From NCBI GenBank assembly GCA_963744255.1, contig CAVUSZ010000038.1, positions 43 to 64,042 on the forward strand: a stretch of 64,000 nucleotides of DNA. Direction: 5' to 3'. This document shows positions 1-64,000 of this stretch, one piece after another (the first letter of the stretch is position 1; every line of letters starts with the position of its first letter). The notes under the pieces were generated by a model, which made no database searches, was not told the DNA's origin, and worked only from the letters and a program-made list of their open reading frames with translations. The stretch comes from an uncultured beta proteobacterium (lineage in GTDB: Bacteria > Pseudomonadota > Gammaproteobacteria > Burkholderiales > SG8-39). Both the position numbers and the translations under genes were made by a program.

Positions 1-314
1 GGCGGTTGCGGGTGTACGGCCGCACCTGGGTCGGCCAGCGTCCCGCATCGACCGCCTTCGCCCAGCCCTCGCTCACCAGCACCGCGGCGACTTTCGAGCT
101 CGTAGACCGCGCTGTACTTCGGCTCGCCCTCGGCGACGATCGTCTTCCTCTCGCCGCCGATGATCATGGTCAGCGGTTCGGTCGTGCAGCGCCGCGCGGA
201 GATGACGCCCGGCACCTTGAGGATGAGCGGGATGTGCTCGGTGTCGTAGACCTCGTTGAACAGCGCTTCCTTGTCCGGGTCCACGTCCATGCTGGCGATG
301 AAGAGGTAGGGCAT
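1..314 (-). CDS. EthD/DUF4286-like alpha-beta barrel protein, runs off window edge, one frameshift
   Basis: Manual translation MPYLFIASMDVDPDKEALFNEVYDTEHIPLILKVPGVISARR...EPKYSAVYELES; not in ORF track. Confidence 0.65.
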   Translation of the reverse strand, partial: MPYLFIASMDVDPDKEALFNEVYDTEHIPLILKVPGVISARRCTTEPLTMIIGGERKTIVAEGEPKYSAVYELESRRGAGERGLGEGGRCGTLADPGAAVHPQP

Positions 315-374
315 CGTCGTATCAGCTCCGTGCGGCTTTCCGCCGTGCCTTGCCGAGGGCTTCCATCGCCGTTC

Positions 375-782
375 TCACTTGCGCCCGCGGGCCGGCGCTT
401 TCGCGTCGCGGGTCTCGAATTTCGCCGGCGCGACCACCTCGATCATCTCGAGGTCCTGCGAATGCGCAAGCTCGCGGTGCCGGATGCTCGGCGGTTGGTA
501 GAAGCAGGTGCCCGCGCGCATCGTACGCTTCCCGACGCCCTCGTACTCGAACTTCACCCAGCCCTTGAGCACGTACACGAACTGCACATCGCAGTCATGA
601 TAGTGCCACTCGCCATGCGGTGCCTTCCCCGGCCGCGCGCGGATGACGTGCGCGACCACCTTGCCGCGGGTGGCGCGCTCGATGCCGAGGTCGCGGTACT
701 CGAAGTAGCTGCGCAGGCCGCGCCGCTCGAATTTGGAGCGGGCGCGGTGGCTGACGTTGAACCGCTGGGCGCGTGCGTTCAC
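375..782 (-). CDS. Cupin domain protein
   Basis: WHYHDCDVQFVYVLKGW and PPSIRH cupin motifs. Confidence 0.85.
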   Translation of the reverse strand: MNARAQRFNVSHRARSKFERRGLRSYFEYRDLGIERATRGKVVAHVIRARPGKAPHGEWHYHDCDVQFVYVLKGWVKFEYEGVGKRTMRAGTCFYQPPSIRHRELAHSQDLEMIEVVAPAKFETRDAKAPARGRK

Positions 783-895
783 TGGGATCCTCCTTCCGCG
801 AGAGTCACCGGATTGTCGCGCAACGCCCGCGGGGGTGCTGACAACCGCCGGCGTTTGGAGTACAACCCGCGGACCCGAAGGAGGGACTCGCTACC

Positions 896-1873
896 ATGAG
901 GATGAAGCTCGCCAGGCGGCGTTGTGCGCCGCGCTCGCCGCGTTTGCGCAGCATTCGCTCGCGCAGGCTTTCCCCGAACGAAGCCGATGAAGATCATCGT
1001 GCCGTTCCCGGCCGGCGGGACCACCGACATCGTCGCCCGGCTGGTCGCCCAGCGGATGACGGAGACGCATCGGTCAGCCGGTGGTGGTCGAAAACCGCGG
1101 CGGCGCCGGCGGCCAACTCGGCGCCGAGGTCGTCGCGAAGTCACCGCCCGACGGCTACACGATCCTGATGCACAACGTCACGTTCCCGATGGCCTCGGCG
1201 GCCGCCCAGATCGCCAACCGGCCGCTGTACAACGTCGACACCGATTTCGCCGGGAATCTCGATCGCCGTCTTCGTGCCGCTGGTGATCACCGCAAGCCCG
1301 ACGATCCCGTCCAGGGACCTGAAGGAGCTCGCCGCGTTCCTGCAAACCAACAAGAACGTCCACTACAGCTACGGCTCGACCGGGCCGGGATCGTTCATGC
1401 ACGTGATCGGCGAAGCGTTCAAGCGCGAAGCGAACGTCGAGATGACGCATGTGCCTCTCAAGGGCGCCGCGCCACTCAAGCAGGAGCTGCTCGCCGGCCG
1501 GCTGCAGGTCGGCGGCGATCAGCTCTCGTCGTCGCTCGCGGACATCAAGGCCGGCAAGCTGCGCGCACTGGCGACGAACGCCTCCAAGCGCATCCACGAG
1601 CTGCCCGACGTGCCGACGGTGCGGGAGCTGGGCTACCCGGGCCTCGAGGCCGACGGCTGGAACGGCCTGTTCGCGCCGGCCAAGACGCCGCGCGACGTGA
1701 TCGACCGCCTGCAGCGCGAGACCGCGGCGGCGGTGAAGAATCCCGAGGTGGTGAAGCGGTTCGCCGATATCGGCGCCGAGCCGGTCGGCTCCTCGTCCGC
1801 CGACCAGGACGCGATCCTGAAGAAGCAGCTCGCGCAGTTCCGGCCGATCATCAAGGAGATGAAGATCGATTAG
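896..1873 (+). CDS. Bug/TctC tripartite tricarboxylate transporter substrate-binding protein (frameshifted)
   Basis: [37 protein letters not shown] across several frames. Confidence 0.9.
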
Positions 1874-1916
1874 AGGACGCGCGCCTCGCGTAGCAGCCTA
1901 TCGGCGCGCTGCCCCC

Positions 1917-2318
1917 TCACCTCGAACGGAGCACCATCTGCGTCTGGATCGTGAGCGAGAGCAGCCGGCCGGTCTCGTCGGTGACCCGCGTCTGCCAGAC
2001 CATCGTTGTCTTCCCGCGGTGCAACGGCGTTGCCTCGGCGCGCACCACGCCCGAACGCCCCGCGGCGAAGAAGTTGGTCTTTGACTCGAGCGTACTCGTC
2101 GTCGCGCCGGCGGGCAGGTTGACGATCGTCGCCGCCGCGCCCACGGTGTCGGCGAACGCCATGAGCGCTCCGCCGTGAAGCGCGCCCCCGATAGTGCGCA
2201 GATCGTCGCGGATGGGCAGCTCGGCCACCACGCGATCGGGGCTCGCCTCGACGAACCGCATGCCGAGCAGCGCCGGCAGCGTGCCGCTCAGCCTGGCATT
2301 GAGATCGTCGGCGTCCAT
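1917..2318 (-). CDS. PaaI family thioesterase
   Basis: LHGGALMAFADT hot-dog motif. Confidence 0.9.
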   Translation of the reverse strand: MDADDLNARLSGTLPALLGMRFVEASPDRVVAELPIRDDLRTIGGALHGGALMAFADTVGAAATIVNLPAGATTSTLESKTNFFAAGRSGVVRAEATPLHRGKTTMVWQTRVTDETGRLLSLTIQTQMVLRSR

Positions 2319-2334
2319 CCCGGGGGATTATCGG

Positions 2335-3252
2335 TCAGGATCGCCGCGCCGCGCCGGCGCACGCTCTCGCGACCGATGCGCGGATGATCTCGGCGAGCCG
2401 CCGCTCGTCGCGCCCGGCGTAGTCGGGGTCCGCGAATACGAGATAGAGATCGGCCCAGCGCTCGGCTCCTTCCCTGAGCGGCAGCGGCCTCAGGACGCCG
2501 GCCGCGAGCTCGTCGCGGACGTTCTCCTCGGGATACCACGCGAATCCGAGCCCCATGGTGGCGGCCCGAATCGAAGTCGCTTTGTGGCTGACGGTCCAGC
2601 GCTGCTCGGCGCCGGCCCAGAGCCCCGGCCGGGTGCGCTCGATGCCGGAATCGCGGATGACGAGGTGCCGATGCCGCCGGAGATCGCGGTCGGTGAGCTC
2701 CCGGTCGAGCTGGTGCAGCGGGTGGTCCGGGTGCGCGCAGGCGATCAACCGCAGTCGCAGGAGCAGGTCACCGAGGAAACCCTCCGGCACCTGCGAGACG
2801 ATCGCGAGATCGACCTGGCGCGCTTCGAGCGCCTCGTCGGTGCCGCCGAGCACCGTCTCGTAGAGCTCGATGCGCGTCTCGGGCCGCTCGGCGGCGAAGT
2901 CGCGGAGGCACTCGAGCAGCAGCCAGGTCGGGAAGATCACCTCCACCGCGAGCTGCAGCTCCGGCTTCCAGTCCGCCGCCATGGCCTTGGCGCCCTGCTC
3001 TAGCGCCGCCGCTTCCTCGACGAGCGTGCGCGCACGGCGAACGAGCACTTGGCCGGCCTCGGTGAGCACCGCCTTGCGGCCGCGGATCTCGAACACCTTC
3101 ACGCCGAGCGCGGACTCGATCTTTTGCACGGCGTAGGTCACGGCCGATTGGCTCTTGTGCAGGGCGTCGGCCGCTTGCGCATAACCGCCCGCCTCGACGA
3201 CCGCGAGCAGGGCGCGCCACTGGTCGAGCGCGACGCGAGGGGTCGTCGCCAT
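2335..3252 (-). CDS. LysR family regulator, divergent from azoR
   Basis: HTH AADALHKSQSAVTYAVQKIE; 305 aa. Confidence 0.95.
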   Translation of the reverse strand: MATTPRVALDQWRALLAVVEAGGYAQAADALHKSQSAVTYAVQKIESALGVKVFEIRGRKAVLTEAGQVLVRRARTLVEEAAALEQGAKAMAADWKPELQLAVEVIFPTWLLLECLRDFAAERPETRIELYETVLGGTDEALEARQVDLAIVSQVPEGFLGDLLLRLRLIACAHPDHPLHQLDRELTDRDLRRHRHLVIRDSGIERTRPGLWAGAEQRWTVSHKATSIRAATMGLGFAWYPEENVRDELAAGVLRPLPLREGAERWADLYLVFADPDYAGRDERRLAEIIRASVARACAGAARRS

Positions 3253-3254
3253 CT

Positions 3255-3269
3255 ATCTAATGGTTCGAT
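3255..3269. promoter_or_regulatory. LysR-type T-N11-A box (ATC-N9-GAT)
   Basis: ATCTAATGGTTCGAT in AT-rich divergent intergenic region. Confidence 0.6.
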
Positions 3270-3339
3270 CAGTTAGGCCGAAATCTTCTACTTTTTTATC
3301 TGATCAGTAAATACGAATATGGAGGCACTCAACTAGGAG

Positions 3340-3966
3340 ATGCTCATGAAAACCCTGCTCCAGCTCAACACCAGCCTCTTTTCCGACGGTGGCCAGTCGA
3401 GCCGCCTCGCCCGCGAGTTCGTCGCCGAATGGCGGGCGCAAAACCCGGGCACGGCCGTTCTCACCCGGGACCTCGCCCGGGACCCGGTGCCCCACCTGAC
3501 CGCCGAACGCTTCCAGTCGTTCCTGACCCCGGCAGGCGAGCGCAGCCCCGAGCAGCAAGCCGTCGTCGGCTATTCCGACACGCTGATCGACGAGCTGCGT
3601 CGCGCCGACGTCATCGTGATCGGGTTGCCGATGTACAACTTCGGCGTGCCGTCGACGCTCAAGGCCTACTTCGATCACATCGCGCGCGCGGGGGTTACCT
3701 TCCGCTACACCGAGAAGGGGTCGCAGGGGCTGCTTACCGGGAAGAAAGCGTACGTGTTCGCTACGCGCGGCGGCCGGTATGCCGGGACCGCGGGCGACAG
3801 CGAAACCGCGTTCGTCCGGCAGTTCCTGGGCTTCCTGGGAATCGACGACGTCGAGTTCGTCTACGCCGAAGGCCTGGCGATCGATGAGGGAAGCAAGAAG
3901 GCGGCGCTCGCGCGCGCGGAGCGCGCCATCGCGCGGCTGGTCACGCCGGAGGCGCTGGCGGCCTGA
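3340..3966 (+). CDS. azoR: FMN-dependent NADH-azoreductase
   Basis: PMYNFGVPSTLKAYFDHIARAGVTFRYTEKG, TRGG, YAEGL. Confidence 0.95.
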   Translation: MLMKTLLQLNTSLFSDGGQSSRLAREFVAEWRAQNPGTAVLTRDLARDPVPHLTAERFQSFLTPAGERSPEQQAVVGYSDTLIDELRRADVIVIGLPMYNFGVPSTLKAYFDHIARAGVTFRYTEKGSQGLLTGKKAYVFATRGGRYAGTAGDSETAFVRQFLGFLGIDDVEFVYAEGLAIDEGSKKAALARAERAIARLVTPEALAA

Positions 3967-3970
3967 GGGC

Positions 3971-4811
3971 TCAGCCGAGCACTGCCAGGTCCGCGGCGGC
4001 GAGCTTCAACGCCGCCGCGGCAACGTTCTCCTCGAGGTGCGGGATCGACGCGGTCCCAGGGATCGGGAGCATTACCGGCGAACGGGCGAGCAGCCACGCG
4101 AGCGCTACCTGCGACGGTGTCGCGCCCTGCACGGGCAGCCATCCGTCGCACCTTCGATGACCGGAGCACCCGCCCGGCGCCGAGGGGGTACCACGGGAGG
4201 AAAGCGATCCGCGCCTGCTCGCACGCGGCGAGCACGTCCTCGGAGCCGCGGTCCTCGAGGTTGTAGCGGTTCTGCACGGCGACGATAGGCGCAATACGGC
4301 GCGCCTCGGCGAGCTGGCGGAGCGTGACGTTCGATACGCCGAGGTGGCGGATCTTGCCCGCACGCTGCGCGCCGGCGAGAGCGCCAATCGATTCGGCGAA
4401 CGGCACCCGTGGATCCGGGGCGTGGAACTGATAGAGGTCGATCCGCTCGAGCTTGAGGCGCCTCAGGCTGCCGTCGAGCGCGCGCAGCAGATGCTCCGGC
4501 CGCCCATCCGGATCCCAGGCGTGGCGCGTCGGCCGCACGAGCCCGCCCTTCGTGCCGATCACCAGCCCGGGGGGATAGGGATGGAGCGCTTCGGCGATCA
4601 GCGTCTCGTCCACCTCCGGCCCATAGCTGTCGGCGGTGTCGAAGAAGTTCACGCCGAGCTCGATCGCGCGCCGGAGCACCCGGTGGGCCGCGGCGCGATC
4701 CTTCGGTGGACCCCAGATGTCCGGGCCGCAGACCCGCATCGCACCGAACCCCATGCGGTTCACGGTGAGGTCGCCGAGGCGCACCGTGCCGGCTGCCGCG
4801 GCAGGCGTCAT
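3971..4811 (-). CDS. Aldo/keto reductase (frameshift near 3' end)
   Basis: [28 protein letters not shown]. Confidence 0.9.
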
Positions 4812-5253
4812 CCGAGCGCCTTCCTGAAGCACGCCACCTCGATGATGCGCAGATCCATCGCGGTCCTCGTCGGCTCGCCGGGGGACCTGATCTTCGCCCG
4901 CGAGCGGGCTCACCGGCAAGCGATCAGGCAGCCAGCGGCTCGAACGCGGCGAGGGTCGCCCCGACGGCGTACTCGACGCCCTCGGCCTCCACCCGCGGCG
5001 GCCGCTCGCCGAAGAAGCGGGCGATGGTCGCGATGACCTCCCCGACGCTCGCCGCAGCAAACTCGCCCGACATCGCCGCGAGGTCCTCGAGCCGGCGGCC
5101 GCCGATCTCGCGCCCGCCGCCGGCGGGCGACCGCGCAATGACCCGCTCGACGGTGCGCTGCGCGTAGTCCGGGTCGCTGCGCCAGCCGCGGTCGCCTGCG
5201 GCCGGGCCTAGTCTCGAGAAAGCCGGGGCGCTGATCAGGAATTTCGCTTGCAT
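4808..5253 (-). CDS. Hypothetical protein (probable frameshift)
   Basis: AGAGG RBS before MQAKFLIS; inferred stop overlaps AKR start as ATGA. Confidence 0.5.
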
Positions 5254-5437
5254 GGCCGCTCCTCTGGGCTGTGGACGGGACGGAGGAATTATTTCCTCTT
5301 CGGCGCGCGGGGCGAATCGACCCAAGGCATAGGCCGTCGTAAGCCAAAGGTATTAGTCCGCATGATCCAGCTCGACCGAGGCGCCGTATACTGAGTGCGG
5401 GGTGGAACTACCCGGTTGGAAAAGAAAAGGGTTAAGA

Positions 5438-5884
5438 ATGAACGTCCTGCCTGAATGGGTCATCGTCGCGCTGTGCGCGGCGATCGCCCCCGTACAGCCC
5501 CCGGCCGACCGCGCGAGGGCGCTGCGCGCACGGATCCTCGCCCGCGCTGCCGCCCCCGGGTTCGTCACCATTCCGGCCAGCGACGAGGGTTGGCTCGAGG
5601 TACTGCCGAGGGTCCGGGTGAAGCTGCTGTACACCGACGGCACGGCGCAGTCCTACCTCGTCCGGCTCGAGCCCGGAGCCCGTGCGCCGGCCCACGACCA
5701 TCCGGCGAGCGAAGAGTGCATCGTCCTCGAGGGTGAAGTGCGGTACCTCGGCGGATCGACGCTGCGCGCGGGGGACTACGAAGTCGCGCACGAGGGCGCG
5801 CACCATACCGAGCTCGTCAGCGACACCGGCGCGCTCGTCTTTCTGCGCTACGCGCTGCCGCTGGAGAACTACATCCGGCTCTAG
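5438..5884 (+). CDS. ChrR-like cupin domain protein
   Basis: PAHDHPASEECIVLEG...GDY...HH. Confidence 0.8.
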   Translation: MNVLPEWVIVALCAAIAPVQPPADRARALRARILARAAAPGFVTIPASDEGWLEVLPRVRVKLLYTDGTAQSYLVRLEPGARAPAHDHPASEECIVLEGEVRYLGGSTLRAGDYEVAHEGAHHTELVSDTGALVFLRYALPLENYIRL

Positions 5885-7182
5885 CTCGAACGCTTCATCG
5901 CGGTGAACGCCTCGTCCGCGACCTCGAGCGTGCGTTCGACGTCGGCGTCGGTGTGGGCGATCGAGATGTAGATCTTCTCGTTGGGATTGACCAGGATCCC
6001 GCGCCGGATCATCTCCAGCGCCCAGCGAAGCCCGAGCTCCTTGTCGGCGGTCGTGAGATCCATCCAGGTGCGCAAGGGCTTGCGGGCGGTGAAGCGCACG
6101 CCGAACACCGCGTCCTCGCCGGGCGTCTGCACCGCGAACCCGTGGCGCTCGCCGGCAGCGACGATGCCCGCGCGCAGCCGCGACCCGGTCCGGTGCAGCC
6201 GTTCGTAGACGCCGGGCTGCGACAGCGCGGCTAGCGCGGCGCAGCCGGCCGTGGCGCCGATCGGATTGCGGGCGAGCGTGTGGGTCGCCCAGACGACCTC
6301 CGCGCGTGGGCGCTTGCGCACGTCGAGCACCGCCATCACGTCCGCCTTGCCGACGACCGCCGCCATCGGAAAGCCGCCGCTCATCGCCTTGCCGTAGCAG
6401 GCGACATCGGGCACGACGCCGTAGCGTTCCTGCGCGCCGCCCCACGCGATCCGGAATCCGGTCACGATCTCGTCGAACACCAGCACGATGCCGTGTTTCT
6501 GCGTCACCTCGCGCAGTGCCTGGAGGAAACCCGGCTCCGGCAACAGGACGCGCTGGAGCGGCTCCACGATGACCGCGGCGAGCTCCGCGGCGTGGCGCTC
6601 GATCATCTCGACCGCGCGGGCGGTCTCGTTGAACGGCGTCACCAGGACCGTGTCGCCCGCCTGGGCGGGGATTCCCACCGAATCGGGCTTCGCGCGCGGA
6701 TAGTCGGACGGCGCCACCGGCACCGTGCCCCACAAGCTGTAGTCGTGCATGCCGTGCCACGAGCCCTCGAACTTGAGAATCCTCGTCCGTTTCGTGTAGG
6801 CGCGCGCGATGCGCAGGCTGTAGAACGTCGCCTCGGTGCCCGAGCCGGTGTAATGCACCACCTCCCCGCACGGCACGGATTCGACGAGCCGCCTCGCGAG
6901 CGCGATCTCGGGCTCGGCGAGGAAGTAGTAGGCGGTGCCCTTCCCGAGCCGCGCGGCGACCGCTTCCACGACCCCGGGATGCGCATGGCCGAGCAGCGCC
7001 GGACCGGAGCTCAAGTGATAGTCGATGTACTCCTTCCCTGCGACGCTCCAGACGCGGCTGCCCTGTCCGCGCTCGACGACGAGGTTGAGATCCGGCGGTA
7101 GCTGGAAGAGCCCGAGGCCCCCGCCGGCGAGATAGTTGCCCGCGTCGGCGAGCTGTGCGGCCTGTCGGTCCGAAGGTGTCAT
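5881..7182 (-). CDS. Class III PLP aminotransferase (GSA aminomutase-like)
   Basis: SGTEAT, FDEIVTGFR, YGKAMSGG. Confidence 0.9.
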   Translation of the reverse strand: MTPSDRQAAQLADAGNYLAGGGLGLFQLPPDLNLVVERGQGSRVWSVAGKEYIDYHLSSGPALLGHAHPGVVEAVAARLGKGTAYYFLAEPEIALARRLVESVPCGEVVHYTGSGTEATFYSLRIARAYTKRTRILKFEGSWHGMHDYSLWGTVPVAPSDYPRAKPDSVGIPAQAGDTVLVTPFNETARAVEMIERHAAELAAVIVEPLQRVLLPEPGFLQALREVTQKHGIVLVFDEIVTGFRIAWGGAQERYGVVPDVACYGKAMSGGFPMAAVVGKADVMAVLDVRKRPRAEVVWATHTLARNPIGATAGCAALAALSQPGVYERLHRTGSRLRAGIVAAGERHGFAVQTPGEDAVFGVRFTARKPLRTWMDLTTADKELGLRWALEMIRRGILVNPNEKIYISIAHTDADVERTLEVADEAFTAMKRSS

Positions 7183-7183
7183 G

Positions 7184-7594
7184 TCAGCGTCCCTGGTTCT
7201 GGTCGAGCCGGATTTCCACATTGTCAGACGGCGCGCCCTGGGTGAGTACGCTGTGGCGTACCGTATTCAAGAACAGGATCCGTTCCCCGGCGCGCAGTTC
7301 CGCGCTCACCGCATAGCGCATCCGCTCATCGATCCGCGCTGCATCGTACGAAAGCTTGTACGGCAGCGGGCTCTGCTGACCCTCGACCCTGAAGCGCGTC
7401 TCTGCAAGCACCGTGGCCGGGGCGTCGGCGCGCGACACGTCGATGAGCCGGACGACGGCCTCGGTCTGCGGCGGCAGGGCGATGCGCTGCCGGTAGGTCA
7501 ATGTACCGCTCAGGGTCTTCATGGCCGCCGGCGGCGGTGAGGCGGTGGTGCACGCCGCGAGCGCGGCGGCGAACGCGACGATGAGACGGCGCAT
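7184..7594 (-). CDS. YbaY/YscW family lipoprotein
   Basis: Lipobox LAAC; GTLTYRQRIALPP, DVSRADAPA. Confidence 0.9.
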   Translation of the reverse strand: MRRLIVAFAAALAACTTASPPPAAMKTLSGTLTYRQRIALPPQTEAVVRLIDVSRADAPATVLAETRFRVEGQQSPLPYKLSYDAARIDERMRYAVSAELRAGERILFLNTVRHSVLTQGAPSDNVEIRLDQNQGR

Positions 7595-7607
7595 GGCGTC
7601 AATTGCG

Positions 7608-9174
<1,567 letters not shown>

Positions 9175-9399
9175 TCAGCACGATACGAGCGGGCGGCAGC
9201 CCCTCCGCCCCGCCCTTGGGCGGCGCCACCTTCGTGCGCCCCGAAACGGGAGGCGGGTTCAGTCCAGATCCGGAAGGTGCTCTCTCGCCAAAAGCAACCG
9301 AATAGAGCGCGCTTGTCCAGGCAGGTCACGGATCCTCGCCTCGTGACTGCCCGTCCTTGCCGCGGGAAGGCCTACAGTTCCTGTTGCGGGAGGCGCTTA

Positions 9400-9414
9400 T
9401 GGCATAATATGCCA
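9400..9414. promoter_or_regulatory. Probable ParD operator overlapping -10 box
   Basis: Perfect palindrome TGGCATA-A-TATGCCA containing CATAAT, 30 bp upstream of antitoxin. Confidence 0.6.
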
Positions 9415-9443
9415 ATCGCCATCGCAGCCACCGTGGAGTGCAC

Positions 9444-9746
9444 ATGCCGACGCGCAATGTCGTCCTCACCGACTATCAGGCGGAGCTGGTCGAGCGGCTC
9501 GTTGCTTCCGGGCGTTACCAGAACGCGAGCGAGTGCTGCGCGAAGGACTGCGGTTGCTCGAGAGCCGGGAGGTCGAGGAGAAGGTCCGTCTCAGGGCGTT
9601 GCGCGAAGCCGCGCGTGTCGGCGTCGCCGACATCGACGCAGGGACGATTTCGCAGCTTCGAGTCGCCCGCCGCGCTCAAACGCCATCTTGCCTCAGTCGC
9701 TGACAGAACCATCGCCGAGAAAAGCCCCAGAACACGCTCCCGGTGA
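9444..9746 (+). CDS. ParD-family antitoxin (frameshifted)
   Basis: MPTRNVVLTD..VERLVASGRYQNASE. Confidence 0.85.
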   Translation: MPTRNVVLTDYQAELVERLVASGRYQNASECCAKDCGCSRAGRSRRRSVSGRCAKPRVSASPTSTQGRFRSFESPAALKRHLASVADRTIAEKSPRTRSR

Positions 9747-10107
9747 CGGCGGGGACGCGTCCTTGACCAGTGCGCCTCACGGCAGCCGCCGAGGCTGATT
9801 TCCAGGACATCGTGCGCTGGACGCTGGAACACTTCGGCGAGGCGCAAGCGCGCGTCTATGCCGAGACGCTGTCCACGGCGGTGGAGGCGCTCGCCGGCGG
9901 TCCGACGGTCATCGGCGCGAAAACCCGCACCGACATCGCCAAGGGACTGTACACGCTGCATGTCGCTCGCCAGGGCCGCAAAGGGCGTCATTTCGTGCTG
10001 TTCCGGGTCGGCCACGATCAGGGACGCGAGGTGATCGAGGTGCTCGACTGCTCCATGATGCGATGGACCTGCCGCGCCATCTGCCGCCCCTGGACGAGAC
10101 CGAATGA
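9743..10107 (+). CDS. RelE/ParE family toxin (frameshifted, start approximate)
   Basis: RLTAAAEADFQDIVRWTLEHFGEAQARVY...LLHDAMDLPRHL. Confidence 0.85.
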
Positions 10108-10206
10108 AGCACCCGGATGTCCCGGCGGCAGGAATGTGGGCGCTACACGCGTTTCACGCGGCTCCAGAAACTTGTCTTGCGTCCATGCTTGGCCTGGAGG
10201 TGTCGT

Positions 10207-11561
10207 TCAAGCTCGTCGTGCGTGGATAGCGCACCGTAGTCGCCGATCCTCAGCGCAAGTGAGCGGAGCTTCGCCAGGTAACGCGCCCCGTGGGCGTACG
10301 CCTGGACATAGGCCCGTGCGAGGATCGCATCCAGGAGCGCCCGATAGCAGGCGACAGCGCCCGACAGAGCCGTCCCCTTGATTCGAGCGTCTCGGCAATC
10401 GGCAGCAGGTGGTAGTAGCTTTCGCCTCGAATCGACGCTCGGCGATCGACCAGCAATCGCTCGGCGCCACGATCGTCCTCGATCGCGAGCAACAGGTGCG
10501 CGGCGCCGATCACATAGTCCGTAGCCTGCGCCCGATCCGCGCGCCTCGGCGTTTGCCGTTTCCCACTCCGGAGGCGAGTAAACATGCGCGGTACGCGAAA
10601 AGTCCTCCGCGGATCCCGTGGCCGTGAATAGTCGCCTGCGAGTATCGGTGAGCCGCTCGGCGTCCCCGAGGGCTTCGTAGGCCCGGGCGAAACCGCTGAC
10701 GCTGGTCCTCGTGAAACGCCCATTGCCCGTCGAGCCACCCGCAGCGCCTCCTGCGCGCGGCCGAAGCGCAGATAGCGATCGGCGAATTGCGCCTTTTGCA
10801 GCGGATTCGGGTCCGGGCTATACGACAGGACGGCCTTGGTCGACAAGTCCGCGGATCCTGAAGCACATCGGCCAGCAGGCATGGCCGCGCTTGCGGCGTA
10901 TCGACTATAGTCGGCCGTGTCGTGATTCGTTTCCCTCGCTGCATCGCGAGGTACAGATCGCCCTCGAACCGCCCTGCGAGCACGGCGCAGCGCCGGCTGA
11001 TCGAACAGGCTATCCGAACAGCGGAGCAATTCATCCCGGGCACCGTACTGGTCAGCCCTTACCAGGGCATGTACACGTGTTCCACCCAGTCGATCTCGGC
11101 TCGCTGGGTGCGCCTTCGCGGCCTTGAGCCAGAGCCGGCAGCCCGCGCGGCATTCGGACATCGTCAATCGCGCCGTTCGAGTCGTCAGCATGATCGAAGA
11201 AGATGTGATCCGCCTCGAGGTACGCCTCGACGAGCTCTGTGCGCCCGCGCAGGATCAATGGGCAGAAGTTCGCGCTCGATTTCGTCGAGCCAGACCTTGA
11301 GGCCTCGCCCGAAGGCGCCCGCTTCGCGCCAGCCAAAGAAGCGCGTGGCGCGCCTCCACCCCTGGAGTCGCTGACGGAAACTGGCGGCGAGCTTCGCGGG
11401 GCTGGACGCAGCTGGCGCCGGGCAAGCCGCTCTCGGTCCGCAGGGACCGTTCCGGTGGGGTCCTCGAGCAGGTAACGAGCTCGGCGCGCGCGAGCGGTCG
11501 AGAAACTCTCGCGTTGCGCAGCCTCCCCGTCTGGCGACAACGCCGTTTCCTTCTTTGCCAT
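10207..11561 (-). pseudogene. Degraded DUF6880-like helical protein
   Basis: Fragments in several frames: FFDHADDSNGAI, CRLWLKAA, IRGESYYHLLPIAE, YAHGARYL. Confidence 0.55.
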
Positions 11562-11895
11562 AATGCTTGACCGATCGGCTTCTAGTGTCGAACGGAATCG
11601 TATCAGCAGGCAATTGCAGGAAGCTGCCGGTGGGCGACACCTGGATCACCGATCTCACCCACTTCCTGGACGAGACGGGCTCGATTGCAGACATGCCACG
11701 CCCGGCGCGATTGCTTGCCGAGTTCCTCGCGCGGATCGTCATGAGCGCGACGCTTGCCGCTGCAGGCCGCGGCGATCGAGGCCGTCCATCCTGTCGGAGA
11801 CGTCCGAACAGGAAGCCCTGCCCTGGCAAGATCGAGAATTTCATCGACGCCGACAGCGGCGTCATCCGCTGGGAATGCCCGAGCTGCGGTGATAA

Positions 11896-13209
11896 GGAAG
11901 CGCGTGAAAATAACTTGATCAATTCTGTTTCTTGACCTTTAATGAGGGTATGCAGGATGCAGCTGCGCTTCGCCAGATCAAATCGCGGTATCGAGCACTT
12001 GCGCCGCTGATGGATGAGCGCATGCGCCGGCAATGGGCGGCGACGGAAGCGCAGACCTACGGGCGAGGTGGGGTGAGCGCGGTGAGCGGCGCGACGGGGA
12101 TGTCGCGCAATACCATCCGCAAGGGACTGGTCGAGCTGGCGGCGCGCAAGAAGAATCCGCGGGCGCCGGTGGCTGCGCGGATCCGCAAGCAAGGCGGCGG
12201 GCGCAAGCGGCTGACCGAAACGGATCCTGGGTTGGCGCAGGCGCTGGACCGATTGATCGAACCGAACACGCGGGGCGATCCGATGTCGCCGTTGCGCTGG
12301 ACGTGCAAGAGCACGATGAATCTGGCCGCAAGCGCTGACGCGCCAGCGGGCATCCGGTGGGCGCCTGGACGGTCGGGGCGATGCTCAAGCAGGCCGGCTA
12401 CAGCCTGCAGAGCAACCGCAAGACCAAGGAAGGCGGTTCGCATCCGGACCGCAATGCGCAGTTCGAGTATATCAACGGCTCGGTCGAGCGATTTCAGCAG
12501 CGCGGCCAGCCGGTGATCTCGGTGGATACCAAGAAGAAGGAGCTGGTCGGCCCGTTCAAGAATGGTGGGCGGGAGTGGCAGCCCAAGGGCGAGCCCGAAG
12601 AAGTGGTGATCCACGACTTCGTGGACGAGCAACTGGGCAAGGTCATTCCGTACGGGGTCTTCGACCTGAGTCTGAACGAGGGCTGGGTGAGCGTGGGCAT
12701 CGATCACGACACGGCGCAGTTCGCGGTCCAGGCCATCGGCCGATGGTGGCAGAAGATGGGGGCGAAACGCTATCCCCGAGCCCGCGAACTGCTGATCACC
12801 GCCGATGGGGGCGGCAGCAATGGCAGCCGCTGTCGCCTGTGGAAGGTGGCGCTGCAGGATCTGGCGACGCGCCTGGGGTTCCCTGTTCATGTGCGCCATT
12901 TCCCGCCCGGCACCAGCAAATGGAACAAGATCGAGCATCGCATGTTCAGCCACATCACCGAAAACTGGCGCGGTCGCCCGTTGGTGAGCCACGAGGTCAT
13001 CATCAACCTGATCGCGAACACCAGGACTCGTGCTGGACTGCGCATTCGCGCCGAGCTGGACTCGGGAAAATATCCGACCGGAATCAAAGTGCCCGACGCG
13101 CAGACTCAACGCGCTGAATCTCAAGCATGCCGAGTTTCATGGCGATTGGAACTACGCGATCCTTCCGCGGCGGAAGAAAATAATGCTCAAGTTATTTTCA
13201 CGCGACTCC
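11896..13209 (+). mobile_element. ISAzo13 family insertion sequence, 1314 bp
   Basis: IRs GGAAGCGCGTGAAAATAACTTGA / GGAGTCGCGTGAAAATAACTTGA; TAA duplication at 11893-11895 and 13210-13212. Confidence 0.92.
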
Positions 13210-13212
13210 TAA
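11950..13212 (+). CDS. ISAzo13 family DDE transposase (two frameshifts)
   Basis: GDPMSPLRWTCKS, ISVDTKKKE, ADGGGSNG, PPGTSKWNKIEHRMFS, FHGDWNY. Confidence 0.92.
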
Positions 13213-13469
13213 CGGTCAGATTTCCGGCTGGCGAGGAACGCTCTGAGACTGCACTCGCACTCTAGCCGTGCAACATTGAGTGGGGCACCGAAGAAGACGA
13301 GTGTGCGAGGTGTCACTAGCGTCGCCTCCCCTCTGAGGACCGTGCGGAAACGCGTAGTGAGCCGCTGCACGCGTACCCGGCGGGCGATTTGGATGCCGTT
13401 GCGAGAGAACGCCGGACTGGAGTTTGACCTGAAGCGGCCTAGGCGTTCATGAACGCAATCAGCTTCTGC

Positions 13470-14167
13470 GTTCCGAAGAGAGCATGCCAGCGCGTAGTTC
13501 TCGATCGCCCCCAGCGGCTGGGTGATCTCGTGGGCGAGCGCAACCGACATCTCCCCCGCCGTGTGCACCCGCACTAGATGCGCCAGGCGCTCGCGACTGT
13601 GCGCCTCGACCTCCGCGGGCTGCTTCCGGCGCTCGACGATTGGCCCGCGTGCAGGCTCGCGAACACCCGGCGAGCAGACTCACCCCGGGGACGAGGCCCT
13701 CGTGCCACGTGCGGTCCTCGTGCGTGCTCGCGAGAAAAAGCGCCCCGGCGACCGTGCGGGAGACGAGGAACGGCACGGCCAGCATCGAGCGTAGCCCGAG
13801 CTCGGCCAGCATCGGCAGGTCGGCGACCGCTTCCGGGGGGAGGTCGGTGTCCCGCGTGAAGCGGACAACCGAGCCGCGGATCAACCGGGCGCTGACCCAC
13901 GGCAGGTCGGGTGCGACGGACGGCGCAGGCAGTTCCGCAGCCTGCCAATGGTGCGTTCTGCGGAACTCGTCGCGATCGGGAACCCGCTCCCACAAGCTTG
14001 CCTGCTCCAACCCGAGGAACGCACCGATGTCCTGGAGCCCCGCTCGATCGCGCGCGCCTCGTCGTCCGGGCGCGCGAGGAGCAGCGACGCGAGGATGCCG
14101 GACGCGAGGCGTTCGAAGCCGATCGCCTGGTCGAGCTCTTCTTGCGCGCGTTTACGGGCGAGGGCAT
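13470..14167 (-). pseudogene. Truncated GAF + HisKA sensor kinase fragment
   Basis: GLRSMLAVP GAF segment then GEMSVALAHEITQPLGAIENY H-box; no HATPase domain follows. Confidence 0.7.
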
Positions 14168-14186
14168 GCCGAAGATCTGCGCCGCT

Positions 14187-14283
14187 GAGCGGTCAATCGA
14201 TCAATCGACCGGGTCGGCTCGCAAATCGTTGCGGTTTACGGGGATCATCGGACAGTGATCGGGCCTAAGGCAGCTCGAGTTCA
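14187..14283. repeat. ~100-bp imperfect direct repeat, copy 1
   Basis: GAGCGGTCAATCG...GCAAATCGTTGCG...GAGTTCA; about 87% identical by hand to 16115-16214. Confidence 0.9.
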
Positions 14284-14384
14284 CGCGGATGCTCCTACCG
14301 GGAGAATGCAAGCCGAGCGCGATCCCCGGGTCAGCGACGCAGCCGGATGGCATCTGGGCGCTGGGTGGCAATCTGGGGTGGCGA

Positions 14385-14820
14385 TCAGGCCGCCTGAAAC
14401 AGCGGCGGTGCCCGCGCCGGTGAGCGCGGCGGGGCGCGAGCGGGCAAGTTTAGATGGGTGAGGATTCCGACAATCACCGCGGGATCCATCGATGGCGGCA
14501 TAGGATCTTCAGGTTTGCCGCCGCAGTGTGGACAGTGTTCAATGTCGATCTCGAAGAGGCGCTTGAGCAGACGCGCCCAACTCATGCGGCTTGGCGTCGC
14601 GCCGTGCGCAGTGTGAGCTCGTTCATGGGCGTTGATGGGCTCGCGTGGGACGATCTCGGCCGGTACCTTGGCGTGGGGAGCGGGCACCCCGTGGAAACGA
14701 ACCAGATGTAGGCGCGGAGGCGGCACCAAGGCGGCCAGTCGCTGCATGACCTCCAGCGGCGACATCACGACGTGGGTGGTGCCATCCTTGTACGGACTCT
14801 TCAGTCGCAGCACGACATCA
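14385..14820 (-). mobile_element. IS91/ISCR family rolling-circle transposase, C-terminal remnant
   Basis: LKSPYKDGTTHVVMSPLE..QRLAALVPPPRLHLVRFHGV, SWARLLKRLFEIDIEHCPHCGG, ILTHL. Confidence 0.85.
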
Positions 14821-14938
14821 CGAACGCGCCATACCAGAGCGGGATCTTCCCGTAAAGCTAGGCTGCATCGGGACGCCGCAACGCTTGCGGCAGGCAGGAA
14901 AGACGTAGGGCCCTTCGGACAATGGCGAACGCCACGCT

Positions 14939-15624
14939 CTACGCTGCGGCATCCTCTCCGCGCGGCGGGTAGACGCCCGCCAGCCGCGCGATCAGGATCG
15001 CCAGAAACAGCGCGCCAATGAGCTGCTCGAGCACGCACAGCCCGCGCGCGTACCGGAGCAGCGGTACGATGTCGCCGAAGCCGGTGCTCGTCAGCACGGT
15101 GAAGCTGAAGTAGAGCAGGTCGCCGAGCGCCGGCGAGCCGACCGCACCGCCGAGCGCGAACGAGCCCGGATGGAGATAGTTGGCGATCGCGTAGAGAGTA
15201 GGCCCACAGCACGCCGAGCATGAGGTACGCGGCCGCGGCGCCATAGAGCTTGTCGCTGGTCATCACGTCGCGCTGGAAGACGAAGCGCAGCAGATAACCG
15301 ATCGTCGCTACGTATAACATGGCGCCGAACGCCCACGATCGCAGGAGGTAGTCCGGCGTCGCCTCGTCGATCGCGAGCATCTGGAAGACCAACGCTGGCG
15401 CAGCGAGAAGAAGGGCGATGACGAACGACAGCCGCGTCCGCCCGACCGCGGCGACCGCGGCGACCACGACGAGGAGATTCGCCGCGTTGATCAGGATCCG
15501 TCCCGCGCGGCGTCGGCTCGAGAAGCAGCACTACCATGATGAGCCCCAGCACTGCGGCGAAGAGATAGAAGCAGCGCTGGAAAAACACCTGCCCGATGGT
15601 CGCGCGCGCCCGGTCGATCGCCAT
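14939..15624 (-). CDS. Potassium/ion channel family protein (frameshifted)
   Basis: YFSFTVLTSTGFGDIVP pore motif and TM helices. Confidence 0.85.
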
Positions 15625-15742
15625 GCCACCCCACGCGGTAACCGCCGCGGATCTTAGAACGCGCGTGGAACTTGCGCGCGACCGCCGCCGGAAGGGTGCG
15701 AGGCCCTTCATGCAGCGTCCGGCCGTGTAGCATTCCGGCCGC

Positions 15743-16113
15743 ATCGGGATAGGGGCCGATCATCGCTGATCGGGCCCCTCCCACACCACCCGGCATGCGG
15801 GTCCGCACCGGGCGGTTCGAGAAGTTGAGGTCAGGAGAAACCGGGACTCCGAGACGGTCGAAGTAGGCCACCGGCAGCACGCGGTTCAGGCCGAGGAGGC
15901 TGTTGTGCCACCAGCGATGCGCGTTGCCCGCGATCCGCGCAGCCAGGTCCGCGCTGGCACCCAGCGCGCGCAGTTCACGGAACATCGTCGGCCCGCTGCG
16001 CCACTGCTTCAGCCGCACGGCGCGCAACCGGTGACGCAGCCATTCGTCGAGTTCACGAATGACCCGGGGGGTCTGCGCCAGCCGGAAGTACGCCCTCCAG
16101 CCGGGCACATAGT
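15743..16113 (-). mobile_element. Class C group II intron 3' remnant (maturase end, domains V and VI)
   Basis: GWRAYFRLAQT..LDEWLRHRLR; DV GAACCGCCCGGTGCGGACCCGCATGCCGGGTGGTG; DVI ending CCTATCCCGAT. Confidence 0.9.
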
Positions 16114-16114
16114 C

Positions 16115-16214
16115 GAGCGGTCAATCGGTCAATCGTACCGGGGTAGGCGCGCAAATCGTTGCGCTTTGGCGGAGATGATCGGACTGTGATCGGGCCCAAG
16201 GCAGCTGGAGTTCA
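16115..16214. repeat. ~100-bp imperfect direct repeat, copy 2
   Basis: Matches 14187-14283. Confidence 0.9.
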
Positions 16215-16231
16215 GGCCGCTGCGGAGCATA

Positions 16232-16378
16232 GGAAGAGCCGCATCATCATCTTGCGGTTCTCGAGCATGTAGACGACACGCTCGACGGCACCCGCAGGTT
16301 GTCCTCGAGGACATAGAACTCGCCCTCTCCCGCGCGCACGACGTCGACGCCGGCGATGTGCGCGTAGGTGTCGCCCGG
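16232..16378 (-). pseudogene. ~50-codon fragment of circularly permuted type 2 ATP-grasp gene
   Basis: [42 protein letters not shown]. Confidence 0.75.
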
Positions 16379-16525
16379 AGAACATAGAGCTTCGAGAACG
16401 ACGCTCATGGGGCCGTGCGCCCGCTCACGCCGCGAGTTGCTCCACGGTGCCTCAGCAGCGCGAGACGTGTCCGTCGCCGATCGCGTGCGCCGGCGGCTGG
16501 ATCGTGACGGTATCCGACGCGAGCC

Positions 16526-17761
16526 TTAGCCGGCGCCCGTCAACCGCCCGATCTGCTCGCGCCACCGCGCGACCAAGCGATCGTCCTCCGGGTCGCGGCC
16601 CTCGTCCCGGACGCGCCGTTTGCGGAACGCGAGCTCGTGCTGCGCGTTCACCATCGCCGCCGACGCGCGCGGATACCGCGGATCGATCCGGCGGGTGCGG
16701 AACATGCGGTCGGCGGCGATCTCGTCGTACTCCTGCGGGCTCACGGTCCGCCCGACCTCGGCCGCGAGCTCTTCGCGGATCACGCGGCGCTCCCAGACGC
16801 CGCTCCGCCACAGCGCGACCGCGAGAATGATCACGAACGGCAGGAACACGGTGAGCTCGAACAGGCTGCCGTACAGGAACGCCTGGAAGAAGCCGAGACT
16901 GGGTTCCGCGGAGTCGTCCACGGGCGGCGGCTCGCCGGCGGCCGCCGCCGCGATCGCGAAGAAGAGCGGCAGCGCGTTGTTGAGCGCGTGCGCGGCAACG
17001 GCGAGCGCCAGGCCGCCGATCGGCGCGAGGACGCGCAGCCAGCGGCGGCGTGTCTGCAGGGCGAGCCCGAGCGAGGCGCCGAAGAGCGCGGTAAAGAGGG
17101 CGTGTCCGCCGAACCCGAACAGCGCATAACGCCAGCCGAGCTGCATTCCCCACGGCGCCACGCCGGTCTCGGCATAGCCCTGCGCGACGTAGATCGGCGC
17201 CTCGAACCACGTGAAGCCGACGCCGACGAGCGCCCCGTAGACGATCCCGTCGCGCATGTTGTCGAACTCGTCGCGCAGCAGCCAGAAGATCACGAGCACG
17301 CCGAGCGCCTTGGTGGCCTCCTCGATGATCGGCGCCGAGATCGGCGCCGAGAGCATTCCCACCGCGTCGGGCCCGAGCACTTCCCTGACCACGGGGTTAG
17401 CCGTCACCCAGGCATCCACCAGCTGCGCGAAGGCAGTGTTGAACGGCAGCGCGAGCCCGGTCGCGATCAAGCCGCCCCAGAAGAACGCGGCAGCGAAGAG
17501 CCACGGCGTCTCGCGCTCGCGCCGGTCGAGGTACCACAGGATCCGGAGCGGCACGAGCGCGAGCAGGCTGGAGAGGAGCAGGGCGCGGAGGAACACGCTC
17601 GCGACGTCCGGGCGCATGCCGCCGATCAGGCTGAGCTGGACGAGCGCCGCGAAGCCGAGCAGGATCGTGAGCACCACGCAGAGCGCGATGCACGGCCGGC
17701 GTCGCCGCAGCGGCGAGCCGAGAGAGAGCGGATCGTAGTCGCGATGCGCGAGCAGCATCAT
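16526..17761 (-). CDS. PrsW family intramembrane metalloprotease
   Basis: APIIEEATK, GVGFTWFE, GHALFT, HALNN. Confidence 0.9.
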   Translation of the reverse strand: MMLLAHRDYDPLSLGSPLRRRRPCIALCVVLTILLGFAALVQLSLIGGMRPDVASVFLRALLLSSLLALVPLRILWYLDRRERETPWLFAAAFFWGGLIATGLALPFNTAFAQLVDAWVTANPVVREVLGPDAVGMLSAPISAPIIEEATKALGVLVIFWLLRDEFDNMRDGIVYGALVGVGFTWFEAPIYVAQGYAETGVAPWGMQLGWRYALFGFGGHALFTALFGASLGLALQTRRRWLRVLAPIGGLALAVAAHALNNALPLFFAIAAAAAGEPPPVDDSAEPSLGFFQAFLYGSLFELTVFLPFVIILAVALWRSGVWERRVIREELAAEVGRTVSPQEYDEIAADRMFRTRRIDPRYPRASAAMVNAQHELAFRKRRVRDEGRDPEDDRLVARWREQIGRLTGAG

Positions 17762-17880
17762 GGTCCTCCATGCGGCCGTGCCCGAAGCGGGGCGGCGATC
17801 GCGACATTCTCCGCGCGCCCTGCCCCGGCTGCAGCCCTTCCGGCTAAACTCCGCCGCCGATGCACCGGGAAGGACCCGTC

Positions 17881-19228
17881 ATGAAGCCCGCAGCAGCGCT
17901 CGCCACCGATCTCGCCGCCGGCAGGACCACGAGTCGTGAGCTCCTCGAGCAGGTGCTCGCCCGCATCGCTGATCCGGCAGGTGAGGGCGCGCGCGCCTTC
18001 CTCAAGGTCTATGCCGACATGGCGCGCGCCGAGGCCGACCTGGCCGACCGGTTGCGGCGGAGCGGGATCGTCCGCTCGCCGGTCGACGGACTGCCGGTCG
18101 CGGTGAAGGACCTCTTCGACGTCGGCGGGGACGCGACGCGCGCCGGGTCGAAGATCCTCGCCGGCGCGCCGCCGGCGAAAGCGGACGCGCCCGCGGTCGC
18201 GCGGCTGCGTGCGGCAGGCGCGATCCTCGTCGGCCGCACCAACATGGTCGAGTTCGCGTTCGGCGGGCTCGGCCTCAACCCGCACTACGGGACGCCGCGC
18301 AACGTCTGGGACCGCGAGACCGGCCGCGTGCCCGGCGGCTCGTCATCCGGCGCCGGCGTGGCCGCCGCCGACGGCATGAGCGTGATGGCGCTCGGCAGCG
18401 ACACGCGCGGCTCGGTGCGCATCCCGGCGGCGCTGAACGGCGTGGTCGGGTTCAAGCCGACGGCCCGCCGCGTGCCGCGGGACGGCGCGTTCCCGCTCTC
18501 GTACACGCTCGACTCGATCGGGCCGCTCGCGCAGACCGCGGCGTGCTGCGCGGCCTACGACGCGGTGCTCGCGGGCGAGCCGGATGCAGCGCTGGCGGCG
18601 CTGCCGGTGAAGGGGCTGCGACTGATGCTGCCGCAGTCGAGCGCGCTCGCCGATCTCGACGCGCACGTCGGTAAGAGCTTCGAGGCCGCACTGTCGAGGC
18701 TCGCCCGCGCCGGCGCGGCGGTGATCGAGGTCGCGATGCCGGCGTTCGACCGGCAGGACCGGTATTTCAAGGGCGGCGGCTACGCGGGTGCCGAGGCGGC
18801 CGCGATCCACCGCCCCTGGGCGGACCGCAGCGGCGAGTACGACCCGCGCGTCGGCAAGCGCGTAGCGATGGGCGACGACATCCCGGCGCCGGACCTCGTG
18901 GAGCTCGGTTTCGTCCGCGCCGCATATATCCGCGAGGTCGAGGCGGCCGCAGCCCCGTTCGACGCCATCGTCATGCCGACGGTGCCGTGCGTCGCGCCGA
19001 CGATCGCCGAGGTCGACGCCTCCGACGAGGCGTACTTCCAGTGGAATGCACGCGTGCTGCGGAATGCCGGCCTGATCAATTTCCTCGACGGCTGCGCGGT
19101 GACCCTGCCGTGCCACGAGCCGGGCAGCGGGCCGGTCGGCCTGATGGTCTGCGGGACAGCGATGACCGACCGGCGGATCCTCGCGGTGGCCTGCGCGCTC
19201 GAGCAGGCGCTCGCGGCGGCGGGGGTAG
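17881..19228 (+). CDS. Amidase signature family enzyme (3' end approximate)
   Basis: VKDLFD, PGGSSSG, GSDTRGSVRIPA. Confidence 0.92.
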
Positions 19229-19235
19229 CCGCGCG

Positions 19236-20882
19236 CTACAGCCCGCCGCGAACCGTCCTCACCAGCGCTTCGGTCATCTCGTCGATCGCGTCGCAGACGA
19301 ACGCGGCGCCGAACTCGTGCAGCCACGCCCGCTCCGCGCCGCTGCCCGAGGTCGCGACGATCGCGATGCGCGGATTCACCTGCCGCGCCGCCATGCAGAT
19401 CCGCATCTTCTCGGCGAGCGTCGGATTGGTCACGACGATCATCTTCGCGTCGTCCATACCCGCCGCCCGCAGCACCTCCGGCTCCGCGGGATCGCCGCGG
19501 ACGACCGCGAGCCCGCGACCGCGCAGCCCCGCGAGCGCGTCGGGATCGGGGTCGATGACCGAGACCGGGATACCCGCCTCGGCGCAGCGCTGAACGACGC
19601 GTCGCCCGAGCTCGCCGAGACCGGTGAGCGCCACCGCGGGCCCCGTCTCGGGCGCAGTGCCGCGTTCCTCCGGCGCTGCTGCGGCCGGTTCCGGCGAATC
19701 GCTCTCGGCCAGCGCGGGACCAGCCTCGCGGGCGACCACCATGCGGAAGAGCAGCGGATTCAGCGCGATCGAGACGATCGCCGTGGCGACCAGAACGTCC
19801 ATCCCCGCCGCCGGCAGGATGCCGAGCTGCGTGCCGAGCACGCCGAGGATGAACGAGAACTCGCCGATCTGGGCGAGTCCCACCGCGACCGTCAGCGCCG
19901 TCTGCTTCGTGTCGCGCAGCAGCGCAACGATCGCGAGCGCCACCGCCGGCTTGAGCACGAGCACGATGAGGAGGGCGCCGACGACCAGCAGCGGCTGCGA
20001 CGTGACGATCTCCGGGTTGAAGAGCATCCCGACGGAGACGAAGAAAAGCGCGGAGAAGACGTCGCGGAACGGCACCATGTCGGCCGCCGCCTGCGGCCCG
20101 AACCGCGACTGCCCGACGACCAATCCGGCGAAGAAGGCACCGAGCGCCACGGAGACGTTGAAGACCTCGGCGGCGAGGAGCGCGATGCCGAGGGCGACGA
20201 CGAACACGGTCAGGGTGAAGAGCTCGGTCGAGCGGGTGCGCGCGATCCGTTCCATCGCGGGCGCGACGAGACGGCTCCCCACTGCCCAGACGAGCGCTGC
20301 GAACACCGCGGCCTTGGCGAGCGCGAGCCCGAGCGCACCCGCCACCCCGGCCGGGTCGCTCCGCTCGGCGGCGAGCGCCGGCAGCATCACCAGCGCGACG
20401 ACGGTGAACAGGTCCTCGACGATCAGCCAGCCGACCGCGACGTGGCCGTCGCGCGTGCTGAGGCGGTCCTGCTCGACGAGCATCCGCATCAGCACGACCG
20501 TGCTCGCGACCGCGAGCGCCATGCCGAACACCACGCCGGCGCCATGGCTCCAGCCGAACGCGCGCGCGATCCCCCAGCCCGCGACGGCGGCGACGGCGCT
20601 CTGCGCGATGGCGCCGGGAACCGCGATGCGCCAGACGCGCAGCAGATCCTGCGGGTGGAAGTGCAGCCCGACACCGAACATCAGCAGGATCACGCCGATC
20701 TCGGCCATCTGCGACGCAAGCCCCGCGTCGGCCACGAAGCCCGGGGTGTAAGGCCCGACGACGATGCCGGCGAGCATGTAGCCGACGAGCGTCGACAGCC
20801 CGAGCCGCTGCGTGATCCAGCCGAAGGCGAGCGCGACCGCGAGCGCGCCGGCGAGCGTGATGATGATCGAGAGGTCGTGCAT
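19236..20882 (-). CDS. CPA2 cation:proton antiporter with TrkA-N domain (YbaL-like)
   Basis: EIGVILLMFGVGLHF, GWLIVED, AQIGEFSFIL. Confidence 0.92.
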   Translation of the reverse strand: MHDLSIIITLAGALAVALAFGWITQRLGLSTLVGYMLAGIVVGPYTPGFVADAGLASQMAEIGVILLMFGVGLHFHPQDLLRVWRIAVPGAIAQSAVAAVAGWGIARAFGWSHGAGVVFGMALAVASTVVLMRMLVEQDRLSTRDGHVAVGWLIVEDLFTVVALVMLPALAAERSDPAGVAGALGLALAKAAVFAALVWAVGSRLVAPAMERIARTRSTELFTLTVFVVALGIALLAAEVFNVSVALGAFFAGLVVGQSRFGPQAAADMVPFRDVFSALFFVSVGMLFNPEIVTSQPLLVVGALLIVLVLKPAVALAIVALLRDTKQTALTVAVGLAQIGEFSFILGVLGTQLGILPAAGMDVLVATAIVSIALNPLLFRMVVAREAGPALAESDSPEPAAAAPEERGTAPETGPAVALTGLGELGRRVVQRCAEAGIPVSVIDPDPDALAGLRGRGLAVVRGDPAEPEVLRAAGMDDAKMIVVTNPTLAEKMRICMAARQVNPRIAIVATSGSGAERAWLHEFGAAFVCDAIDEMTEALVRTVRGGL

Positions 20883-21001
20883 GCGGCGCTGGAGCGGGCG
20901 CCGCTGTGATGCGACGCCCGCCGGCCGAGCGTACACGACGGCGGTGGCGCTTGTCCGGCCGGCGCTAGGGGACGAGTACCTTTATCGTTCGCTCCTCGGG
21001 T

Positions 21002-21484
21002 TCAGGCCAGGGTCGCGGCAGCCGCGGGCTTGCGGGAGGCATTGGCGGCCGCGCAGCGGCGCGCCATCGAGGTAGTCATCACGGTGGCCTCGCCCTCGAT
21101 CACCACGGGTGCCCTTTACGCGGCACACCGTGGACAGCACGGCGCGGGCCTTCGCGTTTTCCACCGACAGCACGGTCACGGTGGCATGCACGGTGTCGCC
21201 GGGCCGACCGGCGCGCAGAACTTCATCTGCTGGCACGAGGTACACCGTGCCGGGCCGGGCAGTCGATTGGCCACCGCCGCCGAAATGACGCTGGCCGTCA
21301 GAACGCCATGCGCGATGCGCCCGCCAAACTGCGTGCTGGCGGCGTGGACTCCTCGTTGACGTGCATCGCGTTGTTGTCGCCCGAAACGCCGGCGAACAGG
21401 CACAATGTCGGCCTCGGTGATGGTCTTCGCAGAACGTGCGCATGCATGCTCGAGGCGGAGGTCCTCGATGTCGTAGCCGTTCAT
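21002..21484 (-). pseudogene. MaoC/PhaJ (R)-enoyl-CoA hydratase, multiply frameshifted
   Basis: KTITEADI, SGDNNAMH, FGGRIAHG, LPGPGTVY, PGDTVHATVTV. Confidence 0.8.
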
Positions 21485-21548
21485 GGCGTTGATGATCTTC
21501 GGTGCAGTCTGGAACGGGCCGTGTGCTGACGCCACACTGTTTGAGGGC

Positions 21549-23186
21549 TCAAGGCTTGCTCAAGGTGTTCGCTCGTTCGCGTAAGAGGAATTTCTGCACT
21601 TTGCCGGTAGAAGTCTTCGGCAGCGGTCCAAACACGACGGTCTTGGGAACTTTGAAGCGCGCCATGCGCTCGCGGCAAAATTCTATGATTTCCTTTTCGG
21701 TGGCTTGCCCACCTTCCTTCAACTCAATGAAGGCGCATGGAACCTCGCCCCATTTCTCATCCGGGCGCGCCACTATCGCCGCGCCAATCACTGCCGGATG
21801 GCGGTACAGCACGTCCTCGACTTCCAATGACGAGATGTTCTCGCCACCGGAAATGATGACGTCTTTAGAGCGGTCCTTGATCTTGACATAACCGTCGGGA
21901 TGGATCACCGCCAAGTCGCCGGTGCGGAACCAGCCGCCGGCAAACTCTTTCTCGGTCGCGGTGGGGTTCTTGAGATAACCCTTCATGGTGATGTTGCCAC
22001 GAAACATGATTTCGCCCATGGTTTCGCCGTCCCACGGCACCGGTTTCATGGTTTCCGGATCCAACACCGTCATCGCTTCCTGCAGCGGCGCGTTCACCCC
22101 CTGACGGCCGTTGAGTTCGGCGCGCTTCTCGATCGGCAAGCTGTCCCACTCTTCGTGCTTGGCGCACACGGCGGCGGGGCCATAGGTTTCGGTCAAGCCG
22201 TAGACGTGGGTGATGTCGAAACCGATCCGCTCCATCCCCTCGATCACCGCGACCGGTGGCGCTGCCCCGGCAATGAAGCCGTAGACCTTGTGCCCGACGC
22301 CGCTGCGCACGTCTTCCGGCGCATTGATGAGCATGCTGTGCACGATCGGTGCGCCGCAGAAATGCGTCGCCTGATGTTTCTTGATCGCATCGAAAATCAG
22401 CTTGGCTTCGACCCGCCGCAGGCACACGTTGGTCCCGGCCACCGCAGCGATGGTCCAGGGAAAGCACCAGCCGTTGCAGTGGAACATCGGTAGTGTCCAG
22501 AGGTATACGGCATGATGGGGCATGGCCCAGGAAAGGACGTTGCTTACCGCGTTGAGGTACGCCCCACGGTGGTGGTAAACCACACCCTTGGGATTGCCGG
22601 TAGTGCCGGAAGTGTAGTTGAGCGCGATCGCATCCCATTCATCGGCCGGGCCAGACCAGGCGAAATTCGGGTCGCCTTCCTCTAGGAAGGCTTCGTAATC
22701 CTTCTCGCCGAGCAGCTTGCCGGCCTGGTATTCCGGGTCGTCGATGTCGATCACCAGCGGGCGCTGCTCCAGCATCGGCAAGACTTTCTCGATGAGGGGA
22801 GAAAACTCGCGGTCGGTGATCAGCACCTTGGCTTCGCCGTGCTGCAACTGGAACGCGATGGCTTCCGCGTCCAGCCGGGTATTGAGGGTATTGAGCACCG
22901 CGCCGATCATCGGCACGGCGAAATGGGCCTCATAAATGGCCGGCACGTTGGGCGCCATGAGCGCTACGGTGTCGCCCTTAGCGATGCCGCGCTTGCTCAA
23001 TGCCGAGGCTAGCCGCCGGCAGCGGTCATAAGTCTCTTTCCAGGTGATCTGCCAATCGCCATGGATCGTGGCGATGCGCTCAGGATAGATATGGGCCGCC
23101 CGCTCGAGAAAGCTAATGGGAGTAAGCGGTGTGTAGTTCGCCGGGCCTTTGTCCATGCCGACGTCGTAGGGATTAGTGTGGCTCAT
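21549..23186 (-). CDS. Acyl-CoA synthetase (AMP-forming)
   Basis: YTSGTTGNPKG, YGLTE, TGD, DRSKD, PKTSTGK. Confidence 0.95.
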   Translation of the reverse strand: MSHTNPYDVGMDKGPANYTPLTPISFLERAAHIYPERIATIHGDWQITWKETYDRCRRLASALSKRGIAKGDTVALMAPNVPAIYEAHFAVPMIGAVLNTLNTRLDAEAIAFQLQHGEAKVLITDREFSPLIEKVLPMLEQRPLVIDIDDPEYQAGKLLGEKDYEAFLEEGDPNFAWSGPADEWDAIALNYTSGTTGNPKGVVYHHRGAYLNAVSNVLSWAMPHHAVYLWTLPMFHCNGWCFPWTIAAVAGTNVCLRRVEAKLIFDAIKKHQATHFCGAPIVHSMLINAPEDVRSGVGHKVYGFIAGAAPPVAVIEGMERIGFDITHVYGLTETYGPAAVCAKHEEWDSLPIEKRAELNGRQGVNAPLQEAMTVLDPETMKPVPWDGETMGEIMFRGNITMKGYLKNPTATEKEFAGGWFRTGDLAVIHPDGYVKIKDRSKDVIISGGENISSLEVEDVLYRHPAVIGAAIVARPDEKWGEVPCAFIELKEGGQATEKEIIEFCRERMARFKVPKTVVFGPLPKTSTGKVQKFLLRERANTLSKP

Positions 23187-23322
23187 TGCTCCTCCGTTTT
23201 CTGTTTGAATCGCAATCAAGCCCAGATTCGATCTTGGCTCCGAAGTCTTGGGAGGCCTCTTGCTTCCAGGACATAGTCGGGCTGCATCTCCTTATCTCCT
23301 TATCGCAGACGCTGGCCCCGAT

Positions 23323-25504
23323 TTAGTGCTGTGCTGCACCCGCCGCACCGAAGCCGGTCTGTGCGCGGACGAACTGATCGGGGTAAGCCGCCTGTTCCTT
23401 GCGCGCTCGCGCGCTGCTGTCCAGCTTGGAGACCAGCCAGGTCACCAGGAACGCGGTGGTCATTGAGAACAGCGCAGGATGGTCATAGGGGAAGATCGGC
23501 GTCGCGTTGCCGAGCACCTTCACCCAGACCGTCGGCGACAGAAGTACGAGCCCCACCGCGCTAACGAGCCCGGCGATCCCACCCCAGAGCGCGCCTCGGG
23601 TGGTGAGTCCCTTCCAGTACATGGACAGGATCAGCAAGGGAAAATTGACCGAAGCCGCGATACCGAAGGTTAGCGCCACCATGAACGCCACGTTCTGGCC
23701 CTTGAACAGGATGCCGAGCGCAACGGCCACAACTCCGATCACCAGTGTGGCGATCTTGGACACCCGCATCTCTTCCTGCTGCGAGGCCGTGCCCTTGCGG
23801 ATGACGTTGGCGTAGATGTCGTGCGAGATCGCCGCGGCCCCCGCGAGCCCAAGCCCTGAGACTACGGCGAGGATCGTGGCGAAGGCGACCGCCGAGAGAA
23901 AGCCGAGGAACAGGTTGCCCCCGACGGCCTTCGCCAGGTGCATCACCGGCATGTTGCTCCCGCCGATGATGTTGCCGCCCACCTTGCCGCCTTCGAAGAA
24001 CTGCGGGTCGGTGCCGACAATGACGATGGACGCCATGCCCATAAGGCCCACGACCAGGAAGAAGAAGCCGATGAAGCCGCTCGCATAGAACACGCTCTTG
24101 CGCGCCTCTTTAGCGTTGGGCACGGTAAAGAAGCGCATCATGATGTGCGGTAAGCCCGCAGTGCCGCACACCAGCCCAATGGACAGTGACACTGCGGTGA
24201 CCGGATCGGCCAGCAGCGAGCCCGGCCCCATGATCTTGGCGCCGTCCTTGTGCGCGGCCACCGCTTTCGTCGCCAGCGTCTCAAAGTTGAAGCCGAACTG
24301 ATAGAACGCCAACAGCGTGAGCAGCGTGCCGCCGGCGAGCAGCAGTACGGCCTTGATGATCTGCACCCAGGTTGTGGCGACCATGCCGCCGAAGGTGACA
24401 TAGACCATCATCAGTACGCCCACCGCGATGACTGCGTAGTTATATTCAATGTAGATGAGTGGTGTGCTGCGATCTACGGCTGAGAGAGCAAGAGAGAGAA
24501 CTTGGAAGTGGGACTTGGCGAGAGTGAGGAAGAAAGGGAAGAGCGTGGTGCAGAAGAATAGAGAGGCTAGAAGTGGAGATAGAAGAGATAGAAGAGGTAG
24601 AAGGAGAGAGGCTAGGAGAAGAGAAAGTGGAGAAAGTGAAAGTGGAGGAGATAGAGATCGCTGATAAGAAAGAAGGTAGGAATAGATAAGAGAAGATAGA
24701 GAAGAGAGAGAAGCTACAAAGACGACTAGGTGGCGCGAAAAGAAGAGAAGGGGAACAGAGAAAAGCAAAGATAGATGGTGGTGGAGAGAAGAGAAAAGAG
24801 AGAGTAGAGAGAGAAAGAAAGAGAAAAGGAAAGAAGGAGAAGAGGAGGAAAGGAAAGAGGAGAAAAGATAGAGAGAAATAGAAGAAGATGAGAAAGAAGA
24901 GATATAAGAAGGAAAAGGAGAGAGAGATGAGGCAGAGATAGAGGGGTAGGCCGAGCCCGAATAGCAGCTGAATCAACTCGCCGGCGCCCACCATCTGCAC
25001 GATGAGGTAGAAGGCCACCACGGTGAGCGTGCCCACCGCCGCAAAAGTGCGGATCCGGGTCTGGTCGAGACGGTAGGCGGCGATGTCGGCAAAGGTAAAT
25101 TTGCCGAGGTTCCTCAGCCGGTCCGCCAACAGGAACAGGATGACGGGCCAGCCGACGAAGAACCCGATCATGTAGATGAACCCGTCATAGCCTTTGAAGT
25201 AGATCAGGCTCGAGAGGCCGAGCAGCGTGGCCGCGGACATGTAATCGCCGGCGATCGCCAAGCCGTTCTGAAAGCCGGTGATGCCGCCACCGGCGGTGTA
25301 GAAGTCGGCCGTCGTCTTGACCTTGCTGGCAGCCCAGTAGGTGATGCCCATCGTTACCGCCACGAACACGAAGAACATGACGATGGCGTAGATGTTGAGC
25401 GGCTGCTTCTCGACCGGGCCCACCGCGGCGGGCGCAGCGAGCACCAGCGCGGACAGCCCCACCAACAGCGCGCCGATAGCCAGTTTGACGATTGGGGTTT
25501 TCAT
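23323..25504 (-). CDS. actP: Cation/acetate symporter, split by a ~505-bp purine-rich insert
   Basis: [46 protein letters not shown]. Confidence 0.88.
24448..24952. other. Low-complexity polypurine (G/A) tract
   Basis: + strand is nearly all G/A with no clear repeat unit; flanks rejoin as LFGL|EYNYAV. Confidence 0.9.
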
Positions 25505-25812
25505 CGAGTGGCCTCCTCGAGGACTTGGTTGTTGATCGCATCGAACTCGCTGTTGGCGCGGCGCACGTACAGGCCAGTCAGCAACCAGCAAATCACGACG
25601 ATCGCAACGCCGACCGGCACGCCCACGGTGGTCACTGCGCCCTGCCAGAGCGGCGTGGCGAGGAGGCCCGGCCAGAAGGCGACGACCGCCATGAAGCTGT
25701 AGTAGCCGACCAGGACGATGGCAGAGAGCGCCCACGAAAAGCGCGCGCGGCGGGCCACCAAGTCATGGAATTTCAAGTTGTCTCTAACCCGCTGATAGAC
25801 TGTGTTTGGCAT
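25501..25812 (-). CDS. yjcH: DUF485 inner membrane protein (ActP partner)
   Basis: [13 protein letters not shown]; ATGA overlap with actP; AGGAGG RBS. Confidence 0.85.
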
Positions 25813-25895
25813 ATTCCCTCCTGCAGGACAAGACCGATAGCGTAGAAGCAGCCCCGCGGCGCACCCTCGCCGGCCTCCGGAAGTGCTTGTATGTT

Positions 25896-26098
25896 GTCCA
25901 CTCATCGGAGTTCTCCGGTGACAATGGACGTCGACGGAATCCGGGAGAGGGTCGCCGCGCGTGCGCTCGAGGCGAAGTCCTCGGCAATGAGATTGGCGCC
26001 CTCGACCGGTGCTCAGGGCCCGAACGGTATCCCGAGGCCGGCTGTGCCGAGTCCTCGCATGCACAAGCGCGGGCAGGAGCACCGGCTCCGAGGCTCCC
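25896..26098 (+). ncRNA. IS110 bridge RNA (5' hairpin, target-binding loop, donor-binding loop); ends approximate
   Basis: Three stem-loops; ACGGTATC and ACAAG match donor joint, GCAATGAG matches right target flank. Confidence 0.85.
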
Positions 26099-26124
26099 GA
26101 CTTCCTCCGTCGGCAGGAGGTCGT

Positions 26125-27311
26125 ATGCGATTCGCTGGCGTGGACATCGCCTCCGAGACCCACGTGGTCGCGCTGGTCGACGAAGATGGGAAGGTCTTGG
26201 TCAAGCCCACCGCGTTCACCGAGGATGCGGCCGGCTACGAGAAGCTCTTCGAGCAGCTCGGCGCGAGCGCCGAGCTGCTCGTCGCCATGGAGGCCACCGG
26301 CCACTACTGGAAGAACCTCTTCGCGGCCCTGGCCGCGCGCGGCTTCAGCGTGGCGCTGCTCAATCCGCTGCGCACCCATCGCTTCGCCGAGGAGGACCTG
26401 CAACGCACCAAGACCGACGCGATCGATGCGCTTGGGCATCGCGCGCTTCGCCGCGCAGAAGCGCCCCACGCCCACGCGGCTGCCCGACCCGGCCACCGAG
26501 GAGCTGCGCGAGCTGGTGCGCCTGCGCGAGCGGCTGCTGCAGGACTTCGGCGACCGGGTGCGCCAGCTCCACCGCCTGGTCGACCTGGGCTTCCCCGAGT
26601 TCACCCGCTACGTCAAGGGCCTGGATAGCGAACTGGCGAGCGCCATCCTGCACGACTATCCCACCGCCGCGGCCTTCCGCGGCGTATCGGCCAGGCGTCT
26701 GGCCGCCCTGCGCTACGACGGCCGGCACAAGGTCGGCGCCGAGCTCGCCGGCCTGCTCATCGCGGCGGCCAAGCACTCGGTGGGACACCATCACGGCGAG
26801 GCCTACCGCGTCCAGGTCCGCTACGCCTGCGAGGATCTGGACATCCTGCGCCGGCGCTTGCGCCAGCTCGACCGCGACATCGAGGGCACCCTCGGCGCGC
26901 ATGAAGTCGGCACGCTGCTCACCACCATCGAGGGCATCGGCCCCAATACCGCCGCGCGCCTCATCGCCGAACTCGGCGACCCCGCCCAGTTCCGCGCCCC
27001 CGGCGCGCTCGCCGCCTACGTCGGCGTCGTGCCAGCGCTCAGCCAGTCGGGCAAACGCAAGAACACCCGCGCCGCCACCACGACCATCGGCAACGCTCGC
27101 CTGCGCGCCGCACTGTGGATGCCCACCCTGACCGCCGTGCGCAGGAACCCCTGGCTGCGCGCCCACTACCAGCGTCTGCTCGCGCGCGGCAAGCTGCCCA
27201 AGGTCGCCCTGGTGGCCTGCATGCACAAGCTGCTCTTGGCCGTCTACAGCGTCGCCAAACATCGCCGGCCCTTCGTCGCCCATCTGGCTACCGCGGAGAC
27301 GACACACATGA
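26125..27311 (+). CDS. IS110 DEDD recombinase (frameshift ~26435; stop approximate)
   Basis: GVDIA, MEATG, KTDAIDA, IEGIG, SQSG, ACMHKLL. Confidence 0.93.
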
Positions 27312-27341
27312 GCTCGCCGCTTGACAAAGAACACGGTATCT

Positions 27342-27460
27342 CATTGCTCGCGCTTCCCCGTCGATCACCACCTTGTCCGATACGGCAGACAGCATCGACG
27401 GACCGGCAGCAGGCGAATCGGGTACAGCGCCAACATGGTGCGCGTGGTGTGGATCGCGCG
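27342..27460 (-). pseudogene. Second MaoC/PhaJ C-terminal remnant, interrupted by IS110
   Basis: AVCRIG.KVVIDGEARAM|STS aligns with TVCRVKG.VIEGEATVMTTS of 21002-21484. Confidence 0.5.
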
Positions 27461-27784
27461 TCTGTGCGCTGTCGCACGTATCACCAGACCAGGGTGATCC
27501 ATGGTCGTCCGAGCGATCCTCGATGCTCCTCGTCGACGATCATGACGTCGGCGACGATGTGATGCATCTCAACCACCGCTAGCCGGAGGTATTGAACGGG
27601 GTTGATCGCCTGCCGAACGCCTACTGAACGTCGTGCCAGGGCTCGGCACCTTCTTCTTCACCGCGGATCCGGACCGCTTCCGCGGGCTCGCCGCCGGGTT
27701 TCTCGAGTGCCACGCCGCAAACTAAGCCTCGCTGCGGGGCCCGCCGCGTCCGTTTGCCGCGACCGCTCGTGCTACGTTGCGGTG

Positions 27785-28569
27785 ATGCGCTGCCTGCTCC
27801 TCCTCGCCCTCGCCCTCGCCGCCGGCGCAGCCCAGGCGGATATCCGCGTGCGCGTCGCCGCCACCGACCCGCCGGCTGAAGCGACGCTCGGCCGCGACCA
27901 GCCGTTCTACGTGCGCATCCAGTTCGACGCCGACGAGCCGGTCGGCCTGTGGACGCACGCGTACTTCGGCGGCAAGCGGATCGAGAAGGGCTGGAAGTCG
28001 AATGCTTCGGCGAAGTGGTCCGGGTCGGGCTACGCGCTCGGCTGGATCTCCTTCGACAAGCCGGTCGAGGTGGACGAGATCCGCATCGTCGCCGGCGGCG
28101 GCAAGCCGTACCGCGAGTGGCAGGTGTCCGCGTACCCGGTCAAACTCCGCTGGGGCAGCGGACCGGTCGCCGACGCGACCGCGCCGTGGGTCCCCGAGCT
28201 CAAGCGCGCAACCGCGGCGGCGTGGGAGGCCGAGCGCAAGGCGGCGGCGGCGAAACCCCCGACTGCCGGCGATCTCGCGCTCGGGTTTCTGATCGCCCCG
28301 GTGCTGGTGGCGCTCGTGCTCGCTTGCATCGGCGCGCCCGTGTGGGCGCTGTGGAGATGGCGCGGCGCGTGGCGGCTCGCGGCGGCGGTGCCGGTCGCGG
28401 TGATGGCGTTCGTCGTCGGGCGAATCGTCGTCGACACGTCGCGCGACCCGACCTCGCACAACCTCTGGCCGTTGGAGATCATCATCTTCGGCGCCGGCGG
28501 CGTCGGCTTATCGTCGTGCTCGCTCTGGTCCGCCGCTTCACGGGCGCCGGCGCGCCGCGCCTTTCCTGA
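27785..28569 (+). CDS. Hypothetical exported/membrane protein (frameshift near end)
   Basis: Signal peptide AQA, beta-rich domain, three TM segments, DPTSHNLWPLE. Confidence 0.75.
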
Positions 28570-29422
28570 ATCCAGCGACCTTCGCCTGCAGCGCCTTGAG
28601 CGGCGGCGACAGCTCGCCCTTGCGCCACGCGAGCGCAGTCGTGCTCACGGCCGTTCCCCGCGCGAGCGGATAGACCGCGACGCCCTCGTCGCGCCGGATC
28701 GTCGCCAGCACCGAGCGCGGCACGATCGCGATGCCGGTGCCGGACGCGACGCAGGCGACGATCGCGTGATAGGAGCCGAGCTCCAGGACCTTGTCCGGCA
28801 CCACGCCGTCGCCGCCGAGCCAGGCTTGCAATCGGCGCCGATATGCGCAGCCGCTCGGAAAGATGATCAGCGTGTCCGCGCGCACGTCGCGGGCCCGCCG
28901 GATACCCGGATGCGAGCGCGGCGCGACGAGCACCAGCTCTTCGCGAAAGGCCGGCATCGTCTCCAGTCGGGCGGAGGGCCGGCAGTCCGCGACGAACGCC
29001 GCCTCCAGACGCCGGCCGAGAACCGCCTCGACCAGCGCATCCGTCGTGCCGGTGACGAGCTCCACGGTCACGGCCGGATGCGCCGCGTGGTAGCGCGAGA
29101 GAAGCGGCGGCAGCCGGCTCGCCGCGGTGCTCTCGAGCGTCCCGATCCGCAGCACCCCGCGCGGCGAGTCGCCGGCGAGCGCGTTCCGCACTTCGCCCGA
29201 GAGCCGCAGCACCTGCTCGACGTACTGGCGGAATACCTGCCCTGCCGGCGAGAGATGCAGCCGGCGCTTCTCGCGCACGAAGAGCTGCGTCCCGAGCGAG
29301 GCTTCCAGCTGCTGGATGCGAGTGGTGACGTTGGACTGCACGCGGTGGAGCTTGCGCGCCGCCGGGTTGATGCCGCCTTCGTCGGCGACCGCCTTGAACA
29401 CCTGCAGGGAAGCGAAGTCCAT
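28538..29422 (-). CDS. LysR family regulator
   Basis: AARKLHRVQSNVTTRIQQLE. Confidence 0.95.
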   Translation of the reverse strand: MDFASLQVFKAVADEGGINPAARKLHRVQSNVTTRIQQLEASLGTQLFVREKRRLHLSPAGQVFRQYVEQVLRLSGEVRNALAGDSPRGVLRIGTLESTAASRLPPLLSRYHAAHPAVTVELVTGTTDALVEAVLGRRLEAAFVADCRPSARLETMPAFREELVLVAPRSHPGIRRARDVRADTLIIFPSGCAYRRRLQAWLGGDGVVPDKVLELGSYHAIVACVASGTGIAIVPRSVLATIRRDEGVAVYPLARGTAVSTTALAWRKGELSPPLKALQAKVAGFRKGAARRRP

Positions 29423-29424
29423 GA

Positions 29425-29439
29425 TTCTCGATTCGAGAA
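29425..29439. promoter_or_regulatory. LysR recognition box
   Basis: Perfect IR TTCTCGA-T-TCGAGAA with T-N11-A next to LysR start. Confidence 0.7.
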
Positions 29440-29516
29440 CGATCCGTTCGCGATTATTCATTTGCCGGGATGACCCCGTCAAGGTAGGGTGGCGATGCAC
29501 ACGTTCGAGGCCTCCC

Positions 29517-30595
29517 ATGGCGATCCAGACCGCGCTCACCCGCCGGCTCAAGCTCACTCACCCGATCATCCAGGCGCCGCTCGCAGGCGGCGGCGACACC
29601 CCGGCGCTCGTCGCCGCGGTCGGCGAGGCGGGCGCGCTCGGGTTCATCGGCGCGGCCTACCTCACGCCGCCGCAGATCGCCGAGTCGGCGCGCGCGGTGC
29701 GCGGCCTGACGCAGCGGCCGTTCGGCATCAACCTGTTCGCGCCGATGCCGCGCCGCCGGTGCCCGCGGACATGCGCGCCGCGCTCGCGAGCGTCGCACCC
29801 TACTTCGCCGAGCTCGGGCTGCCGGCACCCGCGGCGCCGGCGGCGCCCTGCCGACGCGTTCCCCGCGCTGTTCGAGGCGGCGCTGGAGAGCGGCGCATCG
29901 GCCTTCAGCTTCACGTTCGGCGTCCTGCCCGCCGCCGCGATCGCGGCGATCAAGGCGCGCGGCATGTTCCTGATGGGCACCGCGACCACCGTCGAGGAGG
30001 CCGCGGCGCTCGAGCAGGCCGGTGTGGACGCCGTCGTCGCGCAAGGGAGCCGAGGCGGGCGGTCATCGCGGCACGTTCGTGGGCGAGCGCCGACTCGGGG
30101 ATGGTGGGCACGATCGCGCTCGTGCCGCCGATGGTCGACGCCGTGAAGGTCCCGGTGATCGCCTCGGGCGGCATCATGGACGGCCGCGGCATCGCCGCCG
30201 CGCTCGCGCTCGGGGCGAGCGGCGTGCAGATGGGCACCGCGTTTTTGACGTGCGACGAGGCCGGGATTCCGGAGGTCTACAAGCGGGCGATCCTGGCGGC
30301 GCGTGAGAGCGACACGCGGTTCACGCGCGCCTTCTCCGGCCGCCCGGCGCGCGGCATCGTCAACCGCTTCATGACCGAGGTCGGGTGCGACGACAACGCG
30401 ATCCTGCCGTTCCCGCTGCAAAACTCGCTGACTCGGCCGCTGCGCGCCGCGGCGGCGAGAGCGGGACGCGCCGAGTTCCTGTCGCTCTGGGCCGGGCAAG
30501 GCGTTCGGCTCGCCCGGCGCCAGCCGGCGGCGGCGCTGGTCGCGCGGCTCGCAGCAGAGACCGAGGCTGCGCTGCGACGCGTATCCGTGCCGTGA
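29517..30595 (+). CDS. Nitronate monooxygenase family protein (frameshifted)
   Basis: PIIQAPLAGG, EAGGHRG, GGIMDGRG, FSGRPARG, LWAGQ. Confidence 0.92.
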
Positions 30596-30642
30596 GGTAA
30601 GTTCGCTCCCGACGCTCGCTACCGAGCGGACGGGAGGCTTGG

Positions 30643-31893
30643 ATGACGGTGGTGCAGGGCGAGGCGGACTCCGGCTACGCATGGCTGCGCCTCGCGGCGG
30701 CGCTCGCGATCTCGGCCGTCGGCGGCGTCGGCCTGTGGTCCGGCGTCGTGGTGCTGCCCACCGTCCAAACGGAATTCGGCGTCGCGCGCGGCGACGCGTC
30801 GCTGCCGTACACGTTGACGCTGCTCGGCCTCTGCGTCGGCGGGCTGCTCATGGGTCGCCTCGCCGACCGCTTCGGGGTCGTCGTCCCGGTCGTGATCGGC
30901 GCGATCGCGCTTGCGACCGGCTACGCGGCTGCCGGCGCGACGGCGAGCCTGTGGCAGTTCGCCCTCGTCCAGGGGCTGCTCATCGGCCTCCTCGGCGCCT
31001 CGGCGACCTTCTCGCCACTCCTCGCCGACATCTCGCTCTGGTTCGTCCGCCGGCGCGGCCTGGCGGTCGCGATCGTCGCGAGCGGCAGCTACCTCGCGGG
31101 CACGGTGTGGCCGCCGGTGGTGCAGCACTTCGTCGAGACCGTGGGCTGGCGCCAGACGCACGTCGGCATCGGCCTCTTCTGCGCGGTGGTGATGCTGCCG
31201 CTTGCGCTCGTGCTGCGGCGGCGGCCGCCGGCGTTCGAAGCGTCGGCCGCGGCCGGGCGCACCGGGTCCGGGTCGCCGCGGCCGCTCGGGTTGTCGCCAG
31301 GCGCGCTTCAGGGATTGCTGATCATCGCCGGCCTCGCCTGCTGCATGGCGATGTCGATGCCGCAGGTCCACATCGTGGCGTACTGCGCCGATCTCGGTTA
31401 CGGCCCCGCGCGCGGCGCGGAGATGCTGTCGCTCATGCTCGGCTTCGGCATCGTGAGCCGGCTCGCGTCGGGCTGGATCTGCGACCACATCGGGGGCCTG
31501 CGCACGCTCGCGCTCGGGTCCGTGCTGCAGGGCCTCGCCCTGATGCTGTTCCTCCCGTTCGACGGGCTCGCCTCGCTCTATGTCATCTCGGCGCTCTTCG
31601 GTCTCTTCCAGGGCGGCATCGTGCCGGCGTACGCGATCATCGTGCGCGAACACTTCGCGCCGCGCGAGGCCGGCACCCGGATCGCCGCGGTGATCACGGC
31701 GACGCTCTTCGGCATGGCGCTCGGCGGTTGGATGACCGGCGCGATCTTCGACCTGACCGGCTCGTACACCGCGGCGTTCGCGAACGGCATCGCGTGGAAT
31801 ATCGTGAACCTCGCGATCGCGCTGTGGCTCGTGCAACGGTCGGGCGGCGGGTGGCATTCCCGCGCGCCCGCGCCGGTGCCGCGCGGCGGCTGA
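30643..31893 (+). CDS. MFS transporter
   Basis: GRLADRFG motif A; multiple TM helices. Confidence 0.92.
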   Translation: MTVVQGEADSGYAWLRLAAALAISAVGGVGLWSGVVVLPTVQTEFGVARGDASLPYTLTLLGLCVGGLLMGRLADRFGVVVPVVIGAIALATGYAAAGATASLWQFALVQGLLIGLLGASATFSPLLADISLWFVRRRGLAVAIVASGSYLAGTVWPPVVQHFVETVGWRQTHVGIGLFCAVVMLPLALVLRRRPPAFEASAAAGRTGSGSPRPLGLSPGALQGLLIIAGLACCMAMSMPQVHIVAYCADLGYGPARGAEMLSLMLGFGIVSRLASGWICDHIGGLRTLALGSVLQGLALMLFLPFDGLASLYVISALFGLFQGGIVPAYAIIVREHFAPREAGTRIAAVITATLFGMALGGWMTGAIFDLTGSYTAAFANGIAWNIVNLAIALWLVQRSGGGWHSRAPAPVPRGG

Positions 31894-31899
31894 GAGAAC

Positions 31900-32913
31900 C
31901 TACGCGTGCAGCTCCACGACGTCGCCGTCCTCGACCGGATGCTCACGCCCGACGTGCTGGCCGTCGAAGCCCGATCGGCCCCATACGCGCGCGTACGTCA
32001 GGGTGCGCGCGAGATCCTGGTGAACGAGCCGCGCGACGTCCTCGATCGTCTGGCCCCGGCGCAGGGTGAAGGGAGGGCCGAGCTCGCGCGGCTTGCCGGG
32101 GGTTTTCGTGTAGACGCGCACGATGTCGAGGTTGCTGAAGAGGAATGAACCGATCTCGCCGAGGCCGCGGCCGGTGGTCGCCGAGGTGACGACGGCCGGA
32201 TAGCTCGATCCGGTGAGCTCGCGAAACGCCTGGAGCTCGGCGTCCTCGTCGGCGCTGAGGTCGGCCTTGTTCGCGGCGAGCAGCGTCGGCAGGCGAATCG
32301 CGAACGGATCCTCGTCCGCGGCCGCCGACCCGGGTGCGGACGGCCAGCGCTCGCCGAGCGTGACGCGCCGCTCCGCGAGCAGCGCGTGGATCGCCTGCAC
32401 CTGCTCGACGCAGGCCGGCTCGCCGAGGTCGACGACGAGCAGGCACGCGTCCGCCGTCTGCAGGGTGGCTGCGAGCCACGGGACCGGATGCTGCGGCGAC
32501 ACCGCCGGCAGGTCGACGAGCTGAAAGTGGACGTCCTCGTGGGTCATCATCCCGGGCTCGGGATGCTGCGTCGTGAACGGATATTCCGCCACGTGCGCGT
32601 GCGAGCTGGTGAGCCGCGCGTGCAGCGCGGACTTGCCCGAGTTCGGCGGCCCGATCAGCGCGATCTGCGCCGCGCCCTCGGGGCGGACGACGAGCGACGG
32701 GGCGCTGCGCGCGCCGCCCTTCCGCGGCCCCTCGAGCTCGTCGGAGAGCTCCTTGATCCGACGCTTGATGTCGCCCTGGAGGTGATCGGTCCCCTTGTGC
32801 TTCGGGATCGTGCGCAGCATCTCGCGCAGCCGGTCGAGCCGCTCGCGGGGCTCGCGCGCCTTGCGAAACGCGGCCTCGGCGGCCTTGTACTCGGGCGACA
32901 GGTTGGCGGGCAT
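31900..32913 (-). CDS. DRG/OBG-family GTPase with TGS domain
   Basis: PKHKGTDHL, GPPNSGKS, YPFTT, DLPA, NKAD, C-terminal DGDVVELH. Confidence 0.88.
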   Translation of the reverse strand: MPANLSPEYKAAEAAFRKAREPRERLDRLREMLRTIPKHKGTDHLQGDIKRRIKELSDELEGPRKGGARSAPSLVVRPEGAAQIALIGPPNSGKSALHARLTSSHAHVAEYPFTTQHPEPGMMTHEDVHFQLVDLPAVSPQHPVPWLAATLQTADACLLVVDLGEPACVEQVQAIHALLAERRVTLGERWPSAPGSAAADEDPFAIRLPTLLAANKADLSADEDAELQAFRELTGSSYPAVVTSATTGRGLGEIGSFLFSNLDIVRVYTKTPGKPRELGPPFTLRRGQTIEDVARLVHQDLARTLTYARVWGRSGFDGQHVGREHPVEDGDVVELHA

Positions 32914-33063
32914 GGGCAACCCAGCATAACGCCGGCAGGCCGAACGAGTCTCCCTTCCGGGAGTCCGGGCAACTTCCTCGAGGGAAGCGTCGGTGAGCTG
33001 GGCAAGCGGCCTCTGGCTGCGGTGCCGGGCAGACTGGCAATAGCGGCGCGCCGCCGGTATCAT

Positions 33064-33082
33064 GTATTCGCCCGACGAATAC
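33064..33082. promoter_or_regulatory. Probable antitoxin operator
   Basis: GTATTCG-N5-CGAATAC directly after TATCAT -10 candidate. Confidence 0.6.
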
Positions 33083-33092
33083 GAGCCAAGAC

Positions 33093-33380
33093 ATGCCCCT
33101 GGTCATTCGCCTGCCCGCCGACATCGAAGCGGGGCTCCGCCGCCTCAGTGACGAGGAGAACAGAAGCCAGGCAGAGATTGTGCGCGGTCTGATCGCCGAG
33201 CGGCTCGGCAAGCGGAAGGTGCGCGCCGGCGCCTACGCGGTCGCCCGGCGTCTCGGGGTCATCAGGATGCGACGACGATTCGCGGCCGGACGTGGCCGAA
33301 CGGCACTCGGAATACGTTCGCGCTGCGCTGCGCACGAAAGCCGCGTCGCCCGGCAGACCGGTACGCCGCCGCTTCCGTGG
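33093..33380 (+). CDS. CopG/RHH antitoxin (frameshifted, end approximate)
   Basis: MPLVIRLPADIEAGLRRLSDEENRSQAEIVR. Confidence 0.75.
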
Positions 33381-33778
33381 CTAGAGTCCTCCTCGACACC
33401 GGGCCGTTGGTCGCCCTCTTCAAGCGCAACGATGCGTCGCACCCCCGCGCGGCTGCGTGGTTCTCTCGCAACCGCGCGGATCTCGTAACCACGCACGCAG
33501 TGCTTACGGAAGCCTGGCACCTGATCAGCCCGCCTGCACGGGGGAAATTGATGGCGTTCGCGGCCGAGGCGCTCATCGTCCCGCAGTTGTCCGACGACGC
33601 AATCCCGAGGCTGGCACGACTGCTCGCCACCTACGCGGACACGCCGATGGACTACGCGGACGGGACGCTGGTACTGCTCGCGCACGACCTAGGCGAGTTG
33701 CGCGTCGCGACGATCGACGTCGGCGATTTCTCCGCCTACCGGACCGAAGGCAAGAGAGCGCTGCGCATGGTCTTCTGA
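33377..33778 (+). CDS. PIN domain (VapC-like) toxin
   Basis: LLDTGPLVA, VLTE, MDYAD, TIDVGDF. Confidence 0.9.
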   Translation: MARVLLDTGPLVALFKRNDASHPRAAAWFSRNRADLVTTHAVLTEAWHLISPPARGKLMAFAAEALIVPQLSDDAIPRLARLLATYADTPMDYADGTLVLLAHDLGELRVATIDVGDFSAYRTEGKRALRMVF

Positions 33779-33868
33779 GGGAGCGCCAAGCCTCAGGACG
33801 CCGGTGCGTGCACCGCTCCCGACCCGGCGGCCGCGGCGGCGCACCGCGGGCCGCGCCGCGCCGGCGGG

Positions 33869-34699
33869 CTACGCGAAGAACGCGAACGTCCGCGCCTCGA
33901 TGCTCTGTCGCGGCGGTGCGTCGGGCGGCGTGTTCGGGTCGACGAACGAAGTGTGCGCCGTGAAGCGCGCACGCCCGTCCTTCGCCGAGTCATAGACCTT
34001 GAAGACGAGCGCCTCGTCGCGCCGCATCTCCGGAAAGTAGAACCAGCGGTGGGCCGGGTTGTAGCGCACCTGGTAGGTCTCGCCGACCCGGTGCGGGTAG
34101 CGGCGCTCGGCGGCGAGAAGGTCGCCGCGAGCGACGCTGCGCGCGTCGGCAATCGCGAGGGGGTTCGACCGGATCGGCTGGTTGATCGCCCGCCAGACCT
34201 GGATGATCGCGAACCGGTGCGCGAGCAGCGCATCGGCTTCGTGGGGCAGCACCTCGCGCACGCGTTGCGGTCCGGACCACTCGGTGTAGTCGTTGTGCGC
34301 CGACAGCACCGGCTCGCGGACGAGCAGCGCCTCGCGCTCGGCCTCGTCGCCCGAGCGCAGCGTGTGGTCGAAGACGACCACGCGCGCGGCGCCGGACGCG
34401 GCCTTGACGATCTGCTCGACCTCAGGGTAGTAGACGGCCGCGAGCTGATCCTCGTCGAAGAAATCCGCGACCGCGGTCGGATGCGGCACGAGGACGAATC
34501 CGTTCTCGTCCAGCGAGAACGTGCCGGCGAGCGGCCGCCCGTCGCGGATCGGCATCGACCGTTGCTCCTTTGTCCCCGTGTTGCGGCGCCGGATGTTGCC
34601 CGGGCCGAACGTCTCGTTCACCGGCTTCTCGCCGGTGTCGACCGCATAGGCGATCCCCGCGTTGATCGCGCCCGCTCCGGCCTGTGCTTCCATCGCCAC
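33869..34699 (-). CDS. CmcJ/NvfI family oxidoreductase
   Basis: FDHTLR, HNDYT, VWRAI, HTSF, RQSIEAR. Confidence 0.85.
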   Translation of the reverse strand: MAMEAQAGAGAINAGIAYAVDTGEKPVNETFGPGNIRRRNTGTKEQRSMPIRDGRPLAGTFSLDENGFVLVPHPTAVADFFDEDQLAAVYYPEVEQIVKAASGAARVVVFDHTLRSGDEAEREALLVREPVLSAHNDYTEWSGPQRVREVLPHEADALLAHRFAIIQVWRAINQPIRSNPLAIADARSVARGDLLAAERRYPHRVGETYQVRYNPAHRWFYFPEMRRDEALVFKVYDSAKDGRARFTAHTSFVDPNTPPDAPPRQSIEARTFAFFA

Positions 34700-34895
34700 C
34701 CCCAGTAGAACGCATCCGCGCGGAAGCGTACATCAGAGTCGGACAAGGAACGTGAGATCGAAAGAATCGGTCCTCGCGCCGCGAAACCGGGCGTGGCGCG
34801 CACATCGCGAGATCACTCGCGAGCTCGCGGCTGCGGCGAATCCGACAGGCCGTGCAGGCTCGTCCGCGACAACGCCGTCGCGGGAGCGTGGGCGT

Positions 34896-35210
34896 TCAGC
34901 CGGCCGCCGCTGCGGGCTTCACCGGCACCCGCGTCGGCGCGGTGTTGACCTTGGCCTCGCCGCTCATCGGGTCGATCGCGCTCGCCGGAGCGATATACGT
35001 GCACTTCTTGTCATCGCCGGAGATGACGAGCTGCCCCCCCGGGAAAGTATTGCGCATTCCGACACGGATCGGGCCCGAGAGGTCGATCGGGGTGACCTCC
35101 GAGCGATAGACGATCCGGCTCGCCCGGTCGTAGACCGTGTAGCACTCGCCCCAGGCGGGCGTCGCGACGGCGCAGAGCAGCAGTACCAGGGGGGTGATCG
35201 CGTTTCTCAC
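34896..35210 (-). CDS. Small exported hypothetical protein
   Basis: Signal peptide; CYTVYD..IVYRS..PIDLS; GGAGG RBS. Confidence 0.7.
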   Translation of the reverse strand: MRNAITPLVLLLCAVATPAWGECYTVYDRASRIVYRSEVTPIDLSGPIRVGMRNTFPGGQLVISGDDKKCTYIAPASAIDPMSGEAKVNTAPTRVPVKPAAAAG

Positions 35211-35437
35211 GGGGCCTCCTCGGCCGGGACGATTCAGAACAATGTCATGAATACGCCAAACCGGAGGCGCCGTCCACCCCCCGGCGTCAGCACAGCGTGC
35301 AGCGTTTCACCCCGTTCGGCAGCACGACCCGTTCGGGCACCTGGACGGCGCCCGCGCGCGCCGTTCGGCGGCTCTGCGGCGTACCGGGTTGCGCGACCGG
35401 CGGGCGTGCCCGTATGCTGCCGGCATAGGAGCGAACG

Positions 35438-36037
35438 ATGCACGCCGTCAACCGCGCAACGAACATCCTGCTCCAGCCCGAGAGCGAGTGGTCGGCGATC
35501 GCCCGCGAGCGGAGCGACCCGCGATCCCTCTACCTCGGCTACATCGCGATCCTGGCGATCCTGCCCGCGGCGGCGACGCTCGTCAGCACCGGGCTCGTCG
35601 GGTCGCTCGGCTTCGGGCGCCTCGGACCCGGCCTCGCGGTGCAGGCTGCGCTGACGGGGTACGTCCTGAGCCTCGTGATGGTGCTCATCCTCGCGCTCGT
35701 CGCGAACGTCCTCGCACCGCGCTTCGAGGGGCGCAGCAATTTCGACCAGGCGCTCAAGCTCACCGCCTATGCGCTGACCGCCTCCTGGGTCGCCGGCATC
35801 TTCACCATCCTGCCGGTGGTCGGCTGGTTGATCTCGCTCCTCGGCGGCCTCTACTCGCTCTATCTCCTGCAGCTCGGGGCGCCGCTGCTGATGAAAATGC
35901 CGGAGCGGAAAGCGATCGCCTACGGCGTCCTGGTGGTCGCGATCGCGGTCGTGATCACGTTCCTGATCGGCGCGGGACTCGCCGCCGCGTTCGGCATGGG
36001 CGCCATCGGCATGATGGGAGCGATCGGACGGTTCTGA
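35438..36037 (+). CDS. Yip1 family membrane protein
   Basis: NILLQPESEWSAI, LAPRFEG, TM helices. Confidence 0.88.
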   Translation: MHAVNRATNILLQPESEWSAIARERSDPRSLYLGYIAILAILPAAATLVSTGLVGSLGFGRLGPGLAVQAALTGYVLSLVMVLILALVANVLAPRFEGRSNFDQALKLTAYALTASWVAGIFTILPVVGWLISLLGGLYSLYLLQLGAPLLMKMPERKAIAYGVLVVAIAVVITFLIGAGLAAAFGMGAIGMMGAIGRF

Positions 36038-36099
36038 CCGCCCGGCGCGCCCGTGCAACTCGGGGCACGATCGCGCTGTCAGACGCTCCGGAGAGCCTC

Positions 36100-36558
36100 A
36101 TGCTGAATGCCATCCGCGAATTCTTCGATCAACGGGTGACCGCCCCCGCGGGGCAGGGCGACGACCGACACCCGATCGAGGTCGCCACCGCCGCGCTCCT
36201 CGTCGAAACCGTCCGGCTGGACAGCGCGATGGACGATGCGGAGCGCGCCGCGGCCCTTGGCGCCGTGCGCACCAAGTTCGGTCTCGACGCCGGGGAGGCC
36301 GAGACGCTGATCCGCCTCGCCGAAGAGGAGGCGCGGGACGCCACCGACTACTACCAGTTCACCTCGCTGATCAACCGGCATTTCTCCGCGGCGCAGAAGG
36401 AGCGGGTCATCGAGCTCATGTGGCAGGTCGCCTACGCCGATGCCGACCTGAGCGCGAACGAGCAGCACGTCGTACGCAGGATCGCCGACCTTCTGCACGT
36501 CCCGCACCGCGCGTACATCGCGGCGAAGCTGCGGGCGCGGGACGCTGCCGGACGCTGA
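36100..36558 (+). CDS. TerB family protein
   Basis: ATAALLVE, DYYQFTSLIN, WQVAYAD. Confidence 0.88.
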   Translation: MLNAIREFFDQRVTAPAGQGDDRHPIEVATAALLVETVRLDSAMDDAERAAALGAVRTKFGLDAGEAETLIRLAEEEARDATDYYQFTSLINRHFSAAQKERVIELMWQVAYADADLSANEQHVVRRIADLLHVPHRAYIAAKLRARDAAGR

Positions 36559-36571
36559 CCGCGGTCGGCGC

Positions 36572-37430
36572 TCACCGCGCGTCGACGAGCAGCCGCAGCT
36601 GGTCCGCGCGTCCGATCCCGGCCGCCGCGAGGCTCGCCGCGAACGCCGAGTCGGGGCCGACGAGCGGCGCAACGTCGCACTCGAGAAAACGCAGGCTGCC
36701 GGTCGCCGCCTCGTGCATGAGATCGATCCGCGCCGCCCAGTCGATCGCGAGCACGCCGGCGATTCGCAGCGCGAGTTCGCGCACCCTCGCCGCCAGCGCC
36801 GGGTCCGCGAGCGGCGCACTGCCCGGCCGGGCGAGATACTTGCGCCAGAAGGAGTAGGGCGTCCCCTCCGGGAGCGCGAGCCGCAGCGGCATCCCCACCC
36901 GGCCGCCGATCACGGCGATCGTCAGCTCCGCGCCGACGATCCGCTCCTGCGCGATGTAGCGATCGGTTCGCGCCCGCACGGGAATCGGTCCGTTCGCGAC
37001 CAGACGCATGCCGATCGAATCGGAACCCTGCCGCGGCTTGAGGATCAGCGGGAATGTCGCCTTGCCGGCGTCGCTCGCGAGCGCGGTCGCCGGGCAGTCG
37101 ATGCCGGCTCCGCTCGCGAGACGGTACGCCTCCCATTTGTCGTAGCAGCGCGCCATCGCCGCTGCGCCGGGGCCGAAGTATGGAATCGATGCGCGGCCCA
37201 GCGCCTGCGCAGCGACGAGCATCACCGGATCGGAGACACGCAGGAGCAGCGGGCCCGAGGGCAGCGCGCCGATCTCCGCCTCGCTGAACTTGACCATCCG
37301 CACGGCGTACCCCGCACGACGGAACTCAGCGGCGACCGCCCGGGCCTCGCCGCGGTGAATCCACGCGAGCGGGTGTACCCGCCAGGGTTCGACGACGACG
37401 TTCAGCTTGGGCGTGCTCGGCCCGCGCGCG
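36572..37430 (-). CDS. ATP-grasp protein, D-Ala-D-Ala ligase-like (start not resolved)
   Basis: IPYFG, CYDK, LILKPRQGSDSIG, QERIVGAE, ARIDL, FLECD. Confidence 0.7.
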
Positions 37431-37431
37431 C

Positions 37432-38931
37432 TCAGTGCCCGGGCAGGTATCCGCCGAGCACCGTCTTCGGCCACTTCGCCTGCGCGAGCAGGTAGTCGCG
37501 CGACTGTTCGGCCTTGCGCTGCAGCTCGACCACGTTCACGCCGACGAGCTGCCCCTTCCACTTCTTCACCTTGCCGCCGACGAAAACGGCCTCGACGTTG
37601 CTCGTATCCATGGTCTGCACGACCGCCGCGTAGGCGTTGTTGAGCGGCATCACGTTGATGCGATCTGTCGCGAGCATGATCACGTCGGCCTCCTTGCCGG
37701 GCGTGAGCGACCCCACCTTTCGGTCGAGGTGGTTGACCGTCGCGCCGCCGAGGGTGGCGATCTGCACCACCTGCTTCACGCCGAGCAGCGACGGGAGATT
37801 CTTCTCGCCGGCCCGCTCGCGCGCGAGCAGCTGCATGCGCTGCAGCACGAAGACGGTGCGCATCTGCGAGAAGAAGTCCGCGCCGATCGAGGTCTCGACA
37901 TCGTTGCTGAGCGAGAGCGGAAGCTTGAGATCGAGCGTCTGCTGAATGGGCGGAATACCGTGTCCCATCTCCATCTCCACCGGCGCCGCGATCGAGATCT
38001 TGCCGCCGGTATCGGCGATGTGCTTCCACTCCTCCGCGGTCAGGCGACAGCAGTGGATGTAGGTGACGTCCGGTCCCATCAGCCCGGCGTTCGCGAGCGG
38101 CAGCAGCTCACCTACGCCGTTGGCGTGCAGCGTGATCGGCGCGCCGACCTCGCGCGCGAGCCGCCAGTGGTTCGGATCGAATGCGGTCGCGAGCGCGAGC
38201 GTCAGCAGTTGGTCGTCGCTGGCGAAGTACTGCTTGCGGATCCGCCGGATGTCCTGCGGGTACTGGGTCGCCGGCCCCGGCGCGCCGAAGCCGTAGGCGT
38301 AGACGCCGCGGATGCCGGAGTCCCGCAACCCCTGCACGGCGGCGTCGGAGTGCGCCGGCGTATTGGAGATGTGCGACCAGTCGAGCATCGTGGTGACGCC
38401 GGCGTTCATCGCGCCCCACGAGCACAGGAGATCGCCGACGTAGACGTCCTCGGGCCGGTACACGCCGCGCGCGGTCGTGCCGATCGACTTGAAGTAGTCC
38501 CCCAGGCGGCCGTCGGGGAACACGTTGCGCAGCGGGCCCTGCCAGATGTGCCGGTGCGTGTCGACGAATCCCGGCATCACGATCATGTTCGAGGCGTCGA
38601 TCACCGTGGCCGTCGCCTGGAGGTTCGGCCCGACCGCGGCGATCTTCGAGCCCTCGATCAGCACGTCGGCCTGGTCGAAGTCGCCGAGCTTCGGATCCAT
38701 CGTCAGCACGACGCCGCCCTTCAGCAGCACGCGCTGCCCGGGAGTACCGCTCATCGCAGCCTGGTCGGCCGTCGCACATCCCGCGAGGCCCGTGCCGGCC
38801 GCGGCGCCGGCGAAGATCCCCGCGGCGCTCGAGGTGAGGAACTCGCGGCGCGAGACGCCGCGATCTTCGGGTTCGCGCCCGGCGCGGCGTGGCGTTTCGG
38901 GCGTGGCGGGGGATGGCGTGAGCTCGCACAT
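37432..38931 (-). CDS. Amidohydrolase family protein with Tat signal
   Basis: SRREFL; PGFVDTHRH; GSLTPGKEAD. Confidence 0.92.
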   Translation of the reverse strand: MCELTPSPATPETPRRAGREPEDRGVSRREFLTSSAAGIFAGAAAGTGLAGCATADQAAMSGTPGQRVLLKGGVVLTMDPKLGDFDQADVLIEGSKIAAVGPNLQATATVIDASNMIVMPGFVDTHRHIWQGPLRNVFPDGRLGDYFKSIGTTARGVYRPEDVYVGDLLCSWGAMNAGVTTMLDWSHISNTPAHSDAAVQGLRDSGIRGVYAYGFGAPGPATQYPQDIRRIRKQYFASDDQLLTLALATAFDPNHWRLAREVGAPITLHANGVGELLPLANAGLMGPDVTYIHCCRLTAEEWKHIADTGGKISIAAPVEMEMGHGIPPIQQTLDLKLPLSLSNDVETSIGADFFSQMRTVFVLQRMQLLARERAGEKNLPSLLGVKQVVQIATLGGATVNHLDRKVGSLTPGKEADVIMLATDRINVMPLNNAYAAVVQTMDTSNVEAVFVGGKVKKWKGQLVGVNVVELQRKAEQSRDYLLAQAKWPKTVLGGYLPGH

Positions 38932-39028
38932 GATCGGATCTCCTCCTCGAATCGCTTGTCGTTGGTCTGCGGGCGCGAGTTTACTTGCCCCCGCCGTGGG
39001 ACGGCGGTCCCATGTTCGGCACGTCCCA

Positions 39029-39910
39029 CTACGACGCGGCGCGGCCGCCCGCCTTCATGCGCCCGATGCAGCGGACGAGTTCGTCGTGCATCCGCGCCGG
39101 CGGCAGCCGGCAGCGCATGCCATGCCCCGGCAGCAGCCACTCGAATGCATAGCCCGCGAGCCGCTCCATCGACGCCGTCTGGAGGCCCCAGTCGTACCAG
39201 CACACGCTGCGCGAGGCAACGACGCGCTCGCCCCGCGCGTCCGACCACGCGTGGTCGCCGGAGAACAGGAAGCCCCGATATAGCAGGCAGGTCGAGCCGG
39301 GCGTATGCCCCGGCACCGGGATGAAGAGCGCCTCGTCGTCGAGCGGGACGGGCGCGTCGCCGTCGAGCTTGATCTCGACCTCTTGCGTCCCGGCGACGAC
39401 GTCGTCGCGGTGCAGGATGCGCTCGCAGCCGAACCGCTCGCGAAACTTGCGGTGATCGGCGACGTCGTCGCGGTGGGTGAGAAACATCCAGCGGACGCCG
39501 CCGAGCGCTTCGATCTCCGCGACGAGCGGGGCGGCATAGCGCGGCGAGTCGACCAGGATGTTGCCGCGCGGGCGCACGATCAGGTAGCTCCGGGCGCCGT
39601 AGCTCGATTCGGCCGCCCAGCCGCAGTAGTACACCCCGTCTGCGATCGGTTCCGGAAACGCCTGACGCGCCGCGGCGACGTTGCGCTTCGCCTCGGTGCC
39701 GATCGCCGCCACCGGGCAGGCGACGAGCGCCATCGCCGCGCGGCGCGCTTCGGCCTCGTCGACCGGCTGCCGATACACGTACGAGGCATCGCGCCCTTCG
39801 GCGAACGCGTCCGGCGCAATCTGCCGGCAGGTCCCGCAGTCGATGCAGGTCGAGTCGACGAAGAAATCGCCGGGGACGTTCGCCGCAAGGCGTTTCGCGA
39901 GCACGGCCAT
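39029..39910 (-). CDS. Ferredoxin + metallo-beta-lactamase fold protein
   Basis: CIDCGTC...CP; THRDDVADH; GHT; SGDH; PGHG. Confidence 0.9.
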   Translation of the reverse strand: MAVLAKRLAANVPGDFFVDSTCIDCGTCRQIAPDAFAEGRDASYVYRQPVDEAEARRAAMALVACPVAAIGTEAKRNVAAARQAFPEPIADGVYYCGWAAESSYGARSYLIVRPRGNILVDSPRYAAPLVAEIEALGGVRWMFLTHRDDVADHRKFRERFGCERILHRDDVVAGTQEVEIKLDGDAPVPLDDEALFIPVPGHTPGSTCLLYRGFLFSGDHAWSDARGERVVASRSVCWYDWGLQTASMERLAGYAFEWLLPGHGMRCRLPPARMHDELVRCIGRMKAGGRAAS

Positions 39911-40016
39911 AGCTCGATTCAGGCCTGCTCGCCGGGCGGGGATCCCTTCTCGGGCGTCGCGCGGGCTTGCCGGCGCACAACGGGATCGTATGCTGCGGCC
40001 GAGCGTCCGGCTCCCT

Positions 40017-40340
40017 ATGCACAGGTTCGCTCGGATCGCCGCCAACCCCGAGGTCCTCGGCGCCCAACCGCGATTCGCGGGATGCGACTGACCGTTCGCC
40101 GCGTGGTCGCGGCCGTGGCGACGTATCCCAATCGCGAAGATCTTTTCCGCGAGTACCCCGAGCTCGTGACCGCGACGTTCGGCAGGCACTCGAGTTCGCC
40201 GCTTCGAACCTGGACGACCGTATCGTTCCGCTGGAATCCGCTTGAAGCGGCTTCTGCTCGATCAAGGTTGCCCGTGGACGGACGCGTCAATTCTCAACAG
40301 CGAAGGCTCGGACGTCGTCCACGTAGGCGAGCGTCGGTCG
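40017..40340 (+). pseudogene. DUF433 antitoxin plus truncated DUF5615 PIN-like toxin
   Basis: NPEVLG.QP.IRGMRLTV...EYPEL..DVRQALEFAA; then LLLDQG..DVVHVGE and loss of homology. Confidence 0.75.
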
Positions 40341-40384
40341 GGCGAGTGGAGCACTACACGCCGCGGCCCCGCACCGGAGGAGCC

Positions 40385-41353
40385 ATGCGACCGACCCCGA
40401 TCCTCGCCGCGCTTGCGCTCGCGCTTGTCGCCGCCGGCGCCCTCGCACAGCCGTATCCCGCGAAGCCGATCCGGGTGATCGTGCCGAACCCGGCCGGCGG
40501 CTACTACGACCTGATCGCCCGGACGGTGGGGCAAAAGGCGGGCGAGAGCCTCGGCCAGCCGATGGTCGTGGAAAACCGCGTCGGTGCCGGCGGCAGCGTG
40601 GGAACGGAGTTCACCGCGAAATCGCCCCCGGACGGTTACACGATCATGGTCGGCGGCATCGGTCCGCACGGGATCGCGCCGAGCCTGTACGCGAAGCTGC
40701 CGTACGACCCGGTGACGGACTTCGCGCCGATCATCCTGGTCGCGACGACGCCCAACATCCTGGTCGTGCATGCTTCCTCGCCGCTCCAGTCGGTGCAGGA
40801 CCTCGTCGCGGCGGCGCGACAGAGGCCGGGCACGCTGAGCTACGCGTCGAACGGCAACGGCACCTCGCAGCATCTGTCGGCCGAGATGCTCGCCACGACG
40901 ATGGGGCTGAAGCTCAACCACGTTCCGTTCAAGGGCAGCGCGCCGGCGGTCGCCGCAATGCTCGGCGGCCAGGTCGACTTCGCGTTCGCCGTCGCGCCGG
41001 ACGCGCTGCCGCACGTGCGGGCGGGGAAGCTGCGCGCGATCGGCGTCACGGGCGCGAAGCGCGCGGCACCGCTGCCCGACGTCCCGACGATGGTCGAGGG
41101 TGGCGTGCCGAACTACGAGGCGACGGCGTGGTTCGGCTACTTTGCCCCGGCCGGCACGCCGCGCGAAGTCATTGAGCGGCTCAACGCGGAGATCGCGAAG
41201 GCGATGGCCGCGCCCGACGTCCGCGAGCGCCTCGCACCGGGCGGGCTCTCCGACCTCCCGGGCGGCACGCCCGAGGCCTTCGGCGAGTTCGTCAGGAGCG
41301 AGATCGCCAAGTGGTCGCGCGTCGTGAAGGAGTCGGGCGCGAAGATCGATTGA
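40385..41353 (+). CDS. Bug/TctC substrate-binding protein
   Basis: YPAKPIRVIVP, PPDGYT, HVPFKG. Confidence 0.95.
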   Translation: MRPTPILAALALALVAAGALAQPYPAKPIRVIVPNPAGGYYDLIARTVGQKAGESLGQPMVVENRVGAGGSVGTEFTAKSPPDGYTIMVGGIGPHGIAPSLYAKLPYDPVTDFAPIILVATTPNILVVHASSPLQSVQDLVAAARQRPGTLSYASNGNGTSQHLSAEMLATTMGLKLNHVPFKGSAPAVAAMLGGQVDFAFAVAPDALPHVRAGKLRAIGVTGAKRAAPLPDVPTMVEGGVPNYEATAWFGYFAPAGTPREVIERLNAEIAKAMAAPDVRERLAPGGLSDLPGGTPEAFGEFVRSEIAKWSRVVKESGAKID

Positions 41354-41356
41354 TCG

Positions 41357-41423
41357 CGTCACCCTGGCGAACGCCGGGGTCCAGGAGGCGCGGCACTGGG
41401 TCCCGGCCTGCGCCGGGACGACG
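41357..41423. repeat. CGTC-type REP doublet
   Basis: CGTCACCCTGGCGAACGCCGGGGTCCAG then inverted CTGGGTCCCGGCCTGCGCCGGGACGACG between convergent genes. Confidence 0.8.
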
Positions 41424-41534
41424 CTAGAGCGGATACACCAGCAGCGTATCGATCCGGTCGGAACGGTTTCCACTGCGCTCACGGTCGATCTCCGGTTCGG
41501 CTTCGGTCGCGTAATCTAGCACCGCCGCGCCGCA

Positions 41535-41942
41535 CTACTCGAGCTCGAAGGCGAGCCACGGCTCCCCGGCCCAGAGCCCGCCGTCGACCGACAGCACGGT
41601 CCGGAAGCCGCGGGCGAGGAGCGCATCCGCAGCCGCCGCCGCCTTGACGCCGAGCTCGCAGACCAGGACCACGGTCCGCAGCCGATCGCCCTCGGCTGCG
41701 CGCAGGATCTCGTCGGCGAGCCGCGCGGCGTCCGGGCCGCGGATGCCGCCGTCCGCGCGGAGCGGAATCCACAGCGCCCGCGCGAGCCGGCCGCCCTGCG
41801 CGCGCTCACCGGCCGTCCGCAGGTCGACGAAGAGCGCCGGAGAGCCCTCGTGATACCAGCGGGCCGCCTCGGCGTTGGCGATGCGATCGGCGGCGGTCGC
41901 GAACGGCGCCGCGGCGAGAAGCAGCATCGCCGTAAGCGTCAT
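41535..41942 (-). CDS. Exported rhodanese-like protein
   Basis: FVDLRT..E, VCELGVKA, VDGG. Confidence 0.8.
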   Translation of the reverse strand: MTLTAMLLLAAAPFATAADRIANAEAARWYHEGSPALFVDLRTAGERAQGGRLARALWIPLRADGGIRGPDAARLADEILRAAEGDRLRTVVLVCELGVKAAAAADALLARGFRTVLSVDGGLWAGEPWLAFELE

Positions 41943-42033
41943 GCCGGGCCATATCGCAGGCACCCGATCCCCCGTGCGTCGTGGCATCGGTTCTCATTTG
42001 GCCTCGCGCGGGAAAGGTTTTCGATACGTGAGG

Positions 42034-42822
42034 CTACGTACCGAATCGGACGCCGAGCGCCGCAAGCTGAGCCTCCATCGCCTCGACCCAGCCCCGGTTC
42101 GCGGCCGGGCTCGCCGGGCTCGGGTGCAGGATCTGTCCGACCCGCATCTTCCGCGCCACCGCGCCGTCGACGAGGTTCCCTTCGAGCACCGAGCGGATCC
42201 GGCGCTCGGCGAACCCGCCGATGCCGATCGCCCAGACCGGCGCGAGCGCGGTGAGCGCCGCGGCGAGATGGCGATCGCAGACATCGTGGACCGTGCGAAG
42301 CAGCGGCGCCGGAAGCTTGTCCGGCGTGAAGTTGCGGCCCGAAGCCTCGAGGAACGCGAGCGGGCAATAGTTCAGGACGAACCAGTCGGCGAAGAACCGC
42401 TCCGCCGTGCCGAAGCGCCCGGCCGCCCAGCCCCACAGCCGCCGGCCGCTCACCTCGGAGCGCCTGCAATCGAAGCCCTCGATCGGCCGCCGCGGATGCT
42501 CGTGCTTCGGCTTCTCGACGCGTGCGCGAATGCCCATCCAGTCGCGCACGGCCGCGATCTCGCCGAACGGCACGCCAGTCTGCATCATCCCGAACGGCCC
42601 CGGGTTCATTCCGAGCAGGACAAAGCGCTTGGGCCCCGCGCCGTAGCGCGTCACATACGCCTCGTAGGGCGCCCACGCGTAGCGGTGCGGGTCGTAGACA
42701 TGCGCGACCGGCGGCGGGAACTCGAGCGTCGCAAGCGACCGCGACAGCTCGCGGGCGGCATCGAGCAACGCGCCGCTCGTCAGTTGCCCTTGCCCAACTA
42801 GTAGGGCGAGCGGGTCGATCAT
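42034..42822 (-). CDS. SMUG1-type (family 3) uracil-DNA glycosylase
   Basis: GMNPGPFGMMQTGVPFG, EVSGRRLW, NYCPL, HPSP. Confidence 0.92.
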   Translation of the reverse strand: MIDPLALLVGQGQLTSGALLDAARELSRSLATLEFPPPVAHVYDPHRYAWAPYEAYVTRYGAGPKRFVLLGMNPGPFGMMQTGVPFGEIAAVRDWMGIRARVEKPKHEHPRRPIEGFDCRRSEVSGRRLWGWAAGRFGTAERFFADWFVLNYCPLAFLEASGRNFTPDKLPAPLLRTVHDVCDRHLAAALTALAPVWAIGIGGFAERRIRSVLEGNLVDGAVARKMRVGQILHPSPASPAANRGWVEAMEAQLAALGVRFGT

Positions 42823-43033
42823 GCAGTCGAGACGCACCGCTGCCGTCGAGGTCGATGCGGCGGTTAACCGAAGACGCCGCTGCAGGGCTCGCGCGCGGAG
42901 GTTGTGATCGAAATGGCGTTCCGGGAGAGAGCGCGCGAGCGTACAGGAGTCGGCGGCTCCCGTGCTGCTGCGTCGCAGCTTGACGCTCCTCCGGGCGCGG
43001 CTCAACGTTCGCGCTCCGCCAAGGGAGGCCAGC

Positions 43034-44324
43034 ATGAACTCGAACGACCGTCGCAGGTTTCTCGCCGGCACGGGCGCCGTCTCGGCGCTCGCCGCTTCCG
43101 GCCTCGTCGGCCGCGCCGTGCATGCGGCGATGGGCCCGCAGGACAAGTTCGACCTCGTCATCAAGGGCGGCGAGGTGCTCGATCCCAGCCAGAACCTGCG
43201 CGGGCGGCGAGACGTCGGGATCCGTTTCGGCGTCGTCGAAGCAGTCGAGCCCGACATCCCCGCCGATCGTGCGCTGCGCGTCCTGAACGCGAGCGGGAAG
43301 CTCGTCACGCCTGGGCTGATCGACCTTCACGCGCACGTTTTCCCGTACGGCTCGGCGATCGGGATCCCGGCGGACGAGCTCGCGCAGTTCCAGGCGACGA
43401 CGACCCTCGTGTCGGCGGGCGACGCCGGCGCCAACAACTTCGCCGTGTTCCGACGTCACATCGTCGCGCAGACCCGATGCCGGCTCTACGCCTTCGTCCA
43501 CATCGCGAACATCGGGCTCGCCGGCTTCCCGGTGGCGGAGCTCTTCAACATCAACTACGCGCAGACCGACACCGCGGCCAAGGCGGTCGCCGAGAACGGC
43601 GACATGGTGATCGGCGTCAAGGTGCGGATGTCGGAGAACGTGATCGCCAAGCACGGCCTCGAGCCGCTGCAGCGCGCGATCCGCGCCTGCGAGCAGTCGG
43701 GGACCGGCGGCAAGGTGATGTGCCACATCGGCGGCGTGCAGACCCGCGAGCTGATGTCGCAGATCCTCGACACGCTTCGCGCGGGCGACATCCTGACCCA
43801 CAGCTACTCGGGGGCGCCAACGACGCGGGCCAGGGCACGAACATCGTGCAGGACGGCAAGCTGCTGCCGGCGGCCCTCGCGGCGAAGCGGCGCGGCGTGA
43901 TCTTCGACGTCGGCCACGGCGGCGGCAGCTTCGACTACACGATGGCCGAGCCCGCGATCCAGCAGGGCGCGCCGCCGGACGTGATCTCCTCGGACATCCA
44001 CGTCTTCTCCGGCAACACGCCCGGCATGCCGTACCTCACCTGGGTGATGAGCAAGTTCCTGAACATGGGCTTCACGCTCGAGCAGGTGATCGCGATGGCG
44101 ACCGTCAATCCGGCGCGGGTGATCAACCGCGCGCCGAAGCTCGGCTCGCTGCAGAACGGCGCGCCGGGCGACGTGTCGATCCTCGAAGTGTCGAAGGCCC
44201 GGTGCGCTTCGTCGACACGCGGAAAAACGAGCGCGACGGGAAAGTCCACCTGCGGCCGGTGCAGACGGTGGTGGGCGGCGTGCCGTTCGGGCGGCCGTAC
44301 AACGCGCCGTTCACGGTGCGATAG
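43034..44324 (+). CDS. Amidohydrolase/deacetylase (dihydroorotase-like) with Tat signal, frameshifted
   Basis: DRRRFL; PGLIDLHAH; DAG; DVGHGGGSF; ISSDIH. Confidence 0.9.
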
Positions 44325-44413
44325 GCGCGGGCGCCTCGGGTATCCTGCGGGTCGGCCATGCCGCTGCGGCGGCGAAGTCATCGCGGCGCGGCCAACCGGT
44401 CCGAGAGGTAAGC

Positions 44414-45577
44414 CTGCTCACGACACTGGCGGTCGCCAACTATCGTTCGCTCCGGAACCTCGTCGTTCCGCTCACACGGCTGAACGTCGTCACCGGGCCG
44501 AACGGCAGCGGCAAGTCCAACCTCTATCGCGCGCTGCGGCTCCTCGCCGACGCCTCGCGCGGCCGCCTGGTCCCGTCGCTCGCCCGCGAGGGCGGCCTGC
44601 AATCCACGCTCTGGGCCGGTCCGGAGAGCTTCGGCCGCGCCGTGAAGCGGGGCGATTACGCAGTCCAAGGCACGCGTCGCAACGCGGTCGTCAGCCTGCG
44701 GCTCGGGTTCGCGGGCGACGAGTTCGGCTACGCGATCGACCTCGGCCTGCCGACGCCGAGCAACTCGGCCTTCGCGCTCGATCCCGAGATCAAGCGCGAG
44801 TGCATCTGGAACGGACCCGTTCTGCGCCCTGCGGCCTTGCTGGTGGACCGGCGCGGGCCGCTCGTGCGGACGCGGCGCGACGACGGGGAGTGGGACACGG
44901 TGTCGCAGCACCTGTCCGCGTTCGACGGGCTGATGAGCCAGCTCGCTGATCCGCGAAACGCGCCAGAAGTCCTGGCGCTCCGGGAACGGATCCGCTCGTG
45001 GCGCTTCTACGATCACTTCCGCACCGACCTCGACGCGCCCGCGCGGCTGCCGCAGATCGGGACGCACACCCCGGCGCTCGGCGACGACGGCGCGGATCTC
45101 GCGGCAGCACTGCAGACGATCCGGGAGATCGGCGAGGCCGAGGCGCTCGACGAGGCAATCTCGGATGCGTTTCCGGGCTGCAGTGTCTCGGTGACGGCGA
45201 ACGGTGGACGACTCGAGGTCGCGATGGCACAGCACGGTCTGCTGCGACCCTTGCAGGTCAGCGAACTCTCCGACGGCACGCTCCGCTACCTGCTCTGGAT
45301 CGCCGCGCTGCTCACGCCGCGCCCGCCCGAACTCCTGGTCCTCAACGAGCCGGAGACGAGTCTCCATCCCGACCTGCTGCCCGCGCTGGCGCGGCTCATC
45401 GCCCGCGCGGCGGCACGCGTGCAGATCGTCGTCGTCTCGCACGCGACGCGCCTGATCGCCGCGCTGGAGGAGCAGCCCGGGTGCAACCGCGTCATGCTGG
45501 AGAAAGACTTCGGCGAGACCCGCATCGCCGAGACCGCGGGGCTCGACGCCCCCGCGTGGCACTGGCCGGCGCGCTGA
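44414..45577 (+). CDS. ABC/AAA-type ATPase (COG4637-like); apparent CTG start
   Basis: NYRSL, GPNGSGKS, LSDGTLR, LNEPETSLHP, VSH. Confidence 0.88.
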   Translation: MLTTLAVANYRSLRNLVVPLTRLNVVTGPNGSGKSNLYRALRLLADASRGRLVPSLAREGGLQSTLWAGPESFGRAVKRGDYAVQGTRRNAVVSLRLGFAGDEFGYAIDLGLPTPSNSAFALDPEIKRECIWNGPVLRPAALLVDRRGPLVRTRRDDGEWDTVSQHLSAFDGLMSQLADPRNAPEVLALRERIRSWRFYDHFRTDLDAPARLPQIGTHTPALGDDGADLAAALQTIREIGEAEALDEAISDAFPGCSVSVTANGGRLEVAMAQHGLLRPLQVSELSDGTLRYLLWIAALLTPRPPELLVLNEPETSLHPDLLPALARLIARAAARVQIVVVSHATRLIAALEEQPGCNRVMLEKDFGETRIAETAGLDAPAWHWPAR

Positions 45578-45792
45578 GCTCCGGCTCAGTCGCTCCAACG
45601 CTTTGCGCCGGCCGCTTCGACTCGGCGAGCGCGCTCGAGCAACGTCGCGATCCAGCGCATCCGGGGAGCATGGCAGAGCGGTTTTCCGGAGCTGCAAGGG
45701 CCTGCCGGCCGGCGCCGTGCGGAGCGTGGCGCTTGCTGCGCCGTGACGAGCCAGTGCACACTAGGCATCCCACTCGACAAGGAGTCCGGCAA

Positions 45793-46218
45793 ATGAAACG
45801 CAAAGCATCCGCCGTCTGGCGTGGCGGCCTGAAGAACGGCAAAGGCACGCTGACGACCGACAGCAAGGTCCTCTCGGACACGCAGTACTCCTTCAGCACC
45901 CGGTTCGAGGACGGGAACGGGACCAACCCCGAGGAGCTGATCGCGGCGGCGCACGCCGGGTGTTTCTCCATGGCGCTCTCGGCGCAGCTCGGCGAGGCCA
46001 GGCTGGAGCCGGAGTCGATCCGCACGACGGCCACGCTCACGATGGAGAAGCAGGATGCGGGTTTCGCGATCACTGCCATCCACCTGGACGTTACAGCTCG
46101 CATTCCCGGGGCCGATCAACAGGCGTTCGCCAAGGCGGCCGACGCAGCAAAGACGGGGTGCCCGGTCTCGAAGGTGTTGAAGGCGCAGATCACGATGGAC
46201 GCAAAGCTGGAGAGCTGA
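45793..46218 (+). CDS. osmC: OsmC family peroxiredoxin
   Basis: TNPEELIAAAHAGCFSMALS...CPVSK. Confidence 0.93.
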   Translation: MKRKASAVWRGGLKNGKGTLTTDSKVLSDTQYSFSTRFEDGNGTNPEELIAAAHAGCFSMALSAQLGEARLEPESIRTTATLTMEKQDAGFAITAIHLDVTARIPGADQQAFAKAADAAKTGCPVSKVLKAQITMDAKLES

Positions 46219-46239
46219 GCGGCGCGTTCGTGCTCCGCC

Positions 46240-47940
46240 GTGCGCTTCGACACCTATCTCCGCTATGACGAGCTGACGCGCGAACTGCAGGCACTCGCCG
46301 CCGAGCATCCCGGCCTGCTCCGCGTCGAAAGCATCGGCAGGAGCTTCGAAGGGCGGGACATCTGGCTCGCGACCGCGACGCGCTTCGACTCGGGCGCCGA
46401 CCGGGACAAGCCGGCGCTCTGGGTCGACGGCAACATCCACGCGACCGAGATCGCCGGCTCGATGGCGTGCCTCTACCTGCTGCATCACCTCGTCACGCAG
46501 TACGGCAGGGACGACGAGGTGACGCGCTGTCTCGACACGCGCGTCTTCTATGTCTGCGCGCGCCTCAACCCCGACGGCGCGGAACTGGCGCTCGCCGACG
46601 TGCCGAAGATCATCCGGTCGAGCACGCGGCCTTACCCCTACGACGAAGAGCCGGTGGCGGGGCTGCGCCGCGAGGACGTCGATGGCGACGGCCGCGTGCT
46701 CTCGATGCGCGTGCCCGATCCGAACGGCCCGTGGAAGGTGTCGGAGCGCGACCGGCGGCTCATGGTCCGCCGCGAGCCGGCCGAGACGGGCGGCAGCTAT
46801 TACCGGCTCCTGCCGGAGGGGACGATCGAGGGCTGGGACGGCGTGACGATCAAGCTCGCGCCGCGCCGGGAGCAGCTCGACCTCAATCGCAATTTTCCGG
46901 CGGGCTGGCGGCAGGAGCACGAGCAGCACGGCGCCGGGCCCTTCCCGACCTCCGAGCCGGAGGTGCGCACCGCAGTCGCGTTCGTCGCCTCGCATCCGAA
47001 CATCACCGGCGCGATCCTGTTTCACACCTACAGCGGCGTCCTGCTACGGCCGTACTCGCACCAGGCCGACGAGACGCTCCCCGCCGAGGATCTCTGGACC
47101 TACCAGAAGCTGGGGCAGCGGGGCACCGAGCTGACCGGCTACCCGGCCATCTCGGTGTTCCACGATTTCCGCTACCACCCGAAGGAGGTAATCACCGGCT
47201 CGTTCGACGACTGGGCCTACGACCATCTCGGCGTGTTCGCCTGGACGATCGAGATCTGGAGCCCGCAGCGCGCCGCCGGGATCAGCGACTACAAGTTCAT
47301 CGAGTGGTACCGTGACCATCCGCTCGAGGACGACCTCAAACTGCTCGAGTGGAACGACAGCGTGCTCGGGGGCCGCGGCTTCGTCGACTGGTATCCGTTC
47401 CGCCACCCGCAGCTCGGCCCGATCGATCTCGGCGGCTGGGACGCGCTCTACACCTGGAGCAACCCGCCGCACGCGGCTCTCGAGAAGGAGGTCGCGCTGT
47501 TCCCGGGATGGCTCGTGTGGCATCTCCTCGTCTCGCCGCGGCTTGAGCGGCTCGAAGCGACCGCGACGCGGCTCGGCCCCGACACGTGGCGCGTGCGGCT
47601 GGTGGTGCACAACACGGGGTGGTTGCCGAGCTACGTCACCAAGCGGGCGCTCAAGAACAAGACCGTGCGTGGGCTCGTCGTGGAGATCGAGCTGCCGCCG
47701 GGCGCGCGCCTCGAGACGGGCAGCGCACGCGAAGAGCTCGGGCAACTCGAGGGCCGCGCCTACAAGCCCGCGGTGCCAAGCAGTTGGTCGGGCTGGGGCG
47801 GCGACGCGACTGACGACCGCGCCAAGGTGGAGTGGGTGGTGCGCTCGCCCTCTGGTGGAACCGTGGCGCTCTGCGCGCGCCACGAGCGTGCCGGAACGGT
47901 GCGGGCCGAGGTCGTCCTCGATTCGCCGGCACGATCGTAA
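46240..47940 (+). CDS. M14 family zinc carboxypeptidase
   Basis: HATE, NPDG, DLNRNF, SEPE, FHTY. Confidence 0.92.
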   Translation: MRFDTYLRYDELTRELQALAAEHPGLLRVESIGRSFEGRDIWLATATRFDSGADRDKPALWVDGNIHATEIAGSMACLYLLHHLVTQYGRDDEVTRCLDTRVFYVCARLNPDGAELALADVPKIIRSSTRPYPYDEEPVAGLRREDVDGDGRVLSMRVPDPNGPWKVSERDRRLMVRREPAETGGSYYRLLPEGTIEGWDGVTIKLAPRREQLDLNRNFPAGWRQEHEQHGAGPFPTSEPEVRTAVAFVASHPNITGAILFHTYSGVLLRPYSHQADETLPAEDLWTYQKLGQRGTELTGYPAISVFHDFRYHPKEVITGSFDDWAYDHLGVFAWTIEIWSPQRAAGISDYKFIEWYRDHPLEDDLKLLEWNDSVLGGRGFVDWYPFRHPQLGPIDLGGWDALYTWSNPPHAALEKEVALFPGWLVWHLLVSPRLERLEATATRLGPDTWRVRLVVHNTGWLPSYVTKRALKNKTVRGLVVEIELPPGARLETGSAREELGQLEGRAYKPAVPSSWSGWGGDATDDRAKVEWVVRSPSGGTVALCARHERAGTVRAEVVLDSPARS

Positions 47941-48034
47941 CCATCTGAATTTGCGATTAGGAGTTCCCGGTCTGCGGACCTATATTGGTATTGTGCGATG
48001 CAGCATGATCGCGTGAACCGATTGGAGGTTCCAG

Positions 48035-48235
48035 ATGAAACGAGTTGATGAAGCCCTGCTCGACCGGGTGCGCATGACCCCAGCCGACCGCGAGGCGGCA
48101 AAGGCGACCTTGCGCCGCGCCGAGGTGATCGCAGACCTGGTGTACCGCGCGACCCAGGCGGTCCAGGCCGCCGTCGAGTTCCTGCGGCACGGCGCGCAGG
48201 TCCTCGCGCAGCGCATCCGCGCCCGATTCGCGTAA
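48035..48235 (+). CDS. Small helical hypothetical protein (66 aa)
   Basis: GGAGG RBS; host-like codon usage. Confidence 0.7.
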   Translation: MKRVDEALLDRVRMTPADREAAKATLRRAEVIADLVYRATQAVQAAVEFLRHGAQVLAQRIRARFA

Positions 48236-48246
48236 CCCGCAGCGCG

Positions 48247-49335
48247 TCAGCGGCGCGGCACGCCGATCGCGACCGGCCGCACCGCCGAGCCTGATGCGCC
48301 CTTCTCCAGCGCCGGCAGGATCATGGTGCACGACGTCCAGACCTTGTCGCGTGCCATCTCGCCCAGGCTCGCGTTCTCGATGTGGTGGATCCCCGCCTGC
48401 GTGAGCAGGTGGTGATGCACCGCGAACGGCAGGCCCTGCGGCGTCCCCGCCGCCGGGCCGCTCTTCCCCTGTAGCTGGCCTTCGTTCACCGGATCGAGGA
48501 ACGGCGTGTCGAGCGCGACTGCGACGATCCGGCGCTCGCCGATGTAGCGCGCCGCGTCGTACGCGAGCCCCGGCGCCTTCGTGTAGTAGAACTTCTCGGT
48601 GTCCGGGTCGCGCCAGAAATCGCCCCAGCCGGTATAGACGTAGAGCACGTCGCCCGGCAGCAGTCCGCGCCGGGAGAGCCCCTGCGCCTTTAGCATGCCC
48701 TGGATGTCGGCCGCGGTGACGAGCTGGCCGGGCTTCATCGGTTCGCCCTTGCCGACGTAGGTCTTGGCGTCGAGCAGTACCGCGCTCGTGACGATCGGCG
48801 GCACCTTGTCCATCCCCAGCTTGAGCAGCGGCGAGTCGGGGGTGGGCTTCACGTCGCCCTGCTTGTATCCACCGTAGTACGCGGCACCGTCCGCCGGCGA
48901 CTCGCTCTTGCCGTCCCACGGCTGGGGCAGCACGCCGAAGTGGCCGAGCGCGTCGATCTGTGTCCCCTGCTGCCCCGGGTCGCCGGAGACCGAATCCATG
49001 TTGAACGCGTGCTGCGTCCCGGGCAGCACCGTGGTCGGGTTGTGCTTGTAGGCGAACGGCCCGCTGAACGGCGATAGCGGCATCGTGTTCGAGCGCACGC
49101 GCGAGGCTTCGTAGACTTTCGCCTTCGGCTGCGCGAGATACCAGCTGCAGCGGAGCCAGGTGCCGGGACCGATCGCGTTCGCCATGCCGCGCTCGTCGCC
49201 CACCGGCCACGGCCCGTTCGGGACGAGCCGCGTCGAGCGCTTCGTGACATCCTCTTCGGCTGCTTGCGCCCAGGCCGGCGAGGTGCCGCCAAAGCACAGC
49301 GACCACGCGACCACACCGCCGATCAGCCTCTTCAT
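48247..49335 (-). CDS. Exported cyclase/kynurenine formamidase family protein
   Basis: GTQIDALGH, YTGW, VHHHLL, HHIEN. Confidence 0.85.
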   Translation of the reverse strand: MKRLIGGVVAWSLCFGGTSPAWAQAAEEDVTKRSTRLVPNGPWPVGDERGMANAIGPGTWLRCSWYLAQPKAKVYEASRVRSNTMPLSPFSGPFAYKHNPTTVLPGTQHAFNMDSVSGDPGQQGTQIDALGHFGVLPQPWDGKSESPADGAAYYGGYKQGDVKPTPDSPLLKLGMDKVPPIVTSAVLLDAKTYVGKGEPMKPGQLVTAADIQGMLKAQGLSRRGLLPGDVLYVYTGWGDFWRDPDTEKFYYTKAPGLAYDAARYIGERRIVAVALDTPFLDPVNEGQLQGKSGPAAGTPQGLPFAVHHHLLTQAGIHHIENASLGEMARDKVWTSCTMILPALEKGASGSAVRPVAIGVPRR

Positions 49336-49440
49336 GTTCGCCTCCGCGTCGACGTCGAGCAGGCGGGAAATCTACTCCACGCCGCGGGCTTCTGCTCCGG
49401 CGAGCCGCCGTGATACCGTCGCCGGCCGGGACAGACCACG

Positions 49441-50004
49441 ATGAAGAACACCGCCACGCGCTACGGAGCCGTCACCAAGATCCTCCACTGGACCGTCTTT
49501 CTCCTGATCCTCAACCAGTTCGTCGTCGCGATTGCGATGCTGAACACGCCGCAGGGACAGACGACGGCGGGCTTCACGCAGGGAACGCTCTACAACTGGC
49601 ACAAGTCGATCGGGCTCGTCCTGCTCGCCGTCGCGCTCGCGCGCTACATCTGGCGCCAGGCCACCCCGCTGCCCGACTGGGCACCCAATCTGAGCGCAGG
49701 GGAGAAGCGCGCACTCGGCCGGATCGAACCCCTCCTCTACCTCTGCATGTTCGTGATGCCGATCAGCGGCTTCGTGTTCGTGATGACGGGCGGCTACGGC
49801 GTCAACTTCTTCGGCGTCTGGACCATGCCCAACTTCCTCGGCAAGCACGCCCTCGCCTCGAAGATCGCCGAGTGGACGCATATCGTCACCGCGGCGGTGC
49901 TGTTCCTCACACTGCTCGCCCACTGGACGCTCGGCATCCGTCACCAGTGGATCCACGGCGACCGCTATCTCCACCGAATGCTCCCCTTCACGCATCAGAG
50001 ATAA
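49441..50004 (+). CDS. Cytochrome b561
   Basis: LHW, HKSIG, PISG and TM His residues. Confidence 0.88.
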   Translation: MKNTATRYGAVTKILHWTVFLLILNQFVVAIAMLNTPQGQTTAGFTQGTLYNWHKSIGLVLLAVALARYIWRQATPLPDWAPNLSAGEKRALGRIEPLLYLCMFVMPISGFVFVMTGGYGVNFFGVWTMPNFLGKHALASKIAEWTHIVTAAVLFLTLLAHWTLGIRHQWIHGDRYLHRMLPFTHQR

Positions 50005-50007
50005 CTC

Positions 50008-50844
50008 GTGAACCGGCGCCGGGTCCTGCTCGCGATCGCGCCCGCGCTCGTTGCTTCGACATGGCTCGCCCGCGCCTGGGCGACGCCGGTTCCGCGAGTG
50101 TCACCGGTGCCGGGCGGCGTCGCGAGAGTGCCGCTCGGCCCGGCCGCATCAGCGCCGCGCGCGCGCCTCGGCAAGGACCGCGTGCTGGTCGCGCGGGACG
50201 GCGACGAATGGATCGCGCTCGTCGGCATCCCGCTCGGTGCAAAAGCGGGCGCGAAGCTGCGGCTGGACGTGGAACGAGCCGACGGCGGCGAGTCGCGGTT
50301 CGAGATCGGCGTCGTGGCGAAGGAGTACGCCGCGCAGCACCTCAAGGTGCCGCGCGGTCAGGTCGACCTCTCGCCCGAGGATCTTGCGCGGTACGAGCGC
50401 GAGCGCACGCATCTCGCTGCGGTGCTGCGGACCTTCACCGAAAGCGCGCCAACGACGCTCGCCATGCTGCAGCCGACGCCTGGGCCGCGCTCAGCCTCGT
50501 TCGGACTGCGGCGCTACTTCAACGGCCAGGCGCGGAGCCCGCACAACGGGATGGACATCGCGGCGCCCACGGGCACGCCGGTCGTCGCCGCGAATCATGG
50601 CAAGGTGATCGACGCCGGCGATTACTTCTTCCCGGGCCGTACCGTGATCCTCGACCATGGGCAAGGGATGCTCTCCCTCTACTCGCACCTGAGCGCGATC
50701 GAGGTGACTGCGAGCGAATCGGTCTCCGCGGGTGCGCCGATCGGCAAGGTGGGCGCGACCGGTCGCGTCACCGGGTCGCATCTCCATTTCTCGGTCTATC
50801 TCAACGCGGTGGCCGTCGATCCGGCGCTGTTCCTCGCCGAGTGA
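50008..50844 (+). CDS. M23 family peptidase
   Basis: HNGMD, YSHL, HLH. Confidence 0.92.
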   Translation: MNRRRVLLAIAPALVASTWLARAWATPVPRVSPVPGGVARVPLGPAASAPRARLGKDRVLVARDGDEWIALVGIPLGAKAGAKLRLDVERADGGESRFEIGVVAKEYAAQHLKVPRGQVDLSPEDLARYERERTHLAAVLRTFTESAPTTLAMLQPTPGPRSASFGLRRYFNGQARSPHNGMDIAAPTGTPVVAANHGKVIDAGDYFFPGRTVILDHGQGMLSLYSHLSAIEVTASESVSAGAPIGKVGATGRVTGSHLHFSVYLNAVAVDPALFLAE

Positions 50845-50850
50845 CGGGCG

Positions 50851-51434
50851 TCATCCCGAGGTCGCGCACCGCACGGTCCGGGTGCCGTCGGCCCCTGGCA
50901 CGACGACACAGGCCGGCGCCGCGATCGTCGTCTCGGCCGCGACGTCGCGCTTCGGCAGTGCGTGTTCCTCGCGGAACCACCGTTGGACCTCGGCCGCCTG
51001 CATCTCGCATCCCTCCGTCGTCAGGTCCTCCTTCAGATACTTCGCCTGGATGTAGTGCACGAACTCGTGGGCAAGCGAGTCGTCGAGGGTCCGCTTGAAG
51101 CGCAGGTAGAACGAAGGCATCGTCGGTCAGGTAGATCTCGTTGCTCGCGATCGAGTAGACGTTGGAGACGAGCGGCGGGCGGAACTGCCACTGCCCTTCC
51201 ATCGCATCCTGGAACTGGCGGAGCGGCGTCGCGCTCTCGACGAAGATCGCGGGCAGGGGGACGTCCGGACGGAGCGTGACCTGCATGCGCTGCGCCACGG
51301 TCTCCAGGATGAACCTCGGCTCGAAGCGCAGCTTCGCGGGCTCGGGCGTAGAGACGTCGTCGCCGGCAAGAGCCGGGCTCATGCACGCGACGATCGCGAG
51401 CATCGCTGACCAGCGGCAAATGCGTGTTCATCAC
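50851..51434 (-). CDS. Exported HExxH zincin-like hypothetical protein (frameshifted)
   Basis: Signal peptide ALA; LAHEFVHYIQ; downstream CEMQA. Confidence 0.65.
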
Positions 51435-51508
51435 GTCTCCTTCGTAATTTGTGGTCGTCAGGTGCGACGACGACAGTTCGAAGGCTACGGATCGGGCTCA
51501 CGCGAGGA

Positions 51509-51524
51509 AGTGCGCTTACGCACT
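51509..51524 (-). promoter_or_regulatory. Candidate Crp/Fnr operator, class II position
   Basis: AGTGCG-CTTA-CGCACT centred -41.5 if TAGCCT (51487-51482) is the -10. Confidence 0.6.
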
Positions 51525-51672
51525 AGCGGGCGGAGTTTGGCGGGTTAGGGTGCCGGCGCAGATGGACTAGGCCATTGGATCTATATGCCTTGCCGGAGCG
51601 CTTGCGCGCACCACGTCCGCGAACTCGACACGCGCTTCCGGCTGAAACGCGCGGAAGCAGACGCCAGCAAGA

Positions 51673-52383
51673 TCAGGCGCTCGCGCGAACTTCTTCGACC
51701 AGGCGTTCGAGCCGCGCAACGTCGCGAATGACGAGCGCGTGGTTGCCGCGCTCGACGACGCCCATCTTGACCAGGGCAGAGAGCTCGCGAGTCACCTGTT
51801 CGCGGTAGGTGCTGACCCGACTCGCGATGTCGGCGTGCTTCGGCGCGGGATCAAGGCGTGCCGTGTTGCCCGTCACGCCTGCCTCGCGCGCGAGGCGCAG
51901 CAGCTCGGCATGGATCCGGTTCTGCACGCCGAGCGTGCTGAGATCGATGACGCGCTCGGAGAGGCCGCGCACCATGCTCGCGAGCCGCACCAGCATCCGC
52001 TCGGCGACCAGTGGCACCTCGCGGACGAGGTGCCAGAAGGCCGCCGGCGGCAGCGACGCGACCAGCGTGCTCTCGACGGCGATCACGTCCGCGGAGCGCG
52101 GCTTGCCGTCGATCCCCGCGACCTCGCCGAAACAGTCGCCCGCACCGATGTCGCGAAAGGTCACCTGGCGCCCGCCCGCCGAGTACGTCGTGACGCGGAC
52201 GCGTCCGGAGACGATGAGGTAGAGGTCGCGGTCGTCTGCCTCGCGCGAGATGATCTGCTGTTCGGGCGAGTAGCGGCGCCACGCGCACTCGCGCGCAAGC
52301 GCTTCGAGGCGATCCGGGGGCAGGCCGTCGAGCAGCGCGACGCTCCTGAGACCGAGGCTCGAAGGCTGATGGTCTCGTGGCAT
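51673..52383 (-). CDS. Crp/Fnr family transcriptional regulator
   Basis: cNMP domain FGEVAGIDGKPRSADV; HTH STYREQVTR. Confidence 0.95.
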   Translation of the reverse strand: MPRDHQPSSLGLRSVALLDGLPPDRLEALARECAWRRYSPEQQIISREADDRDLYLIVSGRVRVTTYSAGGRQVTFRDIGAGDCFGEVAGIDGKPRSADVIAVESTLVASLPPAAFWHLVREVPLVAERMLVRLASMVRGLSERVIDLSTLGVQNRIHAELLRLAREAGVTGNTARLDPAPKHADIASRVSTYREQVTRELSALVKMGVVERGNHALVIRDVARLERLVEEVRASA

Positions 52384-52419
52384 TAGGCGCACAACCTAAC
52401 CGCGCGCGCGGCGAGGGAG

Positions 52420-52435
52420 AGTGCGTTCGCGCACG
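52420..52435 (-). promoter_or_regulatory. Candidate Crp/Fnr operator, class II position
   Basis: AGTGCG-TTCG-CGCACG centred -41.5 if TAGGTT (52398-52393) is the -10. Confidence 0.6.
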
Positions 52436-52477
52436 CTAACGCCGCCAGCGCATCGCGGGATTGGACCGAGATAGCCA

Positions 52478-53458
52478 CTACTTCTTGGGCTTAGTCTCTT
52501 CGAGCCGGTCGGTGGCGGGCGGCGGTGTGCGCGAGAGCGCAGAGAGCTCCGCGCGAAGCTCCGGCGTCATATCGATCTTGACCGAGTCGAGCGACGCCCG
52601 CAGCTGGTCGACGTTCCGCGCGCCGATGATCGGCGCCGTGATCGCCGGATGGCTTGCCACCCACGCCACCGCCATGCTCATCGGGTGCACGCCGCGCTGC
52701 TTGCAAAGCGCCGCGAAGGACGCCGCCGCTTCGTGCATCCAGTCTTCGCCGTACCTGACCTGGTACATCGGATTGGAGACGAGGCGACCGATCCCCGGTG
52801 CGTCCTTCTGCTCGTACTTGCCGGAAAGAAGACCGCCTCCCGCGGGGCTGTAGGGCATAACTGCGATCCCGTTCGCCTGCGCCATCGGCAGGATCTCGAC
52901 CTCGGCCTGGCGCTTGACGAGGTTGTACATCGGCTGGATGGCCTGGAGCCGCGCCCAGCCGTGCGCCTCCTGAATGTCGACAGCTTTCTGGGTCTGCCAG
53001 GCGGTGTGATTGCTGAGCGCCGGGTAGAGGATCTTCCCGGCGCGCACCAGATCCTCCAGCGCGCGCAGCGATTCCTCGATCGGGGTCGATGGGTCCTGCT
53101 GGTGCAGATAGAAGACCTCGACGCGGTCGGTCTTGAGCCGCCGCAGGCTCTCTTCGGCAGCGCGAGTGATGTGGCGGCGGGAGAGCCCGCGCGCATTGAC
53201 GTCGGTGCCGGTGGCGTTGAAGCACTTCGTCGCGATGACCAGCTCCTCGCGGTGGCCCTCGATCAGACCGCCGAGGATCGTCTCGGAACGCCCGCCGCTG
53301 TACTGGTTCGCGGTGTCGAAGAAGTTGATGCCGGCCTCGCGGCACGCCTTGTACATTGCTGCGGAGCCGTTCTCGTCGGCGTCCCCGCCGTACGCCATCG
53401 TACCCGCGCAGAGCTGCGACACCTGCACACCGGAACGTCCAAGAGGCCGGAATTTCAT
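52478..53458 (-). CDS. Aldo/keto reductase
   Basis: FFDTANQY, IATK, QPMYN, PIIGAR. Confidence 0.93.
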   Translation of the reverse strand: MKFRPLGRSGVQVSQLCAGTMAYGGDADENGSAAMYKACREAGINFFDTANQYSGGRSETILGGLIEGHREELVIATKCFNATGTDVNARGLSRRHITRAAEESLRRLKTDRVEVFYLHQQDPSTPIEESLRALEDLVRAGKILYPALSNHTAWQTQKAVDIQEAHGWARLQAIQPMYNLVKRQAEVEILPMAQANGIAVMPYSPAGGGLLSGKYEQKDAPGIGRLVSNPMYQVRYGEDWMHEAAASFAALCKQRGVHPMSMAVAWVASHPAITAPIIGARNVDQLRASLDSVKIDMTPELRAELSALSRTPPPATDRLEETKPKK

Positions 53459-53542
53459 GCGCTCACCTTCACGGTAAACAACGTTTGCGATCGATCACGA
53501 ACAGTCCCGGCGAGCAGCACGCTCTCGACCCGGATCATGCGC

Positions 53543-53833
53543 TCAATGGTAACCCGCCTCGCGCTGATGGCGGATGGCGAGGATCTCGACACGGTCTGCG
53601 CGAGCGGCCACGCGGTAGAGCGCGACGTACCCGGTACGGCCGTAGGAGATAACAAGCTCCCGCAACCGTCCCCTGGCCGGCCGCCCGATGTGTGGATGAC
53701 GTTCGAGGATCGTGACCGCATCGACGATGGCCGCGGTCGCGTGGACCGCGGCGTTCGGGTTCTCGGCGGCGAGGGAATCGAACAGTCGATCGAGATCGGC
53801 CAGGGCCCGCGCGCTGTAGGCGACGGCGGCCAA
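53543..53833 (-). CDS. RelE/ParE family toxin
   Basis: ALADLDRL, HPHIGR, RELVISYG, IRHQRE. Confidence 0.88.
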   Translation of the reverse strand: MAAVAYSARALADLDRLFDSLAAENPNAAVHATAAIVDAVTILERHPHIGRPARGRLRELVISYGRTGYVALYRVAARADRVEILAIRHQREAGYH

Positions 53834-53844
53834 CGGCAGCGGCG

Positions 53845-54138
53845 CTACCGCCTTCTAGGGCGCCGGATCGGCCTCGGGCGGGGCGCGGAGTTCCCGGCCG
53901 CGCGCGCCACGATGTACGCGTGCACGTCCTCGGCGGCGTACAGCGGCCCGCCCGCGTCGACTTCCGCCGCGGACGCTTCCGCGTCGGCGACGAACGCTTC
54001 GCGCATCTCGGCGAGCGCGGCCTGCGCCTCGAGCGCGTCGACCATCCAGGCGTGCGGTGTTTTCCCCGCGGCCTCAGCCAACGGGGCGATTCGGGCCTTG
54101 AGCGACTCCGGCAGCTTGAGGGTGGTGGTCGAGATCAT
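53845..54138 (-). CDS. RHH antitoxin
   Basis: [23 protein letters not shown]. Confidence 0.82.
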
Positions 54139-54156
54139 CGCGCAATCCAGCAGGCT

Positions 54157-54176
54157 GGTGTCACCAAGGTAACACC
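54157..54176. promoter_or_regulatory. Probable antitoxin operator
   Basis: GGTGTCACC-AA-GGTAACACC (9-bp IR, one mismatch) just upstream of antitoxin. Confidence 0.6.
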
Positions 54177-54254
54177 GGAGTCGGGATAGGGTCAAGGCGC
54201 GATGCCAGATGCGCCATTCGACGTGCGAAGACGAGTCGGGCATGCTCCGGCGCA

Positions 54255-54707
54255 ATGAACATCTGGGTCGATGCCGATGCCTGTCCCGGCGTGGTGAAGG
54301 AGATCCTTTACCGCGCCGCCGAGCGCGCGAGAGTACCGCTGACGCTGGTCGCCAACCGGCCACTCCGCGCACCGCCGTCACCTTTCATCCGCACGCTCCA
54401 GGTGCCGCGCGGGTTCGACATCGCCGACCACGAGATCGCGCGGCGGGTCGAGCCGGGCGATCTCGTCGTCACCGCCGACATCCCGCTCGCCGCGCAGGTG
54501 ATCGAACGCGGCGGTCACGCGCTCGACCCGCGCGGCGAGCTGTTCTCGCCGGAGACGATCCGCGAGCGGCTGACCATGCGCGACTTCATGGACGAGCTGC
54601 GGGCGAGCGGCGTGCAAACCGGCGGTCCGCCGCCGCTCGCGCACGGCGACCGGCAGCGCTTCGCCAACCAGCTCGACCGGTTGCTGGCGCGGGTCGGGCG
54701 GGAGTGA
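54255..54707 (+). CDS. yaiI: YaiI/YqxD (DUF188) protein
   Basis: [16 protein letters not shown]. Confidence 0.92.
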
Positions 54708-54755
54708 ACTTCCGGTGCTCGCGCGGGCTCTGAGGAGGGGATAATCCCTTCCCCC

Positions 54756-56906
54756 ATGCAAACCGCCCGCGACCTGTCGAGCTACCGGAAGCACTGGGCC
54801 GAGCGCTTCGGCACGGCCCCGTTCCTGCCCATGTCGCGCGCCGAGATGGACGAGCTCGGCTGGGACAGCTGCGACGTGATCATCGTGACGGGGGACGCAT
54901 ACGTCGATCACCCCAGCTTCGGGATGGCGATCATCGGCCGCGCGCTCGAGGCGCAGGGCTTCCGCGTCGGCATCATCGCCCAGCCGGACTGGCACAGCGC
55001 CGAGCCGTTCGCCGCGCTCGGCCGGCCGCGCCTCTTCTTCGGCATCACGGCCGGCAACATGGACTCTATGGTGAATCGCTACACGGCCGATCGTCGCATC
55101 CGCCGCGACGACGCGTATACCCCCGGCGGCGAAGGCGGCCAGCGCCCGGATCGCTCCGTGATCGTCTACGCGCAGCGCGCGCGCGAAGCATTCAAGGACG
55201 TGCCGATCGTGATCGGCGGCATCGAAGCTTCGCTCCGGCGCATCGCGCACTTCGACTACTGGTCGGAGAAGGTGCGCCGCTCGATCCTGCTCGACGCCAA
55301 GGCCGATCTCCTCGTCTACGGCAACGCCGAGCGGCAGATCTGCGAGATCGCGCACCGGCTCGCCGCGGGCGAGAGCGTCCACGGGATCACCGACGTGCGC
55401 GGCACGGCGTTCGCACGGCGGGCGTTCCCGTCGGACTGGATCGAGATCGACTCGACCCACCTCGACACGCCCGGGCCCTTGAACCAGCCGGTCGATCCGT
55501 ACGCGATGGAGGATAACGCGCGGACGAAACCCCGGGGACTGCCCGCAGGGCACAACGTGGTGCGGTTCGAGCGCCGCGTGAAGAACGCCGACCGCGAGCG
55601 GAGCGTCATCCGGCTGCCGGCGTACGAGCAGGTCGCGGACGACCCGGTGCTCTATGCGCACGCCTCGCGCATCCTGCACCTGGAGTCGAACCCCGGCAAC
55701 GCGCGCGCGCTGGTGCAGCGCCACGGCGACGGCGACGTGTGGCTGAACCCGCCGCCCATCCCGCTCACGACCAAGGAGATGGACTGGGTGTACGAGCTGC
55801 CATACCGGCGCCGGCCGCATCCCTGCTACGGGAACGCGAAGCTCCCCGCGTACGAGATGATCCGGTTTTCGATCGCGATCCAGCGCGGCTGCTTCGGCGG
55901 ATGCACGTTCTGCTCGATCACCGAGCACGAGGGCCGCATCATCCAGAGCCGCTCGGAAGACTCGGTGATCCGCGAGATCGAGACCGTGCGCGACACCGTC
56001 CCGGGCTTCACCGGCGTGATCTCCGATCTCGGCGGGCCGACCGCCAACATGTACCGCCTCGCATGCAAGAGCCGCGAGATCGAGAGCGCGTGCCGGCGGC
56101 CCTCGTGCGTGTATCCCGGCATCTGCCCGAACCTGGAGACCGACCACGCGCCGTTGATCGATCTCTATCGGCGCGCGCGCGGGGTGTCGGGCATCAGGAA
56201 GGTCCTGATCGCTTCGGGCGTACGTTACGACCTGGCGATCGAGTCACCCCAGTACGTGAAGGAGCTCGCGCAGCATCACGTCGGCGGCTATCTCAAGATC
56301 GCCCCGGAAGCGATCGCCGAGGGCCCGCTGTCAAAGATGATGAAGCCGGGCGTCGGCGCGTACGACCGCTTCAAGGAGCTCTTCGACCGCTACTCGAAGG
56401 CGGCGGGCAGGGAGCAGTACCTCATCCCCTACTTCATCGCGGCGCACCCGGGCACGACCGACGAGGACATGCTGGAGCTCGCGCTATGGTTGAAGCGGAA
56501 CGGCTTCCGCGCCGACCAGGTCCAGGCGTTCCTGCCTTCACCGATGGCCACGGCGACCGCGATGTATCACAGCGGCAAGAACCCGCTGCGCCGCGTGTCG
56601 CGCACGAGCGAGGAGGTGATCGTTCCGAAGGGCCTCAAAGTACGCCGCCTGCACAAGGCGTTCCTCCGCTACCACGACGCGAACAACTGGCCGGTGCTGC
56701 GCGAGGCGCTGCGGCGAATGGGCCGCGCCGATCTCATCGGCAGCGGCAAGCACCAGCTCGTGCCGGCGTATCAGCCCCTGGACGTCGGTAACGATGATCA
56801 GGGCAAGCGCCGGGCGCATCGGCCGTTCCGCACGCAGCACACCGGCCTGCCGACGACACCGCGCGCGCGCCGGACGCCCGGCTCGAGCGGAAGTCACAAG
56901 GGCTGA
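54756..56906 (+). CDS. ygiQ: YgiQ family radical SAM protein
   Basis: [11 protein letters not shown]; CFGGCTFC; [10 protein letters not shown]. Confidence 0.95.
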
Positions 56907-57019
56907 GCGCGGCCCTCCGGCACCGGGCGCCGACTGCCCGGTGCGGCGCAGAGCAGGCAGGCGGCAAGACAATCAGGCGCGCAAGTAGCGCCGTCGGCGG
57001 CAGCACGCGTTCGCGTCGC

Positions 57020-57763
57020 TCACCGGCGGGCAGCGCGCTTCGCCACACTCCTGGCGCGCGCCGCAGGCTTCGCGCCGGGTTTCCGCGCCGTGACCTTTCG
57101 TTTTGCCGCCTTGACGCGGGCTGTCTTGACCGGCTTCCGCTTGGGAGCTTTCGCCGTCTTGACCTTGGCGCGCTTCACCGTCTTCTTCTTCTTCACAGCC
57201 GGCCGGCGGGCAGTCGGCGCGTCGTCCATCTCGACGTAGTCCATCTCGACCGAACCCGTCCCGCGAGCGCGCATGGCCGGCTCCTCCATGGCGAGGGCCG
57301 CGGTCGCGGTGATGATGGGGTATCTCAACGGCCGTCCATCGGCGCTGAACACGACGGTCCTGATCTCGCCGCGATTGCGCGCCGCGTTGTGCGACACGTG
57401 CACCCACTTCGTCGTCGCGTCCTTCGCCTCGTAGATCACCTGGTCGAAAGGCAAGCCGAGCTGGATGATCCGCTTGAACAGCTCGAGCACCCTCAAACCC
57501 GGTGACTGGAGATCCGCCGCCATGCCCTTGACGTGCTGGCTGTCCTCCGCACCGCGAATGTGGCGGTTGAGGTCGGGGGAGCGATACCCGGAGTTCACCT
57601 TCACCGGCTGCCCGATCGATTCCCGAAGGGGATCGAGCACGGCGGCGCACAACGCCCGCAGACTACCGACCTCCGTCGCGCCGGGCTCGTTCGGGATGCC
57701 TTCCCGCCGCGCCGTTTCGGAACGGGTCATCTCATCCAGCGTGAAGAACCGCGACAGGCTCAT
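57020..57763 (-). CDS. Peptidase M15A with Lys/Arg/Ala-rich C-terminal tail
   Basis: SGYRS, SQHVKGMAAD, WVHVS; basic tail. Confidence 0.88.
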   Translation of the reverse strand: MSLSRFFTLDEMTRSETARREGIPNEPGATEVGSLRALCAAVLDPLRESIGQPVKVNSGYRSPDLNRHIRGAEDSQHVKGMAADLQSPGLRVLELFKRIIQLGLPFDQVIYEAKDATTKWVHVSHNAARNRGEIRTVVFSADGRPLRYPIITATAALAMEEPAMRARGTGSVEMDYVEMDDAPTARRPAVKKKKTVKRAKVKTAKAPKRKPVKTARVKAAKRKVTARKPGAKPAARARSVAKRAARR

Positions 57764-57991
57764 GGCGCCCTACCTCCGATCCTGGAGCCGCATGATCAGC
57801 CGCGCGCCCGCGCGCGCGGTCAGAACCATATTCCTTCTGCAGCGAGCCCGCTAGACGCGCTGCGCAATGAACTTCCCAAGCTCCCCGGGGACGCCCACGT
57901 GTAACAGGGTGGAGTGAGCGCCGGGCACGGCGGGCGTCCCGCCTGGCAGCCGCCTCGGCTACCATCGCGGGTCCCGATCACCTCCACCCTC

Positions 57992-60340
57992 ATGCGCGGA
58001 TTCCCGTTCGCCCTGCTCGTCGCCTGTCTCGCAAGCTGCGCAACGCTCACACGGGACTCTTCCATCGACCAGAGGTACGGCGTCCCGGATTCCACCCGCT
58101 ACGACAAGCCCGCCGCACCCTCCGGCGGCTTGTCCTACCGCACGGACGTGCAACCCATCCTCGAGCGGCGCTGCGTCGTCTGCCACGGCTGCTACGACGC
58201 GCCTTGCCAGCTCAAGCTCGGCGCATGGGAGGGCGTCGCGCGCGGTGGCAGCACCGCCGCCGTCTATGACGGCGGCCGTCTCAGCGAGGCGCCGACGACG
58301 CGGCTATTCGTCGATGCGCAGCAGCCGTCCGAGTGGCGGAGGAAGGGCTTCTTCCCGGTCCTGAACGAACGCGCGCCGACGCCCGAGGCCAACCTCGCGG
58401 CGAGCGTGCTCTACCGCAGCCTCGCCCTCAAGCGCGCCCATCCGCTGCCCGGCGCGGCGGTGCTGCCCAAGCCGTTCGATTTTTCGCTCGACCGGACGCA
58501 GTACTGCCCGCGCATCGACGAGTACGAGTCCTACGAGCGCCAGTTCCCGCTGGCCGGAATGCCTTATGGCCTGCCGGGGCTCGATCAGCGCGAGTTCGAC
58601 ACGGTCGCGCGCTGGCTCGCGGCGGGCGCGCCCTATGAGGCTCCCGCGCCGCTGCCCGACGATGTCGCGCGGCAGGTGCAGGATTGGGAGACGTTCCTCA
58701 ACGGCGACTCGCCGAAGGAGCGGCTGATGAGCCGCTACCTCTACGAGCACCTGTTCCTCGGTTTCCTGTACTTCGAGGCGGACACGGCGAGGCGCTCCTT
58801 CCGCATCGTGCGGTCGGCCACCCCGCCGGGCAAGCCGGTCGCGCTGATCGCGACACGCCGGCCCTACGACGACCCGGGCGTGCCGCGCGTCTACTACCGG
58901 CTCGTGCCGGAGCGCGAGGCGATCCTCGCCAAGACGCACATGCCGTACGCGCTCTCGGCCGGCCGCATGGCGAAGTTCCGCACCTGGTTTCTCGCTCCGC
59001 CGTACCAGGTCAGCGCGCTCCCGGACTACGCGATCGAGACGTCGACGAATCCGTTCGTCGCGTTCAGCGCCATCCCGGCCGACTCGCGCTACCGCTTCAT
59101 GCTCGACGAGGCGCAGTACTTCATCATGAACTTCATCAAGGGCCCGGTCTGCCGCGGCCAGCTCGCGGTCGACGTGATCGACGACCGCTTCTGGGTGTTC
59201 TTCGTCGACCCGAAGTCCGGCGAGAGCGAGGCGAGCGCCGAGCTGATCGCGCGGCAGGCGAGCAATCTGCGCCTGCCCGCCGAATGGGGCAGCAACTCGC
59301 CGGTGTTCCGCCCGTGGTTCGAGTACGCCGCCCTCGAGACGAAGTTCGTCCAGGCGAAGAGCCGTGCGCTCGACCAGGCGCTCGCCGGGCGCAGCAGGAT
59401 CGATCTTGGGCTCGTGTGGGACGGCGACGGACGCAACCCAAACGCGGCGCTGACCGTGTTCCGGCACTACGACAGCGCCTCGGTCGTGAAAGGACTGGTC
59501 GGCGAGCCGCCCAAGACGGCGTGGGTGATCGGCTACCCGCTCTTCGAACGCATCTACTACCTGCTCGCCGCCGGCTACGACGTGTACGGGAACGCGGGTC
59601 ACCAGCTCAACAGCCGCCTCTACATGGATTTCCTGCGCATGGAGGGCGAGTTCAACTTCCTCGTGTTCCTGCCGCAGGCGGCACGCGAGCCGACCCGGGA
59701 CTACTGGTATCGCGGCGCATCGAGCGAGGTGAAGGACTACGTCTACGGCCGCAACGCGCACCTCGACCGCGAGACCGGGATCGTCTACCGCACCACCGAT
59801 CCGCAGCGCGAGCTGTACGGCATGCTCCGCGCGCGCCTCGCGCCGGTGCTTGCGCCACGATACGAGCTCTCGACCGTGGCGGACGATGCGTTGCGGCGCG
59901 ACCTGGAGGCGCTGGCAGCGGTGCGCGGGGCGAGCACGGCCTGGCTGCCCGAGGTGACGTTCCTGCGCGTGGACGACCCGCCGCGCGCGCCGCAGTGGTT
60001 CAGCCTGCTGCGCAACACGGCCCACAGCAACGTGTCGCACATCTTCCTCGAGGGGTCCGAGCTGTTGCCCGCCGAGAACACGCTCACGGTCGTATCCGGG
60101 TTCATCGGCGCGTATCCGAACGCGATCTACCGCGTCCGGCGCGCCGACCTGCCCGCGCTCGCGGCGGCGATCCGCGGCCTGGCCTCGGAAGACGACTACC
60201 GCAAGCTCGCCGACCGCTTCGCCCTGCGCCGCACCGATCCGGGATTCTGGGCCGCGAGCGACGCGATGGTCGACGCGTACACGCGCTCGGCGCCGTTGGA
60301 GGCAGGGCTCTTCGACTACAACCGGCTGGAGAACCGCTGA
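57992..60340 (+). CDS. cti: Fatty acid cis/trans isomerase (lipoprotein, heme c)
   Basis: LASC lipobox; CVVCHGCYDAPCQLKL; FIKGPVCRGQ; YNRLENR. Confidence 0.95.
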   Translation: MRGFPFALLVACLASCATLTRDSSIDQRYGVPDSTRYDKPAAPSGGLSYRTDVQPILERRCVVCHGCYDAPCQLKLGAWEGVARGGSTAAVYDGGRLSEAPTTRLFVDAQQPSEWRRKGFFPVLNERAPTPEANLAASVLYRSLALKRAHPLPGAAVLPKPFDFSLDRTQYCPRIDEYESYERQFPLAGMPYGLPGLDQREFDTVARWLAAGAPYEAPAPLPDDVARQVQDWETFLNGDSPKERLMSRYLYEHLFLGFLYFEADTARRSFRIVRSATPPGKPVALIATRRPYDDPGVPRVYYRLVPEREAILAKTHMPYALSAGRMAKFRTWFLAPPYQVSALPDYAIETSTNPFVAFSAIPADSRYRFMLDEAQYFIMNFIKGPVCRGQLAVDVIDDRFWVFFVDPKSGESEASAELIARQASNLRLPAEWGSNSPVFRPWFEYAALETKFVQAKSRALDQALAGRSRIDLGLVWDGDGRNPNAALTVFRHYDSASVVKGLVGEPPKTAWVIGYPLFERIYYLLAAGYDVYGNAGHQLNSRLYMDFLRMEGEFNFLVFLPQAAREPTRDYWYRGASSEVKDYVYGRNAHLDRETGIVYRTTDPQRELYGMLRARLAPVLAPRYELSTVADDALRRDLEALAAVRGASTAWLPEVTFLRVDDPPRAPQWFSLLRNTAHSNVSHIFLEGSELLPAENTLTVVSGFIGAYPNAIYRVRRADLPALAAAIRGLASEDDYRKLADRFALRRTDPGFWAASDAMVDAYTRSAPLEAGLFDYNRLENR

Positions 60341-60349
60341 GGCGGCGGC

Positions 60350-62163
60350 TCAGCCGGCCGCCGCCAGTTTGGCTTTCTCCTCCAGCGCGTTCCACCGCTC
60401 GAACGCCCGCTCGAGCAGCCGCTCGATCTCCTCCGCTCGCTGGCGGTCGACCTTGAGCTTCTCCGGACCCTGCCGGTGGTAATCGACGCCCGCCATCCGC
60501 GCCGTCAGCTCGTGCTGCTCGCGCTCGAGCGCCTCGATCTCCGCCGGCAGCGATTCGAGCTCGCGCCGCTCCTTGAACGTGAGCTTCACTTTCTGCGGCT
60601 GGCGCGGGGGCCTGCGGTCGCCGCGTTCAGGCGGCGCCGGCGAAGGTGCCGCGGCTGCGGCCGGGCGCTGTGCGACCCAGTCGCTGTAGCCGCCGACGTA
60701 CTCGCGCCACTTCCCGCGCGCCTTCGGCGACGAGCGTCTGCGTCACCACGTTGTCCAGGAACGCGCGGTCGTGACTGACGAGGAGCAGCGTGCCGGCATA
60801 GTCCTGCAGCGTCGCCTCGAGCAGTTCGAGCGACTCGATGTCGAGATCGTTGGTGGGCTCGTCGAGCACGAGGAGGTTGGCCGGCTGCGCGAAGAGGCGC
60901 GCGAGGAGGAGTCGGTTCCGCTCTCCGCCGGAGAGGCTCGCGACCTTCGCCTGCGCGCGCCGCGGCGGAAACAGGAACTCGGCGAGATAGCTCATCACGT
61001 GCTTCCGGCCGCCGCCGACAGCGATCCAGTCCGAGCCCGAGCTGATCGTGCCGGCGACGGTACGCTCCGGATCGAGCTGCTCGCGCATCTGGTCGAAGTA
61101 CGCGACGTGGAGATTCGTGCCCAGGCGCACGGTGCCCGCGTCGGGCGCGAGCGTGCCGAGGACGAGCCGGATCATCGTGGTCTTGCCGGCGCCGTTCGGA
61201 CCGATGAGCCCGATGCGATCGCCGCGCATGATCCGCAGCGAAAGACTCCGCACGATCTCGAGCGCGCCGAACCGCTTGCCGACGTCCTTCAGCTCGGCGA
61301 CCAGCCGGCCGGAGCGCTCGCCCGCGTCGAGCGTGAGCTTGATGTTGCCCAGGCGCTCGCGGCGCGCGCGTGCGCTCGGTGCGGAGCGCCTCCAGGCGCT
61401 TGACGCGGCCTTCGTTCCGCGTGCGGCGCGCTTCGACGCCCTTGCGGATCCAGAGCTCCTCCTGCGCCCAGAACTTGTCGAAGCGGCGATTGGCGAGCTC
61501 CTCCGCGACAAGCTCGTCGCGACGCCGCGTCTCGAAGGCGGTGAAGTTGCCGGGATAGGAGCGAAGCGCCCCGCGATCGAGCTCGACGATGCGGGTTGCG
61601 ACGCGATCGAGGAAGGCGCGGTCATGCGTGATGACGATCGAGGCCGGTCCCTTGAGCAGCAGCTCCTCGAGCCGGGTGATGCCGTCGATGTCCAGGTGAT
61701 TCGTCGGCTCGTCGAGCAGCAGCAGCTCCGGTTGCAGCGCCAGCGCGAGGGCGAGCGCACCGCGCTTGCGCTCGCCGCCGGACAGCGTCGACGGGTCCAT
61801 CGCCCCGTCGAGGCCGAAGCGATGCAGGAACTCGATCAGCCGCGCATCGGCGCGCCAGCGATCCCGCTCGTCATGGATGCGCTCGAGATGGCCGCGCAGC
61901 GCGAGGCTCTCGCGCAGCGTCGAGGCCGGAGGCAGCTCGGGCTCCTGCTCGACGAGCGCGACCGACAGGCCGTCGCGCAGCTTGAGCTCGCCGTCGTCGA
62001 GCGCCGCCAGCCCCGCGATCACGCGCAGAAGCGAGGACTTCCCGCTGCCGTTCCGGCCGATCAGGCCGATGCGATCGCCCTCGAGGACGGTGAGCGCCGC
62101 CCGGTCGAGGAGCGGCAGATCGCCGTACGCGAGCTGCGCGGCGGCGAGGGTGGCGAGCGTCAC
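60350..62163 (-). CDS. uup: ABC-F family ATPase Uup (frameshifted)
   Basis: Two ABC domains; KGVEARRTRNEGRV linker; KLTFKERRELE C-terminus. Confidence 0.9.
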
Positions 62164-62253
62164 CCGTCAGGTGTCGCCACGATACGAGGGGGCCAGGCCC
62201 CCTCGTGCTCCCCGAAGTCGGAGAAGGCCGCTGCCGGAGGCATCGCCTTTTCC

Positions 62254-62598
62254 TCAACCGACTCCCAGCAGCTCGACCTCGAAGACGAGCGTCGCGTTCG
62301 GCGGGATGACGCCGCCTGCGCCACGCGCGCCGTAACCCAGATCGGGCGGGATGGTGAGCTTACGCTTGCCGCCGACCTGCATGCCCTGCACGCCCTGGTC
62401 CCAGCCGCGGATCACTTGCCCGGCGCCGAGATTGAAGACGAATGGATCGTTGCGATCCTTGCTCGAGTCGAACTTCTTGCCGTCGGTAAGCCAGCCCGTG
62501 TAGTGGACCTTCACCTTCTGTCCGGCAGCGGCGGCGGGGCCGCTGCCGACGGTGAGGTCTTCGACGACGAGGCTCGCGGGTGCTTGAGGCGTGGACAT
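62254..62598 (-). CDS. FKBP-type peptidyl-prolyl isomerase
   Basis: [30 protein letters not shown]. Confidence 0.96.
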
Positions 62599-62636
62599 GT
62601 GCGGCTCCTGAGAGGGAGCCGCGATTGTAGTCGCGA

Positions 62637-63227
62637 TCAGGTCGTGCGAACGGCGCGCCCGGCGCGCGGCAGCAGCTTCGCGAGCTCCACGCCGTCGATG
62701 AGCCTGATCCGCTTCTCGAGCGCGAACTTGCGCGCGCCGCCGGTGATCTCGCCGGTGGCGACGTAGATGCAGTCGTTCGCCTCGCGCGCGTCCTTGGCGG
62801 CGTACAGGTCGCGCAGCGGGTCGACGCCGGTGCGGGCGACCTTCCAGCGCTTGCACGCGACCAGCGCAGTCCGTCCCGCTTTGGTCATCTCGAAGTCGGC
62901 CGCGGCGCCGTCGAGCCGGTTCACGCTGTAGCCGTCCTTGCGGAACGCGTCCTCCAGCGCTCTGGAGAAATCGCTCCACGACATGGCGCGGACGGCCTCG
63001 AGCGTGTTGGCGACGCGGGTGGCACTCGGTGCGCGGAGCTGCCGCCAGCCGGCGACGGCGCCGATCACGATGAAGGGCAGGCCGGCGAAGACGGCATAGG
63101 CGATCGGGATCGCGGGCAGGATGGCCTTTGCCAGCGCGGTGATCCCGGCTGCGATGGCGATGCTGATCCACCACGGCGAGCGGAGCAGCACCGCGAAGAG
63201 CGAGTTCTTGGCCATCTGGAACTTCAT
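62637..63227 (-). CDS. Membrane-anchored Mrr_cat (restriction endonuclease-like) protein
   Basis: Two N-terminal TM segments; ADF...VACKRW; IRLIDG. Confidence 0.8.
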
Positions 63228-63267
63228 GTCGCGGCCCGCATCCGTGGACCTATCGCCATCATCCTGC

Positions 63268-63762
63268 CTAGCGGGATCGCTTAAGCTCGTCCAGCGCGCG
63301 CTCTAGTACCTCGCGGTCGAGCTTATCCTTGTCGCGCGAGGTCCGTTTCGTCTTCAGCAGCCCTTCTAGATCAAGGGTACGCACGGAAACGCCGTCGAAG
63401 TCCAGGGTTACGGCGTGCGGAAGCAGCGACTCGTAGGTCTCCCCGCACGCATTGAACATGAGATCAACGACGAAGGCGTCCGCCACCCTGATCGTCTCAC
63501 CCTCCACGAACCAATCCGGTTCGAGGTCTTTCGCGACGCCGTCGGGCAGCAGGAGCAGCGCCCGTTTGGTACGCTCGCCCTGCTCGAGCGTCGCCGGCAA
63601 GAGGATGTCGATGTCGACCGTCCCGCGCTGATAGCCAAGGGCATACAGCGCATAGCCACCAATCAGCACGTAGTCGACGCCGTGGTCGTTCAACGCCCGC
63701 AACAGGAGTTTCAGGTCATCGACACTCGCCGGGCGCGCGAGCTTCGATGGCGGGCCGGTCAT
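63268..63762 (-). CDS. Nucleotidyltransferase family protein
   Basis: LIGGYA, RGTVDID, TKRTSRDKD. Confidence 0.85.
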   Translation of the reverse strand: MTGPPSKLARPASVDDLKLLLRALNDHGVDYVLIGGYALYALGYQRGTVDIDILLPATLEQGERTKRALLLLPDGVAKDLEPDWFVEGETIRVADAFVVDLMFNACGETYESLLPHAVTLDFDGVSVRTLDLEGLLKTKRTSRDKDKLDREVLERALDELKRSR

Positions 63763-63995
63763 CGGCGGGCAGCGCGGCGCGAAGCGTTCAGCGTCACGGC
63801 GCGCACCTGCGCTTCCTCGGTGTGGCGGTTCATTTCGGCATGAGACTTGAACCGGTAGATGCCCTTCCGGATCCCGGTCGTGGCGATCGCCGCGAGCGCC
63901 GAGCCAGCCGCCTGGTGCCGGGCAGCGGCGCGCAGCGCGTCGCCGCTGGGTCTCGTACCAGGGGTTCCGGTAGCGGACAAGCCGATCTTTTTCAC
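63759..63995 (-). CDS. Small hypothetical partner of the nucleotidyltransferase (start at window edge)
   Basis: ATGA overlap; KGIYRFKSHAEMN. Confidence 0.7.
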   Translation of the reverse strand: MKKIGLSATGTPGTRPSGDALRAAARHQAAGSALAAIATTGIRKGIYRFKSHAEMNRHTEEAQVRAVTLNASRRAARR

Positions 63996-64000
63996 GCGCC

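Follow-up and report, generated by a model that had tools for sequence, protein, structure and literature searches.

Insertion sequences of the IS110 family are jumping genes that choose their place of insertion by means of a folded guide RNA. One such system is IS621 of Escherichia coli, for which a bridge RNA has been described (Durrant et al. 2024, PMC11208160; Hiraizumi et al. 2024, PMC11208158). As set out in the relevant parts of these two papers, the bridge RNA of IS621 runs from a 5' stem-loop through a target loop to a donor loop; the target loop is made up of a stem, a 9-nt left target guide (LTG), a stem-loop, a right target guide (RTG) and a 2-nt handshake guide, and the donor loop of a stem, an 8-nt left donor guide (LDG), a stem-loop, a discontiguous right donor guide (RDG, with nine RNA bases set on seven DNA bases) and another 2-nt handshake guide. 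The same parts describe a CT core, a promoter split between the right end (RE) and the left end (LE), and a recombinase with a DEDD plus Ser catalytic set. All of these features, including the handshake pattern as it appears in family statistics, are shared by the element reported here, which lies in the DNA of an uncultured beta proteobacterium. By "the window" we mean the whole stretch that was analysed, 64,000 nucleotides in length, and all features discussed below are on its + strand.

To judge from its sequence, the segment 25888-27341 of the window is very probably an insertion sequence of the IS110 family, IS110 group, with an IS621-type bridge RNA in its left end. It is 1454 bp long, counting one copy of the core, and is an ordinary member of this known family, represented by a copy with small sequence defects that might be assembly errors. 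Terminal inverted repeats were not found, the identity between the two ends reaching at most 10/25 at any offset. Both junctions carry CT, at 25886-25887 on the left and at 27340-27341 on the right, as a preliminary description of the locus had stated. A search for other copies and empty sites, which that description had suggested, uncovered a second copy and four orthologous empty sites, one of them in the same-genus genome G001 and the others in contigs of the metagenome runs X1, X2 and X3; these empty sites set the ends of the element to the exact base. At the position of the left core copy all four have a single dinucleotide, GT (...G-GT-CATT...), and the CT core that had been predicted for the empty target is found in none of them. 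They also carry 8 extra bases, 10 bp further to the left, that are absent from the window. The left target flank (LT) is GGAAGTG (25879-25885), and the same seven bases precede the core in the X1 empty-site contig; the right target flank is CATTG (RT1-5, 27342-27346), and the right end closes with the left donor (LD), ACGGTAT (27333-27339). The element stands 70 bp upstream of a DUF485/sodium:solute-symporter gene pair. The second copy (G001:C54), with 96% DNA identity and the same guides, occupies a different site, in codon 2 of a PIN-domain gene.

The recombinase gene of the window copy is read in two pieces. The N-terminal piece (26125-26433) carries the RuvC-like DEDD domain (PF01548, 2.3e-28, over 26125-26430), with all four acidic residues inside it and the motifs GVD, MEATG and KTDAIDA, and the C-terminal piece, in the next frame (26435-27304), carries a coiled coil and the Tnp domain with the SG serine (PF02371, 2.9e-26). 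The intact orthologue of G001 is 97% and 92% identical to these two pieces and is the sole member of its 90% cluster. Its residues D7, E56, D98 and D101 align with D11, E60, D102 and D105 of IS621, and its S308-G309 with S241-G242, the same two residues being present in the second frame of the window. Scored on this orthologue, the window copy being split, the NCBIfam model NF033542 'IS110 family RNA-guided transposase' (an equivalog; cut-off 140) gave 252.9 bits. Among solved structures, the best match of the orthologue is the ISCro4 transposase (PDB 9t56, 1.3e-35), with the same two-domain layout, a likeness at the level of sequence. The match to the IS621 structure has an E value of 3.3e-31, with ~30-35% identity over the aligned parts, the protein being 394 aa long as against 326 aa in IS621. 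At the DNA level no E. coli genome gave a match from which an IS621 locus could be aligned, and the comparison with IS621 was made through the papers and an alignment to the PDB sequence.

Closer relatives are found among the IS110-group elements of metagenome-assembled genomes from soil and sediment (loci L026-L096), in records labelled Casimicrobiaceae, Usitatibacteraceae, Myxococcota, Binatia, Acetobacteraceae and others, with proteins 53-95% identical to that of the element; confirmed relatives in genome contigs number 486. They share an RNA frame in which GGGAGAGGGTCGCCG is followed by N7+CT, a 16-nt stem-loop and N5+GAG-AT-TGGCGCCCTC; the donor is the same in 36 of 49, and the LTG and RTG are each relative's own. 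In the window, the non-coding left end before the recombinase gene spans ~240 nt, and it had been proposed to fold into three parts, an arrangement that the RNAalifold consensus of 47 relatives bears out. The core of the bridge RNA (25943-26098) is held by a closing helix (25943-46/26095-98). Within it, the target-binding loop (25947-26003) has helices 25947-56/25995-26003 and 25968-72/25979-83, the latter belonging to a stem-loop (25968-25983) with compensatory changes in three of its five pairs, and the donor-binding loop (26007-26084) has helices 26007-14/26077-84, 26018-22/26070-74 and 26034-42/26046-56, with compensatory changes in six of the eight pairs of its outer stem. The 5' stem-loop (25896-25929), at the position given for it earlier, is present in the minimum-free-energy fold of the single sequence and aligns poorly across the relatives.

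All 40 consensus pairs are canonical in the window; across the 47 relatives 97.5% of cells are paired, and compensatory (double) changes occur at 21 of the 40 pairs. None of 500 shuffles reached the observed covariation, and controls slid out of register were 42-48% paired. Scoring against a covariance model, a follow-up that the preliminary description had also suggested, gave 156.8 bits (E 4.7e-29) for a full-length match at 25943-26098, the next best match having 12 bits; the model (R1) was based solely on distant relatives, 36 in number, none of them above 70% in protein identity. The support for the fold comes from covariation, since single-sequence folding is not significant by itself (z = -1.78; an equally good fold was obtained with 12 of 200 shuffles). 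A search of 25000-28000 against Rfam 15 found no family with an E value of 1 or below.

The guide segments can all be read in the two loops. The LDG, ACGGTATC (26024-26031), is repeated at 27333-27340 as the last seven bases of the right end plus the core C, an 8/8 match to the donor that had been recognised from the outset; this 8-mer would be expected ~0.9 times in the whole window, both strands counted. LD equals the LDG in 45 of 49 relatives, nine of these with non-consensus variants. The RDG, AU-gc-ACAAG (26059-26067), sets nine RNA bases, two of them in a bulge, on the seven-base stretch CTTGTAT, and its ACAAG (26063-26067) is indeed the complement of CTTGT, as had been noted; across the bulge, RD5 and RDG1 are complementary in 47/47 relatives, with three types of pair. 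The RTG, CAATGAG (25985-25991), is the complement of CT plus CATTG. The earlier report of an 8/8 complement, GCAATGAG at 25984-91, stands as far as the letters go, the octamer being the exact complement of 27340-47, but only seven of the eight are guide positions: G25984 also pairs with the target, by chance, at a position that is not guided in the family, where cognate matches at RT position 6 number 14/42 as against 30% for non-cognate pairs. At RT3-5 the match rate over 42 elements is 90-95%, as against 27-36% for non-cognate pairs, and in a permutation test over RT3-6 none of 10000 permutations reached the 112/144 matches observed.

The remaining guide, the LTG GCGTGCG with the core guide CT (25959-25967), was overlooked in the preliminary description. 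Across the family, 151 of 308 LT-LTG positions match, as against a non-cognate mean of 2.31 in 7, a total that was again reached in 0/10000 permutations, and the pairing signal is confined to the canonical diagonal when other registers are tried. LT1-4 covary weakly across the family, and in the natural insertions of the clade only LT5-7 are matched above background. In the window, the LTG agrees with the actual left flank at 3/7 bases, which is the non-cognate level (mean 2.3), and there is one base beyond the 30-nt spacing of the family just 5' of the LTG or within it. The target-loop handshake guide, AT (25992-25993), pairs with the T and A of the donor (positions 7 and 6) and not with the G and T of the target, and donor pairing at its two positions is seen in 47 and 44 of 49 relatives; for the donor-loop handshake guide, CG (26068-26069), the partners are the target's G (position 7) and, by wobble, its T (position 6). 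These relations of guides to flanks and to ends covary across ~45 relatives. A separate candidate for a left-flank guide, GAAGT in the target-loop hairpin (25975-79), was rejected, the hairpin being conserved in relatives with other flanks.

The layout thus read had been identified as that of the IS621 bridge RNA, an assignment in which the protein, the ends, the architecture of the RNA, the donor, right-target and handshake guides and the split promoter concur. The IS621 donor string given in the preliminary description is contained in the dDNA oligo printed in PMC13396178, and the donor of the element, ACGGTAT-CT-TGTAT, departs from it at a single base. There are also differences from IS621. 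The RTG pairs with the core plus five bases, 7 nt in all, whereas the RTG of IS621 has 4 nt; the bulge of the RDG is 2 nt, followed by a canonical A:T; and the target predicted from the guides is not repeated in the host. In both G001 and G000, the genome of the window, counts of the predicted target are near those of a reversed-pattern control, with no exact site, a result compatible with the non-REP target specificity that had been suggested. Eight sites in G000 are one mismatch away from the guide-predicted 14-mer, and all of them are unoccupied.

The two halves of a promoter are found at opposite ends of the element, a -35 half TTGACA at 27321-27326 and a -10 half TATGTT at 25890-25895. 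The pattern TTGnnn-17-TAnnnn spans the RE-LE junction in 38 of 39 non-redundant relatives; the TAnnnn is always at its fixed place, 17 nt from the -35, and the sole exception is in the -35. By analogy with IS621, a -35/-10 promoter would be formed only at the RE-LE junction, and the RNA expected from it would be ~190-200 nt long, starting near 25901-25903 and ending near 26098. A 196-nt contig of the metatranscriptome run X15 lies wholly on 25895-26091, beginning 6-7 nt upstream of the expected start from the junction promoter, and 26136-26269 is uncovered; this is a weak hint of RNA, as X15 may hold DNA and contigs give neither start nor strand. Neither the uncovered parts of X15 nor the small-share runs were counted as evidence. 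No back-joint of a circle was seen in the metagenome contigs examined, from which rare forms are dropped.

Using IS621 as the model, we infer transcription, circle formation and activity for the element along the following lines. It would leave its site as a circle, whose RE-LE junction (...TTGACA-N15(ACGGTAT-CT)-TG-TATGTT...) would unite the -35 and the -10 and so drive the bridge RNA. The donor loop would read this junction, the RDG AU..ACAAG pairing with CTTGTAT, and the target loop would read the insertion site, with the LTG GCGTGCG-CT on the left and with the RTG CAATGAG pairing with CT-CATTG on the right. The recombinase would then exchange strands at the 2-nt core, after which the two handshake dinucleotides would pair with the opposite partner.

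Other readings of the left end and of the element as a whole can be considered against this evidence. If the left end were an ordinary 5' UTR or a set of regulatory hairpins, and the matches to ends and flanks coincidental, one might expect what was in fact seen in the single-sequence fold, with a z of only -1.78, and in Rfam, with no match, and the high G+C content does favour spurious helices; however, the loops covary with the element's own ends and flanks across the relatives, as the stems do internally, the variable blocks fall exactly at the IS621 guide positions, and each of the 8-mer matches is expected about once per 128 kb only, so that we regard this explanation as very improbable. 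An element of the IS1111 group, in which a seekRNA region follows the recombinase gene, would share the protein superfamily, but here the structured RNA precedes the gene, lying in the left end, and just ~31 bp separate the stop of the orthologue from the end of the element, leaving no room for an RNA; the likelihood of this assignment is smaller still and close to nil.

A more evenly matched question is posed by three single-base insertions (near 25959, 26430 and 27305) that are present in the window copy and in no other, the copy of G001 included. One extra T at 26430-26433, absent from G001, X1 and X2, shifts the frame, and one extra C at 27305-27306, absent from the same three, removes the stop codon, so that the recombinase frame leaves the element and runs to 27562; the third base, near the LTG, is absent in G001, X1 and X15 and is set as an insertion by the covariance model. 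The frameshift noted in the preliminary description is thus real in the assembled sequence, and to call the system complete, as it did, goes too far for a copy whose recombinase frame changes at 26430-33 and has lost its stop near 27305. With an extra T after the DEDD domain and an extra C abolishing the stop, the copy as assembled cannot make a full recombinase, and the genome contains no close paralogue to serve in trans. We lean slightly towards assembly errors as the source of the single-base insertions, and a recent real inactivation is given a little under an even chance.

That the copy is intact in the cell, an active autonomous insertion sequence whose three insertions come from errors in the consensus of a metagenome assembly that is noisy and probably based on long reads, might equally well be true or false. 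It would account for three changes that are all one-base insertions, each of them missing in G001 and in all metagenome contigs across the place in question. Codon differences between the window and G001 copies, 42 synonymous and 12 non-synonymous over 390 codons, also speak for it, a bias that points to recent coding constraint. Signs of trouble are seen nearby as well: a 501-bp purine-rich block of low complexity 1 kb away, artefact-like and absent from G001, interrupts the symporter gene at precisely Pfam position 118|118, and there are 70 single-base indels relative to G001 over 36.8 kb. On the other side, the remaining copies come from different strains and so are uninformative on this one, no run was found with >34% of the stretch's words, and frame switches relative to G001 are symmetric, 9 vs 9, which does not mark the window as the noisier assembly. 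The alternative, that the copy was inactivated recently and is now a non-autonomous relic in which the frameshift and the loss of the stop are real, the bridge RNA may still be made and nothing in the genome can mobilise the element, is a serious candidate to which we give somewhat less than even credence. It takes the sequence as given, and is in keeping with the presence of a single copy in the genome (in G000 the remaining IS110-family genes are only ~30% identical), with a further extra base in the LTG region, and with a 62-bp LE-RE relic in G001, by which decay products of the element are known to exist. It fits poorly with the strong excess of synonymous over non-synonymous differences relative to G001, with the finding of three insertions and neither a deletion nor a stop-creating substitution, and with the signs of assembly trouble just mentioned. 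As an observation in its own right from the indel comparison of the window with G001, the high G+C content yields long spurious frames, and a test frame of 891 aa was a fusion of two regions.

Whichever account of the present copy holds, the insertion in the window was probably a one-armed ('half-match') event, as the core and the right arm of the site match the guides perfectly and the left arm does so only at chance level. Half-match insertion in vitro has been reported for IS621 (bioRxiv 10.64898/2026.08.31.748434); according to the part of that report which concerns this point, RT-only events could not be scored there, the RTG of IS621 being only 4 nt. A broader proposal for the clade, which we consider rather unlikely, is that the RTG (core plus five bases) might be the main determinant of landing in nature and the left guide might add only its three core-proximal bases, that most fixed insertions, the present one among them, might be half-match events, and that a mismatch at the first position of the core, with GT in the target and CT in donor and guides, might be tolerated and converted to the CT of the donor.

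The element adds a well-delimited orthologue of the IS110 group to the known bridge recombinases, with an intact sister copy in a genome of the same genus, with guide segments that are all readable, with an RTG that is naturally long (7 nt) and with a donor almost the same as in IS621. Trials of the orthologue as a programmable recombinase would be possible. For annotation, it illustrates that the class of such a system can be recognised from sequence alone, and that a predicted core needs to be checked against the empty site of relatives. The ~45 relatives together are a compact, natural test set for the strictness with which the core and the two arms of the target are read. The broader proposal for the clade, if true, would amount to a natural counterpart, on the scale of genomes, of an IS621 half-match activity that is so far known from in vitro and editing data.

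The CT dinucleotides that the preliminary description had placed at both ends of the element are present at positions 25886-7 and 27340-1 (window 25700-27500 was read), and the unit between them measures 1454 bp with one CT counted. The unit has a long non-coding left end, followed by the gene, and a right end that is very short; it shows no terminal inverted repeats when its two ends are compared, and it lies between genes, 70 bp upstream of a DUF485 and a symporter gene. The genome to which the window belongs, an assembly of 58 contigs with a completeness of 85.8%, contains a single copy. A search of 41 genomes (this one and 40 relatives) detected, in a genome of the same genus (G001), both the orthologous locus without the element and a 96% identical copy of the element at a different site (contig C54). 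The empty site of G001 reads ...CTCCGGGAGTG-GT-CATTAC..., and the occupied site of the window reads ...TCCGGAAGTG-CT-[element]-CT-CATTGC.... Alignment of Logan contigs of four runs to the locus added three further empty sites from metagenomes: GGAAGTG-GT-CATTGC in X1, GAGGTG-GT-CATTGC in X2 and GGGTGTG-GT-CATTGC in X3. Because of these four empty sites the inserted block is bounded to the base, and none of them represents the strain of the window (flank identity 93-99%). The preliminary description had predicted CT as the core of the empty site; all four carry GT instead. Either the lineage of the window already had CT at this position, or a mismatch at the first base of the core was tolerated and both sides ended with the CT of the donor. 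The insertion sequence is not the only difference between the occupied locus and its relatives: window 25868-25885 lacks 8 bases (CGACGG[C/T]C) that all of the empty sites (including locus L023, X1 and X3) carry some 10 bp left of the insertion point.

The recombinase reading frame starts at the ATG at 26125 on the plus strand. Its residues 1-102 match the Pfam family DEDD_Tnp_IS110 (PF01548, 2.3e-28), and its continuation from 26435, shifted by one frame, matches Transposase_20 (PF02371, 2.9e-26). The G001 copy has a single open frame of 394 aa, which scores 252.9 bits on the NCBIfam model NF033542, "IS110 family RNA-guided transposase" (cut-off 140), and has ISCro4 (9t56, 1.3e-35) and IS621 (8wt6, 3.3e-31) as its best matches among solved structures. 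Its residues D7, E56, D98, D101 and S308-G309 align with D11, E60, D102, D105 and S241-G242 of IS621, named as the composite active site in the available text of Hiraizumi et al. (PMC11208158), and the active-site residues are also found in the two recombinase pieces of the window. The G001 protein is the sole, unnamed member of its 90% cluster, and the remaining IS110-family genes in the genome of the window are only about 30% identical. Over 390 codons the window and G001 copies differ by 42 synonymous and 12 non-synonymous changes; the recombinase gene was therefore under constraint until recently.

The frame of the window copy is broken by an extra T at 26430-33, directly after the DEDD domain, and an extra C near 27305 removes the stop codon, so that the frame continues to 27562; a third extra base, near 25959, falls in the left-guide region. 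All three are extra relative to G001, and metagenome contigs that cover these places (X1 and X2, and for 25959 the metatranscriptome run X15) are also without them. No source reads of the assembly were found among the sequencing runs searched. Between real defects of the element and errors of the assembly, we lean slightly towards the latter. Over window 1300-48100, the alignment to contig C62 of G001 (36.8 kb, about 94% identical) contains 70 single-base indels, several of them isolated within long open frames; consensus indel errors are probably present in one of the assemblies or in both, and a comparison of frame switches came out even between them (9 against 9). About 1 kb from the element, a purine-rich (AG) low-complexity block of 501 bp (24451-24952), absent from the orthologous G001 locus, divides the gene for the sodium:solute symporter precisely at Pfam SSF 118|118 and puts it out of frame; the block has the look of an assembly artefact and not of a biological feature.

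When species-representative genomes were scanned, 486 relatives were confirmed, and the best 80 of these, which were kept, come almost entirely from soil, sediment and freshwater MAGs, as judged by record titles. An invariant left-end frame is common to 57 of 65 elements (the window and 64 loci) and consists, in order, of GGGAGAGGGTCGCCG, N7+CT, a 16-nt hairpin and N5+GAG-AT-TGGCGCCCTC, with variable blocks that coincide exactly with the positions of the left and right target guides of IS621. From 47 distinct left ends, aligned as A1, RNAalifold returned a consensus with a target loop, a donor loop built on two stacked stems, the two capping hairpins and a closing helix. In a 40-pair version of this structure 97.5% of cells are paired, 21 pairs have changes on both sides, and double-change cells number 171, as compared with 44.5 in shuffles; none of 500 shuffles was as high on any measure, and slid controls were 42-48% paired. 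The fold proposed for the left end is upheld, and 40 of 40 consensus pairs are canonical in the window; the single-sequence fold is not significant (z = -1.78). A covariance model was built from 36 relatives with a protein identity of 70% or less and, to avoid circularity, without the window and the nine elements closest to it; L076, a sequence that ended early, was also left out. This model bore out the bridge RNA assignment of the left end by matching 25943-26098 at full length (156.8 bits, E 4.7e-29), the next match in the 64 kb being at 12 bits. It finds one copy in each of the window's own genome and G001. Of 24 further loci it matches 18; two of these matches are weak and lie immediately upstream of gut-bacterial genes of about 30% identity. 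No family in Rfam 15 matches the left-end RNA. A 196-nt contig of X15 (two differences, one gap) lies entirely within 25895-26091, and nothing from this run covers 26136-26269, whereas DNA runs continue through the gene. This one run gives a weak hint of RNA from the left end, as its contigs carry no information on start, end or strand and the library may hold DNA.

Guides were defined after the available text of Durrant et al. (PMC11208160) and Hiraizumi et al. (PMC11208158). The left donor guide, ACGGTATC (26024-31), is, as had been claimed, the final seven right-end bases plus C, and the proposed ACAAG pairing extends to a right donor guide, AUGCACAAG (26059-67), that pairs with CTTGTAT as AU, a GC bulge and ACAAG. 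Left donor and guide are identical in 45 of 49 relatives, nine of them with non-consensus variants, and the base across the bulge of the right donor guide, which played no part in finding the element ends, is complementary in all 47 relatives, with three pair types. The handshake guides AT (25992-3) and CG (26068-9) pair with positions 7 and 6 of donor and target, respectively; neither pairs with its cognate DNA, and the family counts agree. Across the junction of right and left ends, the two halves of a predicted promoter, TTGACA (27321-26) and TATGTT (25890-95), are 17 nt apart, and TTGnnn-17-TAnnnn is kept in 38 of 39 non-redundant relatives.

Among 42 elements, the complement of the right target guide equals the right flank at positions RT1-5 in 90-100%, as against a non-cognate rate of 27-36% at RT3-5, and a permutation test of RT3-6 (112/144 matches) gave no value as high in 10000. 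RT6 is at background (33% versus 30%), so the guide is 7 nt long, and of the 8/8 match described earlier seven nucleotides are guided and the eighth is chance. The left target guide, GCGTGCG-CT (25959-67), had not been identified in the preliminary description. Over 44 elements it is identical to the cognate left flank at 151 of 308 positions (non-cognate mean 2.31/7; 0 of 10000 permutations as high), with the signal in LT5-7 (57, 64 and 77% versus 29, 34 and 48%), weak at LT1-4, and on the canonical diagonal only in a register scan. The match to the element's own left flank is 7/7 at locus L026, 6/7 for the G001 copy and 3/7 for the window, where right arm and core match the guides perfectly and the left arm is at chance level. 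The window insertion fits the "half-match" sense of the preprint 10.64898/2026.08.31.748434, whose available part reports that one-armed substrates recombine in vitro. The 14-mer predicted by the guides has no exact site in the window's genome or G001, and with three mismatches or fewer the former has 868 and 848 sites, by strand, close to the counts of a reversed-pattern control (779 and 737); in these genomes, therefore, the predicted target is no REP-like repeat, in line with the non-REP specificity proposed earlier. Copies with the same right target guide adjoin CATTG(G/T) in four of the five metagenome loci having a right flank.

The intact sister copy on C54 has inserted into codon 2 of a gene for a PIN-domain (VapC-like) protein (L025, 2203-2640 on the minus strand and 2617 onward). 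On its right it is flanked by CATTGGACTACCCTC, which corresponds, when reverse-complemented, to the ribosome-binding site and start codon of that gene; this right flank recurs beside related elements in other genomes, at L026, L031, L108 and in run X2. A GC-rich, palindrome-like motif (...TTCGCCCTTGGGGCGGCCCGGCGGG-CT) adjoins several relatives (left flanks of L026, L028 and L110, right flank of L025), the left target guides of relatives beside it match it at 6-7 of 7 positions, and it may be a REP-like target for them. On the minus strand of contig C23 of G001 (L024, about 2431-2492) there is also a relic of 62 bp, bordered by CT at each end, in which the left-end 5' hairpin is joined to the ~13 final right-end bases; its site, ...ACGGCG-CT / CT-CATTTGC, has a right arm that again fits the right target guide.

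By its architecture, catalytic residues, guide logic, core and predicted promoter, the element belongs to the bridge RNA elements of the IS621 type. The nine-on-seven geometry of its right donor guide is that described for IS621, and its handshake guides follow the IS621 rule of no pairing with cognate DNA, as far as the accessible text of the IS621 papers goes; the one-base difference from the IS621 donor, noted earlier, agrees with the donor printed in the available part of PMC13396178. It differs from IS621 in its 7-nt right target guide, in the 2-nt bulge of its right donor guide, in a target that is not a repeat and in protein length (394 aa for the G001 copy versus 326 aa in the IS621 text available), and it has no DNA-level match in E. 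coli genomes. The bridge RNA class has been known since 2024 and surveyed over many orthologues, and published supplementary lists may include this clade. For specialists, the interest of the element lies in how weakly the left arm matches in natural insertions of its clade, in the GT core of every empty site and in the intact sister copy that is on hand.
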